Part shown: in pieces, positions 1 through 64,000 of the stretch | Position numbering within the stretch: the stretch's first letter is position 1 | Layout: each line of letters begins with the position of its first letter | DNA from: Candidatus Heimdallarchaeota archaeon | GTDB taxonomy: Archaea; Asgardarchaeota; Heimdallarchaeia; Hodarchaeales; Hodarchaeaceae | Assembly: GCA_020353515.1 (NCBI GenBank) | Contig: CP070695.1 | Location: 2,130,571 to 2,194,570 of the forward strand | Length of the DNA: 64,000 nucleotides | Direction: 5' to 3' | Translations under genes and position numbers: made by a program | The notes under the pieces: model-generated | The model's input: only the letters and a program-made list of their open reading frames with translations | Databases searched by the model: none | What the model was told of the DNA's origin: nothing

Positions 1-336
1 ATCGACAAAGTAACATCGATTATTGTCAATTCTCCCAAAACGATAATCTATTCCAGATCCCAAACTCACAACTATTCCATTGGGATGTTGTTCTATAAAT
101 TGTCTACACATTTGGTCAAACTTTCTCACCCGTATCCCCAGTAATATAGGATCGAAGCTTCGTACAGTTTTTTTTACAATGTTCCAATCAAATTCAATCC
201 GATTATAGAGATCATAAGAAAATTTGTCTTTTAATATCGAATTTTTTGCTTGATAATCGATCGCTTTTAAATACAGCGGTAACAACGCAGTTTTTGAAAC
301 TGAGGGGAATTTTGAGATTTGAATTTTTTGTTCCAT
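1..336 (-). CDS. Class I SAM-dependent methyltransferase, LCM/TcmP-like O-methyltransferase family (runs off the window edge)
   Basis: Not in the ORF track. Manual translation from ATG at 336: MEQKIQISKFPSVSKTALLPLYLKAIDY...ILKDKFS...RVRKFDQMCRQFIEQHPNGIVVSLGSGIDYRFGRID. The T-x-L-x-P-L-Y, R...D and VVxLGxGxDxR motifs fit this family. Confidence 0.8.
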   Translation of the reverse strand, partial: MEQKIQISKFPSVSKTALLPLYLKAIDYQAKNSILKDKFSYDLYNRIEFDWNIVKKTVRSFDPILLGIRVRKFDQMCRQFIEQHPNGIVVSLGSGIDYRFGRIDNNRCYFVD

Positions 337-793
337 ACATGCTGAGGGGCTGATTCGTCTTATAAGTGTTTATTTTGCATATACATTTAATTGCTAATTT
401 TGATTAGCTGTTAACGTTGGATTGGTTATTGTACCTCTATATATTTAGACAAACCTAATAATGTTCTAGGATCCAATCAAGTAGGAAAAATCCTTAATAA
501 ATCAATAAACCATATAAGAAGAAATCCTAAACCAATGATCCTATAAAAATTATAACCAATGTTGTTTTTTTTTCAATTGGCACTTCTTTCTTTTCTTCCT
601 CCATAGCTTTTTTTCGACAGTTTTCAATTACATCTTTTGGAATCATCTTTAATGCAAGATATATACCAATTGAAAAACTACAAACTTGGATCACCATTTA
701 TGAAAAGGAATTATTCAAATTTTTAAAAGATCTTAAGGAAAGATTTTATTCTTTATAACCCCCCCCAAACGAGAAGTAGATAAAGTAAAAAGA

Positions 794-1384
794 TTGCTTA
801 CCATCTTACAAAGTATTATAGAAGAGGGAAAACAACAAAATGAAATTCATAAAAAGACTGGTTATCCTACAGGTCAAATTTCAACTTATATTAAATCATT
901 AATGATTATCAAACCTCGTTTAGTGGATAAAGATAATATAAAAAGGATTTATTATGTTCCTATAGATGATATAGTTAAGGAATATTGTCAGGATGCGGGA
1001 TACTTCTCGGAAATAGAGATTGAAGCATTAATTTCAATGATAAAGTCAAAACGGCCTGTTATCGCTCAAAAGGATCTGTCTAAATTCAAATGGAAAAGAC
1101 CAAGAAACTTACTTGAAAATCCACATCTTTTATTTCTAGAATTAATTAGGTTAGCATTTGGAGTAGAAGAAATAAAAGAAAATCCGCTTTTATATCAGTT
1201 CACATTAAGAGTAAGTTCGCGTGCTACATTAGACATAATAGGAAATATAGCTTTTCGGAAATTCCTCCAAAAAAAAGACCCGAAATTACCAAAAAATCAC
1301 TTTAAAAAGGGTGAACAATTTCTAAAGGATCTTTTTGATAAGACTCTTAGAGAATATAGAGATTGGGATCTTGAAGAAGAATAA
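794..1384 (+). CDS. Hypothetical protein with N-terminal winged-helix-like HTH
   Basis: ILQSIIEEGKQQNEIHKKTGYPTGQISTYIKSL...RLV follows an HTH pattern. Start is uncertain: the frame is open back to about 737. Confidence 0.5.
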   Translation: MLTILQSIIEEGKQQNEIHKKTGYPTGQISTYIKSLMIIKPRLVDKDNIKRIYYVPIDDIVKEYCQDAGYFSEIEIEALISMIKSKRPVIAQKDLSKFKWKRPRNLLENPHLLFLELIRLAFGVEEIKENPLLYQFTLRVSSRATLDIIGNIAFRKFLQKKDPKLPKNHFKKGEQFLKDLFDKTLREYRDWDLEEE

Positions 1385-1804
1385 GATATAGCTCTTCGTA
1401 AAGGTTTTTGTATCCCCCTATATCATCCTATTCGTGGCTTCATAAACATCTTTTTTTGGTGAGGTTTTCGCTCCCTAGTGAGACTACCATCAGGCGTAAT
1501 TTTCGATTTTTTTATTCTTGATGTTAGATTTTTCAATCTTAAAAAGATACGTTCCAAATGTCGCTTTCAATCCTTGTTTAAATATAAAAGAATAGTAAGA
1601 CCACTTGATTTTACCCTGAGAGGAGAGATTCAACCTTCAGAAATCAACAAATCTATAATTGAAGACAGAATGGCTTAAAGATGGCTTAAAAAAATATACC
1701 AATCCATTATTTGACGTCGTTCCATTTTTATCATGTAAAATTTATATATTCCTACTTTATTATCAACGTTTTCATTGGATTACCGAAAAAGGAGTTGATA
1801 AAGA

Positions 1805-1933
1805 ATGAAGAAGGTTAGTCTAAAAACGTTAATATTGATAATTGTCCTCCTCGGATTGATATTGACTCTAAGTGGTTGTGTTGATGATCAGACTGTATTT
1901 GGTGGAGATACTCTAATATCCACGCTTTTCTGA
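1805..1933 (+). CDS. 42-aa putative lipoprotein (lipobox LSG-C)
   Basis: MKKVSLKTLILIIVLLGLILTLSGCVDDQTVFGGDTLISTLF*. AGGAG ribosome-binding site at about 1790 and an AT-rich TTTATATA box at about 1741. Confidence 0.65.
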   Translation: MKKVSLKTLILIIVLLGLILTLSGCVDDQTVFGGDTLISTLF

Positions 1934-2034
1934 AAAAAAGGATCGAGATAATTCTCAATCATCCTGCGATCAAACCCAGATCCATCCCTCAAAAGAGGAA
2001 TCAAGAGTTCATTCCCCTAGAAAAACGAACACAC

Positions 2035-3504
2035 TCAAGTGCTAACTTTTTCATTGAATTGTTCAATTAATTTATCAATTCTGGATGTTAAGAGTTTAAT
2101 AGAATTCCAGTAATTTTCATAATCATGCCACTGCCTGTCCAGTTCCTCAATGGGCTTTCCCTGTTGCTCGATCCAAGTGAAGTATTTGAGGTGATGAATT
2201 CTTTTTCGTTCAATATAGCGTAGTTCAGCCAGACTATCAGTCCTTATTCCGTGTAAAGATCGATGAAAATCTGCTGATGCATCACGTTCATTATACTCTC
2301 CATATTCAGCTCTTAGTTCCTTTACTCTCGACCCATATAATTCCATGGAATCTGTAAAGACTGTTAAAATGACGTCTTTTCGTGTCAGTTCATAATATTT
2401 TGCGAATTTGATTGCCATGAGAACATTTGCAATACTGGATATACCTAAAAGATGTAGCTGACCCACTAACTCTTCTGGGACTCCCTGATCTCGAAGATAT
2501 GCATGTCCAGCTGGTTCATTGAAGAGGCGAACCAGATTCATACAATCACGATCATCTATAGCAATCACCATATCCGTATTTTTGACATTGTGAATCCAGG
2601 GAACATGCTTATCCCCGATACCTTCAATTCGATGATAGCCATAACCATTCAGCAATAAAGTAGGACATTGGGTTGACTCACCTGCAGCGATCTTACTCGA
2701 TGGATAATGTTCTTTAAGAAAATCCCCACACCCAATGGTTCCTGCAGACCCCGTTGTTAAGCAGACACCTCTATAGGTGTCTCCTTTGAGTTCTTTGTCA
2801 AGAACTTCCTTCATTGCATTTCCAGTCACTTCATAATGCCATAAGTGGTTACCAAATTCATCAAATTGATTGAATATGACTATAGCATCGTCTCCCCGTT
2901 CTTTTCGTAACTCCCAACATTTATCAAAGATTTCTTTGACATTAGATTCTCCTCCAGGTGTCTTAATAATTTCTCCACTAACTGTTTGTAACCAATCAAA
3001 TCTTTCACGACTCATTTCTTCGGGGAGAATAGCTATCGAATCACACGCTAAAAGGGAAGAATCAAAAGCGCCGCCTCGGCAGTAATTCCCTGTACTCGGC
3101 CATACTGCTTTCTGGGTTGTAGGATCAAACTGCCCTGTAATAAGGCGTGGTACCAAACAACCGTAAGCAGCACCAACTTTATGAGCTCCTGTTGGAAACC
3201 ATTTTCCCACGAGTGCGATAATCCGTGCTTCGACTCCTGTTAGTTCAGGCGGGAGTTCGATATAATTGGCAATATCTCTAAAACCTCCACCAATTTCTTT
3301 TGGCTCATTTTTCCACGTAATTCTGAAAAGGTTTCGAGGATGAACCTCCCACAAACTTAGATTGCTTAATTCATCTTTAATAGATTTTGATACCAGCTTA
3401 TTAGGATGTTTTTCTTCTTCGAATGTGGGAATGATTATATCTCGTTCTCGGGCTCGTTGAATAGCTCGTTTTAATACTCCTTCATTAATAGATAGATCTA
3501 TCAT
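2035..3504 (-). CDS. Fold-type II PLP-dependent enzyme (cysteine synthase / threonine synthase superfamily)
   Basis: FPTGAHKVGA (PLP lysine), PSTGNY, TTGSAGT phosphate loop, IEGIG and GISS motifs. Confidence 0.85.
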   Translation of the reverse strand: MIDLSINEGVLKRAIQRARERDIIIPTFEEEKHPNKLVSKSIKDELSNLSLWEVHPRNLFRITWKNEPKEIGGGFRDIANYIELPPELTGVEARIIALVGKWFPTGAHKVGAAYGCLVPRLITGQFDPTTQKAVWPSTGNYCRGGAFDSSLLACDSIAILPEEMSRERFDWLQTVSGEIIKTPGGESNVKEIFDKCWELRKERGDDAIVIFNQFDEFGNHLWHYEVTGNAMKEVLDKELKGDTYRGVCLTTGSAGTIGCGDFLKEHYPSSKIAAGESTQCPTLLLNGYGYHRIEGIGDKHVPWIHNVKNTDMVIAIDDRDCMNLVRLFNEPAGHAYLRDQGVPEELVGQLHLLGISSIANVLMAIKFAKYYELTRKDVILTVFTDSMELYGSRVKELRAEYGEYNERDASADFHRSLHGIRTDSLAELRYIERKRIHHLKYFTWIEQQGKPIEELDRQWHDYENYWNSIKLLTSRIDKLIEQFNEKVST

Positions 3505-3567
3505 CGAATTCTACTCCTTAATAACTAGATTTTTAGTAATATTTTCTTTTAGTTTTGGATTGAAAGG

Positions 3568-4260
3568 TTAAGCTTTAATTAGTGAAGATTTACAGGAATT
3601 ACATATCTTTGCAAAAATATTTGATGAATAAGTCATCTTACAAGTTGGGCAAATCAGACCCCATGGTTGTTCTAAAGAAGCATCCCTATAATCAATCCAT
3701 CCTTGTACCACTATCTCCTCATTATTTAAGTATGGGGGAAGCTCAGCGATGTCTATTCCTTTTGTATCTACTGTCTTTAATCGTTTGAATTCCGCGACAG
3801 TAAGTTGGTTCCAAGTTATGATCCAAGTTTGAACCTCTTTAACCGTAGGTGCAACAAGGGTAGTTCTTTTCACTATAAATTTAAGATCTAATATGCGAAT
3901 CTTATCTACAAGGGCTTCTGTTGCAGGAAGGGAATATTGAGTTATCTTCTTCTTTAGAATTTTAGATCTGTGATTTTCTATAAGAATAAAGAAGTTTTCT
4001 TTAACAACTGGATCTATTCTGAGCGAACAATCTTTAGTTTGAATATTTGCAACAAGATCATACTCATTAATGAGGAATTTTTCAATGTTGATCTTAGTAA
4101 ACTCCTCTCGTGGATAATCACGACAGCTATCGACTCGAAATCCCTCTCCTACAGCGGATGATAACACAAAGAACATCCATTTTTTCCAATCTGATTTCAG
4201 CTGTATAACTTGTAAGAGAAACTGGGTCGCAGCGACTAATAAAAATTGTGATTTGTCCAT
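3568..4260 (-). CDS. Hypothetical protein with C-terminal zinc ribbon
   Basis: C-terminal CPTC...CNSC. The ATG at 4260 (MDKSQF) is a more plausible start than the track's 4389. Confidence 0.6.
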   Translation of the reverse strand: MDKSQFLLVAATQFLLQVIQLKSDWKKWMFFVLSSAVGEGFRVDSCRDYPREEFTKINIEKFLINEYDLVANIQTKDCSLRIDPVVKENFFILIENHRSKILKKKITQYSLPATEALVDKIRILDLKFIVKRTTLVAPTVKEVQTWIITWNQLTVAEFKRLKTVDTKGIDIAELPPYLNNEEIVVQGWIDYRDASLEQPWGLICPTCKMTYSSNIFAKICNSCKSSLIKA

Positions 4261-4392
4261 TTTTTTATCAGAATCATTAGAAGTGTCGCGAATAGGCCGT
4301 GAGAAACAAATTTCGATGATATTGTGTGGAAAAACAACAAATACACTGAAAATATCACTCATAACTACATTCCAACAAAAGTGCTTCAAACA

Positions 4393-5736
4393 TTAATCTC
4401 TGTTCGTTGTCTTATCATTTTCAAGAAGTTGGGCTATCTTCTTGACAATTCTGTTGAGAGCTACTTTTTGCTCTGTCCCATCTTTCATTACTCGGAGAGT
4501 AACACTCTTCTCAGATAAATCTCGTTCTCCTAGGATAATAACAAAAGGGATTTGAAGACGATTAGCATAATCTAAATTTTTTGAAAGGTTTCTATTGAGT
4601 AAATCAAATTCAGCACGAATGTTATTTTGACGTAGTTGAGTTGTCAATTTCACAATAGGGTCAAAAGTTTGATTCCCAACAGGTACTAAATAGATATCAG
4701 TCACCGAGGACTTACTAGGCCATCTAGCTGCGACTGCATCATAAATTATATCTAGTCCAAAGGAAATACCAGTAGCAGGATATTGATCTTCTGATCCAAT
4801 GAATTTCCCAATTATCTTGTCATACCGCCCACCACCACATAACGAAGAGTCAATAATCCCTGACTCTTTCAGAAAAGCCTCAAAAACAGTTCCAGTATAG
4901 ATTTCTAGACCTCTTGCAAGACTATACAGTAACTTAACTTCATCTGCTAGATTAAATAGCTGCAAATAATGATAGAGCTGTTTTAATTCAGCAATTCCCT
5001 CTTTACCAATTTCATTGTTAATTCGGGGCTCCAATTGGTCTAATACCTCTAGATATGATCCTTCATAGTTAAAATAACTGTAAATTTCGTCTATGACAGC
5101 TAGAGGTACATTTTTTGATTTTAATTCCTCACGGACTCCATCAATGCCTATTTTTTTCAACTTATCAACAGAAAGAATTGTTGTATTCAAAAGAGGTTCA
5201 GGAACACCTGCAGCAAGTAAAATACCTGTTAATAATTTTCGATTATTTACTTCTAGATATACCTCCAATCCCATTCTCGTAAAAAGATGATGGGCTAGGG
5301 CTAAACATTCCGCATCCGCTAGAGTTGAGGCCACTCCAATAATATCAGCATCACATTGAATAAACTCTCGGTAACGCCCTTTTTTGATAGGGCCATCCCG
5401 AAAACAGGGGCCAATTTCGTATCGTTTGAATGGTTTTCTCAATCTTGGATTCATCCCTACTAGTCTTGATAATGGTACAGAGAGATCATATCTTAACCCT
5501 AGGTCACGATTTCCTTGATCTGTCAATCGGTACGTCTCTTTCAAAATTTCAGCCCCTCCTGCATATTTTGATGAGAGAATATCCCACATCTCAAGAATTG
5601 GAGTAGTTAAAGGCCTGAATCCATATAACTGAAAAACTTCCTTAATGATTTCTAATATCTTCTCACGTAACACCTGTTCCTCTGGAAGATGATCATTTGT
5701 TCCTTTTAAAAGAGAGAGTTCAACCATCCTAATCAC
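4393..5736 (-). CDS. hisS: Histidyl-tRNA synthetase
   Basis: KGTND, GLRYDLSVP, FRDGPIKKGRYREFIQCDADI, LARGLEIYTG, GGGRYD motifs and a C-terminal anticodon-binding domain. Confidence 0.97.
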   Translation of the reverse strand: MIRMVELSLLKGTNDHLPEEQVLREKILEIIKEVFQLYGFRPLTTPILEMWDILSSKYAGGAEILKETYRLTDQGNRDLGLRYDLSVPLSRLVGMNPRLRKPFKRYEIGPCFRDGPIKKGRYREFIQCDADIIGVASTLADAECLALAHHLFTRMGLEVYLEVNNRKLLTGILLAAGVPEPLLNTTILSVDKLKKIGIDGVREELKSKNVPLAVIDEIYSYFNYEGSYLEVLDQLEPRINNEIGKEGIAELKQLYHYLQLFNLADEVKLLYSLARGLEIYTGTVFEAFLKESGIIDSSLCGGGRYDKIIGKFIGSEDQYPATGISFGLDIIYDAVAARWPSKSSVTDIYLVPVGNQTFDPIVKLTTQLRQNNIRAEFDLLNRNLSKNLDYANRLQIPFVIILGERDLSEKSVTLRVMKDGTEQKVALNRIVKKIAQLLENDKTTNRD

Positions 5737-7181
5737 TATATCCTAGTTTGATATAACTTAAAATAAGCATCTGCCGAATTTTGCCAAGAGAAATCTTGAA
5801 GCATCCCTCTTAGCATTATTTGTTCCCATTCATGCTCAATCTGGAAAATCTTGAGTGACTTATCAATAGCAGATATAAAATGGGATTCATCATATGTTTT
5901 GAATAGAAAACCAGTTCCCCTATTGGCATCAGTAGAATAATCGATTATACTATCTGCCAATCCTCCTGTATTAAATGCAACAGGTATCGTGCCATATCTC
6001 AAACTATACTTATCATTTAAGCCACAGGGTTCATAGCGAGAAGGCATAAGAAAAATATCTGCTCCAGCTTCGATCTGATGAGCTAGATGATCGTTATATG
6101 TTAATGCAATACCTACTTTTGATGGATACTTCTTACTCAGTTCATTGAACTGCTGTTCGAGTTTTGGATCCCCTGTACCAAGAAGCACAAACTGGATTTT
6201 GTTCTGATCCAATAATTTTGGAACCACCTTGAGTACCAGTTCCATTCCTTTTTGCCATGCTAATCTTGAAACAACACTAAGAATTGGGATTGTAGGATTT
6301 TCAGTTAGTAGGAAATGTTGTTGAAGAGCAGTTTTACATATCGCTTTTCCACTCAGATCATCAATCGAGTAGTTAGAGGGAATATAGCGATCTGTTTCAG
6401 GATTCCAAATATTATAATCAACACCGTTAAGAATACCGGAGATTTTTGACCTATTTTGTTTTAGTAATTTTTCTAATCCGACTCCGTATTCCTTTGTTTG
6501 AATTTCTTGAGCATAAGTTGGACTTACTGTAGTTATAATGTCTGAGAACAGAATTCCTGCTTTCATTAGGATGAACTTACCCCAGTACTCTAAAGAATCA
6601 AAATATGAAGAATCTATTCCTAAAATATGAAAGTGCGAACGACTAAATTTACCCTGATAAGCCAGATTATGGATTGTATAAATTCTGAAAGGGGAATTTT
6701 TCTGGAAAAAATCTGAAATCTCTGCATAAAGGCCAATCAAAGCAGTTTGCCAGTCATGCATATGGAAAATGTCATAGGATCCAGAAGATGACAGATGTTT
6801 AATTACTTCTAATGAACCACGACAGAAAAAGGTGAAACGTGCAAGATTGTCGTGATAATCGTACCCATCCTTTATGTATAATTGTGAACGTCGCCTAAAA
6901 AAGTGATAATTGTCAATAAAATATATTGTTAAATTCTGTAAATCAGTTATTAACTTGAAGACGGCACCATTATATTTGCGGGAACCTATTTTTAGATTGA
7001 AATTAATGTTCAGTTTTTTTAATGGCAACTTCAAGCGTTCTATTTCCCGATAGTATGGGATGAAAACATCGATTTGATTACATTTCTCAGCCAGTGCTCG
7101 AGGGAGAGACCCTATTACATCAGCTAAACCCCCTGTTTTAATATAGGGCACCATTTCACTTGCAAACATTGCAACTCTCAT
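5736..7181 (-). CDS. glgA: Glycogen synthase (GT5)
   Basis: EMVPYIKTGGLADV, HMHDWQT, TIHNLAYQG, SRLAWQKG, PSRYEPCGL. Confidence 0.95.
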   Translation of the reverse strand: MRVAMFASEMVPYIKTGGLADVIGSLPRALAEKCNQIDVFIPYYREIERLKLPLKKLNINFNLKIGSRKYNGAVFKLITDLQNLTIYFIDNYHFFRRRSQLYIKDGYDYHDNLARFTFFCRGSLEVIKHLSSSGSYDIFHMHDWQTALIGLYAEISDFFQKNSPFRIYTIHNLAYQGKFSRSHFHILGIDSSYFDSLEYWGKFILMKAGILFSDIITTVSPTYAQEIQTKEYGVGLEKLLKQNRSKISGILNGVDYNIWNPETDRYIPSNYSIDDLSGKAICKTALQQHFLLTENPTIPILSVVSRLAWQKGMELVLKVVPKLLDQNKIQFVLLGTGDPKLEQQFNELSKKYPSKVGIALTYNDHLAHQIEAGADIFLMPSRYEPCGLNDKYSLRYGTIPVAFNTGGLADSIIDYSTDANRGTGFLFKTYDESHFISAIDKSLKIFQIEHEWEQIMLRGMLQDFSWQNSADAYFKLYQTRI

Positions 7182-7620
7182 TCTCTGATCCTCAAATTCT
7201 CAAGCAAATTCTTATAGAAGGCATTTAAGGCTAATTTATGATGCACACTCACTAGAAGCGTTCATTGCTTTCTCTGTTATGACATTTGGTTTCATTCATT
7301 CACTATTAAATTTAAATATTTTCTTCGTAGTATTAAGTTAAGAAAATCATGATAAACAAGCTCATTGACATAATTTGAATCTTATCAGAAGAATTTTCGC
7401 TGTTCCATCAAAATATGAAAGATTAATAATGTAAGAGGAAAAAGTAATAGAAAAACTCTTTTTAAAAATGATTAAGAAAATGATTTAAAGATAGCATTGA
7501 ATTATACCTTGAAGTTTTTCATCAAAGTGAGACTAAATGTGACAGATCATTATCTGATTTGGAAAAATAAACTTATAAACCATCTTTAAAATAGAGTAGA
7601 GTTTGTAAGGCGGGAAAGAC

Positions 7621-10600
7621 GTGAAAGAGTCAGATTTACAAAACAAAGTAAAAGAATTAGAAAAACTAGAGAAGAAAAAAAAGTGGGATAGTGTCATTAA
7701 ACTAGCTATTGAATTAGCTGAATACTATCTTGATAAGAAAGATTTCCCGTCAAGCTTACAATATTTTGAAAAGGCGATATCAGCTCAAGAAAAGGGGAAA
7801 GAGGCAGAAAAAGTCATTGTTCTTTATCGAAAGATTATAGGAGCTGCCAGGAAAGGGAGAACCAAAACAAGGAAAGAACTTTTTCGTTATGCTGCTGCTG
7901 CAACCCCATTGATCGAGGAATATATTCAAGTCTTAAAAGAAAGTAATCGCTATATTTCTAAACATGGTGCGATGACTAGATACTTTCTTGGGGAATGTCG
8001 GGAAATTGTTTCTGGTATTACTCAAAGAAATGATGAATTTGTTCAAGCAGGTCAAATTTTCCTAGAGGTTGGTCAAAAATTTTCTTCTACGAAGAAAACA
8101 GAAGAAAAATCAGACGAAGCATTTGAAAGAGCTCGTGCAATTTTTAATCTAATTAATAATAAAGAAGAGACATTTGAAGCCTTTCTTTTAGAGGCTGAAA
8201 TAAACATTCAGAAATATCGTTTTGAGCGGGGATTTTTATTATTTGATGATGCACGAGGTTTATTTGATGATGATGAACATCAAGAAATGGTTGTAAATAG
8301 AGAAAAAGTAGTTTATGCCGAAATGGGATTAAAACTCGTAACTAATTACTTTTCTGATTCAGAACGGCACAAAATCGCAATGATGTTAATTTCAAAAGCC
8401 AGGGAAGCCCATTTATTAGCAAAATCCCTCGATCAAGTCCCTGAAATGCTTTTTGAAATAGGTAGGATACACATTGAGAATGGAAAGCTTGAGAATGGAT
8501 TCAATTTCTTAGATGAAGCAAGAACAAATTCCCAACTGGTTAATGATGAAACCACACCAAAAAAAATTATAGATTACCTTTTTCATGAAGGAAAAAAACA
8601 AGTAGATAATCTTAGTAGACCTTTAAAGATAAAAAAATTAGAGAATCTCAGTAATCTTCCATTTACTCCATATTTTGATAAAATGGAAGAGATTTGTAAA
8701 GAATTAAATCTGGGTCAAGAAGTAGAAGAAGTTGCCTTGTATATATGGCAATTAGGATTAGATTTATTAGAGCAAAGGGATATTTCTGATGATTTCCCTT
8801 TTATTGAGAAAGCAATAACCTATTTACTTAATAATAACCGTATCAATGGAATTCATATTATTGGGGATGAATTGGAAAAACGTTTAGAACAATTAGCTGC
8901 AAAAAGGCAACTAGATAAATTTCAAAACTTAAAAACATTTTTAGTAGACTGTTACACCCGAATTGATGATAATCAATCTGCTGGTTTTCTAACTGTGAAA
9001 GTAGGACAAACTTATGCATCATGGGGGAACTACGAAAAGCAGGTTGCCAGTTTAAGGGAAGCATCATCTCTTTTCCAAAATTCTGACCACGGTTCAATAA
9101 AAAAATTCAGTGAGGTTCTTGAAGAACAGTTTACACGTCTGGAAGCATATGTTCCTGACTCGATCTTCGACGAAGTATTATTCTTACTTGGTAATACATA
9201 CTTACAAGTTGGAGATGACGATAAATATGATTCTTTATTTGCTAGTACTGCTCATAATGCTTTAGAAAAGAATGAATTTACTAAAGCAATGCAGTTTCAT
9301 CAACAAGATTTTGATTTTCTTGTAAGAACAAAAAATTACTCTCGCGCGTTAGCACGTGTTGAAGAGTTTTCCACAGCACTTTATTCACGAGGAAAATATC
9401 AATTAGCAAACAATCTCAGAGTAAAACAAATAAAATTGATGATTGACACGAATGCTTCTCAAGAACAGGTGTTACAAACAATAAAAAACCTAGAGGATCA
9501 GATTGAGGAAGGACTAACTCAAAAAATTGATATTACATCTGTGAACGACCTTTTTAGCAGTATTTTAAATTTATATGACTATTTAGGGGTGAAAGAAGCA
9601 CTTGGAGATGCATTATTTGAAATGGCAGTTCGATTATTCGAATTTGAATATTTCGATCCAGGATTTGAATATCTGAACCGAGCTTATGAAAAGGTCAAAG
9701 AGGAGAATGCAATTGAAAAATATGGCCTCTTACTTGATTTTGCTTTTGAGAAAAAGAATTTTTATCAAGATCTTGTCGATCTAGACACTTCAGATCGGTT
9801 TTTAGATTTTCTAATTTTAGTTCTCAGAGAATTAAATCAAATCAAGGAAGCTGCTGAGTTAATAATGACTCGTGCTGTTCGGTTTGTTCTAACAGATGAA
9901 AACAAAGCCTGGGAACAGTTCGAACAGGCAAAAGAATTGATATCCCAGACAGAATCCCCAAATGAGGTTTTATACTTCTATCAAGATTTTGGATCAGCAC
10001 TTTTAAAGGCTGGAAAAATTGACGAGGGAATGGAAACTCTTGCAAAGGCTGAGGGTTCTACTTCGACGAATTCTCTGGCCATTGCAGATACATGTTTAAC
10101 TGTAGCAAAAGATAGATTTACAGTACAGGATTATGACACTTACTTCATTCTTGTAGATCGGGCTTTATCAATTTATACTGACTTAGAGATGTTTCAGGAA
10201 TCATCATCTATTGCCCTCGCTGAAGCTCGAAAATTATGGAGTGTTGACAATCTACCTTATACAATGATATATTTAGAACGAGCGTGGGCACCTTTAGCAA
10301 TGACTTATGATGAGAAGTTAGAACAGTCAATTCAACCTGTACTACAAACATCAGAAGAGTTTGTCAACGCTCTCTTTGGACAGAAAAAATACGACGAAGC
10401 AAAAAATTTTCTCGAGTTTCAAGAGCGAATTTACAAGCAATTGAATCTCACGGATAAAATTTTAGAGGTAGAAAGGAAAAAAATTGATGCACTGATTGGA
10501 AGGGGAAATATTGACGGAGCACTTTCGCAAGCTCTTGATATGGCTACAATTGGTATTGAGGAATTAAAATTCAAAGAAACTGCAGCTCTCTTAAAGGATT

Positions 10601-11442
10601 TATTACCACCATTTATTATCAATGCCCCAAACAAGGCAAAAGATCTCCTGAAGATATTCATCAATCTCCTCCTGACAATGGAGCCAAAGGATATGGCTCA
10701 AGAGATACTTTATGAGACCTTAGATTACTTAATTATGTTAACAATTAGATCACACACTAATAAACGTAAGGAACTGTTCGAAGAACAAGTTAACCTCTTT
10801 TTCAACGCCTTAACGGAAGTAGCAGAAGCAGAACACGTACTAGCTCAGTTTATTATCCGCTTTGGTCAGGAAATGACTAAATTAAAAGAGTATTCTTACT
10901 TATTCAATATCCTAAAACAAAATATTTCTTATCTACTCGTAGTTAATCCTGTGATAAGAATGAAAATAATCAATGAAATAAACGCTTTACTTGAATATCA
11001 TGATCTTACAGCACATACTATCATAGAAGGACTCGATTTCCTTAATAATTTGACCCAAAATATTGATAATCAAAATAGAGAAACCCTTTCACGAATATTC
11101 TTTGTGATTGGTATGAAACGTAAATCTCAGAAAGAAATCTACGAACATGCTATGCACCTTGCTCTAGAACAAGCCAAAATAACCGCAAATATTCCTGCCA
11201 CGTTAGATCTCTTGTATGGATTAATTGAAGAAGATCTAAAAACAGGTAATTTTTTGAATGCATCGAGAAGATTAGATGAAGCTATCGAATATTTGGATCA
11301 TGCCCCGCAAACAGGTATGGGTAAAAAATTTGCTATTTTACTTGAAGATTATATAACTAAATTGAAAAAGCAAAAAAAAGAGAAGTTCACAGATCTTCTT
11401 ACGGCTAAACATGAAATGATTCAACAAAAATTTATAAATTAA
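7621..11442 (+). CDS. Large all-helical TPR/alpha-solenoid protein (1273 aa)
   Basis: Recurrent TPR-like helix pairs (LAEYYLDKKDFPSSLQYFEKA; IGRIHIENGKLENGFNFLDEA; FGSALLKAGKIDEGMETLAKA). No TM segment or catalytic motif seen. Confidence 0.75.
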   Translation: MKESDLQNKVKELEKLEKKKKWDSVIKLAIELAEYYLDKKDFPSSLQYFEKAISAQEKGKEAEKVIVLYRKIIGAARKGRTKTRKELFRYAAAATPLIEEYIQVLKESNRYISKHGAMTRYFLGECREIVSGITQRNDEFVQAGQIFLEVGQKFSSTKKTEEKSDEAFERARAIFNLINNKEETFEAFLLEAEINIQKYRFERGFLLFDDARGLFDDDEHQEMVVNREKVVYAEMGLKLVTNYFSDSERHKIAMMLISKAREAHLLAKSLDQVPEMLFEIGRIHIENGKLENGFNFLDEARTNSQLVNDETTPKKIIDYLFHEGKKQVDNLSRPLKIKKLENLSNLPFTPYFDKMEEICKELNLGQEVEEVALYIWQLGLDLLEQRDISDDFPFIEKAITYLLNNNRINGIHIIGDELEKRLEQLAAKRQLDKFQNLKTFLVDCYTRIDDNQSAGFLTVKVGQTYASWGNYEKQVASLREASSLFQNSDHGSIKKFSEVLEEQFTRLEAYVPDSIFDEVLFLLGNTYLQVGDDDKYDSLFASTAHNALEKNEFTKAMQFHQQDFDFLVRTKNYSRALARVEEFSTALYSRGKYQLANNLRVKQIKLMIDTNASQEQVLQTIKNLEDQIEEGLTQKIDITSVNDLFSSILNLYDYLGVKEALGDALFEMAVRLFEFEYFDPGFEYLNRAYEKVKEENAIEKYGLLLDFAFEKKNFYQDLVDLDTSDRFLDFLILVLRELNQIKEAAELIMTRAVRFVLTDENKAWEQFEQAKELISQTESPNEVLYFYQDFGSALLKAGKIDEGMETLAKAEGSTSTNSLAIADTCLTVAKDRFTVQDYDTYFILVDRALSIYTDLEMFQESSSIALAEARKLWSVDNLPYTMIYLERAWAPLAMTYDEKLEQSIQPVLQTSEEFVNALFGQKKYDEAKNFLEFQERIYKQLNLTDKILEVERKKIDALIGRGNIDGALSQALDMATIGIEELKFKETAALLKDLLPPFIINAPNKAKDLLKIFINLLLTMEPKDMAQEILYETLDYLIMLTIRSHTNKRKELFEEQVNLFFNALTEVAEAEHVLAQFIIRFGQEMTKLKEYSYLFNILKQNISYLLVVNPVIRMKIINEINALLEYHDLTAHTIIEGLDFLNNLTQNIDNQNRETLSRIFFVIGMKRKSQKEIYEHAMHLALEQAKITANIPATLDLLYGLIEEDLKTGNFLNASRRLDEAIEYLDHAPQTGMGKKFAILLEDYITKLKKQKKEKFTDLLTAKHEMIQQKFIN

Positions 11443-11535
11443 CAAAATCATGATATTCAAAAAATACTTGAATAGTAACTAATAAAAAATAGAAGCAATT
11501 AAGTTTAATTAGCAGTACTCTGAAGGTCTATTCTA

Positions 11536-11973
11536 ATGACTAGTCCAACTGATTATACGGCGTGGTTTTGCCAAGAAATGAAAAAACTGCTTGATCTGAT
11601 TGCAGATCGCTCCCATCAGACTAATCCTACTAGTGTAGATAGTCAAATTGCAGAAATCCAACGCGGGATAGATTATGGTATCAATAATCCTGGATCAATT
11701 GATGATTTACTCCTCAAACTTGGTCGTAACTTCGTTGATTCTTTTCAGGTATACTTACGTCAAATGAAAGCAAGAACTCCCACTGGTGTTCCTCCTGGAG
11801 GCCAAGCAACATTACTTGCAGGTGTAGGTGGCACTCCTCAAACTGAATCCGAGACTAGCCAACAATTCAGTGTAGATGAGTTAAAAGGAGCACTGAAATC
11901 ACGGAAAAAAGAAAAAGTAGTTAAAAAAATGAAAGGTTCTTTAGACCTTTTGAAGGAATATGAAGAAAGTTAG
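11536..11973 (+). CDS. Small hypothetical protein: helical N-domain, low-complexity linker, basic C-terminal helix
   Basis: Clean ATG ORF downstream of the solenoid gene on the same strand, with protein-like composition. Confidence 0.7.
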   Translation: MTSPTDYTAWFCQEMKKLLDLIADRSHQTNPTSVDSQIAEIQRGIDYGINNPGSIDDLLLKLGRNFVDSFQVYLRQMKARTPTGVPPGGQATLLAGVGGTPQTESETSQQFSVDELKGALKSRKKEKVVKKMKGSLDLLKEYEES

Positions 11974-11995
11974 TTGACGAATTAATTCCCTGTTA

Positions 11996-12556
11996 TCAAT
12001 TCTTTAAGATATGATTCAAGAGTACATTATCAATTGCGTCTTCTAATTCTTTTAGTGTTCCATTATTCGTGATAGTGTAGTCAACAGGTAGCTGAATGAC
12101 TTGAATTTCAGTAAGATGGTTTGACCATCTTTTCCAATCTTGATCAGATATCTTTTCTTGCATACGGGTTTCAAGTCTCATCTTACGAGTTTCAGAAGAT
12201 GATTCTATCTTTATAAATTTAAATCCAAGAGGTTTAAGGTATTCCACTTCATTTATCCTTCGAATATCATCAACAACTATTGAATCAGTGGATGTCTGGA
12301 TTTTTTTAGCTAAATATCTAATCCAAACATCGTCATCAAATTCTCGAAAGAATTTTCCAACCCCTTGAAGTAAATCTCGAGTAATTTCAAGTTCTAACTC
12401 TTGTGAAATCTCTCTCATCTTACCAGATATTCTCATACGAATGAAACCATATTTTTCAACAATATAGGCTGCTGCTGCGGATTTTCCGCTCCCCATGTGA
12501 CCTGTTATTCCAATTAAATGTCGCATAATAATTCTACCGAGAGAATAATTACTCAA
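11996..12556 (-). CDS. P-loop nucleotide kinase (dephospho-CoA kinase / dNMP kinase-like)
   Basis: IGITGHMGSGKS Walker A, IVVDDIRR, DYTITNNGTLKEL. Confidence 0.8.
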   Translation of the reverse strand: MSNYSLGRIIMRHLIGITGHMGSGKSAAAAYIVEKYGFIRMRISGKMREISQELELEITRDLLQGVGKFFREFDDDVWIRYLAKKIQTSTDSIVVDDIRRINEVEYLKPLGFKFIKIESSSETRKMRLETRMQEKISDQDWKRWSNHLTEIQVIQLPVDYTITNNGTLKELEDAIDNVLLNHILKN

Positions 12557-14421
12557 GACGTACTTTCATTCTGAGAAATTTCTTCAGTGGGTTCTGTCTC
12601 TACCTCAATCTCTTGAGGAGTGTCTTCAATTGGAGTCGAAGGTTTAACTTCTGGTTGTGTTATCTTCTCTTCAGGTTCATATGTAACTCTAGGAGCTTTA
12701 CGCGATAAAATAACCTTTCGTACAACCCAAATAATTCCGAAAACGAACCCTGCGTAAAATGCAAGAGATTCTACATATTCAAAAACTCCTACAATATCTG
12801 ATAGAATACCTGCAAGGTTCCAACTCAAGAGAGGTGCATCAGAATAAAGTACCATTTCAGATGCTTCACGTAATTCATAGATATCACCCAGAATATTAGT
12901 AATAATCAGTACAAAAGCCGTTGAGACCAGTAGAAAAAAGAATGATAGACGTTCTTTTACACGAGGCGTTACTAGTGTCACAGAGAGAAATTTAAATGCA
13001 GCAGTAATAATAAAAAAGAGTGGCAATAGAAGGAATGGGATAAATTTAAAGGTTGGCCACGATACTTCCAACCATTGCGATAAAGGTATAATAACACTAT
13101 CATAAATCAGGTAAACTACTGAAGGAATCTGAAGTAAATCAGGAAAGGGTGACGGTAATTGTATTTGAAGCTGCTCAAGTAACATTACCAAGATACTACG
13201 AAAACTATTCCACGCCAATCCCAGCCAGGCTGAAAACATAATTAGATATTTCATGATAACAGCTATCTTGGGGGGTGAACGAGCTATTACTTGTCCTGTT
13301 CTTGCAACTTCCGCCCCTCTGGAAAGAGCAGAAAATATGGCAACAACGGCAAATCCTTCAGCAAATCCAACAATGAAAGTAGCAATTATTGTTATAATTA
13401 CAAAGTCTAGTTGTATAATTCTAAGAATATTAACAGCATTTCCAACAAATGTAGCCCATACATCTACATCCGTATTAAAAAGATCCCAAATTGTCCAAGC
13501 AATGACAGGAAGAAGGTACAGAACAATGATCAAAGGGATAATCAACAAAGCATTTACGCTTGTAATAAATGCAGTAATTTTAAACCCTCTCCAAATTATC
13601 AAGAATATCACTTTTACAAGTTGATAGATCCACCAAATGGCCATTCCAAGTAAGATAAGCCCAATGATTGGTGCAACACCTGTTGTTAACAAACTAGAAA
13701 GAAATAATCCGATAATTGGAATACATAACCAAGCTAGAAACTTATAAAGTCGTTTATTTTCCTCTTCTTCGTCTACATCTTCCTCTTTTTGAAAACGGGA
13801 TGATACTCTTTTACGAGCAAGGGTTGTTAAAATAGATAAGAACACAATCACTGAAACTGCGATTATTACTAAAAAGAAAAATACAAAATAGACATTTCGG
13901 GCAGTTTGATAAAATTCCTTCCCCGTTCCAATCTTTTCTGTAAGATTAGGAATATCTCTATTCAATGCTATCAGCACCCATTCCATGATAAGCACAGGGA
14001 GTAATTGAAGATAGGTTGGTTTAATTTTTAAGAGGGGATTTTCCTGATAGAGGAACACATCTAGAAGGAGATATGTGCAGGAACAAAACGATAACGCTAA
14101 TGCCGCAAAAAGGAAGAAACGTGCATTATAACCAATTCGATTGGTTTCCTCGTCACGTAATCCGAATTCTGAAGCCATATCAAATAATACTATTTTGGAA
14201 AAACCAATTAACACCAAAATAAAACATAAACTCGAAAGTAAGACGGCAAGTACGTATGATGGATCATTTATTGTTGCAGTTGATAAGTCGATCTCTTGAG
14301 AAACAAACATTACACCGATAATTAATATTGCAATGATTAAGATGCCTATGATTTTGTAAAGTTGGCTTCTGAGGTATTCTTTCCATGGAATACGAGTCAA
14401 TTCGGTTACAATTGAAGACAT
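12553..14421 (-). CDS. Polytopic membrane protein of unknown function (about 12 TM, acidic C-tail)
   Basis: Many hydrophobic segments; overlaps the kinase start by 4 nt. Confidence 0.75.
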   Translation of the reverse strand: MSSIVTELTRIPWKEYLRSQLYKIIGILIIAILIIGVMFVSQEIDLSTATINDPSYVLAVLLSSLCFILVLIGFSKIVLFDMASEFGLRDEETNRIGYNARFFLFAALALSFCSCTYLLLDVFLYQENPLLKIKPTYLQLLPVLIMEWVLIALNRDIPNLTEKIGTGKEFYQTARNVYFVFFFLVIIAVSVIVFLSILTTLARKRVSSRFQKEEDVDEEEENKRLYKFLAWLCIPIIGLFLSSLLTTGVAPIIGLILLGMAIWWIYQLVKVIFLIIWRGFKITAFITSVNALLIIPLIIVLYLLPVIAWTIWDLFNTDVDVWATFVGNAVNILRIIQLDFVIITIIATFIVGFAEGFAVVAIFSALSRGAEVARTGQVIARSPPKIAVIMKYLIMFSAWLGLAWNSFRSILVMLLEQLQIQLPSPFPDLLQIPSVVYLIYDSVIIPLSQWLEVSWPTFKFIPFLLLPLFFIITAAFKFLSVTLVTPRVKERLSFFFLLVSTAFVLIITNILGDIYELREASEMVLYSDAPLLSWNLAGILSDIVGVFEYVESLAFYAGFVFGIIWVVRKVILSRKAPRVTYEPEEKITQPEVKPSTPIEDTPQEIEVETEPTEEISQNESTS

Positions 14422-14579
14422 TTGCTATTACACCTTAAATAATTTGTATTTTCTTTTTTAGAGTCTTTCTTTAAATTCTTAATGCAATTTATCCATTGAA
14501 GAAAGACTTCTTTGATTATTATTAAAATGAGTAGTTTTTAATACAATATCTTTTATTTTCATTTTGAATTAAATTTCCA

Positions 14580-15143
14580 GTGTGGAACCCAATGAACTAC
14601 GAAGAACAGAAAGCAAAATATCATTTGAAAATCATTGTCTGTGGTGCTGGGGCTGTGGGGAAAACATCAATTGTACGACGTTATGTTGAAGATAAGTTTG
14701 AATTTAATTACCTCCTTACAGTTGGTTTAGATCCATCTAACCGTAGAATTGAAGTGGATGGGATTCAAGTAAATCTAGTAATTTTTGATGTTGCTGGCCA
14801 AAAACGCTTTCAAACGTTACGGGATGTTTTTTTCAGAAAAGCCAATGGTGCCCTCTTAGTATTCGACCTCACACGACCTGAAACTCTTGATGAGCTCTAC
14901 GAATGGAAGATACAAATTGATAATCGTCTTGGAAAAGATCGGATTCCAGCGATATTAGTTGGTAATAAATCTGACCTTGAGGATATTCAGATTGATTATG
15001 GTCTGCTAGAAGACAAAGTTATTCCAGATTTTAAGCCTGTAATATATCTTGAGACTTCAGCATATCAGGATAAAAACATCCGAGACACATTTTTGATTTT
15101 GACAGAGGCAATCTTGAGGCGACAGGGTATCCTGACAGAATAG
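14580..15143 (+). CDS. Rab-like small GTPase (Ras superfamily)
   Basis: G1 GAGAVGKT, G2 TVGLD, G3 DVAGQ, RFQTL/FFRKA RabF-like segments, G4 NKSD, G5 ETSA. No C-terminal Cys. Confidence 0.92.
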   Translation: MWNPMNYEEQKAKYHLKIIVCGAGAVGKTSIVRRYVEDKFEFNYLLTVGLDPSNRRIEVDGIQVNLVIFDVAGQKRFQTLRDVFFRKANGALLVFDLTRPETLDELYEWKIQIDNRLGKDRIPAILVGNKSDLEDIQIDYGLLEDKVIPDFKPVIYLETSAYQDKNIRDTFLILTEAILRRQGILTE

Positions 15144-15478
15144 ATCAATATCTCCTCCTTCCCAATTTGGTTAGTTTTCACATACTTTTTGTGAAAACTC
15201 TGATAGTATTGATTTGTACAATAATCTTTTGAAAAACTTTGAACTTACTTACCTTTTTTACTAGAAATTTTAGTACTCTCATGTATTTTGCTCTTCTTAT
15301 TATTGTTGCTGAATTTTTATTTGTGATATTTTTGTTCAAAATATAACTAGAGTGTTAATAATCACCTAAAAACAGTAAAATCAAAATAAAAGTCTATCTA
15401 GACATTCTATTCTCAATAACATCCTGAAATAGATGAAATTCAAGAGTATTTGTTATTTAAATCCGACAAAAATGATAA

Positions 15479-15697
15479 TCAAATGAGTTGTGCAAAAAAA
15501 TTCCGGAAGATTGGTTTCTCGATTCTGATTGCATTTCCCTCGCAATTCAGCTCGCATGCTCGACATTTCAAACACAATATGGGATCTACGAGTTTTGCTT
15601 TATTTTTATCCTTATTAAATAGAAAACAACCCTTTGGACACACTTGTACGCAGAATTCACAACCTAAACACCTTTTAACGTTGAAATGTATCACCAA
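15479..15697 (-). CDS. 2x[4Fe-4S] ferredoxin in the HgcB-like position
   Basis: CLGCEFCVQVCP and CLKCRACELNC. GGAGGA ribosome-binding site lies within the end of the upstream gene. Confidence 0.85.
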   Translation of the reverse strand: MVIHFNVKRCLGCEFCVQVCPKGCFLFNKDKNKAKLVDPILCLKCRACELNCEGNAIRIEKPIFRNFFAQLI

Positions 15698-15703
15698 ATT
15701 TAA

Positions 15704-16669
15704 TTATCCTCCAGCTAAAAATGGTACAAATATTAATCCGAGAAAAATTATAATGGCTGCTCCAGCTAATAGTGTGTAATCCTTGACAATGAAATCTGTA
15801 CCCCAAAAAGGTGTGAAACCATCAAAATCAGTGCCTATTATAATACCATATAATAACAATGTGCCAAAACCAAGACTAAAGTCCAGTGGTGAGCTATTAA
15901 AGAATAAAAAGGTACATAGTGGGACCAGAAGAATTGATAGTAAAATTCCTTTTATGAATCCTGAATTGAATGGTATTTTCGGATAAAGAACACCGAATAA
16001 ACTGCCGAAAAACCATATATAGATTAATAAAAATATTATGTTTGCTTGTAACCACTCAGACCATGGTTGAAGAAGGAATCCAAGTGGTTGAGCTAATATC
16101 GCCACAGCTAATATTAAAGGTATCAAGATCAAAGAAATGAAAACATTATGAGAGATAGTGTTTTCGACTCGTTTAAGAGTGTTAAATTCTACTCTTGACA
16201 TCTTCTGTGTTTTTGTTTTGTCATTTTGTATATATTCCCTTAAATCACCTATCTCAATAGGGCCAAATTTTACTTCCCATTCAGCATTTTTTAATACTGA
16301 ATGGTCAACCCCTGGAGCAGATAATTGAGGTAGGATCAATTCCCGATGATTAATAGCCTCAGAGAGGTCACTTTCATCTATCTGGGCAAGAATTTTCTCC
16401 GCTGTAAAATGTCCCCCAGCTGCGGAACACCAGACATTTACACCCTCTGTATTGACAACTAATAACCAAGCATTCATTTCCTGTCTCTCTAATGAAGCTA
16501 CCACTTTTTTATAGGTAACAAAATAATTAGAGGTAATTAAAACAAGTGAATCTTCATCAGGCTGCCCAATAGGGTAGAGTCCAGGCTTTATACTTAAATT
16601 TAAACCTGGGAATGCAATTCCTGCAATTGCTATTGAAAAAACTTCTTTTACAACATCAAGAATACCCAT
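15704..16669 (-). CDS. HgcA-like corrinoid-binding membrane protein (CdhD/CFeSP-like domain + TM domain)
   Basis: PGLYPIGQPDEDSLVLITSNY, LLVVNTEGVNVWCSAAGGHF, LILPQLSAPG, VKFGP, followed by about 5 TM helices. Confidence 0.88.
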   Translation of the reverse strand: MGILDVVKEVFSIAIAGIAFPGLNLSIKPGLYPIGQPDEDSLVLITSNYFVTYKKVVASLERQEMNAWLLVVNTEGVNVWCSAAGGHFTAEKILAQIDESDLSEAINHRELILPQLSAPGVDHSVLKNAEWEVKFGPIEIGDLREYIQNDKTKTQKMSRVEFNTLKRVENTISHNVFISLILIPLILAVAILAQPLGFLLQPWSEWLQANIIFLLIYIWFFGSLFGVLYPKIPFNSGFIKGILLSILLVPLCTFLFFNSSPLDFSLGFGTLLLYGIIIGTDFDGFTPFWGTDFIVKDYTLLAGAAIIIFLGLIFVPFLAGG

Positions 16670-16748
16670 TTAGACCACTTAGAATATTAATTATGTTTAT
16701 TTGTTTTCTTCGAATTTATACCAAATTCAAACTTTAGCATTGTCATGT

Positions 16749-17417
16749 CTAGGTTTTATCTATTTTCTTCAAAATAAATAAGGTGATATGCCCTCCAAGG
16801 TATGATTTTTCTTCAAGAAGTGTCCCAGCAAGATCTGTAACTAATGCTTTCATATCATGAACAGGATGTCTTGGAATTTTTGCAATTAATGCCGCTATGA
16901 GAAAAGCAGGAGTCCTTAAAAGATTAAAGAGATAATGTTTTGCCCTACTTTTTGGTTTTGATTCAGTTACTAGTATGAGGAGACTATGGTTCTTCAAACA
17001 ACAATATAATTCACTAAGAGATTTCTTAACCTGCTGCTGATCCAGTTCCGAGAGAACTAAAGTACAGATAACAATATCAAACAATTCAACTCGTAAAGGT
17101 AGGTTTGTAATTGAACAACGAATTATTTTGGGGTGAAGTCTTCTCCCATCGAATCTTCTTTTTGTTTGGTAAAGCATACTTTCAGAAATGTCCACACCAA
17201 TAGGGGTAACCCATGAAGCGTCTGCTATTTCCATAAACCGGCCATTTCCGCATCCAGCATCAAGAAGAAGCTGATTTTCACGAAGATAATTCAGTTTAAT
17301 ATGCTTAAAGATTTTGATTCGTCGACCTAAAGTTAGAAAGTTTATTAACCACTCATATTTTCGTGGTGCTTTCTTCTCAGCTAATGTCATCAGAATTGTT
17401 GCCATTTCTAATTTCAA
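16749..17417 (-). CDS. Class I SAM-dependent methyltransferase associated with the corrinoid protein
   Basis: LLDAGCGNG motif I, GVDISESML, FDIVICTLVLSEL. First gene of the HgcA-like operon. Confidence 0.85.
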   Translation of the reverse strand: MKLEMATILMTLAEKKAPRKYEWLINFLTLGRRIKIFKHIKLNYLRENQLLLDAGCGNGRFMEIADASWVTPIGVDISESMLYQTKRRFDGRRLHPKIIRCSITNLPLRVELFDIVICTLVLSELDQQQVKKSLSELYCCLKNHSLLILVTESKPKSRAKHYLFNLLRTPAFLIAALIAKIPRHPVHDMKALVTDLAGTLLEEKSYLGGHITLFILKKIDKT

Positions 17418-17569
17418 GATAGCAATTTGTCTTTTCTATTCATCAAACTTTTGGCGAATGAATCGATCTTAAGAAAATACTAATATAGTGATTAGAATTC
17501 TACCGACTTGATTTTGACTAAAGAATCTTCGACTCCTATCTATTTGGACGAATAATGAATTGAAGTTAT

Positions 17570-18037
17570 TTGGAGGATCCATTTTTGAAATTTGAACCAA
17601 TTGGATTCATAAGGTCGTCTGTAACGGAAGCAATTGACCATTGTTGGGGGGAAGTTGAGTCTGACATTCATTTGAATGATTATTTAACAGGTGGATTAAA
17701 AAAACTTGGTCAATTTTCTCATGTTATCATAATTTTCTACATGCACAAAACTCCCACGTTTAACTTGAAAACTGATTTAATTCGACGACCTCAAGGTAGA
17801 TTAGACATGCCAAAGATTGGAATCTTTGCACAACGTGCAAAACACAGACCAAATCCTATTGGCATAACAGTTGTCCAAATTATTTCTGTTATGAAAAATA
17901 TTCTGAGGGTTAAAGGATTAGATGCGATAGATGGAACACCTGTTTTAGATATCAAACCATATTTTCCCGTATTTGACCGTATTAATACCGCAAAAACGCC
18001 AAAATGGGTAGATGAATTGATGTTGGATTATTTTTAG
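17570..18037 (+). CDS. TrmO/TsaA (YaeB-like) SAM-binding tRNA methyltransferase family protein
   Basis: PIGFIRS, GIFAQRAKHRPNPIGIT, GLDAIDGTPVLDIKPY signature. Confidence 0.9.
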   Translation: MEDPFLKFEPIGFIRSSVTEAIDHCWGEVESDIHLNDYLTGGLKKLGQFSHVIIIFYMHKTPTFNLKTDLIRRPQGRLDMPKIGIFAQRAKHRPNPIGITVVQIISVMKNILRVKGLDAIDGTPVLDIKPYFPVFDRINTAKTPKWVDELMLDYF

Positions 18038-19308
18038 ATAGAATAAGATTTCTCTTTAATTGTATTAGAGTTTTTTAAGAACAAGAAAGATATAAATCCA
18101 CATATTGAGAAAAAGATAGCAAAACAAAAAATCAACGTATATTGATTTGGATCAACTCCCCGTAGAAAACCATCGATAGATGGACCTAATGCACCGACGA
18201 AGTTCGCTACTAACATGACCCATCCAAAAGCTCTTCCTCTTTTGGCAGAATTTTTTGCAACCAGGCTATTTGTAGATGGCCAAAACAAAGCATTCATCAC
18301 TCCTAATAAGATATAAAGGAGAAGAAGGACTAAATTATCATTAAAAATAAAAATACCAATTAAAATAACAGCCTGAAAAACAGCAGTAAACGATAGAACA
18401 ACTTTCTCTCCATATTTGTCTCCAAAAATTCCTCCAATCACCTGCCCAGTAGATCCTATAAGAGCAGATAAACCAATATATAAAGCAGCGGTTGAAATTT
18501 CAAAATTTTTTACTTCTGATAGAAATGTTGCGAGAATGAAGTTGATCATCCCTCGTGTCAATGACATTGTGATAATGAAAATGAAAGTTAAGAGTAATAT
18601 GGAGTTTTGAAAGTTATTAGCAGCTATTTCATTGTTCCCTTTGATTGGTTCTTCTTGACGTGAGATGGGAGGAACCTCAACAGAATGAGGTTCATGCCTT
18701 CCTATGAGAATCCAAAACACAATAGCGAGAAGACTTAGAGGAATAACCCAAATTAAGTAGATATTACGCCATGTTAGTATATCAATCAAAAAAAATACCG
18801 ATATTGGTCCTATTGAAGATCCAACACTGCCTCCTATTCCGTGTACGGCTAATATTCTTACATAATGTGAGGAAAATGATTGAGTTTTAGGATCTTCAAA
18901 TACTGTTGAAATCCACGAGAGACCAGCAGGATGATAAAGAGCAAGACTAGATCCCAATAAAACTACTCCCAGTAGCATTACTAAATAAGATTCGCCAAAC
19001 AAACCGATTATAAGTGCGCCTAAGGCAGCAAAAATTAAACTAACTAACATTAACGTCCCTTTATGGTATTTATCAGCTAATCTCCCAAAGAGAGGTGAAG
19101 GTAGTCCTGCTGCTAGAGTACCTATCGTACCCAAGGATCCTAACCCAATCCAACTCAAATCCCCTAAATTTGGAAAAAGATTTTCCCCTACAAGAAGTAA
19201 TATCGCAGGGAAAATAAAGAAGGGGATTTCAACACTACCATGGATTAAAATAGCAGATATAAGACTAATATTCGGAGTGATGGTCTTTGTTGCCAAATTA
19301 TATGACAT
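18034..19308 (-). CDS. MFS transporter
   Basis: About 12 TM; motif A GRLADKYHK and GIFGDKYGEK. Confidence 0.9.
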   Translation of the reverse strand: MSYNLATKTITPNISLISAILIHGSVEIPFFIFPAILLLVGENLFPNLGDLSWIGLGSLGTIGTLAAGLPSPLFGRLADKYHKGTLMLVSLIFAALGALIIGLFGESYLVMLLGVVLLGSSLALYHPAGLSWISTVFEDPKTQSFSSHYVRILAVHGIGGSVGSSIGPISVFFLIDILTWRNIYLIWVIPLSLLAIVFWILIGRHEPHSVEVPPISRQEEPIKGNNEIAANNFQNSILLLTFIFIITMSLTRGMINFILATFLSEVKNFEISTAALYIGLSALIGSTGQVIGGIFGDKYGEKVVLSFTAVFQAVILIGIFIFNDNLVLLLLYILLGVMNALFWPSTNSLVAKNSAKRGRAFGWVMLVANFVGALGPSIDGFLRGVDPNQYTLIFCFAIFFSICGFISFLFLKNSNTIKEKSYSI

Positions 19309-19412
19309 TCCTTGAATAAATCGAAAAACAAGTCATATGTGGGGAAAAATTATTCCTTTTATTAATTTTCACAAAAATCTGTTTGAAATAGACATGAATA
19401 CTTTAAATAAGC

Positions 19413-20354
19413 CTAATTTAATTGATTCTCGGAACTGATTTCATTTTTCTCATAATTAACTATAGCAACTCCTATCGCACAAAAAATTCCTCCAACCAGA
19501 GTATAAAAAGAGTATTCATTTAAGAAAACCAATGCAAAGAAAAGAGAGATGAGAGGGATGAGAAATTGGATGTTTCCAGCCCTTGTGGCTCCATATTTTT
19601 GAACTAGTTGTAAATATAATGTAAAAGCGATGGCAGCGGCGCCAATGCCAATCACAACAATCCCCCAAATACTTTCAACTGTATAACTCTCTATTGAAGG
19701 GGGAGTTTCTGTTATTGTGGAAACTATTAGTAGGATAGCTCCAGCTACAAAAAGATTTAGTGTAGTCACTTCTTGTGACTGACTGTCTTGGAAATAGCGT
19801 TTTAATGACAAAGAATATCCTGCCCAGGCCACTCCAGAAAGAAATCCTAAGCAATAACCGAGGATATAATCAGTAGTAATCATCGAATTTGACTCTAATG
19901 AGGCTAGGAAGACAATTCCAATACCAAGAGTAGAGAGGACAAAACCTAAGGTTTTCTTCTTGGTGTACTTTTCGTCAAGAAAAAGTAGGGGAGCAACTAG
20001 GTAAATTATGCTAGGATTGAAGTTAAGGAGGACTGATGAACTAGCACCAAGAATAAATAGAACTGAGAAGTTCTGGCCAATGATCATAAGCACAAGCCAT
20101 CCAGAACAAAATAAAATGGGTTTAAAGTGTGACTTGAGAAGAAGAATTATATTACCAATATTGTTTTGAAATCCAACTATCATCAATAAAGCAAAGAATC
20201 CGAAGATATAGCGGAGAAAACCAAAATAGAGGCCAGGAAAAGTACTCTTAGATCCTACCCATAACTTTGAAACTAATGGAGGAGTTGCCCACAATATGAT
20301 GATGATCAATGCTTTGAAGAGAAAATCTAAGTCTAACTTCTTTAGATTGCGCAT
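19413..20354 (-). CDS. DMT/EamA family transporter
   Basis: About 10 TM in two repeats; FLDEK and FLNEY repeat ends; AWAGYSL. Confidence 0.88.
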   Translation of the reverse strand: MRNLKKLDLDFLFKALIIIILWATPPLVSKLWVGSKSTFPGLYFGFLRYIFGFFALLMIVGFQNNIGNIILLLKSHFKPILFCSGWLVLMIIGQNFSVLFILGASSSVLLNFNPSIIYLVAPLLFLDEKYTKKKTLGFVLSTLGIGIVFLASLESNSMITTDYILGYCLGFLSGVAWAGYSLSLKRYFQDSQSQEVTTLNLFVAGAILLIVSTITETPPSIESYTVESIWGIVVIGIGAAAIAFTLYLQLVQKYGATRAGNIQFLIPLISLFFALVFLNEYSFYTLVGGIFCAIGVAIVNYEKNEISSENQLN

Positions 20355-20368
20355 TATCCCTGATCTCG

Positions 20369-20830
20369 TCAGCGGAAGAAAGAGTAAAGGATTACATCTT
20401 TGTCTAAGTATTCGTTACGTAAGTATCCTTCTGGTATGAATTCAAAACGAGCTAGAAGCTTACGCATTGGTACATTCCAAGGCCGTGTATATAATTTGAC
20501 TTTGTTCCAGTCATTTTTTCTTGCTAGATCTAAACAAGCTTCCATTAATCTCGTTCCAATCCCATTACGACGGTATCCTGGATCCACACCTAACATTTGG
20601 ATTTCTGCTGGATGGGTAATTGTTTCTGTTTGAATTAAAGCATAAGCAATGAGCTTAGTACCCTCCTCTTCCACGAGGAGAATTATTTCTTCCTTTTCAA
20701 TTCTTGAAATAATGAGAGAAGGCGTTGGTAACTCCATTCCCAGTTCAATTTCGTCTTTAAAGCAGATTTTCATCAATTCCATGACTCTGGAGATGTCTTC
20801 TTGCTTGGTAGTTCGCATTACTATCAACAA
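20369..20830 (-). CDS. GNAT family N-acetyltransferase
   Basis: LGVDPGYRRNGIGTRLM acetyl-CoA-binding motif A. Confidence 0.9.
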   Translation of the reverse strand: MLIVMRTTKQEDISRVMELMKICFKDEIELGMELPTPSLIISRIEKEEIILLVEEEGTKLIAYALIQTETITHPAEIQMLGVDPGYRRNGIGTRLMEACLDLARKNDWNKVKLYTRPWNVPMRKLLARFEFIPEGYLRNEYLDKDVILYSFFR

Positions 20831-20858
20831 TATATTGTATTATTAAAATGTTAAATAT

Positions 20859-20885
20859 TTTGAGACCACTTAAATCATTAAATTC
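20859..20885 (+). promoter_or_regulatory. Conserved upstream element, copy 1 (duplicated with the zinc-ribbon membrane genes)
   Basis: TTTGAGACCACTTAAATCATTAAATTC matches 22655-22681 at 24 of 27 positions. Confidence 0.5.
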
Positions 20886-21006
20886 TATGAAAAAAGAAAA
20901 ATAGGTTAAGAATTAGTATGATATAATAATAAAGGAATATTTCAAGATAGAGTAATTTTATAAAATAAAACTGAAGAAGGGGAAATATGGGCTAGGAAGG
21001 TTTGAG

Positions 21007-22563
21007 ATGCGTTGTCTTAAATGCAGTACAACCAATCCTGATAGTGCAAAGTACTGTCTAGAATGTGGTACCGTATTACCTGAGCTCGTGAAACCAGATT
21101 TTTCTCCTTCAGATACCTCCAAATCTTGTCTTAAGTGTAGTACATCCAACCCCATTGATGGACGGTATTGTCTTGAATGTGGTAATCCTTTAGAAGACAT
21201 AAGTCGGCCTCAACCCCGTCTTTGTCCAACCTGTGGCATTTCTATTGATTCTTCCCGTCTTTTTTGCCCAAATTGTAGTCAATCTTTAATTGAAAAACCT
21301 CTAGATGTAAAAGAGGATCAAATTTCTAAAATCGAAACTCGTACGGAATGTCCTGCCTGTGGTCAACTCACAACAGGAGATTACTGCAGAAGTTGTGGTT
21401 TTAATTTAATAACACATCAACGAAAAAAGCTTATCGATTGGTGGTACTGTGATAATGATTCAGCGATAATGGCTGAAATTGATTCTAACTCCCAAATTCT
21501 TGTATCACGTAGCTCACTTGATGAATCGTTAATCCAAGCGATTGATAATAACACCCTCCAACCCCAAGATCGGGAAAAAGCCCGCTCCTTATCTTTACAA
21601 TTATTTGAAAATGGTGTAACTACCAAATTTACAGTTATAACTAATGTTCGATGCTCAGTTTGTGGCCAACGTTCATTGGCACCAATCACAAAACGGCCAA
21701 AAGAGAAAATTCATGTCTACCCCAAAAGGATCACTTTAACTATCATCGCTCTGTTTCGGAATGGAATATTCTATTTTCAAACTTACCCGCAACTGCTAAT
21801 CATCGTTCTATGTGCAATTATTACAAATACAATCCTTCTTTGGTTGGGATTGAGTGGAAATATTTCTTACTTTCCTTCTGATTTTATTTTAATAACAATG
21901 TCAAGCTCTCCTTTTTTAGCTATGGGTTTATCTATATTAAGTATTCTCGCAGGAGAAACTCTCTTCTCTATTGTTACTGTTTTAATGATTTCTTTATTGG
22001 TTATTAACTTCTTTCAGTGCTGGTATAACTCCAGTCTAAAAGAGATTAGATTTAATAAAGATAATCCCCCCAATATTGTGGAAAGTTTCAAAAATAGTCT
22101 CACAATTTTTCCTCGGGCTGTAGCTGCTCAACTAGCTTGTCTAGGAATCATGCTTGCTACAATCTTTGGTGCTTATCTTGTTATCCTCTTATCAGGTCTC
22201 ATTATGGTAAATACTACCATATATGGAATTATACTACTGCTGCTGTTTATTATTCTGGGAATTCTAGGTTCAATTGCCTTATTTACTATTCTATTTAGTT
22301 TCGTTAATATGTCTATCATTTTTGATGAGAAATCAGGAGTAGTCTATAATCTAAAACGTTCTTGGAGATTTGGTAGGAGATACTTTGGGGTAACATTGGG
22401 ATTGTATATACTGCTATATGGCACTCTCTACCTTTTTATCAACTTTGGCTTTATTCCCAGCATCCCACTAGTGATTTTTAACATATTAATTCACCTTATC
22501 GAAGCTTTTAAGTCAATGAGCCTAGGATGGGCATATGATGAGTATAAAATGACTGTCGAATAA
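21007..22563 (+). CDS. Multi-zinc-ribbon (DZR-type) membrane protein, paralog 1
   Basis: At least eight CxxC pairs in the N-terminal half, then about 6 TM with LKRSWRF. Confidence 0.85.
   Translation: MRCLKCSTTNPDSAKYCLECGTVLPELVKPDFSPSDTSKSCLKCSTSNPIDGRYCLECGNPLEDISRPQPRLCPTCGISIDSSRLFCPNCSQSLIEKPLDVKEDQISKIETRTECPACGQLTTGDYCRSCGFNLITHQRKKLIDWWYCDNDSAIMAEIDSNSQILVSRSSLDESLIQAIDNNTLQPQDREKARSLSLQLFENGVTTKFTVITNVRCSVCGQRSLAPITKRPKEKIHVYPKRITLTIIALFRNGIFYFQTYPQLLIIVLCAIITNTILLWLGLSGNISYFPSDFILITMSSSPFLAMGLSILSILAGETLFSIVTVLMISLLVINFFQCWYNSSLKEIRFNKDNPPNIVESFKNSLTIFPRAVAAQLACLGIMLATIFGAYLVILLSGLIMVNTTIYGIILLLLFIILGILGSIALFTILFSFVNMSIIFDEKSGVVYNLKRSWRFGRRYFGVTLGLYILLYGTLYLFINFGFIPSIPLVIFNILIHLIEAFKSMSLGWAYDEYKMTVE
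21184..21400 (+). repeat. Near-identical segment shared with 23006-23222
   Basis: AATCCTTTAGAAGACATAAGTCGGCC... is repeated at offset +1822 with only a few mismatches. Confidence 0.9.
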
Positions 22564-22654
22564 TAAGAACGACTAGAGAGATGATTTTATTCCACACTGA
22601 AACAACACAGGTAAGAATAATACTTTTAAGAAATTAGAGTGGATAATTAAGCAA

Positions 22655-22681
22655 TTTGAGATCACCTAAATCCTTAAATTC
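22655..22681 (+). promoter_or_regulatory. Conserved upstream element, copy 2
   Basis: TTTGAGATCACCTAAATCCTTAAATTC; see copy 1. Confidence 0.5.
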
Positions 22682-22828
22682 AACAGTGAAAGGAAAAAAG
22701 GTGAAAGACTCATGTTTATGATTTCCTTCATCGTAATAATTATAACATCAAGTTAAATAAATTACTAGGTAGAGAGAATAATATTTACATAATTGAAGAT
22801 GGAAAATATTGGACTAGGAAGACATGAC

Positions 22829-24406
22829 ATGAAATGTCTGAAATGTGGTACAGCAAATCCTGATCAAGCTAAGTTTTGCTTTGAATGTGGTACCACATTA
22901 CCAGAGCCATTAAAAACAGATTTAGCTAAAACAACAACGTACAAATATTGTCCTAAATGTAGCACATCCAATCCCATTACAGGGTTGTTTTGTTTTGAAT
23001 GTGGAAATCCTTTAGAAGACATAAGTCGGCCTCAACCCCGTCTTTGTCCAACCTGTGGCATTTCTATTGATTCTTCTCGTCTTTTTTGCCCAAATTGTAG
23101 TCAATCTTTAATTGAAAAACCTCTAGATGTAAAAGAGGAACAAATTTCTACAATCGAGACTCGTACGGAATGTCCCGCCTGTGGTCAACTCACAACAGGA
23201 GATTACTGCAGAAGTTGTGGATTCAATTTATTAAAGCGTCAGCAGAAAAGACCTCTCGATTGGTGGTATTGTGATCGCGATTCAGCGATTATGGCTGAAA
23301 TTGATCCTAACTCCCAAATTCTCGTGTCTCGCAGCTCTCTTGACGAATCATTAGCCCAAGCGATTGATAACAACATTCTCCAACATCAAGATCGGGAAAA
23401 AGCCCGCTCTTTGGCCTTACAACTATTTGAAAGCACTAATACTAAATTTGAAGTTTTATCACAAGTTCGCTGTCCTGTTTGCAGCCAAAAATCACTTGCA
23501 CCAACCACTAAACGACCCCGTCAAGTAGGTATTCGTTACACCCAAGAAATTACATTAAATGTTAGTTCAATGTTACATAATGGTATGTTTTATCTTCGTA
23601 CTTACCCTAAACTACTTTTGATCGCCTTGTGTGCTATCGTGGTCGATGTAGGAGTGCTCCTCCTCGGATTTGGTGTCATCTCTGCCCTTTCCACAGACTC
23701 CTTACTTTCATTTTTAGGGGTACCTATTACGGGCACCAGTATACCAATAGGTGGTTTCACTTCTACTCTCAATACTCTTTTTGTAGGTACTATAGCTTCT
23801 TTTACAGTTAATATCCTAGTTCAATGTTGGTATTATACTAGTCTAAAAGAAATTACAAATAACAAACCTCTTGAAATTGGGAAGAGCTTCAAAAATAGCC
23901 TTAGATATTTCCCTCGGGCTCTTGGAGCACAGATATTAATTCTTGCTGCGGGAATAGGATTTATAATTGGACTAGTTCTCGTTTTCATTATCTTTGCTGG
24001 AATTTTTTTCTATGACATTGGCTATCAATTTGTACTCTTACTCTTACTCTTTCTCCTAATAGGAATACTTGGAGTAGGAGTACTTGCTATGCTCCTCAAT
24101 GTTCTATTAAGTTATGTCAATATGTCAATAGTTTTTGATGAAGGCGGAATAATACTTGGTCTTAAACGTTCATGGAGATTTGCTAGAAAATTTTTCTGGA
24201 CAACGGTGGGAATTATTATCATCTTTTCTATTGGTTCATATATTGTTGGATACGTTCAGGCTTTTTCGTACATGTTCGCTTACCTTGCTATCCTACCTAG
24301 CTTGATTACTGCCTTGATATATACCATTTTAACACGCCTAATAGAAGCTTACAAGTCGTTAAGCATGGGGTGGGGGTATCAGGCCTTTAATTACATGATT
24401 GATTAG
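22829..24406 (+). CDS. Multi-zinc-ribbon membrane protein, paralog 2 (head of the MoxR operon)
   Basis: Same architecture as paralog 1. Start placed at ATG 22829 (MKCLKC) by homology to MRCLKC; the track gives 22793. Confidence 0.85.
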   Translation: MKCLKCGTANPDQAKFCFECGTTLPEPLKTDLAKTTTYKYCPKCSTSNPITGLFCFECGNPLEDISRPQPRLCPTCGISIDSSRLFCPNCSQSLIEKPLDVKEEQISTIETRTECPACGQLTTGDYCRSCGFNLLKRQQKRPLDWWYCDRDSAIMAEIDPNSQILVSRSSLDESLAQAIDNNILQHQDREKARSLALQLFESTNTKFEVLSQVRCPVCSQKSLAPTTKRPRQVGIRYTQEITLNVSSMLHNGMFYLRTYPKLLLIALCAIVVDVGVLLLGFGVISALSTDSLLSFLGVPITGTSIPIGGFTSTLNTLFVGTIASFTVNILVQCWYYTSLKEITNNKPLEIGKSFKNSLRYFPRALGAQILILAAGIGFIIGLVLVFIIFAGIFFYDIGYQFVLLLLLFLLIGILGVGVLAMLLNVLLSYVNMSIVFDEGGIILGLKRSWRFARKFFWTTVGIIIIFSIGSYIVGYVQAFSYMFAYLAILPSLITALIYTILTRLIEAYKSLSMGWGYQAFNYMID

Positions 24407-24409
24407 TGT

Positions 24410-26167
24410 ATGTCATTTGGAGAGATGAACATTATTCCTAGTAATTCAGTAAAAAATCACAGAAATCGTCTCTTAAAGCGAACACCGTTCATCCTTCGAA
24501 TCATTAGTTTAATTGCTTTATTATGTTTGATAATTCTCTTATCTTTATCATGGATCTCTAATTGGGATTCCAATATTTGGATTTTAACTCAATATTTAAG
24601 CCCATTACTTTTTTTAGGCATCTGGATCCCTTTTGCTGGATCGTTTCTAATTCTAGACCAGGAAATCTCATCACTCAAAAAAACATTCCCTAGTATAATA
24701 TTTGGAAGTGTATTAGTAGTTCTTGGGGCTTTGCTGCTAAATACACGATTACTCTTTGTTATTCTTGATACCATCACAGGACTCTTTATTTTAGAAATGA
24801 ATCCAATGAATGAATTTGTAGTGAATGAACTGATTGTGGGAATTATCCTCCCTCTAAACGAGGAAATCATGAAAATTATTCCAATAATAGTCGTAGCTCA
24901 ATCCCCAATCGTTCTTTTTAATCCAGAAAAAAGTGACCCTAGCTCTGATTTTGAAATAAGACAATCTATTAAAACTCTTAGACAGTTCGGGTTCTATGGT
25001 ATTGTTAGTGGAACCATTTTCACATTTCTAGAATTATTCTTGTATCAATGGTTATTAACTGGAGGATCGGACTCAGCAGCAGAGGCTGTTTTCTTACAAC
25101 TACTATTTAGAACTCTCACACCTCTTCATGTATTAACAACTTTTCTAATGGCACTTGGAATAGGCTCATTAAAAATTCAGTTAGCAGAACATAATAACGT
25201 TAAATCAACTGTACTTGCAAGTACTGGCTACTTTTTGTTAGGATGGGGATTTCATTCCTTTTGGAATACCATCAATGTAGTTTATGAAGCATTCCGTCCA
25301 GAGGCTGAAATAGAACTTTACACTATTTTAGCATTCTATGGTGTATTCTGTGTTCTCCTTTTATTTTCAGGTATAATAATTATCTTTAGAAGAATTCCTA
25401 GAATTTGTCCGACCTGTGGATTAGAGGGCCATGACTTCCATTCTCACAAAAATCTTTTGAAAAAAATCCCTGGGATGAAAAAAGAAATTTTCCCTTTCAA
25501 TAAATTTACACATATTAGTGTTGAGAAGTTGAAGAAAAACATCTCGTGTCCATTTTGCCATAATCCCCTGATTTTGGGCACCTGTTCAACTTGTGGAGCA
25601 AGCTCTTTTGTTACTTGTCCTCACTGCAATGGATTTATCTCCGAAACTACTTCTTTGTGCCCACATTGTAATAAAAAAATTCGACCTCTAATACAAATAC
25701 GAGCTACGGCTCTATCAAGACCAGAAACCTTTATTTTGGGTGTTACATCCTTAGCAAGTATTGCATTCTTACTTGCGCCTTTAAGCATTCTAATCTTAAG
25801 TCAATTCGAGGGAGGATTAATAGTAAGTCCTATCTTGATATTTTACTTCTTGATGAGTATTATCACTTTATCAAATGTATTAGTTGCCCTATTATTTAAT
25901 AGAACATCAGGTATGCTAGTATTATTCTCTTATTTCCTTGTGTTGGCATTACTAATTTTCGTGATCATAAATGGATTCGTGATTATTGGTTTTTTCAGAG
26001 CCTTGATAACGGGTGACTTTTTAGGTCTTGGTATCGTATGTTTAGGAGGAGGGTTCTTGTTATTCATCGTGTATCGTTTCGTTTATGTTTTTATCTTTAA
26101 TTACTCTCCAATGTTTCCTGAATATCGGATTAAGCTGCAGAAGGAGGTCAGTGGTGATGCGAAGTAG
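24410..26167 (+). CDS. PrsW-family intramembrane protease with internal zinc ribbons and extra TM helices
   Basis: NEEIMK (EExxK), FTFLE (FxxxE), PLH, HSFWN (HxxxN); then CPTC, CPFC, CSTC, CPHC, CPHC. Confidence 0.8.
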   Translation: MSFGEMNIIPSNSVKNHRNRLLKRTPFILRIISLIALLCLIILLSLSWISNWDSNIWILTQYLSPLLFLGIWIPFAGSFLILDQEISSLKKTFPSIIFGSVLVVLGALLLNTRLLFVILDTITGLFILEMNPMNEFVVNELIVGIILPLNEEIMKIIPIIVVAQSPIVLFNPEKSDPSSDFEIRQSIKTLRQFGFYGIVSGTIFTFLELFLYQWLLTGGSDSAAEAVFLQLLFRTLTPLHVLTTFLMALGIGSLKIQLAEHNNVKSTVLASTGYFLLGWGFHSFWNTINVVYEAFRPEAEIELYTILAFYGVFCVLLLFSGIIIIFRRIPRICPTCGLEGHDFHSHKNLLKKIPGMKKEIFPFNKFTHISVEKLKKNISCPFCHNPLILGTCSTCGASSFVTCPHCNGFISETTSLCPHCNKKIRPLIQIRATALSRPETFILGVTSLASIAFLLAPLSILILSQFEGGLIVSPILIFYFLMSIITLSNVLVALLFNRTSGMLVLFSYFLVLALLIFVIINGFVIIGFFRALITGDFLGLGIVCLGGGFLLFIVYRFVYVFIFNYSPMFPEYRIKLQKEVSGDAK

Positions 26168-26984
26168 TCCATTATTCCCATTCAGGAGATTAACTAAACC
26201 TCAATCAGGTGATCCTGCAGGTAAACTTAAAGCGGGATTTTTTCTACTGATTACAGGATTTACTAGTCACATCCTCTTTTTTGAGTTTCTTGTTTTAATT
26301 TTAAAACTGGATATTTCTTATACTGTGGGCCTTGTTGGTCTTGGTGTCACTGGGGTTCCCGAAATAGATATATTAACCCCTCTAATCATAATATCTTTGT
26401 CTCCGCTTTTATTAGGATTTACTAATCCAATTTTACTCTTCATTGGGGTAATTCCTTGGATTTTTGCAGGATTTCTTACTGGGACCTTTTTTGGTCCACA
26501 ATATGACCGATCAATCCTTTTTGCTCCACCAATCTTCACTGGAAGTATAATAATACTATTTCTGTTTTTCCTTTTTTCTCTCGCAGGTTTAGGATCTGTT
26601 ATGCCTTCAATTGGTATCTTGTTAATTTCAGCTATTATTTTATTATTGGTAGTAGTCCTAGGTCAAACAATTCTTGTTATTTCCATGATAATGGCTATTC
26701 CAGCGATCGTTGGATATTATTTTGGGAAAAAATACACATTTAATCCAGTTCCTCCTCAAGTATTATTAGCTCAACCTGATAGACAAGATCCTGACCAATC
26801 TCGTTGTCCCTTCTTAGATGCCCATAATTATTGTGCCATATCAAATAAAAAGGGTATATTCTTCCCAAATATCTGCGATAATAAATGGAATCAAGTGACT
26901 TGTCCTTATTACCTCCGAAAGATCAAATCAGATAAAATACCAATTAGGCATCAACAAGGAGATTTAATTGATGAAATTCAATAA
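26157..26984 (+). CDS. Membrane protein with Cys-containing C-terminal domain
   Basis: About 5 TM, then RCPF...YC...IC...TCPYY. ATG 26157 follows GGAGG and overlaps the PrsW stop. Confidence 0.7.
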   Translation: MRSSPLFPFRRLTKPQSGDPAGKLKAGFFLLITGFTSHILFFEFLVLILKLDISYTVGLVGLGVTGVPEIDILTPLIIISLSPLLLGFTNPILLFIGVIPWIFAGFLTGTFFGPQYDRSILFAPPIFTGSIIILFLFFLFSLAGLGSVMPSIGILLISAIILLLVVVLGQTILVISMIMAIPAIVGYYFGKKYTFNPVPPQVLLAQPDRQDPDQSRCPFLDAHNYCAISNKKGIFFPNICDNKWNQVTCPYYLRKIKSDKIPIRHQQGDLIDEIQ

Positions 26985-27702
26985 AAAAGGAATATTAGTA
27001 CTCCTGTTGATTTTTTTTGGAATTATATACTTAATAACTGGATTTGGGAGTAATAACACACCCTATCAGAGACAGAAAGAGTACGATGAAGTGAATTTGG
27101 CCGATGATCCCACTGTGAAAACACCCAATCCCTTTATTTTTGAATTTCCGTCAATTGACATCCCCAGCATTGGGGGAATTTTTGGACTTGGAAGTACTGG
27201 TGTAGGGATCATCTTGATAATTTTTGGAATAATGATATTTCTCGTTATAATGTCGTTGATTATTTCTCGAAGTAAGAAAAAAGAAGAAATTGAAGATGTA
27301 AAGGAACTTGCAACCTCCAAAGACATTGAACTGAAAATTAGACGCCTAACACTTGGAAAACGAATCGAAGAGATTATTTCTTTCCTTGAAGAGTGTTTAG
27401 ATAGTCGATTTAGTCAAGGTATCACAGAAGGATTTGAACAACTTGATTTAGCCTTAAAAGAATATTCGAAGATTTCAAGACCAGGTTGGTTAACACCAAG
27501 AGAATTTACGTTTTTAAAAATTCCCTATTTCAATCATGAGGCAATGATAGCTGCAGTAGAACAATTTTATCGGATAACTTATGGATTAAAGCCTGCAACG
27601 CGAACAGAGCTTGAAGAATTCATAGAATATTTTAAATCCATGATCGTAGACAAAGCTATTCTAAAATGGAAGGCTGATTTACCTTTGGAGGGTATTAAAT
27701 GA
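26968..27702 (+). CDS. DUF4129-like membrane protein
   Basis: LTPREF motif and FYRITYG; this family typically sits before DUF4350 and MoxR. Confidence 0.7.
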   Translation: MMKFNKKGILVLLLIFFGIIYLITGFGSNNTPYQRQKEYDEVNLADDPTVKTPNPFIFEFPSIDIPSIGGIFGLGSTGVGIILIIFGIMIFLVIMSLIISRSKKKEEIEDVKELATSKDIELKIRRLTLGKRIEEIISFLEECLDSRFSQGITEGFEQLDLALKEYSKISRPGWLTPREFTFLKIPYFNHEAMIAAVEQFYRITYGLKPATRTELEEFIEYFKSMIVDKAILKWKADLPLEGIK

Positions 27703-28937
27703 GAAAACCAAAGCGTGAATACCTAATTGGCATTCTGTGTGCTGTTGTTTTAATTCTATTAATACCCCCACTTCAACCTGCCTCTTTCACGATTGAGAAT
27801 AGAAATTGGGATGGTCTTTCTAAATTCAAAGCACTAATTGAAAAAAATAATGATGTGACTGTTGGTGAAACTACAATACCTCTTCGATTACTTGGGGAGA
27901 TTGAAGCTGATATAATAGTCATTGTGGGAGGAAACTTACCTTACTTCACTGAAGAGAGTAATTATCTAAGGGAATTTGTAGAAAATGGAGGTGATGTCAT
28001 ACTCTTTGAAGACCATGGTTATGCTCGGATATTGACATCTGCATTTGGTATTTCACTGGGGGGGACAATTATTGACCAGAATAAAGAATCTCATGATCGA
28101 AATCCCTATTTGCCTGTTGTTAACGAGTATGGCATTGGATTTCCTGAACAAAATTCTTCTGTACACACCTTAGTCTTTAATAAGGCTGTTAGAGTCTCTC
28201 ATTCTAGGTCAGTTCAGGATTCAACTTTTTATCCCCTATTTGTTGTAGAAGGTCGTGTATGGGAAGATAAAAACAACGATGGAAAATTCTATCGTACAAA
28301 TGAATCTGTTGTGGAAGATTGTTATCTTGGAGGAAAATTAACATTTAACAATCATGGGGGGAATTTTATTGTTATTGGGGACTCTGCTTTCCCTACAAAT
28401 GATATGATCAATCAAAAAGGCAATCAAGATTGGCTTTCGGATCTCTTTTCCTATTTACTCTCTAATGGTGGAAAAAAAGTACTTTTTGATGAGAGTAGAA
28501 AACTGTGGATTCCCCCAACTGGAAAGGCGGCAGTTGGCACAATTACTGTTTTAATCATGAGTATCTTTCATTCACCATTAATTGCTATTGTCTCTGTGAT
28601 TATAATAGGAGGAATTATTGGAATGAGAAGAACAGAGCAAATTAATAAAGTTGCTACTAATTTTCAGAAGTCTCTTCGTCCTCAGAAAGATGTTAAGCCA
28701 ATACCAGCTTTTCTACAATCAGAAGAAGAAAATGAATTGGCCCGACTATCAAAACGAAGTGTAATATCGGATCTCTATAGAGCTATGCTAACTGATGAGA
28801 TACGTCAAATTGCTCCAGATATATCTCCCTTAAGCAAGGCTAGATATGAAAATTATTTGAGATACCGATATATTGACGTGAATTTATCTAGTAATTTAAT
28901 CGAAGAACTAAAAAATATCCGAAAGGAGGAAAAATAA
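27699..28937 (+). CDS. DUF4350-like membrane-anchored protein
   Basis: NWDGLSKF, LREFVENGGDVILFEDHG, FIVIGDSAFPTNDMI, VLFDES. Confidence 0.8.
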   Translation: MRKPKREYLIGILCAVVLILLIPPLQPASFTIENRNWDGLSKFKALIEKNNDVTVGETTIPLRLLGEIEADIIVIVGGNLPYFTEESNYLREFVENGGDVILFEDHGYARILTSAFGISLGGTIIDQNKESHDRNPYLPVVNEYGIGFPEQNSSVHTLVFNKAVRVSHSRSVQDSTFYPLFVVEGRVWEDKNNDGKFYRTNESVVEDCYLGGKLTFNNHGGNFIVIGDSAFPTNDMINQKGNQDWLSDLFSYLLSNGGKKVLFDESRKLWIPPTGKAAVGTITVLIMSIFHSPLIAIVSVIIIGGIIGMRRTEQINKVATNFQKSLRPQKDVKPIPAFLQSEEENELARLSKRSVISDLYRAMLTDEIRQIAPDISPLSKARYENYLRYRYIDVNLSSNLIEELKNIRKEEK

Positions 28938-29879
28938 GTGGATCCAGATGAGATCAGAGAGATCGTAAACGAAATCATTGAAGAAATTCATCAACGAGTA
29001 GTTGGCTTAGACTATGCTGTTCAGAACATACTTGCGAGTTTTTTCGCAAATGGCCATGTGTTACTTGAAGGTGTTCCTGGCATCGCGAAATCAATGATGG
29101 CATACTCGCTTGCAGAGATTTTAGGGTTGGAATTTAAACGTATTCAATTTACCCCTGACCTTATGCCTGGAGACATCACAGGAGTATCTGTTTTTAATAT
29201 GAAAACCCAGGAATTCTCGTTTATCAAAGGCCCTGTATTTTCTAATATAATCTTATGCGACGAAATAAGCCGTGCGCCTCCAAAAACCCAATCAGCCATG
29301 TTAGAGGCAATGCAAGAACGACAAGTAAGTCATGAGGGTATTACATACAAACTACCTAACCCATTCCTTGTGATTGCAACACAAAATCCTATCGAACAGG
29401 CTGGTGTTTACCCCCTCCCAGAAGCACAATTAGATCGATTTCTTATTCGACAATTAATTTCTTACCCTAATAAAGCCTCTGAAATGAATATGTTACAACT
29501 GAAACAAAAACAAGATCTTCTTCCAGTTCGAAAATTAACAAATCCTGAATTGATTCTCAAAATTCAACAATTTGTACGCCAAGAAGTCATAGTTTCTGAA
29601 AAGATTATGGAATATATAGTAGATTTGATGAGGAAAACACGAGAACATTACGGACTAAATTTAGGCGGATCTCCCCGTGCATCAATTTCCTTGATGACAG
29701 TAGCTCAAGCGAAAGCTGTTATCTCTGGTCGGGATTATGTTGAACCAGATGATATTAAGCAATTATTTTTCCCAGTCATTAATCATAGGTTGATTCTTTC
29801 CCCAGAAACAGAAATGGATAAAATTCCAGTCATTCAGATTGTTGACAATATTATCAAGTCAACAGAAGTAATTCTTTAA
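28938..29879 (+). CDS. moxR: MoxR-family AAA+ ATPase
   Basis: GHVLLEGVPGIAKS, RIQFTPDLMPGDITG, DEISRAPPKTQSAMLEAMQE, ATQNPIEQAGVYPLPEAQLDRF. Confidence 0.96.
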   Translation: MDPDEIREIVNEIIEEIHQRVVGLDYAVQNILASFFANGHVLLEGVPGIAKSMMAYSLAEILGLEFKRIQFTPDLMPGDITGVSVFNMKTQEFSFIKGPVFSNIILCDEISRAPPKTQSAMLEAMQERQVSHEGITYKLPNPFLVIATQNPIEQAGVYPLPEAQLDRFLIRQLISYPNKASEMNMLQLKQKQDLLPVRKLTNPELILKIQQFVRQEVIVSEKIMEYIVDLMRKTREHYGLNLGGSPRASISLMTVAQAKAVISGRDYVEPDDIKQLFFPVINHRLILSPETEMDKIPVIQIVDNIIKSTEVIL

Positions 29880-29895
29880 TGATTGAGGTCACAGT

Positions 29896-31266
29896 GTGAA
29901 GCAACCATCCCATAAACTTGAAATTACTCCTCTGGGTCAGTTTCTCTTACTTCTAGCATTCATTGCCAGCCTATTAGGCATGAACTTTGGTTTAGCTTTT
30001 TTGTGGTTACCTTCTTTTGCATTGATTTTCTATTTTCTCCCCTCTATTCGTTATTCCTTTGCAGAAGCCAATTTCACTGCTTTTCGAGTTTTTTCAGCTT
30101 CAACGGTCACATTAGGGGGTTTTCTACACTGTAGGCTACAGGTTAAGAATCTCCAAGAAAGTCCGCTTACTTTGACATTCGAAAATCGCCATTCTAATGA
30201 AATCATTCTAGTACAGGGTTGGACTCATCAAACAATTCATCTAAACCCTGGTGAAAGCCGTAGATTCTCTTTTATCTTCACTTTCGCTCATCGGGGAGAT
30301 TTTGAATTCTTACCTCTCCTCTTTTATCGTGGAGATCCACTTGGCTTATATCGCGAATCATATGAAATTGAAGATCCTGTTAATATACGCGTAATTCCAG
30401 CACGACCATATATTCGATTAGACAAACAACAGAAAAAAAGAGTTAGAGATATCCTATTAGGTCATCATGCTTATCGTCGTAAAGGTCAGGGAGATGAGTT
30501 CTTTTCTTTACGTGAGTATGTACGTGGTGATGAACCACGAAAGATTTATTGGAAAGCCAGCGCAAGACAAGGAAAGCTGATCTCAAAAGAGTATACCGAT
30601 CAGCTGGTTTTCAGGATACTTGTTGCCGTTGATATTAGCTGGACTATGCGTTCTAGGAAACTAGAATATGCATTAACCACTCTTTTAGAACTTGCAGAAA
30701 TGGCTGCAATAACAAACGATGCCTTTGGATTTGTGTTATTTGACGAGGAAGGACCTCAAAAATTCCTGAAACCGCTAAAAAGCCCCCGATTATATGAAAA
30801 AACGGCAAGACTCACATTTAACCAAACAGCTTCACCAAATCGTGCCCGATTTGAGGCCATTCTTCCATTCATCTTTGCATTGAAAGGTACACGAGGATTA
30901 TTAATCGTAATAAGTGATACTGAAGGTATTCTAGATGAGAAGATGAAAGCAATTACTATGCTAGCTAAGTTCGGTCACAGAATAATTTTTGTTGATTTAC
31001 GGGGAGATCAATTCGGTGTTGTCCATGCTGAACACTCAATCAAAGATTTAAACACCCTACAGAAACTTCAACATAGAGAAATAGTAAAGGAAAGGATAAA
31101 TAGGAAATATTCTCTTAGAGAACAAAAAATCCGTGAGACTCTAGATCAGATTCAGGGGACTTACCTTAAGGTTGATTCTGTGGATCAAAATTTACTTATC
31201 ATGCTAAGAAAAGAATTTGGCCAGGAGGAAACCCTATTCCCCCAATGGATGGTTAATTTGCAATGA
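29896..31266 (+). CDS. DUF58 (VWA-like) MoxR partner protein
   Basis: GDEFFSLREYVRGDEPRKIYWKASAR signature; MIDAS-like VDISWTM; IVISD. Confidence 0.92.
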   Translation: MKQPSHKLEITPLGQFLLLLAFIASLLGMNFGLAFLWLPSFALIFYFLPSIRYSFAEANFTAFRVFSASTVTLGGFLHCRLQVKNLQESPLTLTFENRHSNEIILVQGWTHQTIHLNPGESRRFSFIFTFAHRGDFEFLPLLFYRGDPLGLYRESYEIEDPVNIRVIPARPYIRLDKQQKKRVRDILLGHHAYRRKGQGDEFFSLREYVRGDEPRKIYWKASARQGKLISKEYTDQLVFRILVAVDISWTMRSRKLEYALTTLLELAEMAAITNDAFGFVLFDEEGPQKFLKPLKSPRLYEKTARLTFNQTASPNRARFEAILPFIFALKGTRGLLIVISDTEGILDEKMKAITMLAKFGHRIIFVDLRGDQFGVVHAEHSIKDLNTLQKLQHREIVKERINRKYSLREQKIRETLDQIQGTYLKVDSVDQNLLIMLRKEFGQEETLFPQWMVNLQ

Positions 31267-31997
31267 GTTCGACAACAAGCTCCCCATTAAGTCCTGAGTT
31301 AATTGGAATTTGGTCTGTACGGTCACGATCAAGATTTGAAAAAAGGATTCAATTGTTTTTTTTAAGTTCGACTGTTTTTAGCTTGTTGATAATTTTAATT
31401 GAAATTGTTCAGCAGATCAGTTTGGTTCCAATTGCAGCTTTTCTTATCTCTGGTTCCATAATACTTACTCTCGAGTTTTATACAAGTAAACACCCTGAAA
31501 TCACCGTTCCCATTAGTCAGGGGGTCATAATTATAGCTGCTTCTTATCTTCACTTCTATAATCTTTCTCAACAAATTGGTTTTCTAGATAAACCGAATTT
31601 CCCTCTTTTCCCAAACCTCTTTGGTATTATTTTAGGTATCATAATATTAGTTCGCTTGATTACAGGACTTGAGTTGATAAAACTAAAAAGATGGCATCAG
31701 AATGCCCGAACACCTCTTTCACATTATCAGGAAGAAGCTTTAACAATATTTCAGACAAATCTACTATTAACATCTAGTAGTATGAAACAGGAATTTCTTG
31801 AAGAATTACCTAGAGTAAAACTAAAACGGCTTATTTCCTATATTTTCTTCAGTATCAGTATTCTCTTCCTTTTCTTGATTCCTTTATGGCTCAATATATT
31901 CTTAAATGTCATTATTTATCCATATATTCTCTTAATTCCAGGGATTTTTGTAACCTTATTTCTCGTTCTTTATTTTTCCTCTAAAACCCAAACCTAA
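31263..31997 (+). CDS. Membrane protein of unknown function (about 6 TM), last gene of the operon
   Basis: Hydrophobic segments; ATGA overlap with the DUF58 stop. Confidence 0.7.
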   Translation: MSSTTSSPLSPELIGIWSVRSRSRFEKRIQLFFLSSTVFSLLIILIEIVQQISLVPIAAFLISGSIILTLEFYTSKHPEITVPISQGVIIIAASYLHFYNLSQQIGFLDKPNFPLFPNLFGIILGIIILVRLITGLELIKLKRWHQNARTPLSHYQEEALTIFQTNLLLTSSSMKQEFLEELPRVKLKRLISYIFFSISILFLFLIPLWLNIFLNVIIYPYILLIPGIFVTLFLVLYFSSKTQT

Positions 31998-32158
31998 ATC
32001 AAAATATTCATATATAATGCCAGATCAGAAAGATCTAACTGCAAATATTGAAGCTGAGGGGTTCCAAGTGTTTGAAGAAAACTATAATTCTCAAAATCTA
32101 ATACTTCGATATCAGTTAAAATGACCTCGATTGATCTGTGTTCCACCTTTAGAAAGCA

Positions 32159-33886
32159 GTGAGACAAGTGATATTCAAAAAATATCTTCAATTTTTATCA
32201 AAACGAGAGCCTTATCAAATTTCACTTATTCTAATAATCAGTTCGTATATTTTTGTTCCTTGTACAATTTCTTTTATAACAGACTCCTCCCTTAATCCAC
32301 AGATTTATACCATCTCAAAATTACAACAAACAAAGCCCCGACTAGACATGCATTTGAATAATCATCATAAAAAATCATTTACTCCAATCTCACATGAAGA
32401 AAATGGATATTTAAGCACAATTTTGACAAATACTTATTCTCCTGACGAGGTATTTGATGGTTACAATCTAATCATGTTTGAACAAGAGAATAGAAAAAAA
32501 AAGGGTGATAAAATAGCTTTCCTTCTCGTAGCTGATATAAATGGAAATGTTATTGCAAGTAAAGAGATTATTAAAGGTAATTATCTTCTTGCGGATTATT
32601 CAGCTGAATTAATTAACTCTACAACAATATTGCTGCGAATAGGTTCAGACTTAACTCTCTGGAATTATGTTAAAGATTCAATTCACACTTTATTCACTTT
32701 AGGAGAGGGACATCATCATGATTTCGAATACAATCCCTTTACAAATACTATTCTAGCTTTAAAGAAAGTTTATACAACTTTTCCAAATGGAACAAAGTAT
32801 CGTTTTGATGAAATAGTTGAATATAATAGAGAAGGAGATTCCGTCTGGTCTTTAGATATACGCACATTCATACCTCCATCGCATTGGTGCCCCTACCGTG
32901 ATATGTTAGGCAAAATTGCAGATGTAACTCATGCAAACTCCCTTTTTTGGGATGTAGAAACTGATAGTATATTTTTAAATCTTAGAAATACAAACACATT
33001 CTATAAAATTAACCACAAAACAAAGGAAGTGATTTGGGGAATTGGAGAGTATGGGAATTTTTCTCTTTTTGATATTAATGGAAATAAAAGGTCAAATTTG
33101 TTTTTTCATGCTCATTCAATTGAAAAAATAGCCAGAAATACCTTTATTCTCTTTGATAATGATTTTCACAATCAAACTGATAGAATGAATCAACAATCTC
33201 GGATGGTGGAGATTAAAATCAATAGTGAGACCATGACAGCAAACGAAACTTGGTCTTGGATTGCTCCTGAACAATATTATTGTTCTTATTGGGGGGATGC
33301 TGACAGATTACCAAATGGTAATCGTCTTGGTACGTTTGGAACAAAAAATCACCCAAATACCCATGTTGGCGCCAGAGCCGTTGAGATTAATGAAGAGGGT
33401 GAAATCGTATGGGAACTTTATTTTGAAAATAGTGATGAATTCACCTATGGAATTTATCGCATGGATCGCCTTCTATTTTCTCCAATTTTTGCTGAAGAGG
33501 AGGAAATGATTTTCTCTGAAGAGGAGAATATTACTATACAATTCAAAACTTGGTATAATTTTCGTTCAAAATGGAAAATTAATGGCTTATTTTCAATTTT
33601 TCTTAATGAAAAGGAAATTATTACTGGAATTCACACTTTTAATAAATTCTGGCGTCCTACAAATTTAAAGGTTGAGTTAGGGCCGCTTATAAAAGGTGAT
33701 CACAATCTTACATTACTATTGCAGGACGAGGGTGGACATAACACAATTCTGAGTGTTGATATTCTTGTCGGTGTCCATAACACAAATGATAGAGTGAAGA
33801 CCGATTTCTTTCATTTTTACCTAGGATTATTCTGTATTACCATAATATTCCGAGTTCTTCGAAAAAAGAACGATCATTACCCCTAG
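32159..33886 (+). CDS. Arylsulfotransferase (ASST)-like secreted beta-propeller protein with C-terminal membrane anchor
   Basis: HHHDF, THANSL, FHAHS, ILFDN, GDADRLPNGNRL motifs; N-terminal hydrophobic segment; C-terminal TM followed by RKK. Confidence 0.82.
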   Translation: MRQVIFKKYLQFLSKREPYQISLILIISSYIFVPCTISFITDSSLNPQIYTISKLQQTKPRLDMHLNNHHKKSFTPISHEENGYLSTILTNTYSPDEVFDGYNLIMFEQENRKKKGDKIAFLLVADINGNVIASKEIIKGNYLLADYSAELINSTTILLRIGSDLTLWNYVKDSIHTLFTLGEGHHHDFEYNPFTNTILALKKVYTTFPNGTKYRFDEIVEYNREGDSVWSLDIRTFIPPSHWCPYRDMLGKIADVTHANSLFWDVETDSIFLNLRNTNTFYKINHKTKEVIWGIGEYGNFSLFDINGNKRSNLFFHAHSIEKIARNTFILFDNDFHNQTDRMNQQSRMVEIKINSETMTANETWSWIAPEQYYCSYWGDADRLPNGNRLGTFGTKNHPNTHVGARAVEINEEGEIVWELYFENSDEFTYGIYRMDRLLFSPIFAEEEEMIFSEEENITIQFKTWYNFRSKWKINGLFSIFLNEKEIITGIHTFNKFWRPTNLKVELGPLIKGDHNLTLLLQDEGGHNTILSVDILVGVHNTNDRVKTDFFHFYLGLFCITIIFRVLRKKNDHYP

Positions 33887-34330
33887 ACTAGATTGGGTCA
33901 AAAAATAATTTTGCTAATTTAAAAAAGAAAGAATTAAGCTATTGCGCTTCCTGAAGGTTTTCAATCTGTAGCTATTAAAAGCATTCTGATTTCAGTTATA
34001 GAAGAGTCTTATCCTTGAGATCCAAATAAGTCACAATCCTCATTGAAAGGATAATTTTCAATCTCTTTTGGATGAATAACGTACATATTGTTTCGAAAAA
34101 AAAAAGGTGTATACTGATAATGATCAAGCCTTTAACAAGCTTAGGGTGTTTCTTGCGTATCGAGGATAGAAGGGTTTATATATTTGAATACTGATCAATT
34201 ACTTGAAGAAAAAGTGGGATATATTCAAAAACTAAGAATTATATTTGATATCACTTTTACATACGGAGCAGGACTATTAGTTCTATTTGGTATTATTTTT
34301 ATTTTATTCCTGTTATCTTAGAATTATCCT

Positions 34331-36436
34331 TTATTCTTTAGATGTGCTTTCAATCGACTTCAAAAGCATTTCAATAACAAAATGCACTTTTTTACCAGAA
34401 ATCCCAATTTTGGGAAAAATCGATGTACCTTGGTATAACTCTTCAAACCCAATCTCACTTTTTAAGATAGAAAGCAAAGGGAAAACCACACAATCCAAAC
34501 TCTGGTCAAAATTTAGAATAATTAACACGCCCTCGTTTAAATCCCTTATTTCAATGGTGTGGCATTTGGAACAGGTAAGAGATTTTTCCATATCAAATTG
34601 TGTGCCATTTATGATACCACTTGTTTTATGGGGGTACGATGCTCCTACAAGATTAATTTCAGGAGAAAATACAAGCTTTCCAAGTTCTAGAGCTTCTGAA
34701 AAGTTGATGTCATATTCAATGAGAAGTTTCGTGTTTTGTAATCGAAACTGTTTAGAGATTTTTGTATGAATTGACCTATTTTCTAGTGATATTACTCCTC
34801 TACGCATTAGAGTAAGGCTTTGATCTGGGTTTTGAGAGATTTTATAGATTTTGTTAGCAAAATTGCCAAGATCATTATAAGTATCATTTTGGAGAGAATC
34901 CTCTAAAACTTCAGTTAATAAAAAATGATCCTGGAAAGACCATTTTTCAAAGCGATCTTGGACACTTTGCATTTTAGTTGATTGATATGGTTCTTTCTGG
35001 CGAGTTAAAACATTTAGAAAATTGTACCCATGCTTTTTCAGGTTTAAGGCAAAAATTGACCCACCGAAAAGAGAGGAAATATAACATGAGACATATTTAT
35101 TTTCCAAAATTCCATCAAGTTGCCCATCTAATAACACATCTTGAATACTACCCATAAACTGGTCTAGACCTTCTTTACTCCGAAGCCTATCCAATAGATA
35201 CTCAGCTAGGATGATATGCTTGTGTGTGGAATGCCGCAAAAAACGATAGTAAATCCCACCAAATAAACCATGCCAATAAGTATCATTTGACTGAGAAATG
35301 AAAATTTTCTCCCAAATTCTTTTGAACTGATCTGGGGAGAGTTCTGGAAGAGATTTCTCTGTCGATCTTACTTTAGCTCTACAATGTAACATTCTTTTAT
35401 GCATAATATTCGCTTGAGAATATTTAATCAAAAAATTATGCCATATGGATCCTTTAGCAAAGGTTTTAATGTCCTTAGCTAATTTGGGTTCTATTTCGTT
35501 TTCATTTATACTTTTATACAATTTCTCTAAACGTTTTCTAAGAGGCGAGGGTAAAGCCCAGATCGCCATTTTATCATAACTACTAGTAGGGAGATAAATA
35601 AGACCCCTTGGATGATGTTCTTTGAGATAATCGCTAATAAGGATTGGTTTTATCCACGGGTTTGAAATAACTTCTTCAAAAAAACTGTTCATCCAGGGAG
35701 TACCATTGTAACCGTCAACGTAGCATATATCATAAGTTGTTCGATCACCAGCAGGCCAAACTCCCATCTTCTCCATATCAGAGATCATTACTATAATCTT
35801 CTCATGAAATTCGTCACACCCTTTCATTAAATATTGAATTGTTTCTTTAGAATCTCTCCAAGGAACTAGATAACGAATTTTCTCATTAATAGGAAAAATG
35901 GTTATTGGATCTCCTTGATCTTCAGTCATATACGCATAATATGTCTGCTGTTCAGAAAGTCCAGCCATTTGAAACAGGTAATCATCTATGAAAGTGAACT
36001 CAACTCTCATATTTTTCAGAATCGGAGGTAAATTTGGGACCCATACTCTCTCAGCTAACCAAAGACCTTTAGGGGAGATCTTGTAATTTTCCTCCCACCA
36101 ATCAACCATAAGTTGAATTTGTCTTTCCTTATCTCTATCAGGGATGACCGCTAAAATGGGTTCATAAAATCCTCCACCAATAATTTCAATCTGCTTTTGA
36201 TTGTGAAGAGTAACAATCTGTTCTAAATATTCTGGATGATTATCCTGAAGCCACAAAAGAAGAGAACCAGAGATATGTAGACTTGATTTAATTTCTGGGT
36301 ACTTACTAATCGTTTGAAGCAAAGGCAGATAAGCCTTTTGATATGCATTCTCTATTACCCAGGGAAAATTCCCAACGGGTTGATGGGCGTGCCAAACTAT
36401 AGGGAAGTATACTGTCCCTTGTTTAGGAGATAACAA
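34331..36436 (-). CDS. GH57 alpha-amylase / 4-alpha-glucanotransferase
   Basis: HAHQPVGNF, GGGFYEPIL, GLWLAERVW (nucleophile Glu), SDMEKMG, QSNDTYWHGLFGGIY. Confidence 0.93.
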   Translation of the reverse strand: MLSPKQGTVYFPIVWHAHQPVGNFPWVIENAYQKAYLPLLQTISKYPEIKSSLHISGSLLLWLQDNHPEYLEQIVTLHNQKQIEIIGGGFYEPILAVIPDRDKERQIQLMVDWWEENYKISPKGLWLAERVWVPNLPPILKNMRVEFTFIDDYLFQMAGLSEQQTYYAYMTEDQGDPITIFPINEKIRYLVPWRDSKETIQYLMKGCDEFHEKIIVMISDMEKMGVWPAGDRTTYDICYVDGYNGTPWMNSFFEEVISNPWIKPILISDYLKEHHPRGLIYLPTSSYDKMAIWALPSPLRKRLEKLYKSINENEIEPKLAKDIKTFAKGSIWHNFLIKYSQANIMHKRMLHCRAKVRSTEKSLPELSPDQFKRIWEKIFISQSNDTYWHGLFGGIYYRFLRHSTHKHIILAEYLLDRLRSKEGLDQFMGSIQDVLLDGQLDGILENKYVSCYISSLFGGSIFALNLKKHGYNFLNVLTRQKEPYQSTKMQSVQDRFEKWSFQDHFLLTEVLEDSLQNDTYNDLGNFANKIYKISQNPDQSLTLMRRGVISLENRSIHTKISKQFRLQNTKLLIEYDINFSEALELGKLVFSPEINLVGASYPHKTSGIINGTQFDMEKSLTCSKCHTIEIRDLNEGVLIILNFDQSLDCVVFPLLSILKSEIGFEELYQGTSIFPKIGISGKKVHFVIEMLLKSIESTSKE

Positions 36437-36466
36437 AAAGAATCCTTCAGAATTAGATGTGATAGA

Positions 36467-37255
36467 TTAGAGAATAAGATTCCTTAATTCAGCAACTTTG
36501 CCCTCTACTCTTTCAATAGTTGCAGAAGATGGTACATCAGGATTGGAATCCACTAAGAGTAATAATCCTTCTCCAAGAATGTAAACAAAGAGATTAGCAA
36601 TTCCTGATACAGCTAAAAAGAATTTTGGTTTCTCTAAGTGAGCTGCGAATGCTCCACGAATTGCACGAACAGCAGCAGGTAATATTTCGGCATCCATTTC
36701 ATTAACTATCACAGCTCCTGTAAATGACGAGATACAAGCCCCCCTTATAGCATCATCACTAATAACCCAGGCATGAAGACAATCTTCAACTTCCCGTTTT
36801 TGAGGAGACGACATGTACCGAGATTCTCCTGCCATGACGGTCTTGATAAATTCCTCAAATTCTTCTTTTTCAACCACAGATAACCTGACAGTCTTTTTAC
36901 TAAGTTTCTCCTCAAAATTTCCGATAAAAAGGCTCATTAATGTCCTTAATTTGAATTCAATGTCAAGAATTGAGGCCGAAGCTGAAGCAATAAGTGAAAA
37001 CATCCCTTCTGATCTTACAATACCTGCAATACGCATTGATGAAAAATCGATGTGAAAAATATCTCCATGGCTAATTGATTCTTCATCTAATCCTTGGGAA
37101 ATTTCGTATGCTGAGCTTAAGAGTGATTGGATTCTTGGTGGAGGAAAAGCTTTTTTGTCTTTTAAGTTTCGAAAATCTTTGTTTATTAACGGTTTGCCTT
37201 GTGAGCTAAAAACGAAAAATGCCAAAAATGTTTCAAGCTCATCAAACGAGACCAT
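36467..37255 (-). CDS. Longin-like + roadblock-like two-domain protein
   Basis: N-domain FFVFSSQGKPLINKDF...IQSLLSSAYEISQ...IFHIDFSSMRI (longin pattern). C-domain IRGACISSFTGAVIVNEM...LFVYILGEGLLLLV (roadblock/profilin-like pattern). ATG lies 1 nt after the GTPase stop. Confidence 0.7.
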   Translation of the reverse strand: MVSFDELETFLAFFVFSSQGKPLINKDFRNLKDKKAFPPPRIQSLLSSAYEISQGLDEESISHGDIFHIDFSSMRIAGIVRSEGMFSLIASASASILDIEFKLRTLMSLFIGNFEEKLSKKTVRLSVVEKEEFEEFIKTVMAGESRYMSSPQKREVEDCLHAWVISDDAIRGACISSFTGAVIVNEMDAEILPAAVRAIRGAFAAHLEKPKFFLAVSGIANLFVYILGEGLLLLVDSNPDVPSSATIERVEGKVAELRNLIL

Positions 37256-37256
37256 C

Positions 37257-37790
37257 TTACTTTTCACCTAGGATTAATTGACCCATTTGTAGAAATGCTT
37301 CTTGAACCCGAGACCCAGTCTTAGCTGAAGTTTCAAAGAATTCTTCACCACCAAATCGTTCTAGAATCGCATCCTTATCAGCTGGCAATTTTCCTTCTGC
37401 AATATCTTCTTTATTGCCAAGAATAATAACCTTAGCATTAGGACTTTGCTCTTTGATGTCAGCTCGCCAACGATCCAGTTTTTCATACGTTGGGTCTATT
37501 CGTGTTAGATCAAAAACTAGGAATACACCATGCGCTTTTTTTAAGTATAAATGACGGAAATTAGTGAATCCTGACTGTCCAGCAACATCCCATATTTGGA
37601 AAGTAATATCACGATCATCTATTGATACAGTTTTTGATAGGAAGTCCACGCCCAGAGTGATCTGATATCCCTCCTGAAAGAAATTATCAACATATCGCTT
37701 GATTAAGGATGTTTTCCCGACTTCTGGCTCTCCGACTAGTAATAATTTAAAGGCAAACTTGCCTCCTTTTCCTTTCTTATTTTTAGACAA
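37257..37790 (-). CDS. Rab-like small GTPase
   Basis: G1 GEPEVGKT, TLGVDF effector loop, WDVAGQ, NKED, ETSAKTG. Lys-rich N-terminus; no C-terminal Cys. Confidence 0.93.
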   Translation of the reverse strand: MSKNKKGKGGKFAFKLLLVGEPEVGKTSLIKRYVDNFFQEGYQITLGVDFLSKTVSIDDRDITFQIWDVAGQSGFTNFRHLYLKKAHGVFLVFDLTRIDPTYEKLDRWRADIKEQSPNAKVIILGNKEDIAEGKLPADKDAILERFGGEEFFETSAKTGSRVQEAFLQMGQLILGEK

Positions 37791-38019
37791 AGTTCGGCAG
37801 CTCCTATGTATGCACCGTATGTAGGAAGTACTTACTCGAGAAAAAGGCTAATATTATCTTATAAGTATTCCTTATATTAATAATATATTTCCATTATTCT
37901 TAACTTCTACTCCTGATATCCTTAAAAAGTAGTTGAAAGATATCACGTTCCGCACAAAAATATACTGTTGTTGCATTGTTTGTTGTGAAGTAAATCTTAA
38001 TTAGAAATAAGCTGGACGA

Positions 38020-40635
38020 ATGAAGATGGATGAATGGGAAATTAACTTCAACTTGCGTGCTGGTGACCGATCAGAGCATTTTCAATTTAATGTCAATCCT
38101 ATCAAAAATATGACAAAAGAATTTCCTAGTTTCCCTAAAGATAAACTTTTACGAGCTCTAAAATCTCATGGGGAGAGCAAACAATACAATCTACATTCAG
38201 GAATGATATCTGATCTGAGAATTAAACGTACTGCTGAATTGCATGAGAATCAAGAAATTCATATCCTAATGCTCGTGATGGAGAAAATCGGCCCGATTTC
38301 ATTAATTTTTCGCAAAAGTTTTGAGTACTTAGTCCTTGAAGGCATTGATTCCCACTATACTTATATCGGAGTCGACGCGTTACTTAATGTCTTGGTTCAG
38401 GTAATTAAGCCAGACTCTCCAACTGTAAAGGGCCTTGGAAAAATAACAACCGTCTATCATGCCTCAAACGTTGTTGAATTAACCAGAAAGGAAAGTTTTG
38501 TCTCATTTTTAGATAGTACAGAAGGTCAAATACTTGTTTTTGGTTTAAGCATCATTTTACCAACTGTTTTAATTATTATTCTTCCGATACAGTTTTTAGA
38601 TTCAATGCTGGGATACATAATTTGTCTTGGCACCCTAGCTATATTATGGTGCATTTTTCCTGTTGCAAAGAGGTCGACAAGATACGCTCCACTTGCAGTG
38701 GTCTCTGCATTAGTTAGCTACCTGATAATTGAAGCTTTAATTATATTAAAGATAAGGGTTGGTGGTATAAATCCCTGGGGGATTTTCATTAATATTTCTC
38801 GTCAAAACTTGTTAACGGATCTTAAAAACCAAGAAGTTATATCTGAGCTTGGATACGAAGTATTTCTGGGAATTGAACTCCTGGAGATAATCATTCCCTT
38901 TCTTGATAGTATTTTCATACTATTAATTCCTTTTTCCGTTGGGGTGGGTCTTTCAGGACTATTCATGATATCAGAAAGAAAATGGAAGAGTGCAACAGTC
39001 CTTCGAGTATTTTTTGCAGCATTATTCATTATTTCAATAATTTCTATTCCGTTGGGGTATCATGCGCTCGGTAAAGGATCTGAGGGGACTCTGAACGCCA
39101 GTATAGGTTTGATAGAAACTGCAGAAATGTTTAATCTACAATTTATTGAAGATTTAGAGGCTAATTATGCTGAATTACTTGAACTTATTGCTTCAGCTCA
39201 ACAACATTTAGAAAAGTCCAATAATTCGTTTGAACAATTTGGCCAGAATCCATTAATAGCATTTATTTTACCATCTTTAATGCCTGAAGTTGCTGGGATT
39301 CCCCTTGAAGATTTACCTGAAATATTAACATTAACAGGGGTATTAGCTGACACAGTACCATATATCCCAAACATATTGTGGGGATATAACAATCTGCAAT
39401 CAGGATTCAATCAAACATTCAATATTTTGTTACACACTATTGAAAATCTCCCTCAACCAGGAGGTTTTGGATCAACTATTTCCCAAGAATATGATGTCTC
39501 AATGCTATTAGCTCTCAGAATTTTACAACGAGGTACAAATAACCTTTCTTCTGTAGAAAATCAAATTCTACATCTCATTGCTGAAGTTCAAGAAAAATTA
39601 GACTATTCAGTTTTCGCTGATATATTTGATCTGCTAGCAGAACTTGAGATTGGGCTGCCAATACTCATTACTATCGCAAATAATTCAGTTCCATGGATAA
39701 ATAGTACCTACAAGCTCACTCTGGCACTTGATGATCTTTATGACCTTAATTTTGCCTCAAATACTTTGATAGAAGCAGAAAGAGACTTCAACGCTTCTTT
39801 AGACATGCAAACTCTCGATGTTGAGAGTCTACCACAAGAAGCAGTAATTCCCATTCGTGATTTAGTTAATTTCAGTATTAATTTACATTCGGTTACAAAA
39901 TATTTTATGTTTTCTCTGAAGAATGCTTCAACAACATTTCGATCATTAAACAGTACTCTCTACCAAATCCAAGGAATAAACTTCTCAAATTCTTCAAATT
40001 TTTTAGATCCTCGTTGGGATGACGTTAACCAAGGTTTGCGTAATACTACTGATTCCTTAACAAGTACAAAGGCAAGTTTAGACCAAATGAGTACACTCAT
40101 TGAATCCCAGGATTTAGAATTTGAAGAGTTAGCTGAGCTGAATCAGTTACTTGAAAATCTAAGAGATTTTACCCAAACTGCTTCAGAGAGAGTTGATATC
40201 GTCGACCAATATGTTTCTGCTTTGAACGGAACTCTCCAGTCAGTAAGGTACTTTTCTTTGGGTTCTTACAGTTTAAATAAGACCTTGACTGAATTTGTGA
40301 ATGGTACAGGAAGTTTTGAGCCCCAAACAGCGATATTAAACTTCACATTGTCACAAATAGAAGCAAATGATACATACGAGAATTTAACCGAAGTGAGAGG
40401 CGAACTTTTGAATGAAAGCGCAGTTCTCAATTGGCAAGACTTAGTACGTGGAAATATTACTGATAACAACACTAATTCTATTTATATGAATGCAGAACGT
40501 TGTTTGAACTTGATTGATAATATAGAAGATGCAATTGAAGCAGCTCAAGATGTTTCGCCATTTTTAACAACATTTCAACAGATTCTTAATAGAATGGAAG
40601 GGCTAGATGATAATTGGGATGTCTTTGCCTTGTGA
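38020..40635 (+). CDS. Membrane protein (about 5 TM) with a large helical, sequon-rich C-terminal ectodomain
   Basis: Soluble N-domain of about 165 aa, 5 hydrophobic helices, then about 520 aa of amphipathic helices with about 20 N-x-S/T sequons. Confidence 0.75.
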   Translation: MKMDEWEINFNLRAGDRSEHFQFNVNPIKNMTKEFPSFPKDKLLRALKSHGESKQYNLHSGMISDLRIKRTAELHENQEIHILMLVMEKIGPISLIFRKSFEYLVLEGIDSHYTYIGVDALLNVLVQVIKPDSPTVKGLGKITTVYHASNVVELTRKESFVSFLDSTEGQILVFGLSIILPTVLIIILPIQFLDSMLGYIICLGTLAILWCIFPVAKRSTRYAPLAVVSALVSYLIIEALIILKIRVGGINPWGIFINISRQNLLTDLKNQEVISELGYEVFLGIELLEIIIPFLDSIFILLIPFSVGVGLSGLFMISERKWKSATVLRVFFAALFIISIISIPLGYHALGKGSEGTLNASIGLIETAEMFNLQFIEDLEANYAELLELIASAQQHLEKSNNSFEQFGQNPLIAFILPSLMPEVAGIPLEDLPEILTLTGVLADTVPYIPNILWGYNNLQSGFNQTFNILLHTIENLPQPGGFGSTISQEYDVSMLLALRILQRGTNNLSSVENQILHLIAEVQEKLDYSVFADIFDLLAELEIGLPILITIANNSVPWINSTYKLTLALDDLYDLNFASNTLIEAERDFNASLDMQTLDVESLPQEAVIPIRDLVNFSINLHSVTKYFMFSLKNASTTFRSLNSTLYQIQGINFSNSSNFLDPRWDDVNQGLRNTTDSLTSTKASLDQMSTLIESQDLEFEELAELNQLLENLRDFTQTASERVDIVDQYVSALNGTLQSVRYFSLGSYSLNKTLTEFVNGTGSFEPQTAILNFTLSQIEANDTYENLTEVRGELLNESAVLNWQDLVRGNITDNNTNSIYMNAERCLNLIDNIEDAIEAAQDVSPFLTTFQQILNRMEGLDDNWDVFAL

Positions 40636-40644
40636 AGTCTTTTT

Positions 40645-42120
40645 TTATAAAAAGGAAAAAGCCGATTGTTCTTCAAGATATAGTTTAGGATCCATATCCC
40701 ACACAGTTAGGTCGAACTCGCCTCGCATGGCTGCTAAATCCCGAAATACTGCGCCTGCTTGTTTTTCTTTCCAAAATTGATCTCCATATTCATCAATCAT
40801 TTCATTTATCCATTCTTTTACACGAATGCTTGCAAGTAAATAAGCAGGGGTGTAAAGGTCGTAATCAGGCATAATGTGATGTAACAACCAGTAGTCTCCT
40901 GGCATTTCCCAGAAAAACCGTTTTGTTAGTTCTTGAAATCGTGTTGATGCTTGTTCAAGAGTATATTCTCGCTTCCAAAATTCTAACTTCATAAGAGAGT
41001 TTGCTGAGTAAAAAACCAAGAAAAAGAGATTAATAAAATGTCTTCGATCAATAACCTCTTGGGTAACTTCCTCAGACAACCCGAGTTCCTGTTGCAAGAA
41101 TACAGGGTATTGTAATAACATTTCAATGAAAGTAGAGAATGTTTCAGCAACGCTCATTGGAATAATGTACCTCTTCCAATAAGGATCTTCAGAATTTCCA
41201 GATGTTGCATGGATAGCATGGCCAAATTCATGGAAAACACTAGTGAAATCACTAAATGGAGAAACATGCTTATAGACAACACGAACATCATTGGGGATTT
41301 GTACCCCAAAACAAAAAGCTGAAGGAGATTTATTCTCTCGATTTTCATTGTCAACTTCAATTTGAGCTAGGTCATTTTCAAATCCCCAGTTAGAAAGAAA
41401 ACTCTTTGCAGCTAATATAGGATCCTTTTTTTTGAAATAGGTATTCAGTGGCGAATATATTCGTGCCCGAGCTAAATAGAAATCATCGAAATATTCGAAA
41501 GTCTCTTTATCAAGAATTTCCATGGCATAGTGGTTTGCAACTTGTAGGAATGGCTTTCTTGCTCCATCTCCTAACGCTAATATTAGATCGTATAGTTTCT
41601 CATAAGATAAAAATTCCCTTTCCAAGAAAGCTTCGAGAGGGGAGGATCCATATAGGGAATAAACTTGACGAGAGATGTTGAATCGTTTTAATATCAGAGG
41701 GGCTAGATCTGGTATCTTCTTTACAAATTCATCGAATATTAGTTGTCGGTCCTTTGAATTTATAGATTGAGCATTAAACTGTCTCCAAGATCCCCAATTT
41801 ACTGCTTTTTTATGAATTTGAAACTTTTTTGTTGATATTAATGTCATCCGCTGATCATAGATTTCATTAGATAAGGGTAACTTTCTGGCTTCAGCAATTC
41901 GATAAATTGAATTTAAATAGAAGGACCTTGGTTCTTCATATGAATTCAGGAACTCAGAGGAAAGCCCTACTAACGTTTCAGATAAGGATCCCATGAGATT
42001 TCTATCATAGGGAAGACCTGCGGTCTGATTATATCGTTGTTCGAATAATTGAGTAACATATTTTTCGAATTCAGCCCCAAGATCGTCTATACTGCGAACA
42101 GTTGTGCACACTAGAATCAC
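40645..42120 (-). CDS. Gluzincin metallopeptidase (M3/M2/M32-like)
   Basis: FHEFGHAIH (HExxH) with downstream AETFS third ligand; HH...Y...Y. Confidence 0.82.
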   Translation of the reverse strand: MILVCTTVRSIDDLGAEFEKYVTQLFEQRYNQTAGLPYDRNLMGSLSETLVGLSSEFLNSYEEPRSFYLNSIYRIAEARKLPLSNEIYDQRMTLISTKKFQIHKKAVNWGSWRQFNAQSINSKDRQLIFDEFVKKIPDLAPLILKRFNISRQVYSLYGSSPLEAFLEREFLSYEKLYDLILALGDGARKPFLQVANHYAMEILDKETFEYFDDFYLARARIYSPLNTYFKKKDPILAAKSFLSNWGFENDLAQIEVDNENRENKSPSAFCFGVQIPNDVRVVYKHVSPFSDFTSVFHEFGHAIHATSGNSEDPYWKRYIIPMSVAETFSTFIEMLLQYPVFLQQELGLSEEVTQEVIDRRHFINLFFLVFYSANSLMKLEFWKREYTLEQASTRFQELTKRFFWEMPGDYWLLHHIMPDYDLYTPAYLLASIRVKEWINEMIDEYGDQFWKEKQAGAVFRDLAAMRGEFDLTVWDMDPKLYLEEQSAFSFL

Positions 42121-42181
42121 CTTAATACGGAATTAATTAATCAAAAAAGGAAAAGGAGGAGGATTAAGAAATTATTATCTC

Positions 42182-42970
42182 TTACCCACGACGTAAACCA
42201 ATCCATACAACAATTGGGTAAATCATTATTGCTATTCGAGCAAATAATGAAATTATGGGGACTTGGACATTTATAATCTCGACAGTAAATCCAAGGGATA
42301 ACAAAGCCTGACCAATTGCTAGAACAAGAGTTTGTTTCCACCGAGGAACACCTCTTCTATATAATGATAGTGTCAGATAGAAGAACAAAAGAACAATCAT
42401 CCAGAGATTTGGAAATAGAAAAAGGTATCCAAGGATTTCGAATTCAGGATCATGTTGGGGTTGCCAATCTCCAGCAAGTTCAAGATACTCCCACTGAAAC
42501 GGAGCAGCAGTATATACAATTACCCAAAGAGCAAGCATTATCGCTGGGATGATTAATAATTTCTTATATTTATCCGAGAAGAAACTCTGTGTAAAGAAAC
42601 ATGCTGATAGAATTGCTGATGCAGACGTTACCCAAGCGATGAAAGCGAAGAAATAAGAAAGCCAGAAAACATTAATCTCATCAAAACTATATACTAAGAA
42701 ACTCTTCTTTTCAGGTGCATCAGCTGGAACTACATCAGATGCAATTAAAACCACCTGTTCTAATGCTAATGATACGAGAGCTAAACTCCCAAACAGCAGA
42801 AGTAAGCTCATGTATAGAGTTGTATTACGTTTTGTTCTACGATAAGAATTTAACAAGTATATTCCAAGCAATAAAAAAAGTATAATTGCTATAACGACGA
42901 TTATAATATTTATAAGGTCAATGGGGTCTTCAAATTGACTTATCGCCAAATTTCTTGCACCTTTAAACAT
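42182..42970 (-). CDS. Stand-alone 7-TM membrane protein (sensor-like)
   Basis: Seven hydrophobic helices; basic first loop YRRTKR; no fused output domain. Confidence 0.65.
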   Translation of the reverse strand: MFKGARNLAISQFEDPIDLINIIIVVIAIILFLLLGIYLLNSYRRTKRNTTLYMSLLLLFGSLALVSLALEQVVLIASDVVPADAPEKKSFLVYSFDEINVFWLSYFFAFIAWVTSASAILSACFFTQSFFSDKYKKLLIIPAIMLALWVIVYTAAPFQWEYLELAGDWQPQHDPEFEILGYLFLFPNLWMIVLLFFYLTLSLYRRGVPRWKQTLVLAIGQALLSLGFTVEIINVQVPIISLFARIAIMIYPIVVWIGLRRG

Positions 42971-43194
42971 ATTTTTAATTTTTGGTTAGATTTGTTACTT
43001 CATTCTTAAGAATTTGCTATAATCTCTTTCAGGGGTAGGTGACCCATTTTTTTAAAATTTTGGGTGTAAATTATATTTTCCTTTTAGCATTATTGAAAAA
43101 TATTCATATTTTGGATTTGGACTTCCATTATGAATATTAAAGAATGAGCAAAGATAAGGAATTATACAACATAAGTTTTATCTTAAACTCTTTT

Positions 43195-44295
43195 CTAAAG
43201 GCCTTCCATCCAATCCAAAAATCTTGCAGACACCTGTTGTAAAAGAACTTCACGAATTAAAGGATTTCGTTGAGCACCAATCTCAGCTGCTACTTCTATA
43301 ATGTCCCTGTCATAAGTACTCTGAATCTCATTTAATTTACTATCTTTCTCGTCCTCTGAGTGAGAGAATGCCTCTACCAACATTCCAACCACCCTTAAGA
43401 GTTTTTCGGTTGATTCTTTAACTATGGTATCTATATTGCCTGGATTTTTTCGTAATTGTTTTATTAATTTCTTTGAATACGAACAAGGTTGTCCATTTTT
43501 TATTTGCTTTTTTTCTATATTAACTAAAACTTCATTAGGATAATTTTTAACCAAGTCCTGACTTATCCCAATGATATCGGCGTAAACTGGATCGATGATT
43601 TCTTTTGTATAACTTACTTTTCTTAAATTAACATGCGGTACGACCATGTCCAAACTGTGAACCATTAAATCGACTAAAATATCTGATTGTCCAGTCACAA
43701 ATACAGGGTGACCTCTGAATAATGCTCCTAACACACGATCTTCATTTTTCTTCACTTGAGAAAGGAAGAATTCTACACTACCACCCTCTTTTTTTTCGGA
43801 CAAGATGACTCTCTTTTCAATGATTTGTATCTCTGCAGTTGCTTCTTTCTCAGACACTTGCCATTCCGAGAGAACTTGAGCTAGGTCTTTTGGAAAACTT
43901 ATTTGTCCAGTGTAAACGAATTTCTGTTTTATCTTGTTTGCTAAATCTTCAGCTTTAAATTTTAAAAAAGGAACTTTGTTATAAAGAAATACTTGCTGTT
44001 CTTGAGGTACAAGATAAAATAGGGATGCTACACACACTCCTTCAGGATTTGTCTGTCGAATTTGGAACAAAAGTATAAAACCGAGTTTTCCCAATCCTGA
44101 AAAAGGAAGAATAGCCTCAGCGGTTTCTAAATCTGCAGAACTCATCATTGTTAAGGTCATTTGAGAACGACGGGCAACATGATTAGCTTCTTCTTGATTA
44201 AGTGCTCCAGAATAGAATATGGGAATTGAAAGACCTTGTTTTTGATCAAAAACGGTAAACAGGACACCTCTTTCCAACAAGGGAAATCCATCCAT
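43195..44295 (-). CDS. DENN-like protein (longin/uDENN + cDENN + helical dDENN-like)
   Basis: VLFTVFDQKQG (FD-x3-G strand/loop of uDENN/longin); DRVLGALFRGHPVFVTG (cDENN L-x-G-x-P-V-x-V-x-G); helical C-terminus. Confidence 0.65.
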   Translation of the reverse strand: MDGFPLLERGVLFTVFDQKQGLSIPIFYSGALNQEEANHVARRSQMTLTMMSSADLETAEAILPFSGLGKLGFILLFQIRQTNPEGVCVASLFYLVPQEQQVFLYNKVPFLKFKAEDLANKIKQKFVYTGQISFPKDLAQVLSEWQVSEKEATAEIQIIEKRVILSEKKEGGSVEFFLSQVKKNEDRVLGALFRGHPVFVTGQSDILVDLMVHSLDMVVPHVNLRKVSYTKEIIDPVYADIIGISQDLVKNYPNEVLVNIEKKQIKNGQPCSYSKKLIKQLRKNPGNIDTIVKESTEKLLRVVGMLVEAFSHSEDEKDSKLNEIQSTYDRDIIEVAAEIGAQRNPLIREVLLQQVSARFLDWMEGL

Positions 44296-44410
44296 GAAAA
44301 TAAGAGTTAATATTTCTATTTTGTAGCTAGGTTTTTCTTTAAAACGCTAACTCTGGTCGTAATTTTTAGTATACCTTAATTAATTCTTCCTTATTGTTAA
44401 AATATTAATA

Positions 44411-45070
44411 ATGAAATCCTTCTTGAGATTATTTTTTCAACAACTCAAAAGTTTAGAGATTAAAATTCTAGGTTTTCGCACTTTTATTGCGACAATGATT
44501 GTTGGAAATTTGCTTGGATCAATTATCGGCTTTTTATATTATTTTCAGATTATAGGTCTTTTTAATTACCCTCCAATCTTATGGATATTGATCCCTGACT
44601 GTCCAATGGCCGTACTATTATTATTAGGGGTTTATCTTCAGAGAAATAACCAGAAATTTGCTAATTTTAATTTTTTTGTATTCATACAAGGTATTCGTGC
44701 AGCTGCTATCACTTTTTTCTTTATTGCATTCTTCGAGTCGTTAGATTTTCCATTTGTTTTTATTGGGCATTTTCTTCTGTTACTGCAAGCTATAGCTATT
44801 CTTCCATTATTGGTTGACATAGAACTTAATAAAGGTACATTTTTCACAGTTGGAATTACAGTAATAAATGATATTTCCGACTTCGTAGGATTTCCAGAAG
44901 TATTTCATCCAACTTTAGTACAACTTTCGACTATTCAACCTGTATTCCCCTGGTTTGGCCTTTTTATCTTCGTGTTTGACGTTTTATTAATATTGTTCGG
45001 ATTAGGATTCAAATGGTTCATGAATTCCCCTGAAGTGACTTATTCCTCCTATTCAAAACTAAGATCCTAG
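44411..45070 (+). CDS. DUF1405-like membrane protein
   Basis: GFLYY, WILIPDCP motif, H and ND..D residues, FHP. Confidence 0.7.
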   Translation: MKSFLRLFFQQLKSLEIKILGFRTFIATMIVGNLLGSIIGFLYYFQIIGLFNYPPILWILIPDCPMAVLLLLGVYLQRNNQKFANFNFFVFIQGIRAAAITFFFIAFFESLDFPFVFIGHFLLLLQAIAILPLLVDIELNKGTFFTVGITVINDISDFVGFPEVFHPTLVQLSTIQPVFPWFGLFIFVFDVLLILFGLGFKWFMNSPEVTYSSYSKLRS

Positions 45071-45211
45071 GATAGGGACTATAGAATTAACTCTGAATAT
45101 CCATCTTCTGTTTACTATTAATCACAATACTCCTATAGGTTAATCTTAGTTTTTGTATCAAAAATCGCTCATTGCTTTATATTGTTGTGAAATCACTAAA
45201 CAATAATATTT

Positions 45212-46819
45212 ATGCTGATTTTTAATGAGAGAATGAGAATGATGAAAAAAAAATATGATACTCCCCTTGCACAAGCAATTGCTGATGCTTATGCAAATGG
45301 TGAGGACGATGAAACTCTAGAACCAATTATTCTCGTAGATGAAAATCATCTACCACAAGGCCGATTAGAATCCAAGGATTCGCTTATTTTCGCAAATATT
45401 CGAGGAGAAAGAGAAGTAGAACTAACCCAAGCTCTCACAGAAGAACGATTTCCACATTTTCCTACTCTTTATCTTAATCTCACTGTATCTACTATGATAA
45501 TGTACCATCCTGATTTGAATGTCAATGTGGCATTTCCCCCGACTGAAAATCTAAATAATAGTATAACCGAATTCTTGAGTAAAAATGGAAAACGAATCCT
45601 AAAATGTGTTGAAAGTGAAAAAGCGATCCATCTTACCTATTTCTTCAATGGAAAACAACATTCAAAATTCCCTAATGAAGATCAAGTAATTATTCCTTCA
45701 CATGAAACAGAAGATTTAACTGAATTTCCTGAAATGAAATCAGCTGAAGTAGCCAATACTACTATCAATGCTATGACAGATGGAAATTATGATTTAATTG
45801 TCACAAATATATCGCCTTGTGACGTTATGGGACATATAGAGAGAAAAGAAGTAGTTGGAAAAGCGATTCATGAAGTTGACGAACAGTTAGGTCGTATAGT
45901 TACTTCTGCAATAACTACTGGGTATACAGTATTTGTTACAGCTGATCATGGAGTTGCAGAATCTTGGCTTTACCCCGATGGAACCATTGACACTGGACAT
46001 ACATCTAATCCTGTACCCTTCTTGATAATTTCTGATAAGACGAGTGAAATACAATTAAGAAGTGGGGGTTCTCTTGTTGACATTGCGCCTACAATTTTAG
46101 AAGTCATGGGCCTTGAAAAACCTAAAGAAATGCAGGGAAAAACTCTCCTGCAGAATGAAATATCATTCAAAAGTCATTATGTTCTCCTATTAATTTTAGA
46201 TGGTTGGGGTTACAATCCAGATTCATATGGTAATCTATTCTTAGAATTTGGCACACCTAATATGGACCAGTTACGAAATGCGTTTCCTTTCACTACTCTT
46301 ATTGCTTCTGGACCACCTCTTGGTATGCCAGAGGGAACAGTTGGTAATAGTGAAATAGGTCATCTACATATGGGGATCGGAAGACGTGTTGTAAGCGATC
46401 GAGTAAGAATATTTGATGCTATTAACAATGGAGAATTCTTCCAAAACAAAGCTTTCCAAGAAGCTATTTCAAAAGCTAGAGAGAATAATACTGCTCTGCA
46501 TCTACTAGGAATTATTAGTTTCTACAGTTCTCATGGTTCAATTAAATACCTTGAAGCGCTAATGGAACTGGCTGAAAGAGAAAAACTTCCAAAAATCTAT
46601 TTACATGGAATGTTAGGACGACGAGGGGAAAAGCCAGAGGCAGGGGCTCATTATGTAAATCAAATTGAGCTTAAGGCTAAAAAAATGGAAAATATCCGAT
46701 TCGTTTCCGTTATTGGTCGTCATTGGGCGCTCGATCGAGAAAAGAATTGGGATAGAATCCAAAAAACTTATGATATGTTAGTCCATGGAAAAGGAAAACA
46801 TATTAAGGATTTTCAGTAG
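45212..46819 (+). CDS. gpmI: 2,3-bisphosphoglycerate-independent phosphoglycerate mutase, circularly permuted
   Basis: All iPGM motifs are present (ILDGWG, GNSEIGH, GRHWALDR, ESEKAIH, DVMGH, TADHG, HTSNPVP, DIAPTIL) but the two halves are swapped. Confidence 0.88.
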   Translation: MLIFNERMRMMKKKYDTPLAQAIADAYANGEDDETLEPIILVDENHLPQGRLESKDSLIFANIRGEREVELTQALTEERFPHFPTLYLNLTVSTMIMYHPDLNVNVAFPPTENLNNSITEFLSKNGKRILKCVESEKAIHLTYFFNGKQHSKFPNEDQVIIPSHETEDLTEFPEMKSAEVANTTINAMTDGNYDLIVTNISPCDVMGHIERKEVVGKAIHEVDEQLGRIVTSAITTGYTVFVTADHGVAESWLYPDGTIDTGHTSNPVPFLIISDKTSEIQLRSGGSLVDIAPTILEVMGLEKPKEMQGKTLLQNEISFKSHYVLLLILDGWGYNPDSYGNLFLEFGTPNMDQLRNAFPFTTLIASGPPLGMPEGTVGNSEIGHLHMGIGRRVVSDRVRIFDAINNGEFFQNKAFQEAISKARENNTALHLLGIISFYSSHGSIKYLEALMELAEREKLPKIYLHGMLGRRGEKPEAGAHYVNQIELKAKKMENIRFVSVIGRHWALDREKNWDRIQKTYDMLVHGKGKHIKDFQ

Positions 46820-47234
46820 ATATGGAACTCAAAAAGTGCTTCATCTGGAATAAAAGCTTTGGAATACTATGATAAGAATAAAGGGTGAGATTTGGAGATG
46901 TATTTCCCGTAATCATGGCTGAAATAACTCTGCCATCTTCATAAACAGCCAAAACTGGCTTATTAAGCGATAAAGCGTAAGCAATTTCATATCCTACTCC
47001 TGTACTAGGAACAGACACTTCTGCAATGACTATGTCACACTCTTGAAGGAAGGAAATATCTTGTGCAAAAATGTCCGTATCAGTCATCGACGTTTCAATT
47101 TCGAAGACTTTAGGTGAAGCTACTTGAGGGGTGAGGATTTCATATCCATTTTCTTGTAAATAGTCATTAATAACCTGATAATTACTTTGCAGTTCACGAC
47201 CCCCTCTTATTGATCCCGAAAGGTAAATTTTCAA
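46803..47234 (-). CDS. 2'-deoxynucleoside 5'-phosphate N-hydrolase (DNPH1/Rcl-like) / nucleoside 2-deoxyribosyltransferase
   Basis: KIYLSGSIRGGR, AEVSVPSTGVGYEIAYA, SAMITG. Confidence 0.88.
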   Translation of the reverse strand: MKIYLSGSIRGGRELQSNYQVINDYLQENGYEILTPQVASPKVFEIETSMTDTDIFAQDISFLQECDIVIAEVSVPSTGVGYEIAYALSLNKPVLAVYEDGRVISAMITGNTSPNLTLYSYHSIPKLLFQMKHFLSSISTENP

Positions 47235-47235
47235 T

Positions 47236-48042
47236 TTATTGTCTCCTTTTCTTTTTTGAACTAAGTAAAAGGTTACAATACGCTTTTACTTTCTCATCAG
47301 TAGTCTCACGAGCTAATAAACCAATAGTTTCTAATAAATGTGCCTTTTCAACCTTTTTTATTTGATTTTTTTCACAAAACTTTGTCAATTGTTGATCCAA
47401 AATAGGATTTGAATGTAATAAAGCTGCAAGGATTTGAAAAACTGTATTATCTTTACGTCCCTTTCTCAACGCCTTAAGGGCCATTTTTTCTGATTTTTGG
47501 AATTTTCCTGACCGATATAGTGGAATGATCACAGGATACCAGTCTTTAGCCCTTTGTTTCATCCAATCTTGAATTTCGCGAATATCATTCACTCGTTCTT
47601 CCCAGTGCTTTTTAAATTGCTCATTTGGGAACCTTATTTCTGGCCAGGCTTCAATTTTGGCTACTAATTTCACATATTCATCATAACGATCGATTTGAGC
47701 TTCTCTTTCTCTAATAGCAAATTCTAGTGCTCCTAATACGAATCCAGCAGAGAATTCTTTAAGGCAAACCTCAAGATTTTCTCGAAAAATCACCTCTTGA
47801 ACCTGTTCTAAGAGTTCCCTATTACTTCGTAGAGTTGATTCTGATTCTTTTGAGATTTCTTTGGGGTGTTGCTCAAGATAATCAAGAGCCCAAAATAGGA
47901 ACATCGCTTCTTCTTCTGATTGTTTTGAACGAATAAACTCAGAAATATCTTGTGGGCTTCTAGTAAGAAGTAAAAGCTTTATTTGATCAAAATCTACCTT
48001 AGGTTGTGCCAAGATATTCCACTCAAAGATAGGAAATATCAA
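47236..48042 (-). CDS. Hypothetical all-helical protein
   Basis: Long ORF with helical, charged composition; abuts the DNPH1-like gene. Start uncertain. Confidence 0.65.
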   Translation of the reverse strand: MIFPIFEWNILAQPKVDFDQIKLLLLTRSPQDISEFIRSKQSEEEAMFLFWALDYLEQHPKEISKESESTLRSNRELLEQVQEVIFRENLEVCLKEFSAGFVLGALEFAIREREAQIDRYDEYVKLVAKIEAWPEIRFPNEQFKKHWEERVNDIREIQDWMKQRAKDWYPVIIPLYRSGKFQKSEKMALKALRKGRKDNTVFQILAALLHSNPILDQQLTKFCEKNQIKKVEKAHLLETIGLLARETTDEKVKAYCNLLLSSKKKRRQ

Positions 48043-48079
48043 ATTTTTTTTTAAAAGAAAACGAAAGAGGAAAAGAAGG
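48043..48079 (-). terminator. Pyrimidine/T-rich tract after the HEAT-beta-sandwich gene
   Basis: The minus strand reads CCTTCTTTTCCTCTTTCGTTTTCTTTT directly after the stop, consistent with archaeal oligo-T termination. Confidence 0.4.
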
Positions 48080-48080
48080 G

Positions 48081-50294
48081 TTACCCTAGCAGCATGCGAT
48101 AGACTTCTTTTGGATCGTGTTCACCTGGAGCTCGAATCTTAAATCGGATCTCAACTGTTTGTCCAGGTTGAACCTCTTTATAAACCCATTTCATAGCGCG
48201 ACCGTTCTTCACTGAAGAATGCTCCTCAAAACCGACTGGTGGATCTTCTTCTGTATCCGATACCAACTCAAATCCTTGAGGTAAGAAATCACTCACTTCT
48301 ACATTTTGAATTACTGCAGTACCCTCATTTTCCCCTCGAATAACGATCTCATATTCGTTTGACGCCTGACCAGACGTTGAACGAACCATCTTGCCAATTT
48401 TAAGCTTACGACGTTTATGTACAACAGTGATTGGACCTGCTTCTGCATCTGCCGATACAGGTTTGACTGGAGGAAATATATTTGCTAATACTGTCACATT
48501 TCCCATGAATTCATCTTCTGGTTGAGCAGTAGCGAAGAATGGATAGGTGACAAGAATCTCTTCGTCTTGCTTCAATGTTCCAATAGAGGAATATTCGAGA
48601 CGTTCGATGGTAACTATCACATTTTCTTCAGTAATTTCTAAGGTGAAATCATCTTCAGAAACCTGTTTATCACCCTTAGTAATCGTGATATTCTCTTTAG
48701 CAGGAGCCTCAAAACCATCTGGAATCTGATCTTGAAGTTGGACATACTCAACATCAGTACTTCCAGAAGATCGTATGATATTTTCAGTTATAATCTCAGT
48801 ACGTCTATAAGAAGGTATTGTATCAGGCGAGAAAGTCTTTGAGACTACAATATCCATAAAGGGTAACGCATAACCAGGAAGGGTACATTCAGCAATTATT
48901 TCTGCATCAAAAAGATACTTCACTGAGAGATCCAGTTCTCGTCCAAATTGTGGAATTACACCATCTTCTTCAACAGTTATTGTCCAAGGATCCAATGAAA
49001 AGGTTTCACCAGGATCTATAGAACGCTCTTCTTCAGGAAAGTCACTACCTAGCCATTCTAACCTCACATTTCCCTCATCGAGGGGTCCCTCATAAATTCT
49101 TACTTCTTTCAAATCCATCTCAAATTCTGAAGTATTTTCTAATTCAAATTTACAATCAAAATCACCAGGATTTTCTTCTTGCTCATCCCGAGAAATAAAT
49201 TGGAATACAGAAGAAGATCCTGTGATAGTTTCTAAATTTACGTCTGAAAGGCTTTTCTCAAAAGAGTGGTATGTTACTACGGTGTCTCCAATCTTATAGG
49301 GTTCCGTTGTGTCCTCTGGTAAGTTTACCCGAATCTCACAACTTGCTTGGACTGTTGAGTTTGCAGGTAGTTCAGCAATTTCCCATCGAATGGTATCTCC
49401 ATCCATACGCATTTCCCCATTCTCTGTTTTAAAATTGTCAATATTAGTATTAGGATCAAGAATATGTTTTTTCAAAACTACATTTTCCAGATTCCATTCA
49501 AAATCGTTTCCTAGTTCTATAGTAAAACGCATACCTGCTTCAGTACCTCGAGAGAAGGTAGGAGGTGAATCTGGTTTTTCTAAATCCCAGAATTCCTCTT
49601 TAATTCTCAATTGCGGTACTTCCACGCTAAAATCAAAGTGTACACCTTTTGTTTCCTGTGGAGAAAGTTCTTTGATTCCAAACGAATTACCAAAGACTAT
49701 AATTTCTTGGTCTTCACTACGATCGAAGGTTACTTCGTCTACTCCTTCTAAGAATGCATCTATAGCCCAAATTCGATCATTACTCCCTGTATTTGTAACT
49801 CCGATTTCCCCTTTTCCCTGTAGAGTTTCAATAGGCTCATCGTTTTCACCTATTAGATTGTTATCCTGATCTATTCTATAAGTTAGTGTTTCCTTTAATT
49901 TTACATGTAATCCAGCTTGTTTTACCTCATGTTCCTCAAGAGCTCGAAAGTCCTCCCTTGCTCTTCTTGCATCTTCCTCAGAAAAATCAGTTTCTGGAAG
50001 TGAAGCTCCCGAACTCCGGATTTTTATGGTAATATCTTTTGCTTTATTTCGTGCTCCTCGATCTTTATCATTTTCAGCGATCTTTTCAAGAACGGGAATT
50101 GCTTCTGGGTCATTTAATTTCCCCAAAGATTCAATAGCTTCTTTTCGTACATCTTTTTCACTATCACCTTCAGCAACTTCGAGTAGTGCGCGAAGAGAAA
50201 CTTTAGTACGAGTATTTCCCAATGCTTTTGCTGCTGCTACTCGTTTATTTTTGTCACTACTTTCTAAATTTTGAATTTCTGACATATTACTCAC
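48081..50294 (-). CDS. HEAT-repeat + mu-homology-like + tandem beta-sandwich protein (acidic, no signal peptide)
   Basis: About 3 HEAT repeats (KRVAAAKALG, DVRKEAIESLG, GARNKAKD) in aa 1-92; beta-rich region in aa 128-737. Confidence 0.7.
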   Translation of the reverse strand: MSNMSEIQNLESSDKNKRVAAAKALGNTRTKVSLRALLEVAEGDSEKDVRKEAIESLGKLNDPEAIPVLEKIAENDKDRGARNKAKDITIKIRSSGASLPETDFSEEDARRAREDFRALEEHEVKQAGLHVKLKETLTYRIDQDNNLIGENDEPIETLQGKGEIGVTNTGSNDRIWAIDAFLEGVDEVTFDRSEDQEIIVFGNSFGIKELSPQETKGVHFDFSVEVPQLRIKEEFWDLEKPDSPPTFSRGTEAGMRFTIELGNDFEWNLENVVLKKHILDPNTNIDNFKTENGEMRMDGDTIRWEIAELPANSTVQASCEIRVNLPEDTTEPYKIGDTVVTYHSFEKSLSDVNLETITGSSSVFQFISRDEQEENPGDFDCKFELENTSEFEMDLKEVRIYEGPLDEGNVRLEWLGSDFPEEERSIDPGETFSLDPWTITVEEDGVIPQFGRELDLSVKYLFDAEIIAECTLPGYALPFMDIVVSKTFSPDTIPSYRRTEIITENIIRSSGSTDVEYVQLQDQIPDGFEAPAKENITITKGDKQVSEDDFTLEITEENVIVTIERLEYSSIGTLKQDEEILVTYPFFATAQPEDEFMGNVTVLANIFPPVKPVSADAEAGPITVVHKRRKLKIGKMVRSTSGQASNEYEIVIRGENEGTAVIQNVEVSDFLPQGFELVSDTEEDPPVGFEEHSSVKNGRAMKWVYKEVQPGQTVEIRFKIRAPGEHDPKEVYRMLLG

Positions 50295-50554
50295 TTTAGT
50301 CTTTTTTAAAACAAAAAGCTATATTATTACTAATACTGATTTTAGACCAATAATTATCATGTGAGAATTCTTAATGACAGATTAAAAATACTAACACTTA
50401 ATGGAACCAAAATCCTTGATAATATAAGGTTAGAAAATCCAGTATTAAAACCATTTTTATCAGATAATTAATGAAATTAATTACCAATGAAAACGACAAA
50501 AAAAATCTTACTACAAATAATAAGAACCTTCAGATTGGTTTGGGTAAAGCAAAA

Positions 50555-51853
50555 TTATTTGAGTAGCTTCTTTGCTTGATCTTGCCACTTTACCAATCTT
50601 CTCCTTGAAACCCTGAGGTTTCTTTCTAATTCTTCCAAATCAACTTCTACTAAGTCTTTCAAAGTCATTATTCCAACAGTATTTAATTGGTGAGCTGTTT
50701 TTGTACCAATTCCTGTGATTGATGTAAGATTGACCTCTTCAAATGGAGGTCGACTTGGTGAAGATGGAATATCATATTCTTGTCCTGCAAAGATTGCAGC
50801 ATTCTTCTTCCATTTGTTATAAGTCTTTTCACTTGTTGAATCCTTGAAAAGTGCAAAAGATGAATTTAATAAGTCTTGAACCGTTAAAATCCCTCGTTGG
50901 TTTAATTTTTGAGCAGTTTTAGTTCCTATCCCTTTGATACTAGTAACTCGTTGATATAAAGGATCTAATGCCTCTGGTTCTATGACCTCGGGGAAATCTA
51001 CAGATTTACCAATGGACGCAAGAACTTTAATTAAGCGAGACATTGACATTCTTAATGTTTTTCGTAGAGTTTCCATGTCATCGAAGTTTAAAAGATCTGC
51101 TCTTGATGAGATTCCAAGTTTTGCTAGTCTTTCAATAGATTTTGGTCCAATCCCGCTAATAGAAAGTAGATCTTCTGGAATGGGAGTATATTCTTCGGGA
51201 GTAATAGAGCGTTCGACTTCCTTACTTATGAGAAACTTAGCATCTTCGAGCATATGAAGCAATTTAGTATCACTTACACGCATAACTTCAGCAAGAGATA
51301 CACGATCAGGATAACCTAAGAATTCCGAGATCGAGTAGACTTGGAGTTTTACCAATCGACTGGCATAAGTTTTACCAATCCCCTTTATAGCAGTAACAGC
51401 TGTTTCACTTGGGTAAATTACCTCTTTAGTTTGAATATAAGGCTCTGGTATAATCTCTTCAGTAACTACTGGAGCTTCAATATATTCCTCAACAAGTTTC
51501 AATGGACCAGCAGCAAGCATTGGTGGTTCAATTCGTTCAATGTGTTCGACATAGAATTTCTGATCAAGTGAAAAGATATCAGTTTCTACCTGAATCCGCC
51601 ATATACCATGGTGTTCATCACGAATGGTACGTGGGATTGGCCAAGTCAATTCAATTCCTTGGTCTGATCCTTTTCCATACCTGTTTAATCGCGAATTATT
51701 ACGTTTATCGAGAATTTGTAAACGGTATTGATAGGGTATCTGGTCCCCAAATGTTACTTGGATATTTATCATCTCTCCAGGAACAACTGCAAAAACTTTA
51801 TACATTGGATTCTTTGCTTTCCAGATGGAGATCGAAGACATAATTATACCCAA
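50555..51853 (-). CDS. Protein with N-terminal beta-sandwich domain and four HhH (RadA-N/HHH_5-like) modules
   Basis: IKGIGKTYASRL, ISGIGPKSIERL, IKGIGTKTAQKL, ITGIGTKTAHQL. Confidence 0.8.
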   Translation of the reverse strand: MGIIMSSISIWKAKNPMYKVFAVVPGEMINIQVTFGDQIPYQYRLQILDKRNNSRLNRYGKGSDQGIELTWPIPRTIRDEHHGIWRIQVETDIFSLDQKFYVEHIERIEPPMLAAGPLKLVEEYIEAPVVTEEIIPEPYIQTKEVIYPSETAVTAIKGIGKTYASRLVKLQVYSISEFLGYPDRVSLAEVMRVSDTKLLHMLEDAKFLISKEVERSITPEEYTPIPEDLLSISGIGPKSIERLAKLGISSRADLLNFDDMETLRKTLRMSMSRLIKVLASIGKSVDFPEVIEPEALDPLYQRVTSIKGIGTKTAQKLNQRGILTVQDLLNSSFALFKDSTSEKTYNKWKKNAAIFAGQEYDIPSSPSRPPFEEVNLTSITGIGTKTAHQLNTVGIMTLKDLVEVDLEELERNLRVSRRRLVKWQDQAKKLLK

Positions 51854-53178
51854 TGTTCTGATTCATTCAAGCGATTTTCTTTCTTAATTGGATTTAATTT
51901 AATTCGAATCCAAATTAATAAACCTATGAGTATTAGGACTCCTATAAATGTAACGCAAGTTGCAGCTAAGAATGCAACACGATATGCAATAATCTCTGAT
52001 GCACCTGATAGTAGGAGAAAGTCAATGATCGGCCCAGCAATAAGAGTACCAGCTAATCCCCAGCTAAGAAAGAAAGACGCATTAAAAACACCAAATAATC
52101 TTCCGCGATCTTTTGCTGGAATCAATCCAGAAGCAAATGCATAAGCTGACGCCATAATGACTACCTGAGAAGATCCTCTTAAAAAACTCGCGAGGAAGAT
52201 GAAACTTAAATCTATTGAAGTAATAAACAATACTAGTGCGAATATTGCCATGAATGCACCTATTAAAATCGTGTTTCCATTTCCCAATCGATACCCGATT
52301 GTCCCTACCATCAGACCTAGTAGAATAATCGCGAGTGATTGGGTATTCATAATATAAGATAATAACTCACTAGACACTGCAAAACCTGGAGAGGGGAGAA
52401 ATAAATACTGTGGTAGAATTGTAGCGATACTATTCCGACCAAAATTAATCAGTGTTATTGCTATGAGAAAAATGATGAAAATATGAGAAGAGGGGGTAAT
52501 AACGTCTGTTGGTGATAACTTGTCTTCAATTTCAGTTTGATTCTCACATGATATCCCTCCTTCAGGGACAAATACCATTGGAAAAGCTGAAAGAAACATT
52601 ATTAGTGCTGCTATAATAAATAGGCTTCCTTCATAAAATCCCCAACCCTCATATTGAAGTTTTAATCCGTCATAAAGTAATCCACCAATCCACACACCTA
52701 AAATCCGACCAATCCCTCCTATACTAGAGAGTCTCCCCTGTATAGTACTCCTTTCTTTATATGGAAATAAATCAGATATAAGAGCACTCCAACCGTTATT
52801 TGACATCGACCAAAAGATTTCAACGAGTGACAAACCAATAATGATTATCCATCCAGCAATTAATCGCTGATCCACCAATCGATGAGTAAAGAACACAATC
52901 AGTGTACCAATTCCTGCAAGAAGTTCTCCCACGATAACAAAAGTACGACGTAACTGGAGTTTATCAGATAATACTCCCCATAAAAAAGTTTGAGAACAAA
53001 CATTGAGAATCATTGGGATAGTAGCAAACAGTGTCGTTTCAGTTACGCTCATCCCAAGGAAATACCTAAGGTATATCGATAAATAGGTATAAAAAAGACC
53101 CCGACGAAACATTGCCAATACTTGAAATGAAGATAACCCTAATTGAATCCGAATTGAGATAGCACTGGTTGAGTACAA
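51844..53178 (-). CDS. MFS transporter
   Basis: About 12 TM; WGVLSDKLQLRR motif A; DRGRLFG. Confidence 0.9.
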   Translation of the reverse strand: MYSTSAISIRIQLGLSSFQVLAMFRRGLFYTYLSIYLRYFLGMSVTETTLFATIPMILNVCSQTFLWGVLSDKLQLRRTFVIVGELLAGIGTLIVFFTHRLVDQRLIAGWIIIIGLSLVEIFWSMSNNGWSALISDLFPYKERSTIQGRLSSIGGIGRILGVWIGGLLYDGLKLQYEGWGFYEGSLFIIAALIMFLSAFPMVFVPEGGISCENQTEIEDKLSPTDVITPSSHIFIIFLIAITLINFGRNSIATILPQYLFLPSPGFAVSSELLSYIMNTQSLAIILLGLMVGTIGYRLGNGNTILIGAFMAIFALVLFITSIDLSFIFLASFLRGSSQVVIMASAYAFASGLIPAKDRGRLFGVFNASFFLSWGLAGTLIAGPIIDFLLLSGASEIIAYRVAFLAATCVTFIGVLILIGLLIWIRIKLNPIKKENRLNESEHWV

Positions 53179-53183
53179 ATTTA

Positions 53184-53807
53184 TTACCCTTTTATAGAAT
53201 CAGAATCTAGTTGGATCAAAATATTTCGAATTTGAATCCATACTTGAGAAGGGGAGACATCCCCATCAATTATAACCCATTTCTTCTTTTGTGTGACTGA
53301 TCGCATCTTGTGTCTCATTTTTCTCAATCGAGCTAAACTCTCAAACATTTCTTGTTTCTCACCACGTTCTAAGATTCTATCCCGAGCAATTTCAGGTGTG
53401 ACATCGAGAAAAAAGAAATATAGACTTATTGGGAGAAAACTTGAGAAAAAGTTATAACCAAAAAACACAAGAGATCTCGGAAGATAACACACACCTAATA
53501 GGTAACGAGAAAATATAATAACCTCATTCTCGTTGTGACGATAATACTTCACCAAACTTCGAATGACATCAATAGCATAAAAAAATGCCGCTTTCAGGTG
53601 TCCTTTCTTCCCACCTTCTTCTAAAGATTTTTTTGTAATCCAGCCAAATGGATTATCTGTCGAGGGATGACTTCTTACGCGAACGTTCCATCCTTTATTG
53701 CGATAATAGCGGGCTACTTGTCTCGCTTGAGTATCCTTCCCACAACCATCACCTCCATCTATAACAATAAATAGCGGATTGGTCTTTGATTTTTTGTTAC
53801 TACCCAT
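53184..53807 (-). CDS. tmk: Thymidylate kinase-like
   Basis: FIVIDGGDGCGKDTQ P-loop; SRY in the position of DRY; FLDVTPEIARDRI. Confidence 0.75.
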   Translation of the reverse strand: MGSNKKSKTNPLFIVIDGGDGCGKDTQARQVARYYRNKGWNVRVRSHPSTDNPFGWITKKSLEEGGKKGHLKAAFFYAIDVIRSLVKYYRHNENEVIIFSRYLLGVCYLPRSLVFFGYNFFSSFLPISLYFFFLDVTPEIARDRILERGEKQEMFESLARLRKMRHKMRSVTQKKKWVIIDGDVSPSQVWIQIRNILIQLDSDSIKG

Positions 53808-54142
53808 GAAACTTCAATGAGGTTATCAAAATCAGCATTTTTTGAATATTTCTTCGTGATGATGATTTTTATCAAAAGATAATAACAGAATGGATGGAGG
53901 ATAGAATGCTTAGAAGAAAAAATAGCCAGTAAATGAGTGAATTTTCCAATCTAATTTCTTAAAATAAGAAGAATTTGAAAATCACTTTTCTGAAATGTTT
54001 ATCAGTATAATAAAAACTTTGAATTCTTGATTCAATCCCAAAACTATTTGAAGGTTTTCCCGTGAGCTTGAACAAAGAGATCTAGCGGTCATGTATAATA
54101 ATTAATGAACAACAAACAATCACAAATAATGAGGCAAGTTAA

Positions 54143-54502
54143 GTGGTACGAAAAGGAAAGGGAAAACCACAACCAGGAACAGAAATCGTCAGACGAACCC
54201 GATATCCTGCAGGGAATGAAGTCATTGGTGTTGTCATTCGAAATTTAGGCGCACGAAGAATGGAAGTTCTTTGCACTGATCAGGTGAAACGAACAGCCCG
54301 AATTCCTGGACGATTTAGGCGAGGGTATAGAATTAGTGTAAATGATGTGGTTTTAGTTGAACCATGGGCAGACTTGAAGGGTGATAAAGCAGACATAACT
54401 TATCGTTATCGAAAGAATGAAATTCGTCCCCTTGCTAGAAGATACTCAAAAGAACTTAAATCTTTAGATATAGAAATCCCCAAGACAGAACCATATTCTT
54501 AA
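54143..54502 (+). CDS. eif1a: Translation initiation factor aIF-1A
   Basis: GVVIRNLGARRMEVLCTDQVKRTARIPGRF...NDVVLVEPW...KADITYRY OB-fold signature. Confidence 0.93.
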   Translation: MVRKGKGKPQPGTEIVRRTRYPAGNEVIGVVIRNLGARRMEVLCTDQVKRTARIPGRFRRGYRISVNDVVLVEPWADLKGDKADITYRYRKNEIRPLARRYSKELKSLDIEIPKTEPYS

Positions 54503-54551
54503 CAATCCTTTTCATTTTTTTAGTGTTGGGAGGCACACTTGGAGGAAAATA

Positions 54552-55310
54552 ATGAATCATATCAAAATTATTGCTCATAGAGGTTATCTAGTTAATGGTG
54601 AACCAGAGAACTCTATCCCTGCTTTTCAGACCGCAATCCATCATGGTGCTGATGGGTTTGAGTTTGATGTTCACTTAACATCTGATAATAGATTAATTTG
54701 CTTCCACGATGACACTCTCGAGAAACTAGGTCGTCCTGAATCGATTGAAAACCTTTCCTTAAATGAAGTTACCTCAATTGAGCTCTCTGAAGGAATTACA
54801 ATCCCCTCACTCGAAGAAGTCTTTGAAACGTTTGGTAATAAGGCCTATCTAAATTTAGAGATGAAAAATCAAAAAGAAGGAGCTAAAAACTTAGTAGAAG
54901 TTATTAATCAATATGATCTGAAGCGGGAGAGTATAATTATTTCCTCATTTCATCATTCTCCCTTAAAAAAGATAAAAACTTTCGATCCAACCATTCAAAC
55001 AGGTCTATTATGTCATTCAGCAAAGGATAAATTAAAAATCGCAGAAAAATTAAACTGCAACGCTTTACACCCTTTTTATGGTAGTATTCCAGATGAATGG
55101 ATCAAGGTTTCTTCTTGGTTAACCTCCAAGATTCACAAATATTATGCTCATAAGAGCTTTAAGGTAGCAAAAAAAATAGGAATCTTAATTAATCCATATG
55201 GAGTTAATGAGGAGAGTTTTATTAGATCTACAATTCAGATGAAAGTTAACGCTATAATTACAGACGAAGTAGAACGAGCTTTTAAGTTGCGGAATCAGTT
55301 CTCTAAGTGA
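54552..55310 (+). CDS. Glycerophosphodiester phosphodiesterase (GDPD)
   Basis: IIAHRG, PENS, EFDVHLTSD, HD, NLEMK, ISSF, IITD. Confidence 0.93.
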   Translation: MNHIKIIAHRGYLVNGEPENSIPAFQTAIHHGADGFEFDVHLTSDNRLICFHDDTLEKLGRPESIENLSLNEVTSIELSEGITIPSLEEVFETFGNKAYLNLEMKNQKEGAKNLVEVINQYDLKRESIIISSFHHSPLKKIKTFDPTIQTGLLCHSAKDKLKIAEKLNCNALHPFYGSIPDEWIKVSSWLTSKIHKYYAHKSFKVAKKIGILINPYGVNEESFIRSTIQMKVNAIITDEVERAFKLRNQFSK

Positions 55311-55392
55311 ATAAAAAAAGATAATCCATTTTTAGGGTTATTTTATTGGGGAGGAAGAAAGGGTAATTGAGAACGATTTTGAGGGTTGACTT

Positions 55393-56469
55393 GTGACTTT
55401 GTTAATAACTGGTGGAACGGGGTTAGTAGGGCAAATATTGGTTCATTATTTAATGGAAAAAACAGCTTATGCTGAAAAACCTCATACAATACGATTATTA
55501 TTTAGAAAAAGAAACGGAAATCCTCATAGGCGGCGCTTTATAAGTTGGTGTGAGAAGAAAGGTATGGATCTTGTGTATGGTGATCTGAGAAAAGATGAAG
55601 ATGTAATGAGATTTACTAAAGTATCTGATCCTCAATCATCAGTATTAATTCATTCAGGAGCGATATTTAATCTTTGGCAGCCTTTCTACCTCTTATATGA
55701 TGTGAATGTGAATGGAACTAAGAGAATTCTCAAAGCTTTTCATCGAAATAGGATTAGTAAGCTGATTCACATTTCATCAGTTGCCGTATATGGTACTCTG
55801 ACTGGAACAAATGGGACAGGTATAACTGAGGACCAACCCCTTGACCTTAAGATGGAAAAAGGTTATGAGCTCACAAAGGCGCTAGGAGAACAACTTGTAC
55901 AAGATTACCAACAAGATCATCCAGAGAAACGGGTTACGATCTTACGTCCTTCTGGAATTGTTGGAGGCACTGGAACAACGTTAGATGTTTTTTCGAGAAT
56001 GTTTTTTGGTCGTTTTGTTTCCCTTCCAAGAGGTGGATTAGATAAAATCAGTCTAGTAGATGTTGAGGATGTTGCACGTGCGATCTATTATTTCTCAGAT
56101 TTTGATAAGGGAAATGGGGAAGCTTTTAACCTAGTAAGTTTCGTATCAACGCTTCGTGAGGTTGTAGAAAAATTAGGTTGGGCTTTGCAGAGGGGAAAGA
56201 TTTCTATTATCCCGATACCACTATTTATTTTCAAACCACTTTATCACCTTGCTCGAGGTATCCGAAAAATAAAGCCAGCTGAAGAAAAATCATTACTACT
56301 CCCAATTCTGTTCAATAAACTTGGGAAAGATATCTGGATTGATAACAGGAAGGCTAATTCAAGGGGTTTTCATGCAAAAATCGATCTTCATGAATCAATG
56401 AAAAAATTTAGCACATTTTTGGCACAAAATCCATGGTATGTTCAACAAAAATACGGAGTTACCTTATGA
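55393..56469 (+). CDS. Extended SDR NAD-dependent epimerase/dehydratase (3-beta-HSD-like)
   Basis: LITGGTGLVG, NVNGT, HISSVAVYG, YELTK (YxxxK), LRP. Confidence 0.88.
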   Translation: MTLLITGGTGLVGQILVHYLMEKTAYAEKPHTIRLLFRKRNGNPHRRRFISWCEKKGMDLVYGDLRKDEDVMRFTKVSDPQSSVLIHSGAIFNLWQPFYLLYDVNVNGTKRILKAFHRNRISKLIHISSVAVYGTLTGTNGTGITEDQPLDLKMEKGYELTKALGEQLVQDYQQDHPEKRVTILRPSGIVGGTGTTLDVFSRMFFGRFVSLPRGGLDKISLVDVEDVARAIYYFSDFDKGNGEAFNLVSFVSTLREVVEKLGWALQRGKISIIPIPLFIFKPLYHLARGIRKIKPAEEKSLLLPILFNKLGKDIWIDNRKANSRGFHAKIDLHESMKKFSTFLAQNPWYVQQKYGVTL

Positions 56470-56564
56470 TTAGCTTAAAAGGTAGTAAATGACCTTAGAA
56501 GATTCAGGACTATGATATTAGTGATGAAAGTTTTATATAAGATCATAATTCAAACCTTTTAGAA

Positions 56565-57392
56565 ATGATTCACCTAGGCTGTGCTGGCTGGAGCTACCAA
56601 CATTGGAGAGGTACATTCTATCCTCGGAATGTAGAAAACGAACTTACATTTTATAGCAATTATTCACTTTTAAATGAAATTAATACAACTTTTTATCGAA
56701 TTCCTTCCGAATCAATGATTAATAGATGGTATCATTCAACTCCAGATGATTTCATCTTCAGTGCTAAACTCACCCGTGAGGTTACTCATGTTTCACGCCC
56801 AAGTCTTAAAACAGATAAAATTTCAATGTTCTTCTTACGTATGCAGGGACTTGAGGAAAAATTACAATCGATCTTGATCCAATTCCCTCCAAGATTTCGA
56901 AACACGAAAGAAACATACACTTTTTTATGTCAAATCCTTGAAAAGTGCTCAAACCTTTTTTCTGGACAATTAGTACTAGAGATCAGGAATAAGTCTTGGT
57001 TCACTCCTGAGGTGAAGGATCTATTAAATGATATGTCAATCACTCTAGCTGAGACAACTACGCTTAATATTCCAGAAGAATATCAGAATGAGAATGTTCC
57101 TTTGTACTATATTCGTTTATTGGGTGACAGGAAGTTAATTCCAGATGAAAAACTAGGCGAATTCTTCTTGGATAAAAACAAAGAGAGAAAAGATTGGGCA
57201 TGGAAGCTTGTAGAACTGAGTAAAAGATATGATACAATATTTGTGCTTATTAACAACAGATTTTCTGGTTATGCAATCAATGATGCTATCTCTTTACGAA
57301 AAATTCTAACAAGAGAGAATATTTCAACCCAAGGCTTTGAAAAGGATGATAAATACATCAAAAGACAAATGAGTCTAAGAGAATTCTTTTAA
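56565..57392 (+). CDS. DUF72 family protein
   Basis: GCAGWSYQHWRGTFYP, EINTTFYRIP, LIQFPP, EIRNKSW, YIRLLG, NN. Confidence 0.92.
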   Translation: MIHLGCAGWSYQHWRGTFYPRNVENELTFYSNYSLLNEINTTFYRIPSESMINRWYHSTPDDFIFSAKLTREVTHVSRPSLKTDKISMFFLRMQGLEEKLQSILIQFPPRFRNTKETYTFLCQILEKCSNLFSGQLVLEIRNKSWFTPEVKDLLNDMSITLAETTTLNIPEEYQNENVPLYYIRLLGDRKLIPDEKLGEFFLDKNKERKDWAWKLVELSKRYDTIFVLINNRFSGYAINDAISLRKILTRENISTQGFEKDDKYIKRQMSLREFF

Positions 57393-57544
57393 TATTGAGA
57401 GGATCATCCATAAAGGCATTGAGAAAGTCTCTTGATGTTTTCGCGCAAATGAAGATGTTATCTTTCTTATAATCACTCTTTTCCTTAATTCATGTCTTCT
57501 ATTAATTTGAGTACACTGCGTATCACACTAATTTTTAAATAATA

Positions 57545-57718
57545 ATGGCTCTATATTCAAAAACGGAGCTATTAGTAATGCAATCAAAGAGCCAGATGCA
57601 ATTTCAAACTCATTGTCTTCACCAATTAGTTCGTAGCTCACTCCCAGAAGAGAAGTCAAAAGAAATTTATCGATGTCTGCGATGTGGTTGCGCTTTCACT
57701 ATTCAAAAAGTCTCCTAA
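57545..57718 (+). CDS. Small zinc-ribbon-like protein (57 aa)
   Basis: Manual translation: MALYSKTELLVMQSKSQMQFQTHCLHQLVRSSLPEEKSKEIYRCLRCGCAFTIQKVS*, with C-x-H...C-x2-C-G. Fills an otherwise empty gap. Confidence 0.5.
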   Translation: MALYSKTELLVMQSKSQMQFQTHCLHQLVRSSLPEEKSKEIYRCLRCGCAFTIQKVS

Positions 57719-57775
57719 ACCTATCTTTAGTCTGTTGGGGGAATTTGAAGAGATTTTTCCTCAATTGAACTGTGT

Positions 57776-58639
57776 TTATGTAACATCTACTAATGAATCA
57801 ATATGTGTAATTGAACCGTGCAAATTTTCCACTCCAGCGATAGTAAGGGTAATTGCATTTTGAGGACAAGTCATAACACATCGTCCACACCCTCTACAAG
57901 AATCACCAATTACTGCTCGTTCATCTACAACTTTTATTGCATGAACAAAACAAACATCAACACATGTTCTGCATCCTATGCATTCCTCACCAACTGAAAC
58001 AGTTACACCTGGCATTTTTGAAACCTTTCCTGCTATCTTCTTTGATACATGAGGTAGAATTCGCCACAAACAACAACAAGGACAACAATTACATATAGTG
58101 AGAAGTTTATTTCCAGGGCCAATTTTCAGCCAAAAAGTATCAAGTTTATTTCTACCAACTAGATGTACTAATCCCGCTTCTCGACACTTCTGTACATGGA
58201 GTAATGCCTCTTCTTTTGTCACCCTCTTCCCTAAATTTGGATCTATTTGGATTGCTGCTTCACCAAGAAATAAGCAACCGAGATCTATTGGATATTCCTT
58301 GCAGGAAGAAGCTGAACGACATATACACCAATCCATAATCCAGTGATAATTTGCTTCTTTAATGAAATGTTCAATTACCATTGATGGAATAATTGTTTCA
58401 CTGTGATGTATTTCTTGATCTATTTTGATAATGCTTGCTTCATCCTTGGGTATGTATATGATCTCATCTTCATGGAATAGCATATAATCCATTATTCTAC
58501 CAAGAAGAGGGATTCTTGTAATCCTTGCGAAAATGGATCTCAGGGGGAATCCTTTTTTCAGTAACCAGACGAATAACCTAGATCTAGGCATATGATTAAT
58601 CAGTCCTTGAAAATCAATTAACTTAAGTATCTCTTCCAA
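57776..58639 (-). CDS. Iron-sulfur protein with C-terminal 2x[4Fe-4S] ferredoxin domain
   Basis: CICR...C...GCL, ICNCCPCCC, CIGCRTCVDVC, CRGCGRCVMTCP. Confidence 0.88.
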   Translation of the reverse strand: MEEILKLIDFQGLINHMPRSRLFVWLLKKGFPLRSIFARITRIPLLGRIMDYMLFHEDEIIYIPKDEASIIKIDQEIHHSETIIPSMVIEHFIKEANYHWIMDWCICRSASSCKEYPIDLGCLFLGEAAIQIDPNLGKRVTKEEALLHVQKCREAGLVHLVGRNKLDTFWLKIGPGNKLLTICNCCPCCCLWRILPHVSKKIAGKVSKMPGVTVSVGEECIGCRTCVDVCFVHAIKVVDERAVIGDSCRGCGRCVMTCPQNAITLTIAGVENLHGSITHIDSLVDVT

Positions 58640-59126
58640 AGCTCCAATTTACAATCTTTTCCTTATCATATAGGAATTTAGCTTCCACAACATCACATGT
58701 ATTGAGTAATTTAGGAGTAAATATCTTATCCCCGTCCCACATCTTTTCATAAGGAATTTTGTTGATTGGAACCCACGATAGATTTCCCTCAGGGTTCTCG
58801 AATTCGATTTTATTAGCTACTTGGACATAATAAAGGAATACAAGCCAATTAAATGCGGGTAAATCTTCATTAATCTTATCTCGATTGATTTCATCAAAGT
58901 AAATATATCCCCTAAACTCAATCTCTTCAGGTTTTAAACTATATCCTGTTTCCTCTTCTAGTTCCCTTATTATACACTCAATGGGAGTCTCTCCAGGTTC
59001 AAGACGCCCCCCAATGCCTATATACTTCCCCTCATGGAAATCCTTATCTTTTTTATTCCGGAATAGCAGGAGAACTTCATCGTTGCAAACAATATAGGCT
59101 AATGTAGCTAATTTGTGTTTAACCAT
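58623..59126 (-). CDS. Nudix hydrolase, 8-oxo-dGTP diphosphatase (MutT/MutX/MTH1-like)
   Basis: Nudix box GGRLEPGETPIECIIRELEEETG; EGNLSW; MWDGD. Confidence 0.9.
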   Translation of the reverse strand: MVKHKLATLAYIVCNDEVLLLFRNKKDKDFHEGKYIGIGGRLEPGETPIECIIRELEEETGYSLKPEEIEFRGYIYFDEINRDKINEDLPAFNWLVFLYYVQVANKIEFENPEGNLSWVPINKIPYEKMWDGDKIFTPKLLNTCDVVEAKFLYDKEKIVNWSFGRDT

Positions 59127-59303
59127 CTTATATTCCCGAGGTTTATCCAGTACTCAGCAGTTTATACCAGAATATGACAAGTTCAGTATCAATATAGTAG
59201 GTTTCTATCTTTTTCTCTCACAAAATGATTTTTTATTTTTGATTTATTTCGACCTATAACAAGAAATCTCACAATTAATAAGACATCAGACACTGGTGAC
59301 GAA

Positions 59304-59816
59304 ATGTCAAAATCTTTTCAACCCCAAGATAATGTTGGAATCAAAATTCGAAAAGGTACAGTAGAAGATGCGGATAAACTTACTGAGATTGAAAGATTAT
59401 GCTTTCCTAGTGAAGTGCGTTATGGCCCTTCTGTTTTGGCTGTTCTTCTTTCGATGACACCTATCTACACTGTTTTAACAGTTCAAACTGTTGAAAAAGA
59501 AGAAATTATTGCCTTTGCTATTGGGGAACAAGATGAGACTGATGAGATGTTAGGAAGAATAATTACAATTCAGGTAGATCCATCATTTTGGAGGAAAGGT
59601 GTCGGAGAAAAATTATTATTAGAACTTGAAGCTACTCTTCATAAAGAACATGGGATCGAAAGATTTGAACTGCAAGTTCATTATAAGAATGAAAAAGCAA
59701 TAAAATTTTACCAAAATAATGGCTATCATACTATCAGATTAATACATAATTATTATGAACGAAAAGAGCATGCATACTTGATGGAAAAGAGATTTCTAAT
59801 TGATAAGCTCTTTTAG
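59304..59816 (+). CDS. RimI-like GNAT acetyltransferase
   Basis: IERLCF, VDPSFWRKGVG, NEKAIKFY, YY...AYLM. Confidence 0.88.
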   Translation: MSKSFQPQDNVGIKIRKGTVEDADKLTEIERLCFPSEVRYGPSVLAVLLSMTPIYTVLTVQTVEKEEIIAFAIGEQDETDEMLGRIITIQVDPSFWRKGVGEKLLLELEATLHKEHGIERFELQVHYKNEKAIKFYQNNGYHTIRLIHNYYERKEHAYLMEKRFLIDKLF

Positions 59817-60563
59817 AGTAGATAGAATTTTTGGCATAATGATTCCAGCCATTCCACGAATTGCAACATTGGCATAAATATCCATTGGAGTTATTTCTCT
59901 ATTCACGATTAATATTCGCTTTCCAGTCTGAACAGCAAGTGATGGAAGTGCAGCAGCGGGATAGACTGTCAAACTACTACCTATAATAATTAGTAGATCA
60001 GCAGCAATCACTTCTTCCCGTGCTTGTTCCATAACATCATAAGGCAACTGTTCCCCAAACAAAATTGTATTAGTTTTGATTAATCCTTCACACTGGGGAC
60101 ATCGGGGAGGGATTTGACCTTGGTCTAAAAAAGCTTCCACCTCGGTAAAATGGAATCTCTTATCACAGCTCAAACAACGAGAAGTTTGAGTAGTCCCATG
60201 GATTTCAAGTACTTTAGTGTTTCCTGCTCTGGAATGAAGGAAATCAACATTTTGTGTTATTATTACCTTCAGTTTCCCGTACTCCAGTTCAAGAGTGGCA
60301 AGAGCTAGGTGAGCTGGATTCGGTTGAGCAGTTATTACCATGTCTCTCAATTCTTTATGCATTGTCCAATATTTTTCCGGATGAATCAAAAAATTTGAGT
60401 AAGTAGCATACTCATTTGGATTATACTTTTCCCAAAGTCCACCTGGGCTACGAAAGTCGGGAATTCCTGATTCGACGCTAATCCCAGCACCAGTAAATGC
60501 TACTATGTAATTTGATTTCTTGATCAGTTCTGCAGCTTGCTTTATCTTATCTTCTTGATTCAA
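59796..60563 (-). CDS. cobB: NAD-dependent protein deacylase (sirtuin, Sir2/CobB family)
   Basis: TGAGISVESGIPDFRSPGGLW, ITQNVD, EIHG, Zn-binding Cys pairs, GSSLTVYPAA. Confidence 0.93.
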   Translation of the reverse strand: MNQEDKIKQAAELIKKSNYIVAFTGAGISVESGIPDFRSPGGLWEKYNPNEYATYSNFLIHPEKYWTMHKELRDMVITAQPNPAHLALATLELEYGKLKVIITQNVDFLHSRAGNTKVLEIHGTTQTSRCLSCDKRFHFTEVEAFLDQGQIPPRCPQCEGLIKTNTILFGEQLPYDVMEQAREEVIAADLLIIIGSSLTVYPAAALPSLAVQTGKRILIVNREITPMDIYANVAIRGMAGIIMPKILSTLKELIN

Positions 60564-60572
60564 ACCAAGACC

Positions 60573-61727
60573 TCATGGTATATATATATAAATAGCTAAG
60601 TCGACTCGCTCATTTACTTTCCCATTTATAGTAACATAATCCACTCGCGGGAGTTCATCACAATTTAAAGTAATTGTTTCCTTTCCAATGTTCCTCTGTT
60701 TGAACCTTTGCTTTTCATATATAACCAACGTAATTTCGGCCTCTTTACATTGATCTAATGAAACACTATTGCAAAAGATTATAACTGGAGCTTGAGGAAT
60801 GTATGGATCCTCCTCTGTTGGAATTTGAATCCACCCTTTTTGGGGATATTTTTGGGTTATTCGTCCCCTATAATAGATTCTCAGACCTAATAGTGAATCT
60901 TTGATATTAGAAATGGTTAATAATCTGATTTTAAAGACTGCAACATTAGGAATCAGTAGATGACGAAGAGTTCCAAAAGTCACTTTATGTTTATGGATGC
61001 GTATATGAGTTTGTCCTACAGGGATATTAATAGCATCAGAGAGAGGTACATACTGAATACCGTCTCGACTTTTGGACCATAAACCTCCTCCAAGATTAAC
61101 TTGAGTAAGATGATATAATTCCTTCTCTGTTATAGTTGAATTAATATCTTCTAAATAGTCAAGTGCTCTGCGAATTTGTGACCTATCTAATTGAATCCGA
61201 GAATCTTTGAGATATCTTAAATATTGAGCACTCTCGTGAGGTACACCACACATTGCCAGAATACGGATATGACTATCAGCTCCAGCGGTAAATTTGGTGA
61301 AATATCGTGCTATTATTCCCCCTGTAGAATGGGTTATCAAGGAGATCCGATGAGCATTGGTAATCTGTTTTATTTCATTAATTGTTTGGGCTAAACGCTC
61401 ACAAACTACATCCAGTTCAGCTTGTTCATTATCAATAGCAAATAATTTTCGAAAACCAAAATACCATAATTCTCGTGCAAACCAATTAAAGATTGTATGA
61501 GAAGATCCATACCCATGAATCATGAGAATGGGCTCATTGAATCTTGCTTCCCCTGTAGGAATAAATTCTCCTGTTTCGTCATCCGAGAGATAAGAAAACC
61601 GAAATAAATTGAGGTGTTTGCAATGATCCATGAGGATCCAGAAATGATCAAGCTCTTTCAATCGTTCTGTTTCAGGAGTTATATCCTTAAATCGGGGAGG
61701 AGGAAATTTTTGAACCATAACTGCCAC
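60573..61727 (-). CDS. Alpha/beta-hydrolase (lipase-like) with C-terminal C2-like beta-sandwich
   Basis: PILMIHGY oxyanion region; LITHSTGG nucleophile elbow; GVPH; C-terminal ITLVIYEKQRFKQRNIGKETITL. Confidence 0.72.
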   Translation of the reverse strand: MAVMVQKFPPPRFKDITPETERLKELDHFWILMDHCKHLNLFRFSYLSDDETGEFIPTGEARFNEPILMIHGYGSSHTIFNWFARELWYFGFRKLFAIDNEQAELDVVCERLAQTINEIKQITNAHRISLITHSTGGIIARYFTKFTAGADSHIRILAMCGVPHESAQYLRYLKDSRIQLDRSQIRRALDYLEDINSTITEKELYHLTQVNLGGGLWSKSRDGIQYVPLSDAINIPVGQTHIRIHKHKVTFGTLRHLLIPNVAVFKIRLLTISNIKDSLLGLRIYYRGRITQKYPQKGWIQIPTEEDPYIPQAPVIIFCNSVSLDQCKEAEITLVIYEKQRFKQRNIGKETITLNCDELPRVDYVTINGKVNERVDLAIYIYIP

Positions 61728-61898
61728 ATTTTAATTCATTTAAACAGAAGCGGCGAATTCATCAAATGATTGAGAGAGAGGGAAGTCTGGATTTAAATAT
61801 TATGTCTAGCGAGTTATTTCATACCCTTGAGAAAATGCTTATAATAGATCGAGGATTGTGAATGAGTATATTATTTTTGATAAGAGGAAGAAATAATT

Positions 61899-62432
61899 AT
61901 GGCATTCTGTCCATTTTGTGGAGCTGAAGTCGAACCAGATAGTTTATATTGTTTGAATTGCGGAAAAAAAATTCCAGAAAAACAACCTCCGAAAGGAGTA
62001 GCAGCTTGGGAAACTACTCCAACACAACCGACCTATACTCCTCGCCCTGCTCAACCAGTGACGTATAAACCAATTTATCAACCGAAACCCTATCATCCTA
62101 GCATGAAAGCTCCTTGTGGTGAGAGAATCATTGCCTACTTTGTTGATTCTATCGTTGCAAGTGTTATTACTTCATTTTCTGGTCTTGGATGTGTCTACAC
62201 CGCTGTCAAAGATGGCATAAGGGAAGGCCAAGGATTAGGAAAAGGCTTAATGAATTTAAGGGTTGTTGATTTTCAGACCGGTATGCCGGCGACACTCGGC
62301 CAATCTTTCATACGTAATTGTTGCCCTGGCTGCCTTGATGGTTGCTGTTGTTTCTTAGTCGCTGCGATCGATCAAGATGGACGACGTATTGGCGATCAAG
62401 CCGCGGGAACAGTTGTTATTCTTGATAAGTGA
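61899..62432 (+). CDS. Zinc-ribbon + RDD family membrane protein
   Basis: CPFCG...CLNCG; Pro-rich linker; RIIAYFVD, GQGLGK, LRVV, RN, RRIGD...GTVVI. Confidence 0.88.
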   Translation: MAFCPFCGAEVEPDSLYCLNCGKKIPEKQPPKGVAAWETTPTQPTYTPRPAQPVTYKPIYQPKPYHPSMKAPCGERIIAYFVDSIVASVITSFSGLGCVYTAVKDGIREGQGLGKGLMNLRVVDFQTGMPATLGQSFIRNCCPGCLDGCCCFLVAAIDQDGRRIGDQAAGTVVILDK

Positions 62433-62723
62433 TTCTATATCTAGTCACTTTTCAAAATTCAGGAAGATACCTATCGTATTCAATTTATGTGCCCTATGGG
62501 ATTTTTTACACTCTAGTATTTACTTTTCTAGAAGAATCATTATAGAATGGTTCTTTCTTAGGAGAAGAGATTGAATTTTACGAAACGGATCTCATTCATC
62601 ATTTCTAATAAAGCTGAAGCTAATAGAATCTAATGTAAATACATTACAACTATTTTTTAGAGTAATCAATCACAATACTAATAATGATTTAAAATTCTGG
62701 GGAGAAAGTAAGGTGAAATTATT

Positions 62724-63758
62724 ATGACAATTGAAACTAACATCACAAAAATGCTAGGAATAAAACACCCCATCATAGCAGCACCAATGGGACCGTTTTA
62801 TACCACAGATTTGACGATTGCTGTATCTGAAGCAGGGGGTTTAGGTGTACTTTCACATGTTGGGATATCAAATGTTGATCCTGTTGAGGAAATGAAGAAA
62901 AATATGCAGACGGTCGTTGAACATACCGATAAGCCCTTTGGATTCAATATACGGACATCTCGGATGGAGCCAAACGCAGAAATGCTCTGTTGGGAAATTC
63001 CAAAATTTATTATGGAGAATCAAAAAATTAGAGATCAATGTGTTTACGCTTTAACTAGTGCTGGATCTGCCAAAATTCTCCCAAATGCTCCACCATATCA
63101 AAAGCTGAAAGAAAATTCCGAAATCAAACATTTCCATGTCGCTCCAGCCTTATGGTTAGCGGAAAAATGTGTTTCTGCTGGAGTTGACGGATTAACAGTC
63201 ACTGGTGGAGAAGGAGGTGGCCACCAGTCATATGAAGGTGTTAGTACCCTTGTACTTCTTCAACAAGTGCAACAAAAATTCCCTGAGACTCCTGTAATTG
63301 CCTGTGGAGGATTTGCAACAGGAGAAGGACTAGCTGCTGCATTATCACTCGGAGCTGGAGCTATTGCTATGGGATCGAGATTCATTGCCTCAAAAGAGAG
63401 CGAATTTCACGACACTTACAAGAATGTTGTTCCACCTGCGAAAGCCCAAGATACAATAATGGCAACAGGAGTTTTTGGGCCTATCAGGCTTTGGGAAAAC
63501 GAGTATGCATTAGCACATAAACCAGTTGGAAGCAAAGAAGAGAAAATGGCTCAAGAATCTGCTTTCGATGTTGATGAAATAGCTAAGACCATTAGAGCTT
63601 ACGAATTAGCTTATGAAGGTAATATCAACGACGGAGCTGTTCTCCTAGGACAGAGTATAGGTCTAGTTGATAGGATTGAAAGTGTATCTGATATTATGGA
63701 AGGAATAATGAAGGATGCTGAGGCTGCTGTAAGGAATGCAGCTAGTTTAATTAAATAA
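62724..63758 (+). CDS. Nitronate monooxygenase / FabK-like FMN-dependent oxidoreductase
   Basis: LGIKHPIIAAPMG, AVSEAGGLG, GGEGGGH, PVIACGG, MGSRF, GQSIGLV. Confidence 0.9.
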   Translation: MTIETNITKMLGIKHPIIAAPMGPFYTTDLTIAVSEAGGLGVLSHVGISNVDPVEEMKKNMQTVVEHTDKPFGFNIRTSRMEPNAEMLCWEIPKFIMENQKIRDQCVYALTSAGSAKILPNAPPYQKLKENSEIKHFHVAPALWLAEKCVSAGVDGLTVTGGEGGGHQSYEGVSTLVLLQQVQQKFPETPVIACGGFATGEGLAAALSLGAGAIAMGSRFIASKESEFHDTYKNVVPPAKAQDTIMATGVFGPIRLWENEYALAHKPVGSKEEKMAQESAFDVDEIAKTIRAYELAYEGNINDGAVLLGQSIGLVDRIESVSDIMEGIMKDAEAAVRNAASLIK

Positions 63759-63780
63759 TCCCTTCCTTCTTTCTTTTTAT
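63759..63780 (+). terminator. T-rich terminator-like tract
   Basis: TCCTTCCTTCTTTCTTTTTAT immediately after the stop. Confidence 0.4.
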
Positions 63781-63824
63781 ACTTGTTGAAAATTTAAGAA
63801 TAATTGTTTGGATCTTGATATTCG

Positions 63825-64000
63825 ATGAGAATATCCTCACAAGAAGAGCTCATCGCTAAAAAGGAAAATAAGCTGAGAGTCTGGTTTACCCAAGGTCTTT
63901 CACAAATTGATAGCATAATTGATGGATTTGATATTGGATGGGGAGGTACAGCTCGTTGGTGTACCTCACATTTAGCTAGGTACTTAGATCCTCAAAAGAA
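63825..64000 (+). CDS. Partial hypothetical ORF running off the window edge
   Basis: ATG 63825: MRISSQEELIAKKENKLRVWFTQGLSQIDSIIDGFDIGWGG... open to the end of the window. Confidence 0.35.
   Translation, partial: MRISSQEELIAKKENKLRVWFTQGLSQIDSIIDGFDIGWGGTARWCTSHLARYLDPQK

Follow-up and report, generated by a model that had tools for sequence, protein, structure and literature searches.

Here we report that a 64,000-nucleotide stretch of the genome of Candidatus Heimdallarchaeota archaeon (the window; contig CP070695.1) encodes a class I SAM methyltransferase, an HgcA-type membrane protein predicted to bind a corrinoid, and a small 2x[4Fe-4S] ferredoxin. The three genes are co-oriented, as the original prediction had read them; all lie on the minus strand and have family matches far above chance. 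From the 5′ neighbour onwards, the features are:

18034..19308, minus strand: MFS transporter, the 5′ neighbour (MFS_1, 186 bits)
16749..17417, minus strand: class I SAM methyltransferase, CpaM-type, divergent (222 aa counted from TTG 17417)
15704..16669, minus strand: HgcA-type membrane protein, predicted to be corrinoid-binding (321 aa)
15698..15712, minus strand: junction of the corrinoid and ferredoxin genes, with GGAGGA (the last Gly-Gly codons, Shine-Dalgarno-like), TAA, 6 nt and the ferredoxin TTG, in the same frame
15479..15697, minus strand: 2x[4Fe-4S] ferredoxin with an HgcB-like core (72 aa)

The methyltransferase gene lies 79 nt upstream of the corrinoid gene on the same strand. 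An MFS gene stands directly upstream of the methyltransferase, again on the same strand, at loci L059-L062 and other loci of the genus, and its product matched no specific NCBIfam family. It is absent at the loci of the sister clade (f31) described below, and may represent mere genus-level synteny, its membership of the module being uncertain. Hdr-like genes were seen in its place at the sister-clade loci. Analysis of the neighbourhoods of the window, the genus and the sister clade revealed no conserved neighbour pointing to a substrate. A neighbouring TrmO gene was considered as a substrate clue and discarded, since it encodes an ordinary tRNA methyltransferase and was seen in just the window and a single relative; a sigma-70 promoter and terminator scan of the window gave chance-level results from a model that is irrelevant to an archaeon.

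The HgcA-like protein consists of a Rossmann-like corrinoid domain, an amphipathic linker and five predicted transmembrane helices, the fifth of them a hydrophobic segment, with a conserved cytoplasmic motif, TDFDGFTP..G.DF..KD. It matched the Pfam CdhD C-terminal domain with 77 bits (E 1.5e-21), an alignment confined to the last 113 positions of PF03599, and scored higher on the NCBIfam model HgcAB_like (209.5 bits, E 1e-61) than on HgcA (178.5 bits, E 2e-52). An AlphaFold2 model of good quality (pLDDT 92.7, pTM 0.84) retrieved 9a0b_A, the HgcAB model of Cooper 2020, over its full length in Foldseek (E 2e-12), followed by the corrinoid domains of the corrinoid iron-sulfur protein (CFeSP), with an rmsd of 1.3-2.3 A over about 125 residues.

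The hallmarks of the corrinoid domain, including the cap-helix cysteine, are all present. The cap helix GVNVWCSAAGG spans residues 76-86, places the cysteine at position 81 and is conserved across 20 orthologues; the residues that are invariant across the family (G76, N78, W80, C81, H108, P114, L116, A118, G136, P137, F162 and R167) are kept both here and in orthologues at 56-79% identity. Comparison in an ungapped register (WCSAAGGHF versus canonical WCAAGKGTF) bears out the earlier reading that the canonical GK is replaced by AG. The canonical motif quoted with that reading agrees with the published list, whose Hg-MATE high-stringency form is N[V/I]WC[A/S][A/G/S]GK (PMC10087281).

The ferredoxin carries the motifs CLGCEFCVQVCP and CLKCRACELNC and one additional conserved cysteine, Cys24. 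Compared with HgcB-type partners, it has neither the Cys73-type GC(A/G) motif nor the C-terminal cysteine pair, and indeed no C-terminal cysteine at all, as had been noted for its CLKCRAC sequence. It matched Pfam Fer4_7 and Fer4, scored 50 bits (E 1.5e-13) on the HgcB model, and also aligned to positions 295-350 of the HgcAB_like model, the ferredoxin part of that model. Its TTG start aligns with the ATG of orthologues, which are 57-79% identical and occupy the same position in 9/9 other loci of the genus that hold the junction.

The methyltransferase probably starts at ATG 17405 (218 aa, 'MATILM'), where its orthologues begin. It matched Pfam Methyltransf_11 (E 3e-15) as well as Methyltransf_25, and aligned with the NCBIfam CpaM model NF043040 over positions 3-215 of 216 (114.1 bits, E 6e-33). 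This is the second-best CpaM match in the genome, and the next class I methyltransferase reached 68 bits in a partial alignment. The protein retains the CpaM N-terminal helix LM..LE..P.YE...LTLG, motif I (LLDAGCGNG) and the C-terminal R.P...I segment. A PDB sequence search with it returned generic class I methyltransferases only, and so did a fold search with a naturally occurring triple fusion (PE N-methyltransferase, Coq5 and TleD among them).

Measured against the NCBIfam cut-offs (285 bits for HgcAB_like, NF043039; 275 for HgcA, NF040863; 180 for CpaM, NF043040; and 99 for HgcB, NF040864), all three window proteins fall short (209.5/285, 114/180 and 50/99), a pattern in the sequence scores that possibly reflects functional drift. 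For the methyltransferase, homology to CpaM is full-length and is joined by adjacency to, and co-evolution with, a corrinoid gene, at a score beneath the family threshold.

The module as such is not novel, a point that the original prediction had missed: NCBIfam already names the pair, as CpaM (NF043040) and the HgcAB-like fusion protein (NF043039), the latter known as 'fused HgcAB' in Podar 2015, Gilmour 2018 and Lin 2023. The window encodes a three-gene version of this CpaM and HgcAB-like module, divergent and split, and it is this variant that is new. The phrase 'corrinoid protein-associated methyltransferase' did not occur in the literature searched, and Podar 2015, Capo 2022 and Lin 2023 make no mention of a neighbouring methyltransferase. 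The word methyltransferase never appears in Podar 2015 or Capo 2022, and in Lin 2023 only for HgcA itself and in one citation.

Resemblance to the HgcAB-like group, also proposed originally, holds in part. The same three parts occur in the same order, with a CpaM-type gene upstream; the GK of the cap helix is lost and the ferredoxin has no cysteine tail in both, and the HgcAB_like model is preferred over HgcA. The Pyrococcus furiosus protein WP_011011854.1, which itself has an upstream methyltransferase, carries exactly the same cap, NVWCSAAGGH. However, HgcAB-like systems comprise two genes and have no fifth transmembrane helix, whereas the window has three genes and the fifth helix; bona fide members score 352-479 bits on NF043039, against 209.5 for the window protein alone; and the window protein is not a single chain with its ferredoxin and falls outside the HgcAB-like clade.

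With canonical HgcA and HgcB (NF040863/NF040864; Parks 2013) the window proteins share a corrinoid domain with a cap-helix cysteine, five transmembrane helices and, immediately 3′ of the corrinoid gene, a gene of its own for a small 2x[4Fe-4S] ferredoxin. They differ in the cap-helix motif, in the NF040863 score (178.5 bits, against 422 for the canonical control P0040), in clade and in the ferredoxin partner, since canonical HgcB has C(M/I)ECGAC, the Cys73-type motif and mostly a CC end.

CFeSP (CdhD/E, AcsC/D; PDB 2h9a, 4djd and 4c1n) has a homologous corrinoid domain (E 3e-16, 31-35% identity) and carries methyl groups on a cobamide that has to be reactivated at low potential, as the window protein may do as well. 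It has a threonine at the position of Cys81, and a TIM barrel and N-terminal [4Fe-4S] domain where the window protein has a transmembrane domain. Its methyl donor is methyl-H4folate via MeTr, whereas the window would use SAM via a class I methyltransferase. The window protein shows neither the TIM barrel nor the [4Fe-4S] domain of the CdhD-CdhE family, and its genome does not provide the CODH/ACS partner. The host genome contains no CdhD/E, and therefore the module is not part of an acetyl-CoA synthase; the only other PF03599 protein in the genome is a second, fused paralogue of the window corrinoid protein, whose methyltransferase domain scores 224.9 bits on CpaM. The genome also encodes 14 proteins with B12-binding domains, which indicates that it uses corrinoids.

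In phylogenetic trees, the HgcA-like proteins of the window type form their own clade (99% support), sister to a second Asgard clade with three genes. The canonical HgcA clade has 100% SH-aLRT support and excludes the window protein; forcing it into that clade worsened the likelihood by 20.4 lnL units (p-AU 0.027; the AU tests used a 46-row alignment, reduced from 100 rows). Together with a score of 178.5 bits, below the 275 required by the HgcA model, these results place the protein outside canonical HgcA, a check that had been proposed with the original prediction. The window clade likewise lies outside the clade of fusions between corrinoid protein and ferredoxin (HgcAB-like, 95% support). 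It has been found so far only in one Hodarchaeales-like genus, with the one sister clade in another Asgard family, and its module consists of three separate genes in every case seen. Asgard archaea account for at least five of the family's deep lineages, two of which occur in the genome of the window.

The methyltransferase is firmly coupled to this group of proteins in other genomes, more so than the original prediction could have foreseen. Within the genus it stands directly upstream of the corrinoid gene, in the order methyltransferase-corrinoid protein-ferredoxin (MT-A-Fd), at 9/10 loci, the sole exception being G068, with no methyltransferase within 1.5 kb. The same order is found at 18/18 loci of the sister Asgard clade, and the link was present in every Asgard variant inspected. 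Among fused HgcAB-like loci spread over more than 20 phyla of bacteria and archaea, a CpaM-like methyltransferase lies immediately upstream in 74/76, mostly with a 4-nt overlap, and in Thermococci-class genomes in 6/6, P. furiosus included. The canonical hgcA control loci, taken around a deltaproteobacterial genome and so from one class only, had a CpaM-type methyltransferase in 0/32. A 394-aa 'variant' at G065 proved to be an assembly gap (a run of X).

Natural fusions were seen in every combination (MT-A, A-Fd and MT-A-Fd), and the triple fusion was modelled as one compact unit (pLDDT 92.1, pTM 0.89). The methyltransferase tree mirrors that of the corrinoid proteins, with the same clades and the same sister pair, g1 and f31 (99% and 96%). 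Methyltransferase, corrinoid protein and ferredoxin are thus coupled through gene order and fusion, are inherited together, and are separate from canonical HgcAB.

Based on these observations, we suggest that the window encodes a membrane-anchored cobamide methyl-transfer module, in which a methyl group would pass from SAM to Co(I), giving methyl-Co(III), and on to an acceptor, a reading to which we assign a probability of roughly 0.6. We infer that the protein binds a corrinoid, which way the methyl group moves, what the ferredoxin does and what kind of acceptor is used, and would order the steps as follows. The ferredoxin would deliver a low-potential electron that brings the protein-bound corrinoid to Co(I), which the CpaM-type methyltransferase would methylate with SAM to yield methyl-Co(III) with Cys81 as its lower ligand. 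From the thiolate-ligated methyl-cobamide the methyl group could then move, as the equivalent of a carbanion or a radical, to an acceptor whose site may lie at the cytoplasmic face of the five-helix membrane domain, close to the conserved D.G.TP motif.

Cob(I)alamin is methylated by SAM when MetH is reactivated and in class B radical-SAM methylases. The flavodoxin-dependent MetH reaction, a reductive methylation of cob(II)alamin in which a low-potential carrier and SAM together give methyl-Co(III), offers a mechanistic analogy only: the SAM-binding fold of MetH is unrelated to that of the window methyltransferase, and the MetH step is a repair, whereas the step proposed here would be productive loading. 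We are aware of no class I Rossmann methyltransferase that methylates a corrinoid cobalt, nor of biochemistry on any member of the CpaM/HgcAB-like family.

The corrinoid protein and ferredoxin might instead perform reductive or radical cobamide chemistry without methyl transfer, on a membrane or small-molecule substrate, the methyltransferase serving to tailor the substrate or product. QueG and the reductive dehalogenases work with B12 and two [4Fe-4S] clusters, a set of cofactors that the window pair matches, and the closest solved folds to the methyltransferase, those named above, are small-molecule, lipid and quinone methyltransferases. We consider this account unlikely: the corrinoid domain is homologous to the methyl carriers CFeSP and HgcA and not to the QueG or dehalogenase folds, while the prevailing 4-nt overlap and the repeated fusions of methyltransferase and corrinoid domain are better explained by direct hand-over between the two than by a pair of independent steps.

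Alternatively, the module could be a genuine, divergent mercury methylase, namely a functional HgcAB with an accessory methyltransferase supplying methyl groups from SAM. Consistent with this are the overall fold and domain order, which are those of HgcA, the retention of the cap-helix cysteine, and the tolerance of some cap-helix substitutions in P. mercurii mutagenesis, as quoted in PMC10087281. We nevertheless regard it as improbable, and the acceptor of the methyl relay is probably not Hg(II). The cap helix, having no GK, fails the Hg-MATE high-stringency motif list just as the protein fails the NCBIfam HgcA cut-off and falls outside the canonical clade, and the ferredoxin has neither the Cys73-type motif nor the CC tail of the canonical HgcBs examined; the missing GK, Cys73-like motif and tail all disfavour mercury as the target.

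The identity of the cap helix with that of the P. furiosus protein argues in the same direction, since P. furiosus made no MeHg (PMC4646819). The statement that tested HgcAB-like carriers were not found to methylate mercury is confirmed for this species and for M. methylutens (PMC5893877). The P. furiosus assay was performed on whole cells, and its authors point out that a negative result does not prove that the protein cannot methylate Hg (PMC4646819), which leaves the whole-cell negatives of fused forms compatible with a mercury methylase. The M. methylutens negative likewise came from a whole-cell assay. Finally, some genomes hold both canonical HgcA and the CpaM and HgcAB-like pair, and their coexistence in single genomes implies different jobs.

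Methyl flow in the opposite direction is very improbable. The corrinoid protein would then take a methyl group from its substrate, as in demethylases or methylotrophy, with the class I protein acting as an adaptor that does not use SAM; the many B12-binding proteins of the genome would suit such a metabolism. Yet the SAM-binding motif I and the acidic post-I residue are intact in the methyltransferases of all clades, as seen by comparing clade consensus sequences, SAM-dependent methyl transfer is effectively irreversible, and no acceptor methyltransferase of the MtaA/MtbA or MetE type is linked to the locus.

The junction between the corrinoid and ferredoxin genes bears on whether the module is intact at all. 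Translated through the TAA, the two proteins score 271 bits on HgcAB_like (cut-off 285). A stop separates them in 10/10 loci of the genus; the ferredoxin shares the reading frame of the corrinoid gene in 6 of these and has a different one in 4, so that the junction is a true gene boundary with translational coupling; a conserved GGAGG precedes the ferredoxin start among these loci. The fifth transmembrane helix is present in the window protein and in all 55 unfused relatives and is missing from the fused forms, so that the number of helices tracks fusion or separation of the ferredoxin; because of this helix, the ferredoxin of a read-through product would end up at the wrong membrane face. Recent fission and programmed read-through of the in-frame TAA were both rejected on the conservation of the stop, the differences in frame and the fifth helix. 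That the locus is a decaying remnant, a once fused HgcAB-like gene interrupted by a stop codon and drifting to loss, is hardly credible, for although a single in-frame TAA divides the two proteins, all three scores lie under their family cut-offs and the fragment P0034 has Gln at the stop position, the features of the junction and fifth helix just described, the retention of every family-invariant residue by the orthologues and the three-gene layout of the sister clade speak against it.

The methyl-transfer reading can be placed in the history of the family. Of the deep lineages in the tree with a CFeSP outgroup, 4/5 are linked to a methyltransferase. A weakly supported grouping (81-89%) joins canonical HgcA to MT-A fusions in which the ferredoxin already shows hallmarks of HgcB, and a topology in which all methyltransferase-linked proteins form a single clade sister to canonical HgcA was not rejected (p-AU 0.135). 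One reading, which we consider less likely than not, is that the HgcA family as a whole was originally loaded from SAM by a CpaM-type methyltransferase. The mercury-methylating HgcAB would then be derived, having lost the methyltransferase, changed its methyl donor, and acquired both the GK cap and a Cys-tailed HgcB, and the window clade and its Asgard sister would be an early branch that kept the ancestral chemistry on a non-mercury acceptor.

The methyl donor of the HgcA family and its original purpose are questions of mercury biogeochemistry, and metagenomic surveys must decide which hgcA-like genes to count as methylators. The surprise in our findings is limited by the family names at NCBI, in which the pairing of a methyltransferase with an HgcAB-like protein, and with it the idea of methyltransferase and corrinoid acting together, is already implicit. 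Even so, a dedicated SAM methyltransferase accompanies each of the non-canonical HgcA lineages sampled and none of the canonical loci sampled, and surveys should not include the window clade among mercury methylators. The three small, separate proteins of the window may lend themselves to reconstitution more readily than the fused forms, and may offer a way to study the transfer of methyl groups from SAM to cobalt and on to an acceptor.

We find three genes in one orientation, encoding a class I methyltransferase, a corrinoid protein with a membrane domain and a 2x[4Fe-4S] ferredoxin, as originally predicted, each with homologues in Pfam and NCBIfam:

16749-17417, minus strand: class I methyltransferase (Pfam Methyltransf_11/25)
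15704-16669, minus strand: 321-aa corrinoid/membrane protein (Pfam CdhD C-terminal corrinoid domain, E 1.5e-21)
15479-15697, minus strand: 72-aa ferredoxin (Pfam Fer4 dicluster domains)

The best NCBIfam match of the methyltransferase was CpaM, “corrinoid protein-associated methyltransferase” (NF043040; 114 bits, cut-off 180), and that of the ferredoxin was HgcB (NF040864; 50 bits, cut-off 99). The 321-aa protein preferred the HgcAB-like fusion protein (NF043039; 209.5 bits, cut-off 285) to HgcA (NF040863; 178.5 bits, cut-off 275), in line with the kinship first proposed. The three proteins are clear homologues, yet all fall below the curated thresholds. An AlphaFold2 model of the corrinoid protein (87 homologues) is confident (pLDDT 92.7, pTM 0.84) and lays out a Rossmann-like domain, a cap helix at residues 79-85 and then a helical membrane domain. 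Foldseek placed the published HgcAB model 9a0b first, over the full length (E 2e-12), followed by corrinoid domains of the corrinoid iron-sulfur protein (CFeSP) at 1.3-2.3 A. The cap helix, GVNVWCSAAGG, carries Cys81 at a position that is Thr in CFeSP (ungapped alignment), and we take the modelled structure to show an HgcA-type corrinoid fold with a Cys ligand.

The proposal that the corrinoid protein has a methyltransferase of its own fared well, as linkage of METHYLTRANSFERASE to the corrinoid protein was upheld at every level tested. Orthologues of the window protein occur in nine other genomes of the same GTDB genus (56-74% identity; a tenth is broken by an assembly gap), and the order methyltransferase, corrinoid protein, ferredoxin is kept at 9 of 10 same-genus loci, the sole exception being a genome (G068) in which no methyltransferase was found within 1.5 kb of the corrinoid gene. 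A second Asgard family (f31) likewise has the split three-gene set, at 18 of 18 loci, with 30-36% identity to the window in the corrinoid protein and 27-33% in the methyltransferase. Among other Asgard paralogues every possible fusion architecture is represented:

Methyltransferase separate, corrinoid protein fused to ferredoxin: 355-388 aa, passing the HgcAB_like cut-off at 371-449 bits
Methyltransferase fused to corrinoid protein, ferredoxin separate: 547-587 aa
All three in a single chain: 601-655 aa

Fused HgcAB-like loci were scanned in one genome per species (80 loci, more than 20 phyla), and upstream methyltransferases were counted at the 76 loci whose sequence extends 700 nt or more upstream. 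A CpaM-like gene lies upstream on the same strand at 74 of these, abutting or overlapping the HgcAB-like gene (typically by 4 nt) in 72 of the 74; the only two loci with none upstream, in a Thorarchaeota MAG (L153) and a Heimdallarchaeota MAG (L152), possibly reflect relocation or loss. All six carriers in class Thermococci have a CpaM-like methyltransferase, and one of their proteins is letter-for-letter P. furiosus WP_011011854.1. The methyltransferase tree gives the same clades as the corrinoid-protein tree, with the genus clade and f31 as sisters in both (99% versus 96% SH-aLRT). We show that a methyltransferase with intact SAM motifs and a dicluster ferredoxin are co-inherited and translationally coupled or fused with the corrinoid protein in two domains of life.

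As a control, no CpaM-like methyltransferase was found within 1.5 kb at 32 loci whose HgcA exceeds the NCBIfam cut-off (cap WCAAGK or a close variant), loci that represent one deltaproteobacterial class and two source genomes and so are not independent. The HgcBs detected next to these loci mostly have CC as their last two residues. Two deltaproteobacterial genomes, G401 (L174/L179) and G402 (L175/L180), contain a canonical HgcA (450-460 bits) together with a CpaM/HgcAB-like pair, and this coexistence speaks for separate roles of the two systems.

We consider it very unlikely that the window's module is a true mercury methylase. Trees were built with FastTree (147 rows) and IQ-TREE (LG+C20 PMSF; 100 and 46 rows), all three rooted on four Asgard CFeSP sequences. 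They agreed on the following well-supported groups: canonical HgcA (95-100% support); bona fide HgcAB-like proteins, some methyltransferase-corrinoid and triple fusions among them, at 95% in the 147- and 100-row trees and 90% in the smallest; the genus clade that includes the window (99%); the split f31 clade (100%); and two or three clades of methyltransferase-corrinoid fusions. The window clade falls outside both canonical HgcA and HgcAB-like, and forcing it together with canonical HgcA was 20.4 log-likelihood units worse (p-AU 0.027). Deep branch order is not resolved by the trees, and one with all methyltransferase-linked lineages as a single clade was not rejected (p-AU 0.135), so that SAM loading may, but need not, be ancestral to mercury methylation. 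Searches of sequence collections show that the window's three-gene clade is a narrow lineage: 1.84 billion cluster representatives included only two of its sequences (482 and 473 bits) before scores fell to 214 bits, and a 90%-identity collection included about 33 clusters of the genus clade before identity dropped from 56% to 36%.

In the full set of sampled sequences, canonical and methyltransferase-linked proteins separate cleanly by their cap helix. Canonical caps are almost all WC(A/S)AGK, two having AAK instead, whereas GK is absent from every sampled methyltransferase-linked lineage (CSAAGG, CGSRGG, CGACGG, CAAGGG, CAATGG or CAARG). The loss of GK noticed in the window is borne out by this comparison; its cap, NVWCSAAGGH, is identical to that of the P. 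furiosus protein and is excluded by the high-stringency motif list of the Hg-MATE protocol (PMC10087281). The negative mercury tests cited in the original prediction were also traced: methylmercury was not above controls in P. furiosus (PMC4646819), and the other carrier of a fused form to be tested, Methanococcoides methylutens, was negative too (PMC5893877).

The family's ferredoxins also fall into two types. Those beside methyltransferase-corrinoid fusions have the hallmarks of HgcB: for the most part CIECGAC or something close to it, together with GCGC and a CC at or near the C-terminus. The ferredoxins of the window and of f31, 72-75 aa long, show none of these hallmarks. The window's own has two CxxCxxCxxxC motifs, one additional Cys24 and, as predicted, no cysteine in its tail.

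The corrinoid and ferredoxin genes share a frame, separated by TAA and two codons, and read-through of the stop would give 271 bits on the HgcAB-like fusion model. A fresh break was rejected as its origin: the stop is present at 10 of 10 genus loci, with the ferredoxin out of frame at 4 of 10. In most genus loci, moreover, the last two codons, Gly-Gly, supply a GGAGG shortly before the ferredoxin gene begins. Separately, an 845-bp ENA metagenome contig (P0034), identical to the orthologue P0020 across the shared membrane domain, has Gln at the stop position, and its corrinoid protein continues into the ferredoxin; this may reflect polymorphism in nature, an error of sequencing or an allele that does not function.

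All 55 unfused members examined, including the window protein, have a hydrophobic fifth helix after a conserved D.G.TP motif and then end. That helix is missing in 28 of 31 corrinoid-ferredoxin fusions, and 3 of 4 triple fusions have additional hydrophobic sequence after the motif. Hydrophobicity, the distribution of charge and the model predict a cytoplasmic corrinoid domain; four transmembrane helices would then bring the chain back to the cytoplasmic side, as the ferredoxin requires, whereas five would not, a probable structural reason for the stop between the two.

The window lies within a single 4.94-Mb contig, and NCBI labels of close homologues include Candidatus Hodarchaeales and Hodarchaeota; with a Ras-family GTPase gene close by, they mark the genome as that of an Asgard archaeon. 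A PF03599 survey found no CdhD/E in this genome, which has 14 B12-binding-domain proteins and only two PF03599 proteins, the window protein and a paralogue 2.2 Mb away:

L002:1046-3042 (G000:C1, about 2.22 Mb beyond the window's end): CpaM-HgcA fusion, then ferredoxin

The 547-aa fusion has the cap NVWCAARGDK and a CpaM domain above the cut-off (224.9 bits), and its 115-aa ferredoxin has the full HgcB hallmarks (CIECGAC, GCGC, C-terminal CC). With only 81-89% support, canonical HgcA joins such “CAARG” fusions, which in the 100-row tree include this paralogue; among relatives of the true mercury methylase that bear a methyltransferase, this type may therefore be the nearest.

Beside the module, throughout the genus (56-84% identity), lie genes for a 622-aa polytopic membrane protein (12553-14421, minus), whose C-terminus is acidic and rich in Pro and Glu and which has no match in Pfam or NCBIfam, and an adjoining Ras-family small GTPase (14580-15143, plus; Ras 134 bits). 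TrmO, a tRNA m6t6A methyltransferase above its NCBIfam cut-off (17570-18037, plus), stands between an MFS gene and the module's methyltransferase gene, on the strand opposite the latter, only in the window and one relative (L012); in other genus members the MFS gene directly abuts the methyltransferase gene. Synteny of the MFS transporter is limited to the genus. In a sister-clade genus (L067:7532-12389; likewise L069-L073), the ferredoxin gene is directly followed by genes for a 1152-1283-aa HdrA-MvhD fusion, an HdrC-like Fe-S protein and an HdrB-like CCG protein, which may simply serve to supply low-potential electrons. Neither neighbourhood gave a clue to the acceptor.

Fused HgcAB proteins entered the literature in 2015, and Lin et al. 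2023 (PMC10083202) pointed out an Asgard subclade. The curated NCBIfam names record exactly the CpaM/HgcAB-like partnership; PMC10083202, PMC10087281 and PMC4646819 make no mention of the neighbouring methyltransferase, and the phrase “corrinoid protein-associated methyltransferase” was not found in the literature searched. New here are a lineage restricted to Asgard archaea, with three genes, five helices and sub-threshold scores, the presence in one genome of both this form and a fused paralogue, and the comparative rules: the methyltransferase dichotomy, the link of helix number to fusion, and the two ferredoxin types.

The original observation is confirmed and its interpretation supported. 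We propose, with a probability of roughly 0.6, a methyl relay from SAM through cobalt to an acceptor; a natural triple fusion is modelled as one compact body (pLDDT 92.1, pTM 0.89). Reduction of the cobamide to Co(I) would fall to the ferredoxin and its methylation from SAM to the methyltransferase; the Cys-ligated methyl-Co(III) would then deliver the methyl to an acceptor close to the membrane face. Such a relay would convert SAM's electrophilic methyl group into a nucleophile or a radical, suited to soft metal ions and other electrophilic acceptors, and equally to organic targets.

Follow-up and report, generated by a model that had tools for sequence, protein, structure and literature searches.

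Canonical cofactor-independent phosphoglycerate mutases (iPGMs; GpmI or GpmM) are two-domain enzymes in which a phosphotransferase domain (iPGM_N) sits inserted within a Metalloenzyme-type phosphatase domain. In the B. stearothermophilus structure, the boundary between transferase and phosphatase presumably falls near residue 310 (numbering of PDB 1EJJ). The substrate ligands of the structures 1EJJ and 1O98 we take to be His123, Arg153, Arg185, Arg191, Arg261, Arg264 and Lys336, with Asp154 presumed to position the acceptor hydroxyl in the pocket loop. ApgM (TIGR00306) and the phosphopentomutase DeoB have the metal-binding phosphatase core in common with the iPGM-family protein described here but, unlike it, carry another inserted cap domain and no iPGM_N domain. 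To our knowledge, natural circular permutations are rare among the enzymes of central metabolism, and no description of a permuted iPGM family was found in full-text searches of the literature.

The window analyzed here is a stretch of 64,000 nucleotides from a Hodarchaeales genome. It contains an open reading frame of the iPGM family on the forward strand at positions 45212-46819, as the preliminary description of the locus had it, encoding 535 amino acids plus a stop codon and free of internal stops. The real start is probably Met-11 (nucleotide 45242), which opens the gene as called elsewhere (P0002, a protein of 525 amino acids) and is also where the Atlas record of the protein begins. Residues 1-10 show no conservation and are disordered in the AlphaFold2 (AF2) model, with pLDDT below 50. 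The octamer TTTATATT (45176-45183, forward strand), 29 nucleotides upstream of the ATG at 45212, is possibly an archaeal TATA box, as read from the sequence.

A phmmer search of PDB chains returned, against every solved iPGM, two high-scoring stretches in swapped order. Residues 215-509 of Bacillus iPGM (1EJJ) matched query residues 17-313 with 190 bits, and residues 6-215 matched query residues 324-533 with 167 bits (total E 1e-104); two segments in swapped order were what the preliminary description had predicted for an alignment with Bacillus GpmI. Model TIGR01307 gave the same picture, its positions 208-504 preceding its positions 3-212 in the query, so that the collinear GpmI order is absent. 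Both GpmI domains are present, each in two stretches: the Metalloenzyme phosphatase core (PF01676, 189 bits) and the iPGM_N transferase (PF06415, 163.7 bits). The new termini lie near position 215 of 1EJJ, and the rearrangement has neither deleted nor duplicated any residue. It was thus confirmed that the gene encodes a natural circular permutant of a bacterial-type iPGM (GpmI).

All segments of the coding sequence are read from the forward strand. The C-terminal part of the phosphotransferase domain (45260-45547; residues 17-112, equivalent to 1EJJ 215 to ~310) comes first and includes Arg64 and Arg67 (Arg261 and Arg264 of 1EJJ). It is followed by the C-terminal part of the phosphatase domain (45548-46150; residues 113-313, 1EJJ ~311-509), where PF01676 profile positions 61-252 match residues 103-303 and where Lys137 (Lys336), Asp204 and His208 (Asp403 and His407), Asp245 and His246 (Asp444 and His445) and His263 (His462) are found. 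A linker, QNEISFKSHY (46151-46180; residues 314-323), fills the gap between the two aligned blocks and joins the former C-terminus to the former N-terminus, as had been proposed; across the family it is near-constant in length and variable in sequence. The N-terminal part of the phosphatase domain (46181-46396; residues 324-395, 1EJJ 6-77; PF01676 profile positions 3-100) provides Asp330 (Asp12), the catalytic Ser380 (Ser62; nucleotides 46349-46351) and His384 (His66). The protein ends with the N-terminal part of the phosphotransferase domain (46397-46810; residues 396-533, 1EJJ 78-215), in which PF06415 profile positions 3-131 match residues 402-530. This last segment holds His441 (His123), Arg471 (Arg153), Arg503 (Arg185) and Arg509 (Arg191), together with two clade signatures on the forward strand, FYSSHGS (46520-46540) and LGRRGE (46613-46630).

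The AF2 model of the protein has a mean pLDDT of 91.5 and a pTM of 0.87, with pLDDT falling to 82 in the linker block. Foldseek matched it to iPGM structures only, aligning ~297 columns in each, and found no permuted iPGM among the solved structures. The permuted chain begins in the middle of the transferase domain, continues through a phosphatase domain made contiguous by the 10-residue linker over the old termini, and finishes with the transferase domain's first half; the hinges between the two domains are both retained.

A swapped order could in principle be an assembly or annotation artefact, either a mis-joined tandem duplicate or two fragments read through. The grounds for this are purely formal, namely that the source organism is uncultured and contamination of the genome is estimated at 7.4%, and we consider an artefact extremely improbable. 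One unbroken reading frame spans the locus on a closed contig of 4.94 Mb, the gene is single-copy with no tandem copy in the genome, and the AF2 model shows high confidence over the junction. Independently assembled genomes of the genus (G062, G136 and G139) have this order and junction too, as do other Hodarchaeota and hundreds of bacterial genomes, one of them the complete genome of the cultured Syntrophus buswellii. Synteny around the gene is likewise conserved in sister Hodarchaeales. In comparisons with Hodarchaeota orthologues dN/dS is 0.09-0.13; the value of about 0.1 shows that the permuted gene is under purifying selection and argues against an artefact.

A search with clade-specific motifs found relatives in the genomes of at least 441 bacterial or archaeal species. 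Each of the best 80 relatives aligns collinearly with the permuted query, at 45-73% identity, and homologs with the same junction were found in sister Hodarchaeales and many bacterial genomes. The permutant is not a peculiarity of this genome: it belongs to a large and mostly bacterial family whose members occur in several phyla of bacteria and in a few lineages of Asgard archaea. Current annotations call these proteins "phosphoglycerate mutase" or "alkaline phosphatase family protein", according to whether two out-of-order HMM matches add up to more than a cut-off.

In all permuted representatives the breakpoint falls at canonical positions ~203-217. The window protein (breakpoint ~215, signatures F[YF]SSHG and LGRRGE) belongs to clade A, which has support of 98-99. 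Sister to clade A is clade B, which includes the permuted genes of G221 and G258 and protein P0147. Like the window protein, clade B has the signatures SSHG, RGERE, ESEK and D-V-x-G-H; the two differ in overall sequence (37-39% identity) and in the pocket loop, which is LDGRS in clade B and LGRRGE in the window protein. Clades A and B together form one clade (SH-aLRT 99), whose carriers are Syntrophales, Anaerolineae-type Chloroflexota, Aminicenantes and Hodarchaeales Asgard archaea. A third set, group C (P0124, P0130, P0133 and a module in the 5027-residue P0247), comprises a few permuted lineages branching near the canonical enzymes. Its breakpoint and block order are the same as in the window protein, but it keeps the canonical pocket (D-x-G-V-H-S, LDGRD, R-x-D-R, ETEK and DMVGH), whereas the window protein has the derived pocket of clade A.

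Free trees scattered the four canonical-pocket permuted sequences among canonical ones. When all 25 permuted rows were constrained to group together, the likelihood improved (+3.0, with a p-AU of 0.55), so the data are compatible with a single origin of permuted iPGMs. We do not claim several independent permutations at the same site, since the tree with one permuted clade has a slight advantage and was not rejected. The longer homologues P0127, P0131, P0189, P0191, P0207 and P0214 were considered as duplication intermediates and discarded: they are canonical proteins with unrelated extensions, none having a C-half, N-half, C-half arrangement. As a phylogenetic marker, a use that had been suggested for it, the permutation serves for the protein clade but not for the organisms, among which it is patchy and probably horizontally transferred.

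The equivalents of Ser62 and the two-metal ligands (S380, D330, D204, H208, D245, H246 and H263), identified as retained in the preliminary description, are invariant in 119 relatives. The same holds, in 119 close relatives, for the residues that we take to bind substrate (H441, R471, R503, R509, R64, R67 and K137, corresponding in that order to the 1EJJ ligands listed above). All 15 catalytic and ligand positions are kept throughout clade A, bar one deviant sequence at Arg153. Clade B, like clade A, retains the catalytic Ser, every metal ligand and every Arg, Lys and His that serves as a substrate ligand. The canonical GpmI enzymes (TIGR01307; 1EJJ, 1O98, 2IFY, 5VPU and E. coli b3612) have the same two domains, ~36-40% identity over both blocks, an identical catalytic serine and two-metal ligand set, and the same Arg, Lys and His substrate ligands as the window protein. 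The window protein differs from them in being permuted at canonical position ~215, with inverted domain-insertion topology, and in the rebuilding of the Asp151/Asp154 loop.

The conserved LDGRD loop that contains both of these aspartates is absent from the window protein, which has LGRRGE instead. Position 151 is Asp in 137 of 137 canonical representatives and Gly469 in the window protein. Position 154 is Asp in 134 of the 137 and in all four permuted sequences that have canonical pockets; it is Gly in all 29 clade A sequences (Gly472 in the window protein) and Ser in 6/8 of clade B. The other fixed changes from canonical GpmI are R-x-D-R to R-G-E-R, ETEK to ESEK, DMVGH to DVMGH and GVHSH to SSHGS, the last being part of the FYSSHGS-for-DGGVHSH deviation that, like that of the loop, had been noted from the sequence. 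Among the 37 sequences of clades A and B, Val122 is replaced by Ser in all and Asp263 by Glu in 36, and F[YF]SSHG and LGRRGE are fixed within clade A. The altered specificity that had been proposed is a fair possibility, since the motif deviations are fixed or nearly so in both derived clades sampled.

Because the two-metal site, Ser380 and every Arg, Lys and His that holds phosphate or carboxylate are intact, the protein is expected to work in the manner of an iPGM. The phosphoryl group would pass to Ser380 while the transferase domain holds the acid, and would then be returned to a neighboring oxygen of that acid, in a pocket whose Asp151/Asp154 loop has been rebuilt as GRRGE. Our best explanation, to which we give a probability of about one-half, is a folded and catalytically competent enzyme of a monophyletic permuted iPGM branch that is likely to be a non-housekeeping phosphomutase acquired from bacteria. 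Judged from the rebuilt GRRGE loop and the accessory status of the gene (below), its most likely activity would be that of a non-housekeeping phosphomutase acting on phosphoglycerate or a close phospho-hydroxy-acid, with plain 3PG/2PG interconversion nearly as likely.

Loss of the acceptor-hydroxyl-positioning loop with its Asp154, which extends across clades A and B, might also have turned the enzyme into a phosphatase in which water resolves the phosphoserine. The superfamily consists mostly of hydrolases, cross-matches to PF01663, PF00884 and alkaline phosphatase models were obtained, and the operons of sister clade B hold HAD phosphatases and a phosphate transporter. However, the whole transferase domain and five arginines, which a simple phosphatase would not need, are strongly constrained, and clade A itself lies outside the HAD operon. 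We therefore regard hydrolysis as improbable. Weak HMM cross-matches to ApgM- and DeoB-type mutases were also seen over residues ~165-314; the TIGR00306 (ApgM) match was partial, at 30.5 bits against a cut-off of 320.

The question of housekeeping function is informed by the other phosphoglycerate mutase (PGM) genes of the carriers. The preliminary description spoke of a permutant of a core glycolytic enzyme; the protein is not the core enzyme of this organism, whose genome also encodes a bona fide archaeal ApgM (C1:3626933-3628108; TIGR00306, 422 bits) and the dPGM GpmA (400 bits). The permuted gene is an accessory one, the third PGM-type gene in its genome, and was not found in 3/8 genomes of its own genus. 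In each carrier genome checked, a further PGM-type gene accompanies it; even G220, without ApgM and canonical GpmI, has GpmA.

A permuted protein in such a setting could still be one more PGM isozyme, the permutation being neutral and the pocket changes compensatory (Glu473 would take over from Asp154), so that it interconverts 3PG and 2PG beside ApgM and GpmA. Multiple PGM types per genome are common, as in E. coli, which has gpmA besides gpmM. The catalytic Ser and the residues that bind phosphate and carboxylate do not vary, and the TIGR01307 score of 447.7 exceeds the equivalog cut-off of 330.65, although only when two stretches that are out of order are added together (NF003897 gave 358 against a cut-off of 862). 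Permuted sequences with fully canonical pockets exist, which indicates that the permuted topology as such is no obstacle to PGM chemistry, and the stems of clades A and B are of unexceptional length. In Syntrophales, moreover, permuted and canonical forms are anticorrelated: 3 genomes have both, and 35 and 7 have one form only (odds ratio 0.20, p = 0.03, by statistics that ignore the relatedness of the genomes). This mutual exclusion suggests that the two forms do the same job.

Against an isozyme stands the replacement, in every sampled clade A sequence, of both Asp151 and the near-invariant canonical Asp154. Nor was the permuted gene the sole PGM candidate in any carrier genome checked. All 61 sampled Syntrophales have ApgM, and among the sampled Anaerolineae-class genomes canonical GpmI takes the place of ApgM (found in 0/3 genomes with canonical GpmI), whereas the permuted form never does (ApgM in 12/12 permuted-bearing genomes). 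We give the isozyme somewhat less than an even chance.

Gene context ties clade A to no other pathway, which would also suit an isozyme. Among 80 clade A loci no conserved metabolic operon was found, and the contexts are housekeeping-like, with M23 peptidase (36/80), ABC-2 transporter, PCMT, Macro domain protein, IspD and DciA as recurrent neighbors. The locus in the window has the order DENN-like, DUF1405, permuted gene, Nuc_deoxyrib_tr in common with L017 and L018. E. coli has a gpmM-envC linkage, but the M23 neighbor was rejected as a relic of it, similarity to EnvC being confined to the LytM domain (39% over 93 amino acids), and the connection is a weak lead. Clade B operons, in contrast to the clade A loci, contain HAD phosphatases, an ApgM paralogue, a PRK-family kinase and a PHO4 transporter.

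Returning to the non-housekeeping phosphomutase, we tentatively suggest that clades A and B have an unrecognized activity, acting as phosphomutases or phosphotransferases on another phospho-acid and not as PGM isozymes. The change from LDGRD to LGRRGE, with two Asp lost and an Arg gained, might accommodate an extra anionic group such as the second phosphate of 2,3-bisphosphoglycerate. If this is true, permutation came first and active-site remodelling after. There may be an ordered series, from canonical through permuted with a canonical pocket to permuted with a remodelled pocket, and such a series would make the sequence of events in a neofunctionalization testable. The inversion of the domain-insertion relation, with both hinges of a hinge-closing enzyme kept, also provides a natural experiment in how such a protein folds and how its domains move.

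The sequences from Asgard archaea group as a single clade (support 100) within an otherwise bacterial crown group, where their position is a polytomy. The Hodarchaeales lineage probably took the gene from bacteria and has inherited it vertically since, the direction of transfer being indicated by the distribution of the family. Metabolic reconstructions of Asgard archaea and syntrophic bacteria may credit the permuted proteins with a glycolytic step that they perhaps do not perform. For Asgard biology, the permuted gene would be another bacterial acquisition and not a eukaryote-related trait.

The permuted gene encodes a protein of 535 aa in one uninterrupted open reading frame (45212-46819, + strand). 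A phmmer search against all PDB chains matched every solved cofactor-independent phosphoglycerate mutase (iPGM) to this protein as two stretches in swapped order. Residues 215-509 of the Bacillus stearothermophilus enzyme (PDB 1EJJ) aligned with residues 17-313 of the query and residues 6-215 with residues 324-533, with a total E-value of 1e-104. The Pfam profiles PF01676 and PF06415 each fell on the protein as two separate stretches, and the NCBIfam profile TIGR01307 (447.7 bits) matched with positions 208-504 preceding positions 3-212. Both blocks abut the canonical chain at one residue, about 215, showing that no residue was lost or duplicated. Residues 314-323 bridge the old termini. Residues 1-10 are unconserved and were disordered in an AlphaFold2 model; elsewhere the start is called at M11 (nt 45242). 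These searches bear out the preliminary description, which had proposed swapped matches to a Bacillus-type GpmI and a short linker joining the old C and N termini, in every checkable detail.

The gene encodes a real, folded iPGM family member that is circularly permuted and under selection. Its own genome has a single copy, on a closed contig of 4.94 Mb. The same two-match, one-reading-frame arrangement was observed in three further genomes of the genus, and a fourth has a fragment of the gene at a contig end. The products of three other Hodarchaeota loci (L017-L019) are collinear with the window protein at 66-73% identity. The suggestion that the same junction be sought in homologues was borne out in the genus, in other Hodarchaeota and in many bacteria. 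Comparison with four Hodarchaeota orthologues gave dN/dS values of 0.09-0.13, and the GC content of the gene (0.363) matches that of the window (0.352). An AlphaFold2 model based on a 38-sequence alignment had a mean pLDDT of 91.5 and a pTM of 0.87, junction included. Foldseek matches were to iPGM structures only, each over about 297 columns, equivalent to one block; no solved structure of the permuted form was among the matches. The window, L017 and L018 have a common local gene order of DENN-like protein, DUF1405 membrane protein, permuted gene and convergent Nuc_deoxyrib_tr gene. In the window the DUF1405 (PF07187) gene (44411-45070, + strand) encodes a multi-pass membrane protein and ends 141 nt upstream of the permuted gene on the same strand; L017 and L018 have a same-sized gene at this position. 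The Nuc_deoxyrib_tr (PF05014) gene (46803-47234, - strand) encodes 143 aa, and its 3' end overlaps that of the permuted reading frame by 17 nt.

In a word-indexed search, a single local alignment spanned 96-100% of the query for all but one of the 120 listed matches, the exception being a partial protein (P0026, 76% coverage). Among these, sequences from Hodarchaeota, Heimdallarchaeota and Promethearchaeota were 63-85% identical to the window protein, and those from Syntrophales, other 'Deltaproteobacteria', Chloroflexota and Aminicenantes about 50%. Many carry the bare name 'alkaline phosphatase family protein'. When one genome per GTDB species was scanned with two clade-specific motifs, at least 441 relatives were confirmed. 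The best 80 were all collinear with the permuted query; among them are the complete genome of the cultured Syntrophus buswellii DM-2 strain and two metagenome-assembled chromosomes that are closed. Full-text searches, whose coverage leaves out most subscription journals, found no paper on a permuted iPGM, and this large branch is apparently undescribed. In the Syntrophales sample (61 genomes), 38 had a permuted gene, 10 a canonical one and 3 both. In an Anaerolineae-type class (61 genomes) the numbers were 12 (9 of clade A, to which the window protein belongs, and 3 of clade B), 3 and 0. Among 151 Asgard genomes the permuted gene was found in 5/8 of the window's own genus and in one other genome, G025; canonical GpmI occurred in 11, five scoring 625-677 bits and six 360-400 bits. 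G025 belongs to another family and has 9% contamination. Its clade A gene (L099, G025:C27:20726-22348), with a bacterial-like N terminus, was either acquired in a second transfer or sits on a contig that is contamination.

The gene context of clade A was uninformative. Recurrent neighbors encode an M23 peptidase, an ABC-2 transporter, PCMT, a Macro domain protein, IspD and DciA; the archaeal-type iPGM, ApgM, was found within 8 kb in 0/80 loci. The M23 peptidase gene adjoins the permuted gene in 36/80 loci (L017-L096), divergently in Syntrophales and directly upstream on the same strand in Aminicenantes-type genomes. This pairing recalls E. coli gpmM-envC, but the similarity to EnvC is confined to the LytM domain. 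In two Anaerolineae-class genomes, clade B genes lie in an operon with HAD phosphatase(s) and an ApgM paralogue, which suggests a salvage pathway for phospho-compounds. One operon (L102, G221:C188, 2231-6477) has a LacI-family regulator gene nearby; the other (L103, G258:C109, 1280-8015) extends further, to genes for a PRK-family kinase and a PHO4 phosphate transporter.

Among 119 close relatives of the window protein, no variation occurs at fifteen catalytic or ligand positions: Asp12, Ser62, His66, His123, Arg153, Arg185, Arg191, Arg261, Arg264, Lys336, Asp403, His407, Asp444, His445 and His462. They are also kept in wider samples of clades A and B, the few deviating sequences doing so at Arg153. 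We take the roles of the residues discussed here (catalytic, ligand, or loop by the substrate hydroxyl) to be those in structures 1EJJ and 1O98. At several sites where canonical enzymes hardly vary, clades A and B, or clade A alone, carry other residues. Asp154 (134/137 canonical sequences) is Gly in 29/29 of clade A and Ser in 6/8 of clade B; Val122 (124/137) is Ser in 29/29 and 8/8; Asp263 (131/137) is Glu in 29/29 and 7/8; and Met404 (115/137) is Val in 29/29 and 6/8. Asp151 (137/137) and Gly152 (136/137) are Gly (28/29) and Arg (29/29) in clade A and are each kept in 7/8 of clade B. Residue 155 is Thr, Val, Ser or Ala in canonical enzymes, Glu in 28/29 of clade A, and Thr, Ala, Pro or Asn in clade B. 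Four further permuted sequences, group C, have the canonical residue in 4/4 at the first six positions and Thr, Ser or Glu at residue 155. Retention of the 15 positions alongside replacement of near-invariant loop positions indicates, at the level of sequence, that the chemistry-bearing residues are retained and that the loop beside the substrate's free hydroxyl is rebuilt with a gain of net positive charge.

The best 150 matches in a library of 50%-identity representatives included about 15 permuted and 132 canonical proteins, and every permuted protein has its breakpoint at canonical positions of about 203-217. Trees were calculated after rotating permuted sequences back to canonical order. 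Clade A (support 98-99, window protein inside) and clade B (support 100) together form one clade (SH-aLRT 99), and free trees placed group C among or near canonical sequences. Constraining all 25 permuted rows together improved the likelihood by 3.0 over the free search (p-AU 0.55), so the data are compatible with one origin of the permutation. Group C keeps all canonical pocket motifs, and clades A and B have common derived motifs. The simplest history would be permutation first and pocket remodeling second. The Asgard sequences inside clade A form one long-stemmed clade (support 100) in a polytomy with clades largely following bacterial phyla. Together with the narrow, patchy Asgard distribution, this favors transfer: the gene probably passed from bacteria into a Hodarchaeales ancestor, the polytomy being no proof of direction. 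Two giant metagenomic proteins contain iPGM modules, one permuted with a canonical pocket (P0247, 5027 aa, residues 3858-4373) and one canonical (P0220, 2349 aa, residues 893-1436).

The window enzyme is predicted to carry out metal-dependent phosphoryl transfer through a phosphoserine, as iPGMs do; that it acts instead as a phosphatase is very improbable. The suggestion that it is a core glycolytic enzyme did not hold up, as its own genome also encodes ApgM (TIGR00306, 422 bits, G000:C1:3626933-3628108) and the dPGM GpmA (TIGR01258, 400 bits, cut-off 81.7, G000:C1:746743-747474), both outside the window, and thus combines three phosphoglycerate mutase types. Three further His_Phos_1 proteins are encoded there. 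Every other carrier genome checked had another mutase-type gene. ApgM was present in 5/5 and 4/5 of two hand-picked sets, the remaining genome (G220) having GpmA, and in 61/61 sampled Syntrophales genomes. The enzyme could quite possibly be a plain isozyme that still uses 3- and 2-phosphoglycerate: permuted and canonical genes tend to exclude each other in Syntrophales (odds ratio 0.20, p 0.03, uncorrected for relatedness), which hints at equivalence. The Anaerolineae-type class runs counter to this, with ApgM in 12/12 permuted-bearing genomes and 0/3 canonical-GpmI genomes, the latter being among the 12 genomes of the sample that lack ApgM. This contrast, drawn from small numbers of related genomes, suggests that canonical GpmI can replace ApgM and that the permuted form does not. 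We give a probability of roughly one half to the reading that the window enzyme has a non-housekeeping role or a modified specificity, in which its substrate may be a related phospho-acid.
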